NCBI GenBank assembly: GCA_033762295.1
Contig: JANRLW010000110.1
Coordinates: 1-36,944 of the forward strand
Direction: 5' to 3'
Length of the DNA stretch: 36,944 nt
Origin: Capsulimonadales bacterium
GTDB lineage: Bacteria > Armatimonadota > Armatimonadia > Armatimonadales > Armatimonadaceae
A program made the translations under genes and the position numbers. The notes under the pieces are model-generated. The model saw only the letters and a list, made by a program, of their open reading frames with translations, did no database searches and was not told the origin of the DNA. This document shows, piece by piece, positions 1 to 36,944 of the stretch (positions within the stretch are counted from its first letter, which is position 1; each line of letters opens with the position of its first letter).

Positions 1-102
1 GACGATGACGGCGCCCACATGCCGACGGGGGCAGGTCGCCCGTGTCGCGACGACACGGGCTATCTGCATGAAATACTCATCCCACGATGGCCGCGTTTCC
101 AT
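1..102 (-). CDS. dCMP deaminase / ComEB-family cytidine deaminase, N-terminal part (runs off window start)
   Basis: Not in ORF track. Manual translation from ATG at 102 gives [34 protein letters not shown], the typical dCMP deaminase N-terminus. The ATG directly abuts the glyA TAG. Confidence 0.85.
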
Positions 103-1398
103 CTACGCCGGAAGCGGGAAACGATCGCAAAGGGTTTTGACCTCCCGGCGGATCGCGGAAAGCGCCATCTCATCGCTTTTGCTCGTCAGAGCGCGATCGA
201 TCAGTTCGGCGATGGTCGGCATTTCAGCCTCGGTCATTCCCCGTGTGGTGACGGCGGGGGTACCCAGGCGCAGACCGGAGGTCACGAACGGTTTCGCCGT
301 GTCATAGGGGACCAGGTTCTTGTTGGTGGTGATCCCCGCTTCGTCCAGAGTCGACTGGGCGGTCTTTCCGGTCAGGTTTTTGGGCCGCAGGTCAAGCAGC
401 ATCAGGTGGTTGTCGGTGCCGTCGGCCACCAGCCGGTACCCGGTCGTCCGCATTGCGGATGCCAGCGCGGCGGCATTCTTCCGGATCTGCGCCTGATAGG
501 CCCGGAATCCGGGTTCCGTCGCTTCTTTGAAGGAGACCGCCTTGGCCGCGATAACGTGCATCAACGGACCGCCCTGCATTCCGGGGAAGACCGCTTTGTC
601 GATCTCTTTCGCCCATCGCTCCCGGCAGAGAATCAGTCCGCCGCGCGGTCCGCGAAGGGTTTTATGGGTGGTCGTCGTAACGATGTCCGCATAAGGAAGG
701 GGGGAGGGGTGCTCGCCCGCCGCGACCAGACCGGCGATATGCGCCATATCCACCCAGAAAACGGCGTTCACCGCGTCGGCGATCTCGCGCATCCGGGCCC
801 AGTCGATCAGGCGCGGATAGACGGTCGCGCCCCCGAGAAGCACCTTCGGCTTGTGCTGCATCGCCAGATCGTACATCCGATCGTAGTCGATGAACTCGTC
901 CTCTCTTCGGACTCCGTAGTGGACGGCATTATAAAGGAGGCCGGAGAAGTTGACCGGCGAGCCATGGGTCAGATGCCCGCCCTGAGCCAGGTCCAGCCCC
1001 AGATAGGTGTCGCCCGGCTTCATCGTCGCAAAGAAGACGGCCATGTTGGCGTTCGCGCCGGAGTGCGGCTGAACGTTGGCGTGATCCGCGCCGAACAGCG
1101 TCTTCGCCCGATCGATCGCCAGCTGCTCGACGACATCGACAAACTCGCAGCCACCGTAGTAACGTTTTCCGGGATAGCCTTCGGCGTATTTGTTGGTCAG
1201 CGACGACCCCTGTGCCTCACGAACCGCGCGGGAGACGATATTCTCGCTGGCGATCAACTCCAGCTTGTCCGCCTGACGACCGTCCTCATCACGGATCGCC
1301 GCGTACACCTCCGGGTCCGCCTCCGAGAGGGGCGCTCCGAGCCCGACGACCGTCTTCTCGGTCGGAATGCCCGGAAGGTCCTTTTCCAACATTGCCAT
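103..1398 (-). CDS. glyA: Serine hydroxymethyltransferase
   Basis: Motifs [42 protein letters not shown]. Start placed at ATG 1398 after SD AAGGAG (1408-1413). Confidence 0.97.
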
Positions 1399-1431
1399 GA
1401 AGCAATACTCCTTCAATTCCTGTAGCCATAC

Positions 1432-1461
1432 ATTTTAACACGCGCGGAAGTGTGGTCGCAA
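1432..1461 (-). promoter_or_regulatory. Sigma70-type promoter for glyA (TTGCGA-18-TAAAAT, extended -10 TG)
   Basis: Minus strand reads TTGCGA ccacacttccgcgcgtgt TAAAAT, about 35 nt upstream of the glyA start. Confidence 0.55.
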
Positions 1462-1533
1462 TCCGTCCCCGACGGGCCATGACCGGCCCGGACACCGCCG
1501 GAAAGGCGGGTGACGGCGACGACCGGACCTGGC

Positions 1534-1959
1534 TCAGGCGGAAGGCGGAGGAACGACGCCGAGGGTCAGGAGGATGTTGGCGTAGATGCGCTGCTCGCCG
1601 GTGGCGATGACCAGAGCGACATCGGTGCCGCGCGCCGTTTCATAGAACGCGAACCGTTCGATCGGTTGCAGCGGAAGGCCGGGCAGAAGTTCCGCGAACT
1701 CGTCCCAGATCGCCGGGCGGGAACCGTCGGCGGTCGCCATCACGTGCGCCGCCTCGATCGGGATCGCGTCCGCCACGACCCGGAGAACGTCGGTCGCGTT
1801 GACCAGTCCCGGCGCGAGGTTCAAAAAGACCCGCTTTGCCGCGAAGTGGGAACCGGTCGTGTGCGGGTAGTTGCCATCGGAAATCAGCACGCGGGAGCCG
1901 TGGCCGGCGGAGGCGAGGGTCGCCAGAATCTCCGGATGCAAAAGGGTGGTTTTCAGCAT
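1534..1959 (-). CDS. RbsD/FucU family sugar pyranase/mutarotase
   Basis: MLKTTLLHPEILATLASAGHGSRVLISDGNYP...ERFAFYE...IATGEQRIYANILL matches RbsD/FucU signatures. Confidence 0.9.
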   Translation of the reverse strand: MLKTTLLHPEILATLASAGHGSRVLISDGNYPHTTGSHFAAKRVFLNLAPGLVNATDVLRVVADAIPIEAAHVMATADGSRPAIWDEFAELLPGLPLQPIERFAFYETARGTDVALVIATGEQRIYANILLTLGVVPPPSA

Positions 1960-2837
1960 TATCCGTCCTCCGAATCATCAAGATCATCGAGATCGTCGAG
2001 GTCGTCGAAATCCTCGTCGTGGATCAGGTCGTCAGGTGAGTCGTCCTCCCGTGCGGACAACAGGCCGACCGCACGCGGCGGAAGTTTGGCCAGCCGCTTT
2101 TCATACTGATCGGAGGCGACCAGACAGGCGGTCAGCCAGGGAATGGCGGCGGCATACCCGGCCAGAACATCCGACGGGTAGTGAACGCCAAGGTAGACCC
2201 GGCTTGCGCCGATCAGACTGATGGCCTGGGACGCCAGAACGATTCCCAGAAATCGTTCGCGCCAATCCGAATGGGATCGAACCCACCAGTTTGCCAGAAT
2301 CCCGTAAAAGGTGAGGGAAATAAAGGCGTGGCCGGATGGGAAGGAGAACGTGCCCTCGGTGGCCAGCGCCTCGATCAGGGTCGGTCGCTCCCGCGCGTAT
2401 CGGGTCTTCATTCCGCCGATGATCAGTCCGCCGCCGGAAAGGGCGACCGCCAGCAGAATGCCTCGGGGCCGCTGTCGGGGGAACCGTAAGGAGATAAGTA
2501 GCGCAATCAGTCCGATCGCCGACATCATATCGAGACGCGCGAGATTCGACGCCGTTTTCATGAGCGCGGTACGGCGCGGATTGCGTAAGGCAAGCGCCAT
2601 CTTCAGGCCGTCATGATCGAAGTGCCAGACGCCGTCCTGCTGGCGGATATCATCGGCCAGGTTCAGGAAAAAGGCGACGGCTCCGGCGGAAACCGCCGCG
2701 CCCAGCGCGACCGGGGTAATGATAAACGGCGCGGCGGGCGCGATATACTTGCGAACGCGCCGACCCACTTTACGGGCGAGCGTCGACGCGAACTCTCTTC
2801 CCCTACGTCCGAATACCATCTGCAAGTAGAGTCCCAT
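1959..2837 (-). CDS. PAP2-family membrane phosphatase with acidic C-terminal tail
   Basis: PAP2 motifs KTRYARERP, FSFPSGH, SRVYLGVHYPSD, with several TM segments. Confidence 0.9.
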   Translation of the reverse strand: MGLYLQMVFGRRGREFASTLARKVGRRVRKYIAPAAPFIITPVALGAAVSAGAVAFFLNLADDIRQQDGVWHFDHDGLKMALALRNPRRTALMKTASNLARLDMMSAIGLIALLISLRFPRQRPRGILLAVALSGGGLIIGGMKTRYARERPTLIEALATEGTFSFPSGHAFISLTFYGILANWWVRSHSDWRERFLGIVLASQAISLIGASRVYLGVHYPSDVLAGYAAAIPWLTACLVASDQYEKRLAKLPPRAVGLLSAREDDSPDDLIHDEDFDDLDDLDDLDDSEDG

Positions 2838-2926
2838 TTGCGGAATCCGGTTCCGACTGCTTTGAATTTCGACACCGCCCGTGGCCGGTTCCTGCCATCG
2901 CCGCCAAAAATCGATACAATAGCCCT

Positions 2927-3163
2927 ATGAACGATCAGGAGTTTGATATCGTCCGCGCGGCGGTTTGGATCGTCGGAGTTCCGATCATCGTCGTCCTGCT
3001 GGTCAGCATCGTACGGCGGACACGCGCCATCACCCGGCGAATCGCCGAACTGCGGGAGGAGGAAAAGCGGGGCATGAAAGACCCCTACGCCCGGATGGCT
3101 GCGCTGTACGAACAGCAGGAAGCCCGGGAGACCCTCGAACGCGCCGGACGCGGACGCGTATAG
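2927..3163 (+). CDS. Small single-pass membrane protein with coiled-coil-like tail, probably leaderless
   Basis: One hydrophobic helix followed by a charged helical segment. A CTGCCA-17-TACAAT promoter ends 6 nt before the ATG. Confidence 0.7.
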   Translation: MNDQEFDIVRAAVWIVGVPIIVVLLVSIVRRTRAITRRIAELREEEKRGMKDPYARMAALYEQQEARETLERAGRGRV

Positions 3164-3353
3164 GCGATCCCAACCGCGATCATCCTGCGGAACCCCTCCG
3201 CTTCGCCTGGAAGGATCGCTCCGGCATCGTATTTTATCGTTTGGATGGATCGTGCGACCGTTTTTTTTGTCGGCTGGTGTTTTTGCCAGTATGATGAAGC
3301 GTCCTGTAATATAACGGGCGACCGACTGACTCCGGGAGTAAGGAGAAACGGGC

Positions 3354-4520
3354 ATGAATCCGCCGAAAAATTACAGTTTTCTGGTATTCGTCGCATTTAT
3401 TGTCTTGATGGGGTGTATCATCCTGGGCACCCTGGTGGCACGCCTGTCCGGGAAAAGCGAAGGACCCGTGATGGCAGGGGCCGTCTCGCAGGATCGCGAC
3501 GGAGCGATACCACCGCTGGAACCGCCGCCTGTCCGGATCGCCTCCACGCCGGACGGGAAGGGGGCGTCGGTGCCTTCGCCGTCCGGAAAGGGAACGGAGT
3601 TTGATACCGCAGTGGCCCTGTCCTCGACGGAGATCGCCCGGGGAGTTCCGGTCAATGTCGACGTCCGGGTGATTTGCCGGAAAGGTCGGTTGAAGGACGC
3701 CATCGTTGATCTGGAAATCTACTCGCCCGACGGAAAGAAAATCCATCAGGATTTCACGAACCTTCCCGCCCTGAGTAAGGGGGAGAAAGAGAACGTAAAC
3801 TTTGTCTGGGTGCCAACCAGACCGGGCAAGTACAGTATTCGCACCGGGATCTTCGATTCGGCCTGGACCAACAAGCACTGGAACCCGACAGCGGCATCGG
3901 TCACCGTGACAGGCCCGGTCGGCGCAAAAGTGTCGGAGAACGAGAGTCTTACCCTGCCGTCACCCGATGCCGTGGTTTTCGCCGATGATGTCGCCTCCGG
4001 ATGGCGGACGGAAGGGTGGGCGGATGAGATCAACCCGAGCGACACCTTCTACCAGGAAGGGAAACAGTCGCTTTCCGTGAAAAGCAACGGTCCTTTCAAA
4101 GGGATTCAATTCACCTCCGTTACCTTCGAACCGGCCCCGTACGATCGTCTGGTCTTCTATCTGCACGGCGGATTGCTCGGGGGACAGCGTCTGCGGGCTT
4201 CGGGCAAGGTAAATATCGACGGCAATTTCGAAGGGCGAAAGGGCGTCTTTCTCGCGCCGCTGGCCGCGAAACGTTGGCAGCCGGTCGTCATTCCCCTCAA
4301 AATGCTCGGTTACGAAGACGCCCGAAGAGGGGTGTCGTTTTTCGTCATGGACAACCAGGCGAAGCCGTTTCAGATCTGGATGGATAACGTTTATTTCCTC
4401 AAACCCGGGGAGAAAGCCCCGTCCCGGTCGCTGCCGATTCGCCAGATGAGTTACGGCACCGGGCAGGAGTCGACCGTCCTCGATAACCAGCCCAAACCGC
4501 TGGTGGACCCCGGAGGTTAA
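3354..4520 (+). CDS. Membrane-anchored protein with Ig-like domain and C-terminal carbohydrate-binding-module-like domain
   Basis: SD AAGGAG, N-terminal TM, Pro/Ser linker, beta-rich Ig-like segment (PGKYSIRTGIFDSAW), then jelly-roll-like GW..W / LVFYLHGG / WQPVVIPL / IWMDNVYF pattern. Confidence 0.7.
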   Translation: MNPPKNYSFLVFVAFIVLMGCIILGTLVARLSGKSEGPVMAGAVSQDRDGAIPPLEPPPVRIASTPDGKGASVPSPSGKGTEFDTAVALSSTEIARGVPVNVDVRVICRKGRLKDAIVDLEIYSPDGKKIHQDFTNLPALSKGEKENVNFVWVPTRPGKYSIRTGIFDSAWTNKHWNPTAASVTVTGPVGAKVSENESLTLPSPDAVVFADDVASGWRTEGWADEINPSDTFYQEGKQSLSVKSNGPFKGIQFTSVTFEPAPYDRLVFYLHGGLLGGQRLRASGKVNIDGNFEGRKGVFLAPLAAKRWQPVVIPLKMLGYEDARRGVSFFVMDNQAKPFQIWMDNVYFLKPGEKAPSRSLPIRQMSYGTGQESTVLDNQPKPLVDPGG

Positions 4521-4534
4521 CGGACCGGGAGAGG

Positions 4535-5779
4535 TCAAAGACGAACGTACCAGCGCCTGCGGTGGAAAATCAGGAGAACGATCCACCAGACCCCGATGTA
4601 CAGAACGGTGTACGCCCAACCGCCGTTCCACCGGCCGAGCTGACCGTAGAGAAGATCGCGCAGCGCCTGGTCCGCGGTTTGCGTCGGCGATATTGGGATT
4701 TGCCGGAGCGCCAGTTCACGGAAGATAATCGGGGCGGCATAGGCGAGGATGGCGTTGGAACCGAAGACCGTCAGGGGGAAAGCCAGGAACCGCGTTCGTC
4801 CGCGCCAGACGGGATGATCGAGCAACAGGTAGAGAAACCCGAGCAGCATCAGACCCAGGCCCCCGGTGTACAGAATGTAGGACGGCGTCCACAACGGCTT
4901 ATTGAACGGCAGGGCGTTTTGCCAGAGATAGCCGGTCAGAGCGATTGCCGTCCCGCCGACGAACATGCCGGTGAGACGCTGTCCGTCGGTGCGTTCCGGT
5001 CGCCGGATCAGGTCGCCGAAAACCGATCCCAGAAGCGTCATACCGCCAGCCGGGATGATCGACAGAACGCCTTTCAGCCCGATCGGTTCCAGCAGGGAAT
5101 CGTGCAGCACGCGGATGGCGTTGCCTGCCTCGGTGAAACGTCCGGTCTCCTCGGCGGTCGGGAAGTACAGCAGGAGTGAGGCGTAGGCGCAAAGAAAAAG
5201 GGCCGACAGGAGAACCCGCGCCCCGGCCGGCACCAGCACCCCCAGCGCGCCGATAAAAGAGGCGAACCCGATCAACTGAAGGACGCTCATGCCGATGACG
5301 ACGTGCCGGGCGACGACGCTTTCCAGCAGGCACCCGAGGAGGAAAAGTCCGACCGTTCGCCCCATCGCTTTGTACAGCCACGGACCGACCCGCCGTTCTT
5401 TCCGACGGAACGAAGCCAGCGAGAACGGCAGCGAGACGCCGACGATGAGCAGAAACCAGGGGAAAACCAGGTCGGCGAAATGCACCGCGCCGGACCATTC
5501 GGCGTGCAGCAACTGTTTCGGCGTCGCCGTATCCAGAGCGATATTGTTGACCAGCAGCATACCGAAGACAGTCATTCCCCGGAACATATCGAGTGAGACC
5601 AGGCGTTGAACCGGGGGGACGGTGTCCGGAGGGCTCGGAGGGTTCGGAGCGACCACGGACATTTGAATCGTCGGTTCGTACCCGTCCGGCGATTCGGCGG
5701 AGTTCCCATAGGGAGACGAATCCTCCTGTCGGAGGGGGGGCGTCTCCCTGTCGGCTGAATCGTTGCCTGACTGCCTCAT
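4535..5779 (-). CDS. HGSNAT/NagX-like (DUF5009-type) membrane acyltransferase
   Basis: RLVSLDMFRGMTVFGMLLVNN, HAEWSG..FADLVFPWFLLIVG, PFNKPLWTPSY, FGSNAI, with multiple TMs. Start codon uncertain. Confidence 0.88.
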   Translation of the reverse strand: MRQSGNDSADRETPPLRQEDSSPYGNSAESPDGYEPTIQMSVVAPNPPSPPDTVPPVQRLVSLDMFRGMTVFGMLLVNNIALDTATPKQLLHAEWSGAVHFADLVFPWFLLIVGVSLPFSLASFRRKERRVGPWLYKAMGRTVGLFLLGCLLESVVARHVVIGMSVLQLIGFASFIGALGVLVPAGARVLLSALFLCAYASLLLYFPTAEETGRFTEAGNAIRVLHDSLLEPIGLKGVLSIIPAGGMTLLGSVFGDLIRRPERTDGQRLTGMFVGGTAIALTGYLWQNALPFNKPLWTPSYILYTGGLGLMLLGFLYLLLDHPVWRGRTRFLAFPLTVFGSNAILAYAAPIIFRELALRQIPISPTQTADQALRDLLYGQLGRWNGGWAYTVLYIGVWWIVLLIFHRRRWYVRL

Positions 5780-5825
5780 CGTGCGCTTCGAGGTCCGGTA
5801 CCGCGATTCGGAAGAGGAGGGGCGG

Positions 5826-7916
5826 TTACGCGCCCCGGAAATCGCCGCCCAGCGTCGTCAATGCCTGTCGAACCGCGGCAAGAGCGGCGTCCACGTCGCT
5901 GTCCTTCAGCGTTCGCTCGGACGAACGGAAGGTAAATCGCAGGGTCAGCGACCGTTTCCCCTCCGGAAGGTTGGCTCCGGTGTAGACGTCAGTCAGTCGG
6001 AACGATTCAAGCAGGGGACCGGCCGCCGTGATGGCCGCCTTTTCGATCGTTCCGAAATCGATTTCCGATCCGAAAACGGGTGCCAGGTCGCGCACGATCG
6101 CCGGGAACTTCGGCACCTGGGTCCAGCCGATGCGAATATCGCCCGCCCGGCGCATCAACACCTCGCCATCCAGATCGAAAACGTAGGTCCGGCGCGGAAG
6201 ATCGTGGGCCTCGACGGTTTGTTCGGACAGTTCGCCGACGAAACCGATCGCTTCCTCGCCGAGAAGAACGGTGGCGGTTCGACCGGGATGGGTTCCGGGA
6301 ATCGCGCCCCGCGTGAAGACCGCCCCTTCGATGCCCAGGCGGTGCAGCAGGTCCTCGACCGTTCCCTTCACGAAATAGAAATCGGCGGGCAGCGCGTCCG
6401 GCTTGATCGACCAGGCGGCGGGCATCGCCGATCCGGCGCACAACCCGGCGATACGGACCGGCTCCTCAAAACCACCGTCCGTCGTACGGTAAACCGCCCC
6501 GACCTCGAAGATCGCGCCATCGCGCAGACCATCCCGAAAGGCGCGGGCTGCCGTCGCCATCAGGTTCGGAAGAAGGGACGTGCGGAGGACGGCGTACTCC
6601 GGCGCGAGGGGGGCGCGCAGGAAGATCCGGTGATCCGTTTCCTCCGGAAGAAACACCGCCGAGGGGGCGACCAGCGAATGGGTATGCAGTTCCTGCCAGC
6701 CGGATTCGACCAGCGAACGTCGCACCGCGTTCTTGAACCGACCGAGGGGCGAATCGCTACCCTGCGGGTTCAAAACCGGCGGCGGGGTCGCCGGGAGGTT
6801 TTCATACCCGAGCGCGATCCGGCCGACCTCCTCGGCGATATCGTCCTCGATGGTCAGGTCGGGCCGCCAGGAGGGAATACCGCAATCGAGGGCGTTCGCG
6901 GACCGTTCGACGATCAGCCCGAGCCGTTCCAGTGCGGAAATCGCTTCCTCACGGTCGACATCGGCTCCCAGCAGTTCGCGAATCCGGTCCATACGGGCCA
7001 GCACGCGCCCCGGGGGCGTTTTTCGCGCGACCACGTCGATCAGCCCCGGAAGCGCCTCACCCCCGGCGCACTCGACAATCAGTCGGGCGGCCCGCTCGGC
7101 GGCGATCGGCACCAGTGTCGGATCGACATAGCGTTCGAAACGATAACTGGCTTCGGTTTTCAAGCCGAGCCGTTTGCTCGTTCGCCGGACGGACAGCGGG
7201 TCGAAGTGCGCGGATTCCAGAAGAATGTTCACTGTTCGGTCGGAGATTTCGGTTTCCGCGCCCCCCATAATGCCGGCAATGGCGATCGGACGATCCCGGT
7301 CGCAGATACAGAGCATACCGGGCAGGAGTTTGCGCGGCGTCTCCTCCTCCAGCTGATCCAGCGTCTTGATGGTTTCGCCGGGCCGTGCCGGTCGGACGAT
7401 CACCTGTCGACCGGCGAGGGTGTCCAGATCGAACGCGTGCAGCGGTTGACCGAGTTCGAGCATGACATAGTTCGTGATGTCGGCGACGTTGTTGATCGGG
7501 CGATACTTCTCGCCCAGAGCGGCCGAGAGTCGATCCTGAAGCCATTGCGGCGTCGGTCCGATCTTGACGCCGCGAAGGATTTTGGCGGCGTAGCGCGGGC
7601 AGTGATCGGCGTCCTCGATCGTGACGGTCGGCTGATCCTCCCCTTTCTGCCAGGGGCCGGTTTCGAGCGGAGCCGGTGCGTGGCGCGGCGCGGGGAGGGA
7701 GAGGGCGGCGGCGGCTTCGCGCGCGGTGCCGAACACGGATGCCCAGTCGCCCCGGTTGGGAGTGATTTTGGTGTAGAGGGTGGGGCCGACCGGCGTTTCC
7801 AGTATCTCCTCGACCTCCAGACCGACCATCGTCAGCTTATCGCAGAACGCCTCCAGCGCGGGTCCGTCCTCGGGCACCGGCACAAATTCACGCAGCCAAA
7901 CCGCAGGGATTCGCAT
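5826..7916 (-). CDS. pheT: Phenylalanine-tRNA ligase beta subunit, lacking the B2 OB-fold
   Basis: Motifs ITPNRGD, INNVADITNYVMLELGQPLHAFD, LLESAHF, RPDL..EDDIAEEV, C-terminal FDX-ACB (FPAIVRDLA...RTLKD). Real start is ATG 7916 with SD GGAG. The longer ORF to 8270 overlaps the helicase. Confidence 0.95.
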   Translation of the reverse strand: MRIPAVWLREFVPVPEDGPALEAFCDKLTMVGLEVEEILETPVGPTLYTKITPNRGDWASVFGTAREAAAALSLPAPRHAPAPLETGPWQKGEDQPTVTIEDADHCPRYAAKILRGVKIGPTPQWLQDRLSAALGEKYRPINNVADITNYVMLELGQPLHAFDLDTLAGRQVIVRPARPGETIKTLDQLEEETPRKLLPGMLCICDRDRPIAIAGIMGGAETEISDRTVNILLESAHFDPLSVRRTSKRLGLKTEASYRFERYVDPTLVPIAAERAARLIVECAGGEALPGLIDVVARKTPPGRVLARMDRIRELLGADVDREEAISALERLGLIVERSANALDCGIPSWRPDLTIEDDIAEEVGRIALGYENLPATPPPVLNPQGSDSPLGRFKNAVRRSLVESGWQELHTHSLVAPSAVFLPEETDHRIFLRAPLAPEYAVLRTSLLPNLMATAARAFRDGLRDGAIFEVGAVYRTTDGGFEEPVRIAGLCAGSAMPAAWSIKPDALPADFYFVKGTVEDLLHRLGIEGAVFTRGAIPGTHPGRTATVLLGEEAIGFVGELSEQTVEAHDLPRRTYVFDLDGEVLMRRAGDIRIGWTQVPKFPAIVRDLAPVFGSEIDFGTIEKAAITAAGPLLESFRLTDVYTGANLPEGKRSLTLRFTFRSSERTLKDSDVDAALAAVRQALTTLGGDFRGA

Positions 7917-7990
7917 CACAACTCCGACAGGGAAATTTCGGCTAATTGTACCATGCGAGGAGCGAGACGCTGCGGACGTTCGGAAGGCGT

Positions 7991-10273
7991 TCACCCGAGA
8001 AGGGAGGTGATAATTCGGAGGGCGGCTTCCTTGTCCAGAGGTTCGTTGTTGTTGCCGCACTTGGGCGACTGGATACAGGAAGGGCATCCGGATTCGCACG
8101 GGCATTCGGCCAGCAACGTTCGCGTCGCCGACAGCCACTCCTCGATCAGTCGATACCCGGTTTCGGCGATGCCGACCCCGCCCGGATGGGCGTCGTGGAC
8201 GAACACCGCCGGCGCGCCGACCTGCGGATGGTAGGCTGTCGAAACACCGCCGATGTCGTTCCGGTCGCACAGCGCAAACAACGGCAACAGGCCGATTGAG
8301 GCGTGTTCCAGCGCATGAACTCCGCCCGCCAGATCGAGTTCCGCCCGTTCCAAATCGCCGACGAGATCGAACGATAATCCGTACCAGACGGCTTCCGTCT
8401 CAAACTCCTGCTCCGGAAGGTCCAGGTCGTACTGGCCCAGGACCTCCTCACTGTACAACTGCTTCTGCTTGAACCCGACGACCTGCGTTCGGACGATGAC
8501 CGTGCCGAAATACGCCACGCTCGCGCCGAATTCGCGGGAGGCGTAGGTCTCCTTGATCTCGATCTGCGTGTCGATCCGTGGTTCGGTGTAGTAGCTGGCG
8601 GTGGCCGGTCGAACGTGGGCCCGGTAGTTTTCCGTATCGAGCGTTTCGACGACGTAGCCCTCGCCCATGTGCAGGTAGACCGCGCCGGGGTGCAGCGTTT
8701 CGTACGCTCGCGCCTCCTCCACCGTCCCGAGGACCGCGCCGTTCCGGAGATCGTCGAGGATGACGAACTGTTTGGCGGACGCCGACCGGATGTTCAACAG
8801 GCCCGCCGGATACTCGCTGCCCGCGTAGACGATCCGATCACCCCGGTAGGCCAGCGCCCGCTCCTCAATCAGTCGGTGGGTGACATAACGGGCGCGTTCC
8901 CCGCCGAAGAGGTCGAAGTCCCGTTCCGTCAGCGGAACTTCGTAGGCGGCGCAGAGCAGATGCCCGCCCAGGATATGCTTGTTGGTCGGGTCCAGGGTCG
9001 CGTGTTCGTGGGACCGCCCGAAGAAGTACTCCGGCTGACGCATCAGGAACTGGTCGAGCGGATTATCCGCGGCGACCAGCACCGCCAGCGCGTCTCCCTG
9101 ACGGCGTCCGGCCCGGCCCGCCTGCTGCCAGGTGGAGGCGACCGTTCCCGGATACCCCGTCAGCACACAGGCATCGACTCCACCGATATCGACGCCGAGT
9201 TCCAGAGCGTTGGTCGCCGTGACCCCGGTCAGTTCGCCGTTGAACAGGCGGCGTTCTATCTCCCGTCGCTGCGCCGGGGTATAGCCCGCGCGGTAGGAGA
9301 TGATCTTCTGCGCCAGATGTCCGGACGCGACGGTGCTTTCGAGCGCGCGCCGGGAGTACGCCAGCAGCAATTCCGCCGTCTTCCGGGCGCGGGTGAACGC
9401 GATCGTCCGGACGCCGCCCTGCACCAGACTGGTAAAAAGGTTCGTCGCCTCGGCGTTGGACGATTTTCGCGTGCCGGAGGCCGGGTCGAGGATCGGCGGG
9501 TTCCAGAAGACAAAATGCTTGCGTCCGACCGGCGCGCCGTCCCCGCTCACCGACTCGGCTTCCAGGCCGATCAACCGCGCGAACAGTTCGCCGGGGTTGG
9601 CGATCGTGGCAGAGCAGGCGATGAACTGTGGTTTCGCCCCGTACTTCGCGGCGACGCGGCGGAGACGGCGCAGGATATTGGCGACATGCGCTCCGAAAAC
9701 GCCCCGGTAGATATGCGCCTCGTCGACGATGACATACCGGAGATGGCGGAACAGCGTCATCCAGGTCGAATGGTAGGGGAGCATCCCCAGATGCAGCATG
9801 TCCGGGTTGGTGATGACGAGCCGGGCGTATCGCTTGACCCAGGCACGTTCCTCCTTCGGCGTGTCTCCGTCAAAGGTGGCAATCGTGACGTCCGAAGGCA
9901 GCCCGAGCGCATCGAGTTTCCCTCGCTGGTCCTGCGCCAGCGCCTTGGTCGGGAACAGGTAAAGTGCGCGGGCGGTCGGGTCGGACAGGAGGCACTCCAG
10001 CACGGGGGCGTTGTAGCAGAGCGATTTTCCGGAGGCGGTCGGGGTGGTGATGATCAGGTGGAAACCGGACCGGGCCAGGTCGATCGCTTCCGCCTGATGC
10101 CGGTACAGGTCACGAATCCCCTGCGCGGCCAGAGCGTCCGACAGACGGGCCGGAAGCGGGGCGTCCAATGCTCCGTACACGGCCTCGCGCGCCGGTATCT
10201 CTTCGACATGGACGATCTGCCCTTTGTAATCGGAAGATCGTTTCAGGCGGGCCAGGAACTGCTCGGGATTCAC
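7991..10273 (-). CDS. SF2 DEAH helicase with DUF1998/MZB C-terminus (MrfA/SftH/Hrq1 family)
   Basis: Motifs TPTASGKS, PTKALAQDQ, DEAH, SATIANP, TNALELGVDIG, QQAGRAGR, and C-terminal CPCESGCPSC. Confidence 0.93.
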   Translation of the reverse strand: MNPEQFLARLKRSSDYKGQIVHVEEIPAREAVYGALDAPLPARLSDALAAQGIRDLYRHQAEAIDLARSGFHLIITTPTASGKSLCYNAPVLECLLSDPTARALYLFPTKALAQDQRGKLDALGLPSDVTIATFDGDTPKEERAWVKRYARLVITNPDMLHLGMLPYHSTWMTLFRHLRYVIVDEAHIYRGVFGAHVANILRRLRRVAAKYGAKPQFIACSATIANPGELFARLIGLEAESVSGDGAPVGRKHFVFWNPPILDPASGTRKSSNAEATNLFTSLVQGGVRTIAFTRARKTAELLLAYSRRALESTVASGHLAQKIISYRAGYTPAQRREIERRLFNGELTGVTATNALELGVDIGGVDACVLTGYPGTVASTWQQAGRAGRRQGDALAVLVAADNPLDQFLMRQPEYFFGRSHEHATLDPTNKHILGGHLLCAAYEVPLTERDFDLFGGERARYVTHRLIEERALAYRGDRIVYAGSEYPAGLLNIRSASAKQFVILDDLRNGAVLGTVEEARAYETLHPGAVYLHMGEGYVVETLDTENYRAHVRPATASYYTEPRIDTQIEIKETYASREFGASVAYFGTVIVRTQVVGFKQKQLYSEEVLGQYDLDLPEQEFETEAVWYGLSFDLVGDLERAELDLAGGVHALEHASIGLLPLFALCDRNDIGGVSTAYHPQVGAPAVFVHDAHPGGVGIAETGYRLIEEWLSATRTLLAECPCESGCPSCIQSPKCGNNNEPLDKEAALRIITSLLG

Positions 10274-10351
10274 AATGCATTATCCGGCGTTTTCGATACC
10301 GGGGCAAACAGGACATCAAACATTATGCGTCCGTGTCGCTTCAGTTTTTTA

Positions 10352-10578
10352 CGGATCACCCACATACGGTTACAGGGGTATCCGAACGACCAACCGCCGC
10401 AGATCACGACGGCGGGTTACCGATCCCCGCTCTACGCGTCGCGGGGCAGAACACCTCGGTAACAAGTTTCGCGCAGGATAACGTTTTCAGTGACGGAACG
10501 ACGTACCGGATGGCAACGATCACCGGCGATTTGGACGCCGGGTATACGGCCACTCTTACCGTCGGTCTTCAGGCGTAA
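10352..10578 (+). pseudogene. 3-prime relic of an intradiol ring-cleavage dioxygenase-like gene (frameshifted)
   Basis: RITHIRLQGYPND..PPQITTAGYRSPLYASRG in one frame continues, after a 1-nt frameshift at about 10446, as QNTSVTSFAQDNVFSDGTTYRMATITGDLDAGYTATLTVGLQA*. This resembles the C-terminus of intradiol dioxygenase-like proteins. Confidence 0.6.
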
Positions 10579-10604
10579 GCGGTCCGGAAAGGCTGGCGGC
10601 GGGG

Positions 10605-11462
10605 TTACCCGCCGATAGCCTGCACGGTTTCGCCGTCGAACGCGGTGTTGAGACCGACGTCGCGCCACCGGGCGAGTTCGGCTTCCATCGCGGCGCGTTT
10701 TTTCTCCCGGAGGTCGAACGCGTCCGCGCCGAGCATCAAACGAAGCGGGGGATCGTCGCTTTCGATCACCTGAATCATCGCCTGAGCCGCCTTCTGCGGG
10801 TCACCGGGCTGTTTCCCGGCGCTGCCGTACAGATAGTCTCGAATCGGATCGACGACCGGCCGGTACTCCTCCATAACATTCTCAGGGCGCATATTGGAGT
10901 CACCGGCAAACTCGGTCCGGAACGCGCCCGGTTCAACGATCGTCACACGGATTCCGAGCGGCTTGACTTCGTCGCGTAGGGCTTCGGAGAATCCTTCGAC
11001 GGCGAATTTGGTGGCGCAGTAGAGACCGAATCCGCCGACGCTGACGACGCCGCCGACCGAGGTAATGTTGAGGATATGGCCGGAGCGTTGCCGCCGGAAG
11101 AGAGGGAGGGCATCACGCGTCATTTCCAGGACGCCGAAAAAATTGACCTCGAACTGACGGCGAATCTGTTCGGAAGAGAACTCTTCGACCGCGCCGACGC
11201 TTCCCTGCCCGGCGTTATTGATCAGTACATCCAACCGCCCGAAGCGTTCGACGGTGGCATCAAGCGCGGCGCGGCGTTGTCCCGGGTCCGTCACGTCCAG
11301 TCGAACCGAAAGGGTCCGGTCGGGATAGTTTTCGGCGAGATCCACGGTCGTTTCAGGCCTTCGCGCCGTGAGAACCACGCAATCGCCGTGTTCCAGTGCC
11401 GCTTCCGCCAGAGCGCGGCCGAATCCGCTGCTCGTCCCCGTGATCAGAAAGATTTTTGACAT
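10605..11462 (-). CDS. Short-chain dehydrogenase/reductase
   Basis: Motifs TGTSSGFG, NNAG, YCATK (YxxxK), VEPGAFRT. Confidence 0.93.
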   Translation of the reverse strand: MSKIFLITGTSSGFGRALAEAALEHGDCVVLTARRPETTVDLAENYPDRTLSVRLDVTDPGQRRAALDATVERFGRLDVLINNAGQGSVGAVEEFSSEQIRRQFEVNFFGVLEMTRDALPLFRRQRSGHILNITSVGGVVSVGGFGLYCATKFAVEGFSEALRDEVKPLGIRVTIVEPGAFRTEFAGDSNMRPENVMEEYRPVVDPIRDYLYGSAGKQPGDPQKAAQAMIQVIESDDPPLRLMLGADAFDLREKKRAAMEAELARWRDVGLNTAFDGETVQAIGG

Positions 11463-11535
11463 ACTCGGTGTGTCCTTTCCTCGACTCCGTTCGATTCCGA
11501 GGGAAGTGTACCCGCGCGGACCCGGGAACCGGTCG

Positions 11536-11955
11536 TCAGGTGGACGGTGAGGACTGTGAGAGGGACTGTCGATCGTAATTTCGGACGATCATTCCGTTCC
11601 AGCGGCGAAACCCGAGGCGTTCGTAAAACGGGTTCAGATGTTCGTCGCAGATCAGGTCGATCATATAGAGGTCGCGCAGTCGGTCGAGCATCCGTCGGAC
11701 GAGTTCCGAACCGATGCCCCGTCCCTGACCTTCGGGACGAACTTCCAGGTGGGGGATATACGCGGCCGAAACGCCGTCGGTGATGGCGGTGATATATCCA
11801 AGCACCCGACCGTCCTCCTCCAGGGCGACCACGACGTGATCGCTTCCCCGGAGCACCGCCAGGATGGCGGCGGGGGAGGGAGGGGTTCCCCAGTGGGAGA
11901 AAAGGCCCGTGACATGGGCCTCCGTGATGTTGTCGACGGAGTCGGCGTAACGCAT
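11536..11955 (-). CDS. GNAT family N-acetyltransferase
   Basis: LEVRPEGQGRGIGSEL (motif A) and FYERLGF. Confidence 0.9.
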   Translation of the reverse strand: MRYADSVDNITEAHVTGLFSHWGTPPSPAAILAVLRGSDHVVVALEEDGRVLGYITAITDGVSAAYIPHLEVRPEGQGRGIGSELVRRMLDRLRDLYMIDLICDEHLNPFYERLGFRRWNGMIVRNYDRQSLSQSSPST

Positions 11956-12016
11956 GATCGGACCTCCGGGCGAGTGCCTCCCGCGCGTTCTCGGCGGGAG
12001 GCGGGAAAGCGGACGA

Positions 12017-13147
12017 TCAGCGGACGAAGGCGCGGTACTCGGTCGTCTGGCGGTAGGTTTCGCCGGGACGGAGAATCACCGACGGGAACTTCGGCTGGTT
12101 GATCGAGTCCGGGTAGTGCTGCGCTTCAAGACAAAAGCCGTTTCGGACCCCGTAGACGGTACCCCCTTTGCCCGTCAGGGTGCCGTCGAGGTAGTTGCCG
12201 GTATAGAACTGGAACCCCGGTTCGGTCGTATGCATCTCCAGCACGCGGCCGGTCGTCGGTTCGTAGACGCGCGCCGCGAACGTCAGACCCGCCCCGCCGT
12301 TTTCCACGATCAGGTTATGGTCATAGCCGTAGGGATCGCCGCCGGTTTCCCGGATACGTTCGCCGATGGTATGCGGCGTCAGAAAGTCGAACGGCGTACC
12401 GACGACCGACGCGATCTCACCGGTCGGGATCGATGTCGGATCCACCGGGGTATATCGGGTCGCGTTGAACAGAACCTCATGACCGAGCACGTCCCCCTTG
12501 CCGGCCAGGTTGAAGTACGCATGGTGCGTCAGGTTCACGGGGGTCGCTCTGTCGGTTTTCGCCGTGTATTCGATCCGCAGGGCGTTGCGGTCGGTCAGGG
12601 TATAGACGACGGTGACATCGAGATTGCCGGGGTAGCCTTCCTCGCCGTCCTTGCTGCGGTAGGTGAGCGCCAGCGACGGTCCCTCGGGGTTCTGTCGGAT
12701 CTCCGGCTTCCAGACCTGCTTATCGAATCCCTTCACGCCGCCGTGCAGGTGGTTGGGGCCGTTGTTCACCGCCAGGGTATATTCCTTGCCATCCAGCGAA
12801 AACTTGCCTTTGGCGATCCGGTTGGCGACACGTCCGGTGAGCGCGCCGAAGAACGGATGCCCCTTGAGATAGGCGGCCAGGTTGTCGAACCCGAGCGTGA
12901 TGTCGCCGGGTTTGCCGGTTCGGTCCGGAGTATGAAACTCCGTCAGAATTCCGCCGTAGGTCATGACGCGGGCGACGAGTCCGTTTTTATTGGTCAGAGT
13001 GAACAGGTCGATCCTGGTCCCATCTTCGAGCTTGCCGAAGTCAGCGCGGACGATACCGCTTTGCGTCCGGGCGGAGGCGGTGTCAGCGGGCAGGGTCATA
13101 AGCAGGGTTCCTACAGCGAGGGCCAGTGCGATGGTGGTTATCCGCAT
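12017..13147 (-). CDS. galM: Aldose 1-epimerase (galactose mutarotase) with Sec signal peptide
   Basis: Motifs GRVANRI, NHLHGG, NLTHHAYFNL, YDHN, FQFYTGN, GFCLEAQ. N-terminal hydrophobic signal ends ASA. Confidence 0.92.
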   Translation of the reverse strand: MRITTIALALAVGTLLMTLPADTASARTQSGIVRADFGKLEDGTRIDLFTLTNKNGLVARVMTYGGILTEFHTPDRTGKPGDITLGFDNLAAYLKGHPFFGALTGRVANRIAKGKFSLDGKEYTLAVNNGPNHLHGGVKGFDKQVWKPEIRQNPEGPSLALTYRSKDGEEGYPGNLDVTVVYTLTDRNALRIEYTAKTDRATPVNLTHHAYFNLAGKGDVLGHEVLFNATRYTPVDPTSIPTGEIASVVGTPFDFLTPHTIGERIRETGGDPYGYDHNLIVENGGAGLTFAARVYEPTTGRVLEMHTTEPGFQFYTGNYLDGTLTGKGGTVYGVRNGFCLEAQHYPDSINQPKFPSVILRPGETYRQTTEYRAFVR

Positions 13148-13167
13148 GGAATGAACATCCTCACCTT

Positions 13168-13203
13168 TGTGATTTCATCTGTGATTTCATCTGTGATTTC
13201 ATC
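13168..13203. repeat. Perfect tandem repeat (TGTGATTTCATC)x3
   Basis: Three exact 12-bp copies at 13168, 13180 and 13192, immediately upstream of the galM SD. Confidence 0.95.
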
Positions 13204-13308
13204 GACCGGTGCGGAAAGCGGCCGGTGACGGAGGTTGTTTCCCGCCGGAGGCGCAAAATCCCTGCATCCGTCCGTCGTGCCGGCGACCGAACGCGCGAAA
13301 ACGACAAT

Positions 13309-13341
13309 TTCTCCCGCGAACGTGCGGTGTTCGCGGGAGAA
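13309..13341 (-). terminator. 13-bp stem-loop downstream of ANTAR gene, probable terminator
   Basis: TTCTCCCGCGAAC-7nt-GTTCGCGGGAGAA, with only a weak U-rich tail on the minus strand. Confidence 0.55.
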
Positions 13342-13364
13342 GCGGGGCGTGAGCGGAGTTTGGA

Positions 13365-13940
13365 TTATACGGAATTGGCGATGATGATCGCCTCGGCGAT
13401 CTCCCGCATCGATTTGCGGGTATTCATGCTCTGGACCTGGATGCGACGGAAGGCGTCCTGTTCCTTCAGGCCGTACTGATCCATCAGAATCCCTTTGGCG
13501 CGGTCGACCGCTTTGCGGGTTTCCAACCGTTCCTCCAGGGTGGCCACTTCCTTCTCCATGTCGATAAACTCTTCGTACCGGGCGATGGCGATCTCGATCG
13601 CGGGCATCAGGTCGGCTTCCTTGAACGGTTTGACCAGATACGCGAAGACGCCGGCATCCCGGGCGCGTTCCACCAGATCCTTCTGCGAGTAGGCCGTCAG
13701 CAGAAGGACCGGGGCGATCCCCTCGGTGGAGATGACCTTGGCCGCGTCGATTCCGTCCATACCCGGCATCTTGATGTCGAGGATCGCAACGTCCGGCTTC
13801 AACTCGCGGGTCATTTCGACCGCCTGTGCGCCATCTCCGGCCTCACCGATGACGATGTGGCCCATGTTCTCCAGCGTGCGTCGCAGGTCAAGCCGGATGA
13901 TCGGCTCATCGTCTGCGATTACGATACGCAGAGGTTCCAC
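13365..13940 (-). CDS. Response regulator with REC and ANTAR domains (PdtaR/EutV-like)
   Basis: IVIADDE, LDIKMP, LTAYS, YLVKP, and ANTAR ETRKAVDRAKGILM...AFRRIQVQSMNTRKSMREIAEAII. GTG start at 13940 with SD GGGAGG. Confidence 0.93.
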   Translation of the reverse strand: MEPLRIVIADDEPIIRLDLRRTLENMGHIVIGEAGDGAQAVEMTRELKPDVAILDIKMPGMDGIDAAKVISTEGIAPVLLLTAYSQKDLVERARDAGVFAYLVKPFKEADLMPAIEIAIARYEEFIDMEKEVATLEERLETRKAVDRAKGILMDQYGLKEQDAFRRIQVQSMNTRKSMREIAEAIIIANSV

Positions 13941-14065
13941 TATACTAACCCTCCCGGTTTCGTCCTCTCCGTTCGACGGAAAGGCCATTATGGTCGAGCG
14001 TCCCGAATCGGGCCGAAGGCCGTTTTGCGGAACGCATGGTTTGCCAAAAATTGTATGGTTTAAGG

Positions 14066-14215
14066 TAAGATTCCGACGAAACGGAGCGAAGAGCCCGGAT
14101 CGGAATCAGTGTACCCGGTTAACGGTCCGTTACCGTCCTTCAGACATCGCGCCACGCCAAAGGTTACGGTCCTTCAGGCAAAGGTCGCCCGCGGATCAAC
14201 TGCCGGCGCAATGTA
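14066..14215 (-). ncRNA. Candidate structured RNA / long leader with tandem CCUUUG...CUGAAGGAC(C/G)GUAAC hairpin units
   Basis: Lies downstream of a near-consensus promoter. Two related hairpins sit inside an outer stem, with G-U pairs only on the minus strand. Confidence 0.4.
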
Positions 14216-14221
14216 ATGCGG

Positions 14222-14250
14222 ATTGTATACCGAGTTCGGTTTGCCTGCAA
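14222..14250 (-). promoter_or_regulatory. Sigma70-type promoter TTGCAG-17-TACAAT
   Basis: Minus strand reads TTGCAG gcaaaccgaactcggta TACAAT. Confidence 0.65.
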
Positions 14251-14296
14251 ACCCACGCCCGGGCAAATGGAAACGGCAGGCTTGGAAAAGGGAAAA

Positions 14297-15550
14297 ATGT
14301 CAACATTGATTCCAACGATCTGGTACGACGACCGTTCGGAAACCTCCGTCGTTTCCGAAACCGGAAACGTACTGCTCTGGGCGGCGGTCGCATTCCTGCT
14401 CACCCTGGCCAACCGCTTCGCCGGGTATGTGATTCCGATCCCCGCGGCCGGGACCCTCCTCAGTCACCTGTTCGCGCTATTATACCTTGCCCTCCTGCTC
14501 CTCGCCCTTCTGCAAACCGCCCGGTATGCGGCGCGGCTGCCGGTCTCGACCGCGATGCTGGCGATTGTCGGCGTACTGCTGGCGTTCCCGATGGGCGTGG
14601 TCCTTCTGCTGCAGCAAAACCGAATTCCCCCGACCCCGTTTCTGCATCTGACGGCCAACAATCTGTTTCTGCCGATCGCGGCGGCCCTGGTCGGCGCGGC
14701 GATCGGACGGATCATCCGCCATCCGAACACGCTTCTGGCGGCCGCCGGGTTCTCGCTGTTCTTCGATATCGTCGTGGTCACCATGGGCACGGTCGCCCAG
14801 CTGATGCGGACCGGGAACAGCGCGATTATCGCCGCGGTTTCGGTCGGAGCCGGTTCGACGCCGGTGCCCGGCGCGCCGCTCTCGAAGGTGCAGCTTCCCG
14901 ACCCGATCTCCGGCGTCACAATCGGTCCCGCCGACGTCCTGTTTCTGGCGCTGTTCCAGTCCGCCGTCCATCGGATGGACCTGTCGCGACGTGCCACCTT
15001 CGCCTGGATGTTCGCACTGCTGATGCTCGCCCTGGCCATCGTCGAATTCTTTTACCTGCCGATACCGGCGCTGGTCCCGATGGGAATCGCGGTGCTGGTC
15101 GCCAACCTGCGCCACGGGGCATTCACGCCCCGCGAGAAGCGGGACCTGATCATCGGCGGAGTCTTCGCCGTTTTCTGCGCCTCCCTCATTATCGGCGGTG
15201 CGCGTTTCCTGATCAAGCCCTCCCAGGCGGTGAAGCCGGAGTTCCGAATCGAGCCGATCTCGGCGGTCGGACCGATCATCGTCGCCGAAGTGACCAAAGG
15301 GTCCGTCGCTGAAAAGGCGGGAGTTCGGCCCGGTGACGCTCTGTACGGCTTCAACGGAAAGGACCCGATGCGACTGACCTATGCGGAACTGGAGGAGGCC
15401 TGGGAGAAGGCGCGGCGGGACGGCATCCGCCTGAAACTGAAGCACATGAACAAGGGACCCATGCTCGATATCAACCTCCGTTATGACGGGACACCGCCCG
15501 GCGGCGGTTCGGACGGTGCCGGAAACGAAGAGAGGAAACCTGAGCGATGA
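14297..15550 (+). CDS. Polytopic membrane protein with presenilin/SPP-like aspartyl protease motifs and C-terminal PDZ domain
   Basis: Roughly 9-10 hydrophobic segments. FFD (Asp codon 14765), IGPAD (Asp codon 14933), IPALVP (15062-15079). PDZ-like IIVAEVTKGSVAEKAGVRPGDALYGFNG. Confidence 0.75.
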   Translation: MSTLIPTIWYDDRSETSVVSETGNVLLWAAVAFLLTLANRFAGYVIPIPAAGTLLSHLFALLYLALLLLALLQTARYAARLPVSTAMLAIVGVLLAFPMGVVLLLQQNRIPPTPFLHLTANNLFLPIAAALVGAAIGRIIRHPNTLLAAAGFSLFFDIVVVTMGTVAQLMRTGNSAIIAAVSVGAGSTPVPGAPLSKVQLPDPISGVTIGPADVLFLALFQSAVHRMDLSRRATFAWMFALLMLALAIVEFFYLPIPALVPMGIAVLVANLRHGAFTPREKRDLIIGGVFAVFCASLIIGGARFLIKPSQAVKPEFRIEPISAVGPIIVAEVTKGSVAEKAGVRPGDALYGFNGKDPMRLTYAELEEAWEKARRDGIRLKLKHMNKGPMLDINLRYDGTPPGGGSDGAGNEERKPER

Positions 15551-15619
15551 GACCGGGGGAAGCAACCGGAAACGAGATCGACGGTCAAACCTTTCGGAAA
15601 ATGATCCAAGGAGTGTGCC

Positions 15620-16600
15620 ATGAGCAATGAAGGGGGCAGTAAACTCGGTCTGATCGACCCCGAGACCGCCACACAGAGAACCCGGTCCGGCTACGACAGC
15701 CCGACCTTCACGGAGACAACGGCCCGGACCGCTGTCCCGACGCTGACCGGCGCCACACAGGAACGGCTGCGCGGCGCACTGCCCGGTGCGCCCGCCGTGA
15801 TCCTGATGGTCCTGCTGCCGATTTTTGCCATCCTTTCGTTCTTCGGAGGGGGGGTGGGCGCGATGGGCGGCATCTTTCTCACGATCCTCTGGTTTTTCCT
15901 GATGAACGGGTTCTTCACCGTCGAACCGAACGGCAGCAAGGTCCTGATGCTCTTCGGAAAGTACCAAGGGACGGTCAAGGACAACGGCTTTTTCCTGACC
16001 AATCCGTTCGTGGTCAAGCGGTCGATATCCCTGCGCGCGCGGACGCTGAACGGCGACAAGATCAAGGTGAACGATGCGGTCGGCAACCCGATCGAGATCG
16101 CGGCGGTCATTGTCTGGCAGGTCCAGGATACCTATCGCGCCTGCTTCGAGGTCGAGGATTACGAGCAGTATGTCCGCCTCCAGGCGGAGACCGCCGTCCG
16201 CCATATGGCGACCCAGTACCCGTACGATGCGGAGGACGAGCACCTTTCCCTGCGCCGGAACACCGAGGAGGTCAGCGAGGCGCTGCGCCGCGAACTTGAT
16301 GAGAAACTCGCCCGGGCAGGCGTCCATGTACTGGAAGCGCGTCTTTCCCACCTGGCCTATGCCCCGGAGATCGCCTCGGCGATGCTGCGTCGTCAGCAGG
16401 CGGCGGCGGTGATCGCCGCCCGCCAGCGGATCGTCGAAGGCGCGGTCGGCATGGTGGAGATGGCCCTCCATCGTCTGGAAGAGCACGAAACCGTTGCGAT
16501 GACCCCGGACAACAAGGCGGCGCTGGTCTCCAACCTCCTGGTGGTGCTATGCAGCGAACAGTCGGCGCACCCGGTCGTCAACGCCAGCACGCAGTCATGA
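15620..16600 (+). CDS. SPFH/band 7 domain membrane protein
   Basis: Two N-terminal TMs, then FGKYQGT, KVNDAVGNPIEIAAVIVW, LAYAPEIASAMLRRQQA, LVSNLLVVLC. SD AAGGAG. Confidence 0.92.
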   Translation: MSNEGGSKLGLIDPETATQRTRSGYDSPTFTETTARTAVPTLTGATQERLRGALPGAPAVILMVLLPIFAILSFFGGGVGAMGGIFLTILWFFLMNGFFTVEPNGSKVLMLFGKYQGTVKDNGFFLTNPFVVKRSISLRARTLNGDKIKVNDAVGNPIEIAAVIVWQVQDTYRACFEVEDYEQYVRLQAETAVRHMATQYPYDAEDEHLSLRRNTEEVSEALRRELDEKLARAGVHVLEARLSHLAYAPEIASAMLRRQQAAAVIAARQRIVEGAVGMVEMALHRLEEHETVAMTPDNKAALVSNLLVVLCSEQSAHPVVNASTQS

Positions 16601-16615
16601 TCGGGAAGACGACCG

Positions 16616-16942
16616 ATGACGCCGCGCCGGGACATTTCTGAGATGGCCCGGTTCGAATCGATCTTTGCGTACGTTCGACGGATTCCTGCCGGCAAGGTGC
16701 TCTCCTACGGCGAGGTCGGCCGGGCGGTCGGGGAGACCGCCCGGACGGTCGGTTGGGCCATGTCGGGCTGTCCGAACGACGTGCCCTGGCATCGGGTGGT
16801 CGGGGCCGACGGCGCGTTGCGTACCGCCCGCCGCTCGCCTGAGACTTACGCCGAGCAGAAGGCGCGGCTTCTGGCCGAGGGGGTCGAGTTCGATAACGCC
16901 GGACGTGTCGTCGAGGGGAGCTTTCTGACCGTCGAATCTTGA
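16616..16942 (+). CDS. Alkyltransferase-like protein (ATL, MGMT family, Trp in place of catalytic Cys)
   Basis: IPAGKVLSYGEV, ARTVGWAM, PWHRVV, QKARLLAEGV. Start may be slightly downstream. Confidence 0.9.
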   Translation: MTPRRDISEMARFESIFAYVRRIPAGKVLSYGEVGRAVGETARTVGWAMSGCPNDVPWHRVVGADGALRTARRSPETYAEQKARLLAEGVEFDNAGRVVEGSFLTVES

Positions 16943-16979
16943 CCGTCGAGCCGGGACCGCCATAGGCCCGGATAGCCCG

Positions 16980-18137
16980 TTATAGCCCTTGCATGGTGAA
17001 AACACGCGCCAGGAGATCGTGCGTCGGCCGAGTTCGAAGCAGGACCGCCATCAGAAGGGCGCGCGGCGTGGTGGTCGGTCCGCCCCGACCCATCCAGGTG
17101 TTAAAATGGGCGCGGTCGGCGACGATTCGCGCCCGACGACGCTGTTCCCGGTCGTATTCCGGAAACGCCTCGTCCGCCGCTCGTCGCCCCGACAACGCCG
17201 ACGCCAGGGCATCGGCCAGTCGCGCCGCGCCGATCAGGCCGCAGTTCATTCCCTGTCCGCCCATCGGACTGCAGACGTGAGCGGCGTCCCCGGCGAGCAG
17301 AACGTTCCCCGCAACCAGCCGCGCCGCCCGCCGGTCGCGGACGCGAAACCGGGAGTGCATCGCGCAGGTTTCGGGAAGGGCCGCTCGTCCGGTTCGGCGA
17401 TGTATCTCCGCCGACAGAGCGTCCGCCGACTCCGGCAGGTCGGACGTTCCGCCCAGATGTACCACCCAGCGTCGCATCCCCCCCGGCAGGGGGAACGATT
17501 CCGTAATTCCGTCCGGCGTCAGAAAAAGCGCGGCTTCGTCGCCGAACCCGCTCGTATCGGCAAAATCCCCCATCGCATAGCGGTCCGGATACTCCCGCAG
17601 ACGGCACGGGATACCGGCCTGTTCACGGACCCGACTGTTCCCGCCGTCGCACCCGATCAGGTAGCGAACACGGCGCGTTCGTACGCCCGACGGCGTAATA
17701 TGGGACACCTCCAGGGCATCGTCGGTCGGACGATGGCCGATGTACTCCTCGCCGCGTCGCAGGGCGTCGGGGTCCAGTTCCCCCAGGCGGTGTTCGAGTA
17801 ACGCTTCGGTTTCCGACTGGGGAAGGGTCAGGGCGAAGTCGAACGGGGGCGGAAGCGTTTCGGCGAAGGACATATGTCCGATCGGAGAACGACCGAAGAA
17901 CCCCTGGGCGCGGCGAATAGGCACCCCTCGCCGGAGGATTTCGTCGGCGACGCCGACCGATGCCAGCGCCGTCAATCCGGGCGGATGAAGGCCGATCGCC
18001 CGTGAATGTAATGCCCTGGACGGGCGCTTCTCCGAGACGACGCACTCGATCCCGCGCGTCAGCAAGGCGCAAGCGAGAAACAGGCCGACCGGCCCGCCGC
18101 CGACGATCAGTACGGGAACATCGCTATACGGTTTCAC
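16980..18137 (-). CDS. FAD-dependent monooxygenase (aromatic hydroxylase family)
   Basis: Motifs GGGPVG, IGCDGGNSRVR, LAGDAAHVCSPMGGQGMN. Confidence 0.92.
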   Translation of the reverse strand: MKPYSDVPVLIVGGGPVGLFLACALLTRGIECVVSEKRPSRALHSRAIGLHPPGLTALASVGVADEILRRGVPIRRAQGFFGRSPIGHMSFAETLPPPFDFALTLPQSETEALLEHRLGELDPDALRRGEEYIGHRPTDDALEVSHITPSGVRTRRVRYLIGCDGGNSRVREQAGIPCRLREYPDRYAMGDFADTSGFGDEAALFLTPDGITESFPLPGGMRRWVVHLGGTSDLPESADALSAEIHRRTGRAALPETCAMHSRFRVRDRRAARLVAGNVLLAGDAAHVCSPMGGQGMNCGLIGAARLADALASALSGRRAADEAFPEYDREQRRRARIVADRAHFNTWMGRGGPTTTPRALLMAVLLRTRPTHDLLARVFTMQGL

Positions 18138-18831
18138 CGGTTCCAGCGGCTCCGATCACCACACAGCGGAACGGGTGGGCGGTCCGCACCTCCCAGCCGG
18201 GGGGAACGATCGCCCGCAGTTCATTCGGCGTAAAACTCCTGCGGATCGAGCGCAGCCCGTCGGTCAGAATATAGGAATCGTGAAACAATCCTCCGATCAA
18301 CGGAAAACCCAGATAGGCGAGGATATGCCGTCGGATGTCGTTGTGAAGGACCAGGCCCGTCGACAGTTGTCGGGACGTCTCCAAAAAACCGGGAACGGAC
18401 TCCTCGGGCAGATGATGCAGAACATGGTTCGACAGCACGATGGTGAATCGCTCCCCGGTTTGCGCCAGGGACCGGGCGTCCGTGACGCGAAAGTCGATGC
18501 CCGGAGGCGTGTTCGACTGACAGGCGACCGCGACCGCCCGGTCATCCGGATCGATACCGAGGGCGGTGACCGAGAAGCCGTCGCGGCGCGCCCGGAGGGT
18601 CAGACGCCGCAGCACATCCCCGCCGCCGCACCCGATGTCGAGTATCCGGGCAGGTCGGTCGCTCGCGGCGAGGGCGGGACGCAGGTAACGGCGATACAGG
18701 ACGGACCAGCCGGAAACCGCCGTATTGATCAGGGCAAAGTGGCGGTACGTGCGGGCCAACCGGTCCGGGTGGCAGTCGGCCATATCCATTTTTTCCGTCA
18801 AACGGGAGGCGCGATTCGCGAGGAGAAACAC
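18124..18831 (-). CDS. Class I SAM-dependent methyltransferase
   Basis: EKMD, ILDIGCGGGD, SNHVLHH, DGLRSIRRSFT. This type is commonly paired with type III PKS. Confidence 0.9.
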   Translation of the reverse strand: MFLLANRASRLTEKMDMADCHPDRLARTYRHFALINTAVSGWSVLYRRYLRPALAASDRPARILDIGCGGGDVLRRLTLRARRDGFSVTALGIDPDDRAVAVACQSNTPPGIDFRVTDARSLAQTGERFTIVLSNHVLHHLPEESVPGFLETSRQLSTGLVLHNDIRRHILAYLGFPLIGGLFHDSYILTDGLRSIRRSFTPNELRAIVPPGWEVRTAHPFRCVVIGAAGTGETV

Positions 18832-18833
18832 GT

Positions 18834-19940
18834 TCAGACTCCGCGCAAAATCGCGCTTTCGACGGTCAGGCCCGGTCCGAAGGCCAGGGCGAGGAGCGGT
18901 TCATCCGAGTCGACGATACGGCGGTCGTACAGGGTTTCCAGCACGAAGAAAATCGTGGCGCTGCTCATGTTGCCGTACTCTCGAAGGACGTGACGGGACG
19001 CCGCCAGCGACTCCTCGCAAAGATCGAGGGCCGAACGGACTTTGTCCAGAATGGCGCGTCCGCCCGGATGGACGGCCCAGTGTCGGATCTCCTCCGGTGT
19101 CAATCCCGCATCGGTCAGGATCGGTCCGATCGCTTCGGCGATGTTGCCGTGCAGGATCTCCGGAACGTACGTGGAGAGCCGCATCACGAAGCCGTGATCG
19201 CCGATGTTCCAGGCCATATCGTCCTCGCCGGTCGGCGTCAGAGTCGAACGGAACCGTTCCAGTCGGAACGCGGGAACCCCGAGGTCGGTCCGTGCCGAGA
19301 CGATGGCCGCCCCGCCGCCATCGGCGAAGACCGACCCGCCCAGCAGGTTGTCGGGAGCGGCGTCCATCTGAAGGTGGAGGGAGCATAGTTCGAAGCATTC
19401 GACCAGGACGACGGCGCGCGCATCGGCCTGACAGATCGTCTGCGCCAGTTTCAGCGCCGGAAAGGCGGCGTAACAGCCCATGAACCCCAGGTGAAAACGG
19501 GGCGTATTCGGCGACAGTCCGCACTCCCGAACGATACGAAAATCGATGCCGGGCTGAAAGAAGCCGGTGCAGGAGGCGGTTACCACATGGGTGATTTCGG
19601 AGGGAACGAGCGCCGGACATCGCTCGATCGCCTTTTGCGCCAGTTGCGGAGCCAGGCGAGTCGCCTCCTCGGCATACCGCCGATTCCGCTCGGCGGTCGT
19701 CGGCACGCGAATCGAATCCGACGTCGGATCGAAAAACAATCCGCCCTCATGCCCCGGCAGGAAGTCCTCGATGACGCTGTGCCGTTTGGCAATCCCGGAC
19801 TGGGAGTAGAGATAATGGATGATCCGTTCGGTCTTGCGGTCGCCCCCGCCCAGAAGGCGTTTGGTCCTCTCGGCAATGTCATCCTGAGGGTAGGCGGTCG
19901 CAGGGGTTTGCGTGGCGACCGGGTAGAGGTAGACGGACAT
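18834..19940 (-). CDS. Type III polyketide synthase (chalcone synthase-like)
   Basis: Catalytic triad contexts GFMGCYAA, VHPGG and GNMSS, plus ELCSLH, FADG, FGPGLT. Confidence 0.95.
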   Translation of the reverse strand: MSVYLYPVATQTPATAYPQDDIAERTKRLLGGGDRKTERIIHYLYSQSGIAKRHSVIEDFLPGHEGGLFFDPTSDSIRVPTTAERNRRYAEEATRLAPQLAQKAIERCPALVPSEITHVVTASCTGFFQPGIDFRIVRECGLSPNTPRFHLGFMGCYAAFPALKLAQTICQADARAVVLVECFELCSLHLQMDAAPDNLLGGSVFADGGGAAIVSARTDLGVPAFRLERFRSTLTPTGEDDMAWNIGDHGFVMRLSTYVPEILHGNIAEAIGPILTDAGLTPEEIRHWAVHPGGRAILDKVRSALDLCEESLAASRHVLREYGNMSSATIFFVLETLYDRRIVDSDEPLLALAFGPGLTVESAILRGV

Positions 19941-19999
19941 AAGCGAGACTATCCCTTCAGGCGCATCCGAAAGACGGCCGCGCCATTGGATATTACGCC

Positions 20000-21172
20000 T
20001 TAGAAAGCACGTTTGTTCGCATTGTTTCCGGTTTCGTGACGCCGTCGGTTCGGCGCTTCCGCCGTGGAATCGCGGATCACCAGTTCCGCCGGGAGAATCT
20101 CCCGTGTGGGGGTCGGGGCTTCCGTACCGCCGATCAGTCCCAGAAGACGCTCCGCCGCCCGACGGCCCATTTCATACAGGGGTTGACGCACCGTGGTGAG
20201 GGCCGGGTGGATCAACCGGGCGGCGACCGGGTCATCGTAGCCGACGACGCTGATCTCCTCCGGAATCCGCCGACCGACCGTTCGGATGATATGCTTGGCT
20301 TCCAGCGCCAGATGGTAACCAGCTGCGAAAACGGCGGTGATCGGTTCGGGTGCCAGCAGCAGGGAGCGAAGTTGGCGACGAGCCGGTTCTCCGATGTTCC
20401 AGGAACCCTCGGCGCGCACCTCCGAGGCCGGATCGAGCGAAAGGCCCGCCGCCGTCAGCGCCCGGTGATAGCCGAGAATCCGATCCTGAATATTGGTCGT
20501 CTCCTCCTCGCCGTACAGCAGAGCGATCCGCTGATGTCCTTGATCGGTCAGGTGGCGGACGGCCGCTTCCGCGCCGCCCACATTGTCCGAGTCGATGGTC
20601 GGAACCGGTAGATCGGGCCAGTTCGCCCCGATGACCACCAGCATCCGGCCTTGTTCCCACCACTGACGGAGGACCGGCACCGCGCTCCGGCGCGGTGCGA
20701 CCATCAGGCGACCCGGGACGGAATACGTCAACGGGTCCACGTTCAGCGGGGTCAGCGCGATTTCCAGCGACAGATCGAGGTTGTGTTCGGCGAGGTACTC
20801 GACGATGCCCCGATACAGAGTGCCATAGTAATCGCTTTCAAGGATATTTTGCGCCCCCTCCGTGAACGAGAGAACGATCCGACGAGGCGCGGCGGGTTTC
20901 GCCGCGCTCGGAAGGGGCGCGACGAAAGTGCCGCGTCCGACCTCGCGAATGAAGTAACCTTCGGCGGTCAGGGCGAGGAGCGCTTTGTTGACGGTCATTT
21001 TCGAGACGCCCAGCGCGGAGGCGATTTCGAGTTCGGCGGGGATCTTGTCGCCCGGACGCAGCACGTTCCGAAGAACCAGGTCGCGCAAAATCCGCTGGAC
21101 CTGCAGGTGACGCGGCGTGGGATCGTCCTTATTGACCTGCGGGAGATCGTTAAACGGGATGGTTTCGGGCAT
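20000..21172 (-). CDS. GntR-HTH / LacI-sensor hybrid transcriptional regulator (AraR-like)
   Basis: N-terminal PGDKIPAELEIASALGVSKMTVNKAL...GRGTFV, then periplasmic-binding fold IDSDNVGG, IPEEISVVGYDD, LTTVRQP. Confidence 0.92.
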   Translation of the reverse strand: MPETIPFNDLPQVNKDDPTPRHLQVQRILRDLVLRNVLRPGDKIPAELEIASALGVSKMTVNKALLALTAEGYFIREVGRGTFVAPLPSAAKPAAPRRIVLSFTEGAQNILESDYYGTLYRGIVEYLAEHNLDLSLEIALTPLNVDPLTYSVPGRLMVAPRRSAVPVLRQWWEQGRMLVVIGANWPDLPVPTIDSDNVGGAEAAVRHLTDQGHQRIALLYGEEETTNIQDRILGYHRALTAAGLSLDPASEVRAEGSWNIGEPARRQLRSLLLAPEPITAVFAAGYHLALEAKHIIRTVGRRIPEEISVVGYDDPVAARLIHPALTTVRQPLYEMGRRAAERLLGLIGGTEAPTPTREILPAELVIRDSTAEAPNRRRHETGNNANKRAF

Positions 21173-21239
21173 GGATCGTTTGGTTGCGGAATCGGTGGCG
21201 GCTTATCCGATGAAATCACTGCGCCGTTTGCTTCCCGAC

Positions 21240-21269
21240 AGTATATAGTAAGCGTTATAAAATTGTCAA
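21240..21269 (-). promoter_or_regulatory. Sigma70 promoter TTGACA-18-TATACT for the GntR-LacI gene
   Basis: Minus strand reads TTGACA attttataacgcttacta TATACT in an AT-rich patch. Confidence 0.7.
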
Positions 21270-21291
21270 CGCGGATCGTTTCAGTCGGGTT

Positions 21292-22062
21292 TCAGGCCCG
21301 TCGGATCTCCGCGATCCCGGCGTCCCGGAGGCCGGTTTCCGCTTCCGTCGGCAGATGCCGGTCGGTAATCAGCAGGGGTATGGCGGAGACCGGGACGACA
21401 TGCGCGAAGGCGACATGGCCCACCTTCCCGCTGTCAGCGACCACGACCGGTGTCGCGGCGGCGGCCAGCATCGCCCGTTTGGTCTGCGCCACCTCAAAGT
21501 CACTGACGGTCAGACCGGCGTCGGCATCGATCCCGTTGACACCGACAAAGAGCCAGTCCGCGCGAAACGGGCGCAGAAACTCGACCGACAACGGACCGAG
21601 GGCGGCGCGTCGTCGTGCCTGGACCGTCCCGCCGATGCAAATGACGGTCAGGCCGGGGGCGTCCATCAGGGTGAGAACGGTCGGCAGGTTATTGGTAACG
21701 ACCGTAATGCCGTCCTTACCCGAAGCCAGCAGCGCGATACCGACCTCATGGGCGGTGGTGCCCGCATCCAGCAGAACGGTTTCCCCCGATCGAACCAGTT
21801 CGGCGGCGGCCTGCCCGATCCGGCGTTTTTCTTCCGCTCGGTCCACCGCCCGTTCGGCGTAGGGCGGTTCGTAAAGACTGCCGACCGCCGGAAGCGCGCC
21901 GCCATGCGTCCGACGCAGCAGGTGACGCGACTCCAGGGCCGCAAGGTCGGCGCGAACGGTCGGGGCGGAGACGCCGAACGTCCCGACCAACTCTTCCACC
22001 GTCACCTTGCCCTGCTGCCGCAACCGCTCCAGAATCCGTTGCTGTCGCTCCTCCACAAACAT
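21292..22062 (-). CDS. DeoR/GlpR (AgaR-like) transcriptional regulator
   Basis: ERQQRIL...FGVSAPTVRADL...RTHGGA, EKRRIG, LDAGTT, VVTNN, ADSGK. Confidence 0.94.
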   Translation of the reverse strand: MFVEERQQRILERLRQQGKVTVEELVGTFGVSAPTVRADLAALESRHLLRRTHGGALPAVGSLYEPPYAERAVDRAEEKRRIGQAAAELVRSGETVLLDAGTTAHEVGIALLASGKDGITVVTNNLPTVLTLMDAPGLTVICIGGTVQARRRAALGPLSVEFLRPFRADWLFVGVNGIDADAGLTVSDFEVAQTKRAMLAAAATPVVVADSGKVGHVAFAHVVPVSAIPLLITDRHLPTEAETGLRDAGIAEIRRA

Positions 22063-22071
22063 CGCGGAACG

Positions 22072-22124
22072 CTTTCGCTTTCTTTCGTTTAGGCTTGACC
22101 GTTTTCGTTTCGCTATGTTACCAT
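22072..22124 (+). promoter_or_regulatory. Promoter/operator copy A: CTTTCG repeats over TTGACC-18-TACCAT
   Basis: -35 at 22095-22100 and extended -10 at 22119-22124. 46/53 identical to 24591-24643. Confidence 0.75.
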
Positions 22125-22185
22125 GGATCGGGAAGGGAGTACGACGTCTGTTTCTCCCGATATCCGTCCCCCCGGAAACCGAACC

Positions 22186-24582
22186 ATGTCCGTCTTTTCA
22201 ACCGCCCCGAAATCGATCGGTCCCGCTTCCGCCCTGTTATGGTACGAGGAACCCGCCACCCGGTTTTTTGAATCGCTTCCGCTCGGAAACGGGCGACTGG
22301 GAGCGATGGTTTTTGGCGGGGTCGAGGAGGAGCGGATCATCCTGAACGAGAACTCCGTCTGGTCCGGTTCCCCCGACGACGGCGACCGGCCCGAGGCCCA
22401 CCGGGCGTTGCCGGAGATTCGACGCCTCCTGCTCGAAAACCGTCACCGCGAGGCCGAGGCGCTGGTTAACCGTACCTTCACCTGCCAGGGAAAGGGGTCC
22501 GGTCACGGAAACGGCGCGAACGTTCCGTTCGGCTGCTACCAGGTCCTGGGCACTCTGCATCTGCGTTTCGACCACGATGCCGTCCGAAACTATCGGCGGG
22601 AACTGGACCTGCGGGAGGCGGTCGCGCGGGTCCGTTACGAGAGGAACGGGGTTCGTTTCCTGCGCGAGCACTTTGTCAGTGCGCCCGGCGAGGCTCTGGT
22701 CTCGCGTCTGACCGCCAGTCAGCCCGGCGCGCTGTCGTTCTCCGTGACGCTGGATCGACCGGAGCGGTTCCTTACCGTCCCGAGCGCGAAAAACGAACTC
22801 CTGATGACCGGGACGCTGAACGACGGGCGCGGAGGGCGCGGGGTCTTTTATGCCGCCCGTCTGCGGGTGGTCGTCCGGGGCGGGCGGGTGACGACCGAGG
22901 GGAATCGCCTGCGGATCGAAAACGCGGACGAAGCGGTGTTGCTGTTCGCCGCCGCCACCGATTATCAGGGGTTTGCCGGGCGACGAACCCGTTTCCCTCT
23001 GACCGCATCCCTTAATGACCTGGACCGCGCCGCCCGCCGGTCCTACGACGCCCTGAAAACGGCGCATATCCGGGACTATAAGACCTTCTTCGACCGCGTC
23101 GCTCTTCGACTGGGCAAGGACGACACCCCCCCGCCCCCGACCGACCGGCGATTGACCGCCTTCGCGGCGGGAACGCCGGACCCGGCGCTGGCCGCGCTCT
23201 ATTTCAACTTCGGTCGTTACCTGTTGATCAGTTCGTCCCGACCCGGCGGACTGCCCGCCAACCTGCAGGGACTCTGGGCCGAGGAGATTCAGACACCGTG
23301 GAACGGCGACTGGCACCTGGATATCAACGTCCAGATGAACTACTGGCCCGCCCCGGTCTGCCACCTGCCTGAAATGCAGGAGCCACTGCACGCCCTGATC
23401 GCCCATCTGGTCAAACCGGGGGAGCGCACGGCAAAGGCGTACTACCAATCCCGCGGCTGGGTCGCCCATGTCATCACCAACCCCTGGGGCTTCACGTCGC
23501 CGGGGGAGGAGGCGTCCTGGGGCGCGACCACCGGCGGCTCCGCCTGGCTCTGCCAGCATCTTCGGACGCATTACGAATACACCGGGGACCGGAAGTTCCT
23601 CGCCCGTGTCTACCCGATCCTGAAGGGGGCGTCCCTGTTCTATTCGGACAACCTGATCGAGGAACCGAAGCACGGCTGGCTGGTCACCGGGCCGTCCAAC
23701 TCGCCCGAGCATGCGTTCGTTCTCCCGGACGGAACGCGCGCGCATGTCTGCCTTGGGCCGACCATCGATATGCAGCAGTTGCGCGAACTGTTCGATAATA
23801 CCGTCTGGGCCGCGCGCCTGCTGAACGTCGATGCCGCCCTGCGCGACGAACTGACGGCAAAGCGGCGGCGTCTCGCGCCCAATCAGGTCGGACCGGACGG
23901 TCGGTTGCAGGAGTGGCTGGAACCGTATGCGGACAGCGAACCGCACCACCGGCATGTTTCCCACCTGTACGGACTGCATCCGGGGCATGAGATCACGCCC
24001 GAGGGCACGCCGGAGCTGGCGGAAGCGGCGCGAAAAAGCCTCGAAACCCGTGGGGACGCCGGGACCGGATGGTCACTCGCCTGGAAGATTAACTTCCACG
24101 CCCGGCTCGGAAATGGCGATCGGGCGCACAAACTCTTCAAGATGCTACTGACACCGACCGGTGCGCGCGGGTTCGACATGTCCGGAAACGGCGCGGGTTC
24201 GTCCGTCAACCTGTTCTGCTTTCATCCCCCGTTCCAGATCGACGGCAACTTCGGCGGCTGCGCGGGCATCGCCGAGATGCTACTGCAAAGTCATCCGGAC
24301 GGGGGCGAGCGACCGCTGATCCGCCTGCTTCCCGCCTTGCCCGCTGCCTGGCCCGACGGCGAGGTGCGCGGGTTCCGGGCGCGAGGCGGCGTGACGGTCG
24401 ATATCGAATGGAAAAACGGGGTCCTCGTGACGGCGCGTCTTACCCCCGACCCGCGGACCCACGGACCGGCGAACCCCGGCGAACTGCGGGTCCGCTATCG
24501 GGGAGTGACGAAAACGTTCCCGGCGACCGGTGGAAAGTCGGTGAATCTCACCCTTTCCGATTTCTCCGCCCCCGCGTCCTGA
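22186..24582 (+). CDS. Glycoside hydrolase family 95 (alpha-L-fucosidase/alpha-L-galactosidase-like)
   Basis: [74 protein letters not shown]. Start moved to ATG 22186 because ATG 22123 lies inside the -10 box. Confidence 0.93.
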
Positions 24583-24590
24583 ACCCGTGA

Positions 24591-24643
24591 CTTTCGCTTG
24601 CTTTCGTTTGGGCTTGACTCTTTTCGTTTCGACGTGTTACCAT
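24591..24643 (+). promoter_or_regulatory. Promoter/operator copy B: CTTTCG repeats over TTGACT-18-TACCAT
   Basis: -35 at 24614-24619 and -10 at 24638-24643. Near-duplicate of 22072-22124. Confidence 0.75.
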
Positions 24644-24688
24644 CCTGAGAACAGGTAACGACGCGCGTCCGTATCCAAGGAAACACTC

Positions 24689-27169
<2,481 letters not shown>

Positions 27170-27199
27170 CCTTCGTCGGAGGCGTTACGGGCTTCCCTG

Positions 27200-27232
27200 A
27201 TGGCTCCTCTGCCCGACGGCAAGAGGAGCCAT
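27200..27232 (+). terminator. Strong stem-loop downstream of E1 gene
   Basis: ATGGCTCCTCT-GCC-CGAC-GGC-A-AGAGGAGCCAT, with no clear U-tract. Confidence 0.5.
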
Positions 27233-27355
27233 GATGCTTCGACCCTGTGAAATTTTTGAAAGATTTAACGTTTTCTTAAAACACGGGAACGGCAAATTAA
27301 TGTATCGTAGAGCCGATAGTCCGTGGGCTGTCAATCTTTTCTGAGGGAAATGAGC

Positions 27356-28192
27356 ATGCGCGCCTCCATTCGAACTCGTCGAGCGTTCACCCTGATCGAA
27401 CTGCTCGTTGTCATCGCCATCATCGCGATTCTTGCCGCGATACTGTTCCCGGTCTTCGCCCAGGCTCGCGCCAAAGCCCGCCAGATCTCCTGCCTTTCCA
27501 ACGTCAAGCAGATCGGTCTGGCGATGCAGATGTACATCCAGGACTACGACGAAACCACCCCCGCCATTTTCGCGCCGAACAATGGTGCGGCAAACCTGGA
27601 CTTCTACGCACAGGTGCAGGCTTACAGTAAGAACCTGCAGATGTTCTTCTGCCCGGATCGTACCGACTCCATTACCGGCCCTTACAACGGCGATCCCTGC
27701 AACGACTCCATCAACGCCGAACCGAACGCCCGCTGTATCGGCTACGGCTATAACTGGGGCGTCACCTCCGGCTACAAGTTTGGCCTGACGCTTCCTCGCA
27801 TCCGTATTCGGGGAGCCCAGACCTTCAACATCGAACCGGGTGTAACTCTGGCATCGATCGCCGCGCCCGCCGATATGTTTGCATTCGCCGACACCGGTGA
27901 CAGCCCGCGCTACACCATCTGCTCCAACTTCATCTTCCAGTACTACTACCCCACCACCCGGTCCGGCGAAACCCGCCACGGCGGTATGCTGAATGTCAAC
28001 TTTGTGGACGGCCATGCCAAGGCGATGCCCTGGAAGATCGGCACCATCGGCACCGACGTCTTCGGTATGCCCAGACGTCCGGAAGATCAGGTGAAGTATT
28101 GCCGCGACCCGAAGGGTATCGGTGAGGGGCAAACCGTGGTCTGCGAGGACTATGTCAAGGCCCTCGATGCCGCCATCACCTGGAATAACTAA
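27356..28192 (+). CDS. Prepilin-type N-terminal cleavage/methylation domain protein, DUF1559-like, with H-X9-DG motif
   Basis: [49 protein letters not shown] and [21 protein letters not shown] 9 nt before ATG 27356. Confidence 0.92.
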
Positions 28193-28246
28193 AACGACCG
28201 TGAAATGCGGGAGGACCGATCGTCGGTCCCCCCGCAGGATACGAAC

Positions 28247-28417
28247 ATGAAAAAAACGATCACCCTGTGCTTTGTCAGCCTGACCGCGCTCGGATGCCTC
28301 CTTGCCGGCTGTACCGGGCAACCGCCGGTCGCCAAAAAAACGTCCGACCCCGAATCGCAGCGGAAAATGTCCGAACTCGGGTTAACCCCCAAGAAAACCT
28401 TCAACAACGGCGAGTAA
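28247..28417 (+). CDS. Small lipoprotein (56 aa precursor)
   Basis: MKK + hydrophobic core + lipobox LAGC. SD AGGA upstream. Confidence 0.75.
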   Translation: MKKTITLCFVSLTALGCLLAGCTGQPPVAKKTSDPESQRKMSELGLTPKKTFNNGE

Positions 28418-28442
28418 ACACCGTTACTCGCCCGGAGTCCCC

Positions 28443-29258
28443 ATGTTTCTTCGCCATCGCCGCCAGACGCCGTCGACCTCCTGGCCTCTCGCCAAGATAC
28501 CGCAGATCAAAAATAAGTTCGTCGTCGTCGCCCACCGGGGGGATCATACCGCCGCTCCGGAAAATACCCTGACCGCCCTGCGCAACGCGAAAAAATGTGG
28601 CGCGGACTATATGGAGATCGATCTGCGCACCACCCGGGACGGGCGGATCGTCCTGATGCACGACGACGACGTCGACCGCATGACCGACGGTAAGGGGCCG
28701 GTCGCATCCATGACGCTGAAGGAGATCAAGGCGCTCAGGGTCATCGACCGACGCCCGAATCTGCCGCCGGACGCCGTGCGAACGGAAACGGTTCCGACGT
28801 TCGAAGAGGCGCTGGACGCCGCGCGTCGTGAACGTCTCCTCTTCTATCTGGATTGTAAGGAGATCGATCCGAAGCAGGTTCTGGATCTGCTCGTCCGTTA
28901 CCGGATGGAAAAAAACGTGGTGGTCTACGACGGGGTCGAGGGGTGCCGTCTCTGGAAGAAAACGACCCCGGATATCCCGGTGATGACCAGTTTCCCCGGC
29001 AGTATCCGGACGCCGGAAGCGCTGGAGGAGTTCTGGCGGCGCGACTCGGTCGAAATTCTCGACGGAGGGTTCTCCCGCTACACCCCGGAGATGGTCGTTG
29101 CCGCGCACTCCTGGGGGGCTGTGGTCTGGCCGGACATCCAGAACCCGAACGAACGTCCCGCCCAGTGGGAGGTCGCGGTTCGAATGGGGGTCAAAGGCCT
29201 GCAATCCGACCATCCCGGCGCACTGGTGAGTTATCTCAAATCCGTCGGCAAGCGGTAG
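28443..29258 (+). CDS. Glycerophosphodiester phosphodiesterase family protein
   Basis: Motifs VAHRG, PENT, EIDLRTTRDG, MHD, VPTFEE, QSDHP. Confidence 0.92.
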   Translation: MFLRHRRQTPSTSWPLAKIPQIKNKFVVVAHRGDHTAAPENTLTALRNAKKCGADYMEIDLRTTRDGRIVLMHDDDVDRMTDGKGPVASMTLKEIKALRVIDRRPNLPPDAVRTETVPTFEEALDAARRERLLFYLDCKEIDPKQVLDLLVRYRMEKNVVVYDGVEGCRLWKKTTPDIPVMTSFPGSIRTPEALEEFWRRDSVEILDGGFSRYTPEMVVAAHSWGAVVWPDIQNPNERPAQWEVAVRMGVKGLQSDHPGALVSYLKSVGKR

Positions 29259-29395
29259 GGTAACCGTTTACGGATCGGTGCGCGTGATCCATCGTAAACC
29301 CGTTGGTGATCGCGAACACGCTACTGCCTGCCTTTTCGGGATACCATGCTTTCGTGGGCGACAAGGAATCACCCACGATATGCAAAGGAAAAACG

Positions 29396-29857
29396 ATGGC
29401 AATCGCAGTAAGTAACCCGGTTCAGATCCCGGCCGGAGGCGGATTTGAACCTATCAACGGCACCTTTTCCAACAAAACCGGGAAGACAATTACGGTGATC
29501 GGCGTCACCGCAACCGGTTTTCAAACGGACAATTCGGCGAACGTCGTTCTGCAACAGGTGGATGGGCAATACCCGAGTTTGAAACTCGACATCATCGAGG
29601 CGATGCGCGGCGATTCCAGCCGAATTCCGGAAAGATTCCGATCCGATCGAGGCTTTGTCATGTATCCGGATCAGAGTTGGGTCGGCGGTCTTGTTTACAT
29701 CAATGCTCAACCCGGCAATCAGGGATCGGGACAGATACCTCTCGTTCCGTTTACGTTCGTCCTGACCATCACTTATATCGATCCGACTGACCCGTCAAGA
29801 CAAATGGACGAATCCTGTACCATGTCTGCGAACATCACCCCTCCTGACCGTTTGTAG
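29396..29857 (+). CDS. Hypothetical beta-rich protein with lower GC than neighbours
   Basis: SD AAAGGA before ATG 29396. Protein-like composition, but no recognised family. Confidence 0.65.
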   Translation: MAIAVSNPVQIPAGGGFEPINGTFSNKTGKTITVIGVTATGFQTDNSANVVLQQVDGQYPSLKLDIIEAMRGDSSRIPERFRSDRGFVMYPDQSWVGGLVYINAQPGNQGSGQIPLVPFTFVLTITYIDPTDPSRQMDESCTMSANITPPDRL

Positions 29858-29951
29858 TGACCGTTGAACGGATTCGAGTTTCCGTCGTTGGGGGGATGCC
29901 TCCGTCCGGAATAATCGCTACAAAAGAAGCAATTCCGACGGAGGCAGCGAA

Positions 29952-30278
29952 GTGTCCGGCAATACGATTCTTCTTTTTGTCATCTGCGCGATGATGGCGG
30001 CGGTGGTTCTGGGAGCGGCGGTGAACTACGGTCGTGAGTTTGCGGCGAACCTGCGTCAGCCCCTGCGAACGACGGTGGCGCGGATCGAGGCTCGACGGGT
30101 TCAGGAGGATCAGGGGGCGGGGTGGTCGCCCTCGATCCGGTATTTCGTGACCTTTGCCACCGAGACCGGCGTTCGCGAGGAGTACCCGGTATCCGAGGAG
30201 GAGTACGAACGGCTTCGGGAAGGGCAGGCCGGAACGCTCCGAACGCGGGGCAACTGGTACAGAGGTTTTCGGGTTTAA
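29952..30278 (+). CDS. DUF2500 (YhhM-like) membrane protein
   Basis: N-terminal TM, then RYFVTFATETGVREEYPVSEEEYERLREGQAGTLRTRG..YRGF pattern. SD GGAGG. Confidence 0.8.
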   Translation: MSGNTILLFVICAMMAAVVLGAAVNYGREFAANLRQPLRTTVARIEARRVQEDQGAGWSPSIRYFVTFATETGVREEYPVSEEEYERLREGQAGTLRTRGNWYRGFRV

Positions 30279-31195
30279 CCACGAAGCCGCCGTTGAAATT
30301 CGGTGACCTCGGCCCGGTTCGGCAATCCGGCGGCGTTTCCGATGCGGGTGATACGGACGGCGACCGCCGCCTGTGCGAAGTCCGCCGCCTCCCGAACCGT
30401 AGCTCCGGCGAGGTAGGCGTGCAGGAACGCGCCATGAAACAGGTCGCCCGCCCCGCAGGTATCCGCCACGCGTTCAACGGCGCAAGCGGGCAAAAACGCC
30501 ACGTTTTCGCCGCGTCGCCCGAGGACGACTCCCTCCGCGCCGAGGGTTACCCCGGCCACCTCGATGCCTCGCGCATGAAAAGCGCGGACCTGCCCGGCCG
30601 GGTCGTCGGAGATCTCCGAGAACGCGCCGCGCCCGCCCTTCTTCGATGCGATGACGATATGGCATCGATCCAGCAACGCTTCGCGACCGGGCCGCATCGT
30701 CCCCAGGTCCAGCGAGACGATGCCTCCGGATTGCCGTACGATCTCCGCGGCTTCGATGGAGACCGGCAGATCACGACCGTCCAGATGCAGCAGGCAGGGC
30801 TGGCGCAACAGTTCGCGCTCCGGGTCGGTCAGTGAGCGCGGAGGCAGGTCCTCCGCATAGTTGGCGAGGGTACGGGAACCATCCCGCGCGTCCAGCAGGA
30901 CCAGGGAACGACTCGTACGAATCCCGGAAGCGCGACGAAGCAGGGGCGTGACTTTTTCCTCTCGCAGGGTTTCCGCCAGTTCCTCGCCGTCCCGGTCCTC
31001 GCCGGTGACGCCCAGAAAGAAGACCGGCGCGTTGCCCAGACGCGCCAGGGCGACCATCGCCACGGGAACCGGTCCGCCCACCTGCTCGAAAAAATGGGTC
31101 GCTGCCACCTTGGCATCGCGTTCCCACTCCGGCACGACCGCGACGATATCCCGGTTGATCAGTCCTAAGCCGACGATATTCGGTCGGAATGCCAT
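30275..31195 (-). CDS. PfkB/ribokinase family carbohydrate kinase
   Basis: GG..PVAMVALARLG, VTLGAEG, and anion-hole motif DTCGAGDLFHGAF. Confidence 0.92.
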   Translation of the reverse strand: MAFRPNIVGLGLINRDIVAVVPEWERDAKVAATHFFEQVGGPVPVAMVALARLGNAPVFFLGVTGEDRDGEELAETLREEKVTPLLRRASGIRTSRSLVLLDARDGSRTLANYAEDLPPRSLTDPERELLRQPCLLHLDGRDLPVSIEAAEIVRQSGGIVSLDLGTMRPGREALLDRCHIVIASKKGGRGAFSEISDDPAGQVRAFHARGIEVAGVTLGAEGVVLGRRGENVAFLPACAVERVADTCGAGDLFHGAFLHAYLAGATVREAADFAQAAVAVRITRIGNAAGLPNRAEVTEFQRRLRG

Positions 31196-31262
31196 CCCGT
31201 TCTCCCCGATGGTTCGACACGGCAGCCGTCACGGTCGGGAACTCCGGCGGCACGGCGTTGTC

Positions 31263-31291
31263 TTGAAAATTACAACCTACCCTGATAATAT
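31263..31291 (+). promoter_or_regulatory. Sigma70 promoter TTGAAA-17-TAATAT for guaB3-guaA
   Basis: TTGAAA attacaacctaccctga TAATAT, about 113 nt upstream of GTG 31405. Confidence 0.65.
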
Positions 31292-31404
31292 ACACCTAAT
31301 CGCACGGCACGCGATTACTGCACGACGCAGTGACGCCGGAGCCGTGCGAATGCTTTATCCGGCGGTTTTTCGCCGATCGTTTGTGAAACGGAAAGAGGAA
31401 TCAA

Positions 31405-32559
31405 GTGGAAGTCGTGGTCGGAGGCAGGAGGCGGGCGCGTCGCTCCTATGGATTCGACGAGGTAGCCCTGGTACCGGGGCCCCTGGTCATTGACGCCCGC
31501 GATGTGGATATCTCCTGGACCCTGGGAGGAAAACGGTTCGAAATTCCGATCCTCGCCGCCGCGCTCGACGGCGCGGTCAACCCGCAGATGGCGGTTCGGA
31601 TGAGCGAACTGGGCGGTCTGGCGGTTCTGAATCTGGACGGCCTGCAATCTCGATATGAGGATGCCGAGGCGGCGCTCCGGTCGATCGCCGAACACTCCGG
31701 TGAGGGAATCATCCACTACATTCAGGAACTGTATGCGGCCGCGCCCATCCGGCCGGACCTGATCCGGAAACGGGTGCGAGAGATCAAGGATGCCGGCGCG
31801 ACCTGCGCCGTCTCCGCAGCCCCGCATACCGCGCAGAAAGCCGCCGAAGCGGCGGTCGAGGCCGGAGCGGATCTCTTCGTCGTTCAGAGCACCGTCGGCG
31901 CCGTCCGATTCGAGTCCTCCGCCATTGCCGAATTTCCGGTGGCCGAGTTCTGCAAAAACGCTCCGATTCCGGTGGTGGTCGGCAACACCGTCGGCTATGC
32001 GGCGACCTACGAACTGATGGAAGCCGGCGCGGCGGGCATTCTGGTCGGCGTCGGACCCGGTCATATCTGTACGTCGCGAAAAGTCCTGGGGATCGGCGTC
32101 CCGCAGATCACGGCCACCGCCGACTGCGCCGCCGCGCGGGACGATTACTTCGAACGAACCGGCCGTTACGTTCCGGTAATCACCGACGGCGGGCTACGAA
32201 ACGGGGGCGATATCGCCAAGGCGATCGCGGCCGGAGCCGATGCCGTCATGCTCGGGTCGACGATTGCCGCCGCCGCGGAAGCGCCCGCGCCAGGTTACTC
32301 CTGGGGTATGGCGACCTCCTCGGCGGAGTTGCCGCGCGGCACCCGGATCAAGGTCGGAATCTCCGGAACGCTGAAGGAGATCCTGTTCGGTCCGGCGCAC
32401 CGTGATGATGGCACGATGAACCTGGTTGGCGCACTGCGTCTGGCTATGGGTTCGCTTGGCGCGCATAACTTGAAGGAGATGCAGCAGGTGGAAATGATGA
32501 TCGCTCCGTCGCTGCCCACCGAGGGCAAATCGCTGCAGCGAGCGCAGGGGGTGGGCTAG
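31405..32559 (+). CDS. guaB3: GuaB3-family IMP dehydrogenase-related protein (no CBS domains)
   Basis: RRSYGFDEVALVPG, LNLDGL..RY, GVGPGHICTSRKVLGIGVPQ, WGMATSSAELPRGTRI. Confidence 0.9.
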   Translation: MEVVVGGRRRARRSYGFDEVALVPGPLVIDARDVDISWTLGGKRFEIPILAAALDGAVNPQMAVRMSELGGLAVLNLDGLQSRYEDAEAALRSIAEHSGEGIIHYIQELYAAAPIRPDLIRKRVREIKDAGATCAVSAAPHTAQKAAEAAVEAGADLFVVQSTVGAVRFESSAIAEFPVAEFCKNAPIPVVVGNTVGYAATYELMEAGAAGILVGVGPGHICTSRKVLGIGVPQITATADCAAARDDYFERTGRYVPVITDGGLRNGGDIAKAIAAGADAVMLGSTIAAAAEAPAPGYSWGMATSSAELPRGTRIKVGISGTLKEILFGPAHRDDGTMNLVGALRLAMGSLGAHNLKEMQQVEMMIAPSLPTEGKSLQRAQGVG

Positions 32560-32562
32560 TCC

Positions 32563-34116
32563 ATGCGCCCCGCAACCGCCATTCACCCCGAAGAAAACGT
32601 CGTCGTTCTGGATTTCGGCGCGCAATATACCCAGTTGATCGCGCGCCGGATTCGCGAATGCAAAGTCTATTGCGAGATTCTTCCCGCCGATACGCCGCTC
32701 GCACAGGTGCTCGCCCGTAAGCCGATCGGGATCGTCTTTTCCGGTGGTCCGTCGTCCTGCTACGAACCGGGCGCGCCGCAGGTCGACCCGGAGATCTACA
32801 ATGCCGGCATCCCGGTCCTGGGCATCTGCTACGGCATGCAGTTGATGTCGCGCCAGCTCGGAGGACGCGTCGTTCCCGCCGAGCGGCGCGAGTACGGCAA
32901 GACGCAACTGGATGTCGACGACGACACCGACCTGTTCCGTGGTCTGAACCGGGAACTGGTCTGCTGGATGTCCCATGGCGACTCGGTGGAAAAGCCGCCG
33001 CCCGGTTTCAAGGTCACCGCCCACACGCCGTCGGTTCCGATCGCGGCGATCGCGAACAAGGACCGCCGACTATTCGGTGTGCAGTTCCATCCGGAGGTCG
33101 TCCATACCCCATGGGGTACCGAAATCATCCGGAATTTCCTCTATCAGTTCTGTGGCGCGAAAGGTCTCTGGACCATGGCCTCCTTTATCAAGGAGGCGAC
33201 GGAAACCGTGCGGAATCAGGTGGGGGATGCCCGAGTGATCTGCGGGCTTTCCGGCGGTGTCGACTCCTGCACCGTCGCCGCCCTGGTGCATCGCGCCATC
33301 GGCGACCAGTTGACCTGTATCTTCGTCAATACGGGGCTGCTGCGAAAGGATGAAGGAACCCAGGTTCGAAAAACCTTCGCCGACACCTTTAAAATCAACC
33401 TGGTCTACGCCGATGAGAAAGCCCGATTCCTGCAAAAACTGTGCGGGGTGACCGATCCCGAGCAGAAGCGCAAGATCATCGGCCATGAGTTCGTACAGGT
33501 CTTCGACGAGGTGTCGGGTCGAATCCAGGGGGTGGAGTACCTGGCTCAGGGAACGCTCTATCCCGACGTCATCGAGTCCGGGACGAAGCACGCGGCGAAA
33601 ATCAAGACGCACCACAATGTCGGCGGCCTGCCGGAAAACATGAAACTGAAACTGGTCGAGCCGCTGCGCTACCTGTTCAAGGACGAGGTGCGCCGGGTCG
33701 CCGAGGAACTGGGCCTGCCCTCCGAGATGGTCTGGCGTCAGCCGTTCCCCGGACCGGGTCTCGCGATCCGGGTACTGGGCGAGGTGACGTTCGACAAGCT
33801 GGAAATCCTGCGTCACGCGGATGCCATCGTGGTCGAGGAGATCAAGCGGGCGGGGCTGTACCGGCGGGTATGGCAGTCGTTCGCCGTCCTGCCCGATACC
33901 AAGTCGGTCGGCGTCATGGGCGACCAGCGGACGTATGCCTACCCGATCGTCCTGCGTGTCGTCTCCTCGGAGGACGCCATGACGGCGGACTGGGCGCGTC
34001 TGCCGTTCGAGGTGCTGGAGCGAATCTCCAACCGGATCGTCGGCGAAGTGCAGGGGGTCAACCGGGTCGTCTACGACATCACCAGTAAACCCCCCGGCAC
34101 CATCGAGTGGGAGTGA
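32563..34116 (+). CDS. guaA: Glutamine-hydrolysing GMP synthase
   Basis: [62 protein letters not shown]. Confidence 0.98.
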
Positions 34117-34170
34117 CGACCGAACGTCCGATACGAACCGTGTAAACCCCTTCGAACCCGTTCGAATATG

Positions 34171-34204
34171 AACACGCCCCGATCAGTCGGGGCGTGTTTC
34201 TTTT
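34171..34204 (+). terminator. Rho-independent terminator after guaA
   Basis: 12-bp stem AACACGCCCCGA-TCAG-TCGGGGCGTGTT followed by TCTTTT. Confidence 0.75.
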
Positions 34205-34755
34205 GCAGGTGCCCGGTCGGAGTTATCGAACCGTTGCTGCGTGCCGTTGTCGAGGCTGAGGTAGTGGTCGCCGGTGTATTCTCCGATCACACGATGCCAG
34301 AAAGCGATGGCGGGCGCGTTGCGTTCCAGCTGGAATACCTGCCATCGGCCCGGTTGCCGGTCGAACAGGGCGCGGGCTGCAATGCGTCCGACGCCCTGTC
34401 GACGGAATTTCGGCGCGATATAGAAGTCCATCAGTTCGTGGTCGACGTCGTCGGGAAGCGGAGGATGCCGGGAGAGAACGATGGCGAACCCGGCCGGCAC
34501 GCCGTCGGCAAGAAAGAGCGTTCGGTCCGCCTGATCGCGAACCCACCAGTTGAACCGGGCGCATTCCTCCGCCGTTTTCGGGCCGTCCGTTCCGCAGGCG
34601 ATCAACGTCGGTTCCCAGCAGGGCAATCCGTAACGATTGACGACGATCTGCCGATCGAATTGGGACAGGTCATGGAAGAAAGCCACGAAAAAGTGGGACA
34701 ATGCGAGGGCGCGGTCGCCGGAATGAGCGGGGACGAGTTCGATCTGCATGTTCAC
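34183..34755 (-). CDS. GNAT family N-acetyltransferase
   Basis: FYIAPKFRRQGVG, GRWQV.Q..RN..A..FW.RVI. Confidence 0.87.
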   Translation of the reverse strand: MNMQIELVPAHSGDRALALSHFFVAFFHDLSQFDRQIVVNRYGLPCWEPTLIACGTDGPKTAEECARFNWWVRDQADRTLFLADGVPAGFAIVLSRHPPLPDDVDHELMDFYIAPKFRRQGVGRIAARALFDRQPGRWQVFQLERNAPAIAFWHRVIGEYTGDHYLSLDNGTQQRFDNSDRAPAKETRPD

Positions 34756-34759
34756 GAGC

Positions 34760-36628
34760 CTAATCGACGACCGCGCCCGAACCGCCCACCGTCCGCTCGC
34801 TGATGCCGAAATGTTTCGCCAGCATCTTTCGGGCGATCGGGGCGGCGTCGGTTCCGCCGTGATAGTTTTGCCCCTCCGATTGGAGGAAAACGGCGATGGC
34901 GATGGTCGGGTTCTCGTAGGGCGCGTAACACACGAACCAGGCGTGCGACTCTTTCTTCGCGCCGCTCTGACGTTCCGCCGACCCGGTCTTCCCGGCGACG
35001 GCGACCGCCGCCAGATTCACGGAATGCCCGGTTCCACGCGATCCGGCGACACACTGCCGCATCCCCTCGGCAATGCCGCGCAATCGTTCCGGCGCGATCC
35101 CCAGACGGCTGACCACTTTCGGATTCGACCGAAACACGACCTCACGGGTCAGGCTGTCGGTGGCCGATCGCACGAGGTGCGGTTTGAAGATCGTCCCGCC
35201 GTTCGCCACGGCGGCAACCACGGACGCCATCTGGAGCGGGGTTACGGCCACGTCACCCTGACCGATCGAGACATTCGCCGTGTCGCCGGGATACCAGCGA
35301 GGGTCCGGATTCCCGAAGATCGGAGCCCATTTTCGCTTCCAGGCGGGCGAGGGCAGGATGCCCGACTCCTCACCCGGCAGGTCGATTCCCAGTTTTCGTC
35401 CGAGTCCGAACCGGCGGCCGTAGGTAACCAGTGGATCGATTCCCATTTTCAGGGTGTACTGGTAATAATAGATATCGCAGGAGGCCGCCAGCGCATCCTT
35501 CAGGTTGACTCCCCCGTGGGCGCGATGGCACCGTTTCGCGCTGCGTCCAAGGGACATAACTCCGCCGCAGTGAGCGTAATCGTAGCGCGGGTCGACCGTG
35601 TTGTTGGCGAGAAGCGCGGCGGACGTGACCAGTTTGAAGGTCGAGCCGGGCGGAGACATCGATTGGATCGCGCGGTGAAACTCCCCCGGTTTGATTTGCG
35701 TGTCGTAGACCCACGGTTTGAGCGGGCGATGCGCCAGAAGATTGGGGTCGAAGGTCGGAGCGGAGGCCAGGGCGATGACCTCGCCGTTGCGCGGGTCAAT
35801 CGCGACCGCCGCGCCCTTCTTACCTTTCAAACCCTCCTCGGCCGCACGCTGGACATCCGCATTGAGCGCCAGATGCAGGGTGGCCCCCGGCTTGGGCTCC
35901 AGAGGGGTTCCCCTCTGGTTCTGACGGCGACCACGGGCGTCCACATCGTAGGTCACCGTTCCCTTGACACCGTTCAGCAGTTCGTCATACTGCCGTTCCA
36001 GTCCGCTCTTGCCGACCAGATCGCCGGGTATATAGCGTTTTTTCGCCTTCGGGTCCTCCAACTGCTTCGCGCTGATCTCCCCGATGTAGCCCAGCGCATG
36101 AGCGGCCAGATTGCCCATCGGGTACTTTCGCACCGGTTCGACATCCGGTTCGATGCCGGGCAGGAGGAGGCGGCTTTCGGAAATCCGCGCGAGAGTCGCC
36201 TGATCGACCCCTTCCTCGACCGGAATCGGTCCGGAGGCCGCAACCTTGTTGCGTTTCATGACCTCTTGAAGTCGCTGCGGGGTGATGCCGAGGATTTTCG
36301 CCAGCCGCTCGAAGACGAGGAGACGCTCCGCCTTTTTCTTGGGCAGTTCCTCCGGATTGACGAAGATGGTGAACTGGGCGGAGTTGGTGACGAGAGGCCG
36401 GCCCCGGGTATCCAGAATGATGCCGCGCGGAGCCGGCGTGCGAACCTCGAGCGAACGGTCCGAGAGCGATCTTTCTCGCAGGTCTTCCCCCTGGACGATC
36501 TGGAGGAACCACAGACGGGCCACGAGCGCCAGGAGGATCAGGACGATGAACAGGGCGAAGAGACTCAATCGGAGCCCCGAAACGTCAGCATCACTCACCG
36601 TCAAGGAATCGGCACGCGAACGGCGCAT
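34760..36628 (-). CDS. mrdA: Penicillin-binding protein 2 (class B transpeptidase)
   Basis: N-terminal TM, APRGIILD, GKSGLE, and SxxK (GSTFK), SCD, KTG motifs. Confidence 0.93.
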   Translation of the reverse strand: MRRSRADSLTVSDADVSGLRLSLFALFIVLILLALVARLWFLQIVQGEDLRERSLSDRSLEVRTPAPRGIILDTRGRPLVTNSAQFTIFVNPEELPKKKAERLLVFERLAKILGITPQRLQEVMKRNKVAASGPIPVEEGVDQATLARISESRLLLPGIEPDVEPVRKYPMGNLAAHALGYIGEISAKQLEDPKAKKRYIPGDLVGKSGLERQYDELLNGVKGTVTYDVDARGRRQNQRGTPLEPKPGATLHLALNADVQRAAEEGLKGKKGAAVAIDPRNGEVIALASAPTFDPNLLAHRPLKPWVYDTQIKPGEFHRAIQSMSPPGSTFKLVTSAALLANNTVDPRYDYAHCGGVMSLGRSAKRCHRAHGGVNLKDALAASCDIYYYQYTLKMGIDPLVTYGRRFGLGRKLGIDLPGEESGILPSPAWKRKWAPIFGNPDPRWYPGDTANVSIGQGDVAVTPLQMASVVAAVANGGTIFKPHLVRSATDSLTREVVFRSNPKVVSRLGIAPERLRGIAEGMRQCVAGSRGTGHSVNLAAVAVAGKTGSAERQSGAKKESHAWFVCYAPYENPTIAIAVFLQSEGQNYHGGTDAAPIARKMLAKHFGISERTVGGSGAVVD

Positions 36629-36651
36629 TTCCTGTCTCCCTCGATCCTCCG

Positions 36652-36944
36652 TCAGGAGGTGGACGAGTTCTCCGCTCCGGGGGAAGAGTCACCGTCCTGC
36701 GTCTCCGCGCCTCCGGAGTTTCCGGAAGGCGGCGTCTCGGGCGCGATCGGGGGAGCGGACTCCTCACGACGTTCGGTAGGTTGCCTTTCGTCGGATACGT
36801 TCGCGTTCGCGGAATCGTCGGTCGCGGCCTTCTCCTCGCCCGTTCCGGCTGCGGTTTCTTCCGAACGTTCGGCACGGCGGCGCGGAATTTCGCGCCGCGC
36901 TTCGTCCCCGTCAGCGGAGGTGCTTCGTCGCCGGGTCCGCCGCT
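36652..36944 (-). CDS. C-terminal low-complexity tail of an unidentified protein (starts beyond window end)
   Basis: Open frame from the window edge to TGA at 36654-36652, reading RRTRRRSTSADGDEARREIP...EESAPPIAPETPPSGNSGGAETQDGDSSPGAENSSTS*. Confidence 0.55.
   Translation of the reverse strand, partial: RRTRRRSTSADGDEARREIPRRRAERSEETAAGTGEEKAATDDSANANVSDERQPTERREESAPPIAPETPPSGNSGGAETQDGDSSPGAENSSTS

Follow-up and report, generated by a model that had tools for sequence, protein, structure and literature searches.

A gene in Armatimonadota that very probably encodes a distant presenilin/signal peptide peptidase relative joined to a PDZ domain

The locus and its annotation

The window, that is, the whole stretch of 36,944 nucleotides that was analysed, contains, according to the open reading frame list, an open frame at positions 14216-15550 of the forward strand, in which the in-frame ATG at 14297 yields a protein of 417 amino acids (P0001). 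The protein collection gives the same length for P0001. Another in-frame ATG, at 14216, would make the product 27 residues longer. The features of the gene and of its conserved neighbour are collected in Table 1.

Proteins of this family are at present labelled 'hypothetical' or 'PDZ domain-containing protein', and one of them is mislabelled as RseP. Scans of P0001 found no Pfam or NCBIfam model covering the membrane domain; the NCBIfam LIC_13387 family matched residues 217-268 weakly (15.9 bits, with a cut-off of 33).

Upstream lies a divergently transcribed response regulator gene with an ANTAR domain, which is conserved at related loci. An Rfam scan of positions 13200-15700 found nothing and a promoter and terminator scan found nothing telling; nothing therefore points to an ANTAR-type leader RNA. 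Comparison of the related loci found no substrate gene conserved beside the protease gene. The downstream SPFH/Band 7 gene was considered as a partner and rejected, being kept in 1 of the 20 related loci that have at least 1,500 nt downstream.

Table 1. Coordinates of the gene, its predicted features and its conserved neighbour in the window
Feature	Position	Strand	Basis
Response regulator with ANTAR domain, divergently transcribed, conserved neighbour	13365..13988	-	Neighbourhood comparison
Whole gene, 417 aa plus stop (P0001)	14297..15550	+	ORF list, retranslation, protein collection
First modelled helix, residues 17-45	14345..14431	+	Outside the part aligning with solved presenilin/SPP structures
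Catalytic core (putative), residues 52-276, modelled helices 2-8	14450..15124	+	Aligns with presenilin-1/2, SPPL2a and PSH
FFD155-157, hydrophobic residue plus Asp, helix 5; D157 putative first catalytic Asp	14759..14767	+	Retranslation; 80/80 relatives
Loop between the Asp helices, residues 164-207, with conserved AVSVG and GVTIG	14786..14917	+	Alignments, model
GPAD210-213 within IGPAD, GxGD-type, start of helix 6; D213 putative second catalytic Asp	14924..14935	+	Retranslation; 80/80 relatives
PAL257-259 within IPALVP (256-261), start of helix 8	15065..15073	+	PAL 52/80, PGL 12/80 relatives
Polar loop N270-E280 preceding the last helix	15104..15136	+	N270 79/80, E280 80/80 relatives
Last helix (residues 278-305), outside the core that aligns with A22	15128..15211	+	Model
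Glu315, just before the PDZ domain, in place of the carboxylate-loop Gly	15239-15241	+	Alignment
PDZ domain, residues 316-395	15242..15481	+	Pfam, phmmer, fold search, alignment

Conserved motifs of the membrane domain

An earlier note on this DNA had picked out FFD157, IGPAD213 and IPALVP, in this order, as the signature of a presenilin-type protease. Retranslation of the coordinates reproduced all three strings, and helices were modelled in agreement with them at 143-163, 211-226 and 259-269, with a loop of about 45 residues separating the first two. The two conserved Asp residues thus lie on consecutive modelled helices, and PAL opens the second helix after the one that carries the GxGD-type motif.

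In an alignment of 41 close relatives, D157, G210, P211, A212, D213, P257 and A258 are invariant. When 80 relatives were compared in an alignment with a mean column identity of 16%, D157, G210, D213 and E280 were invariant, and G133, F216, P257, L259 and N270 were at least 90% conserved. The helix-5 Asp follows a hydrophobic residue in every one of the 80, and PAL or PGL is present in 64 of them, which bears out the conservation of both Asp residues and of PAL that the note had raised. The note had also remarked on the Ala in front of the second Asp. This position varies naturally within the family: Ala is found in 43 of the 80 relatives (GxAD) and Gly in the other 37 (classical GxGD), the protein studied here having GPAD. 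By the account of the earlier note, Ala212 would correspond to the residue of the PS1 G384A variant. N270 and E280 are, judging from the alignments, specific to this family.

Fold of the membrane domain

An AlphaFold model of the membrane part alone was obtained with a pLDDT of 88.9 and a pTM of 0.86. It contains nine helices, with D157 on the fifth, D213 on the sixth and PAL on the eighth. This does not match the nine-helix scheme of A22, where helices 6, 7 and 9 bear the first Asp, GxGD and PAL, respectively; relative to A22, the model has an extra helix at each end, and only residues 52-276 (helices 2-8) align. The last helix brings the chain to the PDZ side of the membrane. In the modelled loop between the Asp helices, single beta-bridge residues occur at 183 and 209. 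These may be the counterpart of the beta-hairpin of SPPL2a and PS1, a comparison that is tentative because the pLDDT of the loop is low.

We aligned the membrane model to all 48,161 representative PDB chains. The best match was SPPL2a (9k93_A; Z 11.5, rmsd 4.0, 192 residues aligned), followed by PSH (4hyc_A, Z 8.8), presenilin-2 (7y5z_B, Z 8.1) and presenilin-1 (4uis_B, Z 7.6); the row below these four A22 chains had a Z of 5.1. When the best-ranked Foldseek chains were realigned, the top 24 rows were all presenilin-1, presenilin-2, SPPL2a or PSH (Z 7.8-12.2), and rank 25 was an unrelated chain with a Z of 5.2. The best realigned chain, 8oqz_B, matched model residues 52-276 with a Z of 12.2 and an rmsd of 3.7 over 196 residues. 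Foldseek itself, run with the membrane-only model against the PDB, ranked A22 chains first, its top 16 rows coming from the same presenilin, SPPL2a and PSH families, with no row at an E of 0.001 or better; run with the full model, it returned PDZ matches only. In the fold search with the full-length model, SPPL2a was the sole non-PDZ entry among the top 50 (Z 10.1). For helical bundles, Z values below about 13 can be reached by chance with this tool, so what counts here is that the best matches all belong to these families and that a gap separates them from the next rows. By the model, the membrane part has the presenilin/SPP fold, as the earlier note had proposed: A22 fills the top 4 of the 48,161 chains and the top 24 realigned rows.

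Relation to family A22

The links by sequence are weak. The Pfam A22 models gave no match to this protein at E values up to 10, and neither PF06550 nor PF04258 matched anywhere in this genome. PF06550 likewise found nothing in 151 Armatimonadota genomes, while detecting two archaeal control genomes. The Pfam Presenilin model PF01080 matched one of the 80 relatives over profile positions 333-392, with an E of 0.00099 and a score of 18.4 bits that lies below the cut-off of 34.3. Searched against PDB sequences, the family profile hit a presenilin-1 fragment with GLGD and PAL in register (E 0.1) and ranked an acetylcholine-receptor transmembrane segment first (E 0.033), neither match being significant. 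Bridging searches with the family alignment returned no A22 Pfam domain among the matches listed, and the same was true of the eight matches listed for the relative that weakly matched Presenilin. Among the clustered predicted proteins of the ESM Atlas, the nearest named cluster was an SPP-domain cluster (score 0.81, a lead only), and by structure archaeal presenilin clusters were found at TM 0.50-0.56.

Together with the fold, we read these results as pointing to a family within the presenilin/SPP superfamily that lacks annotation and lies outside A22A and A22B. The protein is a distant relative which in all probability works as A22 does, but it is not a demonstrated A22 member, because the Pfam A22 models fail and the modelled helix order differs. 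The earlier reading thus stood as regards the fold, the conserved Asp residues and PAL, and is qualified by the missing Pfam A22 match and the different helix order.

Two other classes of intramembrane peptidase were considered and rejected. For type IV prepilin peptidases (MEROPS A24), PF01478 gave no match at E values up to 10, and the Asp residues here lie on consecutive helices; excerpted text of PMC2947513 describes those of prepilin peptidases as lying in soluble loops, several helices apart. For site-2 proteases, there was no PF02163 match, and TIGR00054 scored 14.5 bits, against a cut-off of 147.55, over the PDZ part only.

The PDZ domain

The C-terminal PDZ domain was found both by sequence and by fold. 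Judged against Pfam PF17820 and PF00595, it was recognised by PDZ_6 over residues 328-360 with an E of 4.3e-07 (30 bits, cut-off 27); phmmer against PDB sequences retrieved the PDZ tandem of Aquifex RseP with an E of 8.1e-11; and the fold search with the full model gave PDZ chains up to a Z of 11.0 over model residues 307-398. The fusion that the earlier note had read from the sequence is therefore borne out. Its remark that such an architecture is not known as characterised in bacteria agrees with our literature search, which found no description of a GxGD protease with a PDZ domain.

The carboxylate-binding loop of PDZ domains has, as its motif, a Gly with a hydrophobic residue next to it. 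In the corresponding column, whose position depends on the alignment, Gly is present in 38 of the 41 relatives, with F, W, I or L as the next residue; the protein studied here has Glu315, and its nearest relative, P0002, has Asp. The motif of Gly plus a hydrophobic residue was thus not found in the alignment for this copy of the PDZ domain, which would count against simple capture of a C-terminus by this copy. Gating of the protease by the PDZ domain is something that we only infer.

Distribution of the family

The membrane domain is present in 145 of the 151 sampled Armatimonadota genomes, mostly as a single copy. No fusion to a PDZ domain was seen outside the window's own family, where 7 of 7 genomes have it. 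In a quick tree of the relatives, 16 close relatives form a clade without PDZ, so the core function can do without the PDZ domain. The idea that the protein replaces RseP was rejected, since an M50 protease carrying a PDZ domain is encoded elsewhere in this genome.

Membrane orientation and proposed mechanism

Lys and Arg are unevenly distributed among the loops of the membrane domain. Helices 2, 4, 6 and 8 are followed by short loops with 8.0 Lys and Arg over 34 residues. The figure is 2.9 over 40 residues for the loops that follow helices 1, 3 and 7, and 2.8 over 41 residues for the long loop that separates the two Asp helices. Because of this distribution, the long loop and PAL probably face outward, in an SPP-like manner, with the PDZ domain outside; the substrates would therefore be proteins with the N-terminus inside. 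Lys and Arg are also frequent directly behind the last helix (3.9 per 21 residues where a PDZ domain is fused, 1.5 per 8 where it is not), which would fit a cytoplasmic C-terminus.

Our preferred reading, with a probability of roughly 65%, is that the gene product is a di-aspartyl intramembrane protease of the GxGD type within the presenilin/SPP superfamily, belonging to an unannotated, Armatimonadota-wide family whose members in the window's own family are fused to PDZ. In such an enzyme, modelled helices 2-8 would form a presenilin-type core in which D157 on helix 5 and D213 at the start of helix 6 would pair up and activate water, with PAL257-259 lining the active site. As SPPL2a and PS1 do, the enzyme may use short strands in its loop of about 45 residues to pair with a substrate strand that has unwound. 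The substrate, a single-pass helix, would enter sideways from the lipid and be cut within the membrane; with the N-terminus inside, candidates would be signal peptides left over in the membrane or type II anchors that have been trimmed. Through the additional last helix, the chain would return outward and set the PDZ domain over the outer mouth of the enzyme, where it might recruit or screen substrates in the way that the PDZ of RseP acts as a filter. It is conceivable, and we put this forward as a tentative and rather doubtful proposal, that an aspartyl protease has independently gained the PDZ solution of the zinc protease RseP. The enzyme would then lie in the SPP-like orientation, and its outer PDZ domain would sense how large a trimmed stub is, or its free C-terminus, and so decide its entry to the active site; such a stub would have its N-terminus inside and be a signal-peptide remnant or a shed type II anchor.

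Alternative explanations

The same presenilin-fold protease might lie in the membrane in the presenilin-like orientation, with the long loop, PAL and the PDZ domain in the cytoplasm, substrates having the N-terminus outside and the PDZ domain binding cytoplasmic tails or a regulator. The Lys/Arg-rich segment after the last helix, in fused and unfused proteins alike, would agree with this arrangement; the Lys plus Arg totals of the two sides come close once this segment and the long loop both enter the count, and in the realignment of the best-ranked Foldseek chains PS1 bound to substrate or inhibitor has a slightly higher Z (12.2) than SPPL2a (11.5), a difference within the tie range of the tool. 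However, the four short loops of the opposite side have about three times the Lys plus Arg density, the PDZ sequence is closest to the periplasmic PDZ of RseP, and in HtrA, Ctp/Prc and RseP, the bacterial PDZ proteases that have been studied well, the PDZ lies outside the cytoplasm. On balance, we regard the presenilin-like orientation as unlikely.

It is also imaginable, though in our view improbable, that the presenilin-fold protein is no longer proteolytic and serves, for example, as a scaffold, a channel or a PDZ-bearing sensor. Catalysis by family members is inferred from the sequence and the model, the Pfam A22 models fail on the protein, the helix order is unlike that of A22, and the near-invariant, family-specific N270 and E280 hint at a function beyond the A22 signature. 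Among the 80 very divergent relatives, however, both Asp residues, the Gly of GxGD and PAL are retained, as would be expected if selection acted on catalysis; dead relatives of enzymes usually lose such residues. That the Asp, GxxD and PAL strings resemble presenilin by chance in an unrelated membrane protein with several passes, for instance a transporter, is hardly credible. Middling Z scores are frequent for helical bundles and the sequence match to A22 is not significant, but all four chains with a Z above 7 among the 48,161, and 24 of 24 top realigned rows, belong to A22, transporter rows reach a Z of 5.0 or less, and the invariant motifs occur in the A22 order on matching helices.

Comparison with known systems

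Presenilin and SPP are medically important, and their choice of substrates is hard to study. A bacterial single-chain enzyme with the presenilin fold, present in nearly all of the sampled Armatimonadota genomes (145 of 151), would widen the prokaryotic base for such studies. The PDZ-fused form and its close PDZ-less relatives would make a natural pair for examining the control of substrate entry by an outside domain. If PDZ gating is true, the protein would be the first GxGD protease known to be gated by a PDZ domain, and it would offer a simple bacterial model, made of a single chain, for substrate selection of the presenilin type. Prokaryotic homologues opened structural work on rhomboid and site-2 proteases, and for the GxGD proteases the prokaryotic model described in the excerpted text is archaeal PSH (PMC2947513).

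The closest of the known systems by fold in the search of all chains is SPPL2a (MEROPS A22B, PDB 9K92/9K93), with the values given above. The SPP family has the same order of motifs, with the hydrophobic residue and Asp first, GxGD second and PAL third, and a loop of 40-60 residues between the Asp helices according to excerpts of PMC12745688, compared with about 45 here. Its orientation, with the loop outside, would be the same as the probable one here. The same excerpts describe a beta-hairpin in this loop, a reversed topology and type II substrates for the SPP family, and a distance of 4.7 A between the two Asp residues of SPPL2a (PMC12745688). The differences are a sequence identity to SPPL2a of 10-11% with no PF04258 match, Asp helices that are the fifth and sixth instead of the sixth and seventh, one additional helix at either end, and a bacterial protein with a PDZ domain at its C-terminus where SPPL2a has an N-terminal luminal domain.

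Presenilin-1 and presenilin-2 (MEROPS A22A, the catalytic subunit of gamma-secretase) share the fold with a Z of up to 12.2 over 196 aligned residues, model residues 52-276 corresponding to PS1 73-453, and the C-terminal fragment of presenilin-1 has GxGD and PAL in register with this family in the non-significant profile match (E 0.1). Presenilin differs in having partner subunits, none of which is suggested here, and a long cytosolic loop, which is absent here; its orientation in the membrane is probably opposite, and PF01080 does not match this protein. Archaeal PSH/MCMJR1 (PDB 4HYC, 4HYG, 4Y6K; PF06550) is, like the protein described here, prokaryotic, of similar size and a single chain, and its fold matches with a Z of 8.8-10.8. 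It is a demonstrated Asp-dependent, cofactor-free GxGD protease in the excerpted account of PMC2947513. PSH has a different number of helices before the first Asp and lacks a PDZ domain, and its Pfam model PF06550 misses the Armatimonadota family.

RseP, a site-2 protease (MEROPS M50), is likewise an intramembrane protease joined to PDZ, and excerpts of PMC9380251 describe its PDZ as a filter that excludes intact substrate. RseP differs from the protein described here in being a zinc metalloprotease whose membrane core is unrelated and whose PDZ is inserted between helices instead of being added at the C-terminus. The PDZ domain of this genome's own RseP is 34% identical to the one described here over 67 residues.

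Identification of the P0001 gene and its motifs

The open reading frame at 14216-15550 (+) holds an ATG at position 14297, and translation from this codon yields P0001, the 417-aa protein studied here, in the form that also stands in the protein collection. The earlier note had proposed a bacterial presenilin/SPP-like intramembrane aspartyl protease fused to a PDZ domain, and each of the motifs it named (FFD, IGPAD and IPALVP) was borne out by retranslation of the corresponding sub-ranges. The membrane part of P0001 (residues 1-310) was covered by no model of Pfam or NCBIfam, both of which were scanned.

Motifs and predicted helices of P0001 and the two neighbouring genes (helices according to the membrane-only model)
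Feature	Residues	Window (nt)	Strand	Remark
FFD	155-157	14759-14767	+	
GPAD	210-213	14924-14935	+	inside IGPAD
PAL	257-259	15065-15073	+	inside IPALVP
Helix 1	17-45			outside aligned core
Helix 2	54-79			
Helix 3	85-107			
Helix 4	114-139			
Helix 5	143-163			carries D157
Helix 6	211-226			D213 at start
Helix 7	231-252			
Helix 8	259-269			PAL immediately precedes
Helix 9	278-305			outside aligned core
Response regulator with ANTAR domain		13365-13988	-	head-to-head with P0001 gene
SPFH/Band 7 gene		15620-16600	+	69 nt downstream of P0001 gene, same strand

The membrane part of P0001 resembles presenilin and SPP in fold

Two AlphaFold models were analyzed: one of the full-length protein, built from an alignment of 41 sequences (pLDDT 81.3), and one of the membrane part alone, built from 80 sequences (P0001, four relatives with a PDZ domain, and 75 shorter or more distant sequences), with pLDDT 88.9, pTM 0.86 and nine helices. 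Foldseek returned PDZ chains only for the full-length model; for the membrane-only model, the top 16 rows belonged to the PS1/PS2/SPPL2a/PSH families, at E-values of 0.04-0.3. When the membrane-only model was aligned with all 48,161 representative PDB chains, four exceeded Z 7 and all were members of A22, namely human SPPL2a (9k93_A, Z 11.5, rmsd 4.0, 192 residues aligned, model residues 57-276), archaeal PSH (4hyc_A, Z 8.8), PS2 (7y5z_B, Z 8.1) and PS1 (4uis_B, Z 7.6); the fifth row was a photosystem chain with Z 5.1. Realignment of Foldseek's 771 best-ranked chains placed PS1, PS2, SPPL2a or PSH in all of the top 24 rows (Z 7.8-12.2, 145-196 residues aligned, rmsd 3.4-5.0), led by 8oqz_B (Z 12.2, model residues 52-276 against PS1 73-453), with a drop to Z 5.2 at rank 25. 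For the full-length model, SPPL2a was the sole non-PDZ entry among the top 50. Chance Z-scores of up to about 13 are possible for helical bundles with this alignment tool; the argument for the fold is that a single protein family matched, 2.5 to 7 Z units above all else, with the motifs on corresponding helices. The A22-like fold proposed in the earlier note was recovered in the structural comparison. In the ESM Atlas of clustered predicted proteins, the nearest named cluster, 'signal peptide peptidase domain-containing protein' (score 0.81, a lead only), has PF04258 on 24% of its members, and a search by structure found two archaeal presenilin clusters with TM 0.50-0.56.

Profile searches gave a different picture of membership in A22. 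No Pfam A22 model reached E 10 against P0001, neither PF06550 (archaeal PSH) nor PF04258 (SPP) matched anywhere in its genome, and PF06550 matched none of 151 Armatimonadota genomes, while two archaeal control genomes were detected. PF01080 (Presenilin) was matched by one of 80 relatives (E 0.00099, 18.4 bits vs a cut-off of 34.3, profile positions 333-392), and the family profile aligned with the presenilin-1 C-terminal fragment with GLGD and PAL in register, at E 0.1. No proteins bridging the P0001 family to A22 were found. The helix order also differs from that of A22, as the Asp residues of the model are on the fifth and sixth helices and PAL on the eighth; helices 2-8 alone align with the solved A22 structures, leaving one extra helix at each end. 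Since the A22 models are blind to the family and the helix order differs, we did not file P0001 in A22A (presenilin) or A22B (SPP). We read the family as a separate, unannotated one within the presenilin/SPP superfamily, comprising putative proteases that very probably work in the same way. The proposed presenilin/SPP assignment therefore stands for the fold match and the order of motifs, but not for a Pfam A22 match or the helix order. Fold and motifs lend good support to the reading of P0001 as an aspartyl intramembrane protease of the presenilin/SPP type that carries a PDZ domain; we infer its catalytic activity, its orientation, its substrates and gating by the PDZ domain. Among the papers listed in searches of a limited literature collection, none described a GxGD protease with a PDZ domain or this family, and none dealt with Armatimonadota together with presenilin.

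Conservation of the motifs

Of 7,999 candidates scored against whole P0001, 125 had E <=0.001. Few of these were named, as 'hypothetical protein', 'PDZ domain-containing protein' or, once, 'RseP', and those with a named organism came mostly from Armatimonadota lineages. The alignment of 41 whole-protein relatives contained 40 invariant columns, among them D157, G210-P211-A212-D213, P257-A258, HPNTL at 142-146, N270 and E280. Residues 1-310 gave 210 matches at E <=0.001 among 1.84 billion representative proteins (46 at 1e-10 and 19 at 1e-30), the weaker ones being mostly 270-350 aa long, which leaves no room for a PDZ domain. Mean column identity in the 80-sequence alignment was 16%; D157, G210, D213 and E280 were nonetheless invariant, and G133, F216, P257, L259 and N270 were at least 90% conserved. 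Both putative catalytic Asp residues thus proved to be conserved in all 80 sequences. The residue preceding D157 was I, V, F, A, L or M in every one of them. The second motif reads G-x-G-D in 37 and G-x-A-D in 43, and therefore the Ala before the second Asp, described in the earlier note as a Gly-to-Ala change, is a normal alternative in the family and not peculiar to P0001. For the third motif, in which P257 and L259 are conserved, 52/80 sequences have PAL and 12/80 have PGL.

N270 (79/80) and E280 (80/80), which are conserved like the putative catalytic Asp residues, lie in a polar loop preceding the last helix (window 15104-15136). The portions of the A22 literature consulted mention no counterpart of them.

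Predicted orientation in the membrane

In the 75 unfused relatives (without PDZ), the short loops after helices 2, 4, 6 and 8 carry 8.0 Lys+Arg in 34 residues, compared with 2.9 in 40 residues for the loops after helices 1, 3 and 7, and 2.8 in 41 residues for the long loop between the Asp helices. The positive-inside rule would therefore put the C-terminus on the outside, along with the PAL entry and the long loop. According to PMC12745688, SPP is oriented opposite to presenilin, an arrangement associated with type II substrates; the one predicted for P0001 would be that of SPP. The positive charge directly past the last helix points against it (1.5 Lys+Arg in the 8-residue tail of unfused relatives, 3.9 in the 21-residue linker of fused proteins). 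Judging from the sequences, we consider an SPP-like orientation probable; with an outward C-terminus, the PDZ domain would be outside the cytoplasm.

The membrane-only model contains single beta-bridge residues at positions 183 and 209, within the conserved stretches AVSVG and GVTIG. SPPL2a activity requires a loop-6 beta-hairpin (PMC12745688), of which these residues, modeled in a low-confidence loop, could tentatively be the counterpart.

The PDZ domain

The C-terminal part of P0001, described earlier as PDZ-like, turned out to be a true PDZ domain: it matched Pfam PDZ_6 (E 4.3e-07, 30 bits vs a cut-off of 27), phmmer against PDB sequences found the Aquifex RseP PDZ tandem (E 8.1e-11), and PDZ chains reached Z 11.0 over model residues 307-398. 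By sequence it is nearest to the RseP PDZ domains, and the PDZ of the genome's own M50 protease is 34% identical to it over 67 residues. The PDZ of RseP excludes intact substrate from the active site (PMC9380251). By analogy, a filtering or recruiting role would be the natural guess for P0001. In the column of Glu315, which we take to be the PDZ carboxylate-binding loop, Gly is kept in 38/41 relatives; P0001 has Glu (nt 15239-15241) and its nearest relative, P0002, Asp. P0001 is therefore less likely to work by simply capturing free C-termini, and Glu315, together with a PDZ-less clade of close relatives, sets limits on the filtering or recruiting guess. In this genus, the PDZ domain may have a different mode of binding or none.

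Distribution of the family and of the PDZ fusion

Of the 151 Armatimonadota genomes sampled, 145 matched the membrane-domain profile at E <=1e-5 (129/135 among those with completeness >=90% and contamination <=5%), mostly with one copy per genome, as in that of P0001. The profile matched none of the five genomes of family f17 (G016, G030, G044, G057 and G070; 96-97% complete). Among the matches listed for the full-length profile, which are the strongest ones, with 193 weaker ones besides, seven span the membrane part and PDZ; these represent all 7/7 genomes of the window's own family, that of P0001 included, and the remaining matches cover the membrane part alone or PDZ alone. The tail past the invariant Glu in near relatives was at least 100 residues long in 99, leaving room for PDZ, and shorter in 22 (mostly 25-62 residues).

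In a quick maximum-likelihood tree, built from 121 membrane domains after six N-terminally truncated rows had been dropped and midpoint-rooted for drawing only, PDZ must have been gained or lost at least 3-4 times. Sixteen PDZ-less proteins form a clade (support 88) within the fused group, a pattern that fits one gain followed by loss, the order of events not being fixed by the tree.

In other families, the open frame that contains the membrane domain ranges from 500 to more than 1,000 aa, which suggests recurrent additions at the C-terminus; the family has thus gained other large additions besides PDZ. The frames are 1,021-1,427 aa long in family f16 (G056, G043, G082, G029 and G015) and about 500-620 aa in G018, G021, G071, G095 and G142.

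Genomic surroundings

The ANTAR response regulator is highly conserved (81-95% identity within the family). Of 29 related loci (L002-L030), 25 keep it paired with the protease gene and the other four have <700 nt upstream; it also stands beside unfused orthologues in 6/30 loci of other families (L037, L040, L044, L045, L047 and L051). The spacer is under about 100 nt in some loci. In the window it contained no Rfam RNA family and no terminator, so no functional link to the regulator was shown. SPFH/Band 7 proteins are frequent companions of membrane proteases; the pairing with the SPFH/Band 7 gene is kept in only one (L002) of the 20 related loci that extend far enough downstream.

The window is ordinary chromosome with a G+C content of 58-67%, and its genes include those for serine hydroxymethyltransferase, PheT, GMP synthase and a penicillin-binding protein. 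Two long open frames overlap the P0001 gene in other frames, 13726-15312 (+) of 528 aa and 14480-16486 (-) of 668 aa; they are rich in Arg, Gly and Pro and seem to be a by-product of the high G+C and not genes. At E 1e-5, Pfam matched none of three further frames of 272-388 aa, at 3354-4520 (+), 18175-18993 (+) and 27185-28321 (-). A type III polyketide synthase gene with chalcone/stilbene synthase domains (16980-18137, -) lies near a gene for an FAD-dependent monooxygenase (18834-19940, -), and the two may form a small biosynthetic pair.
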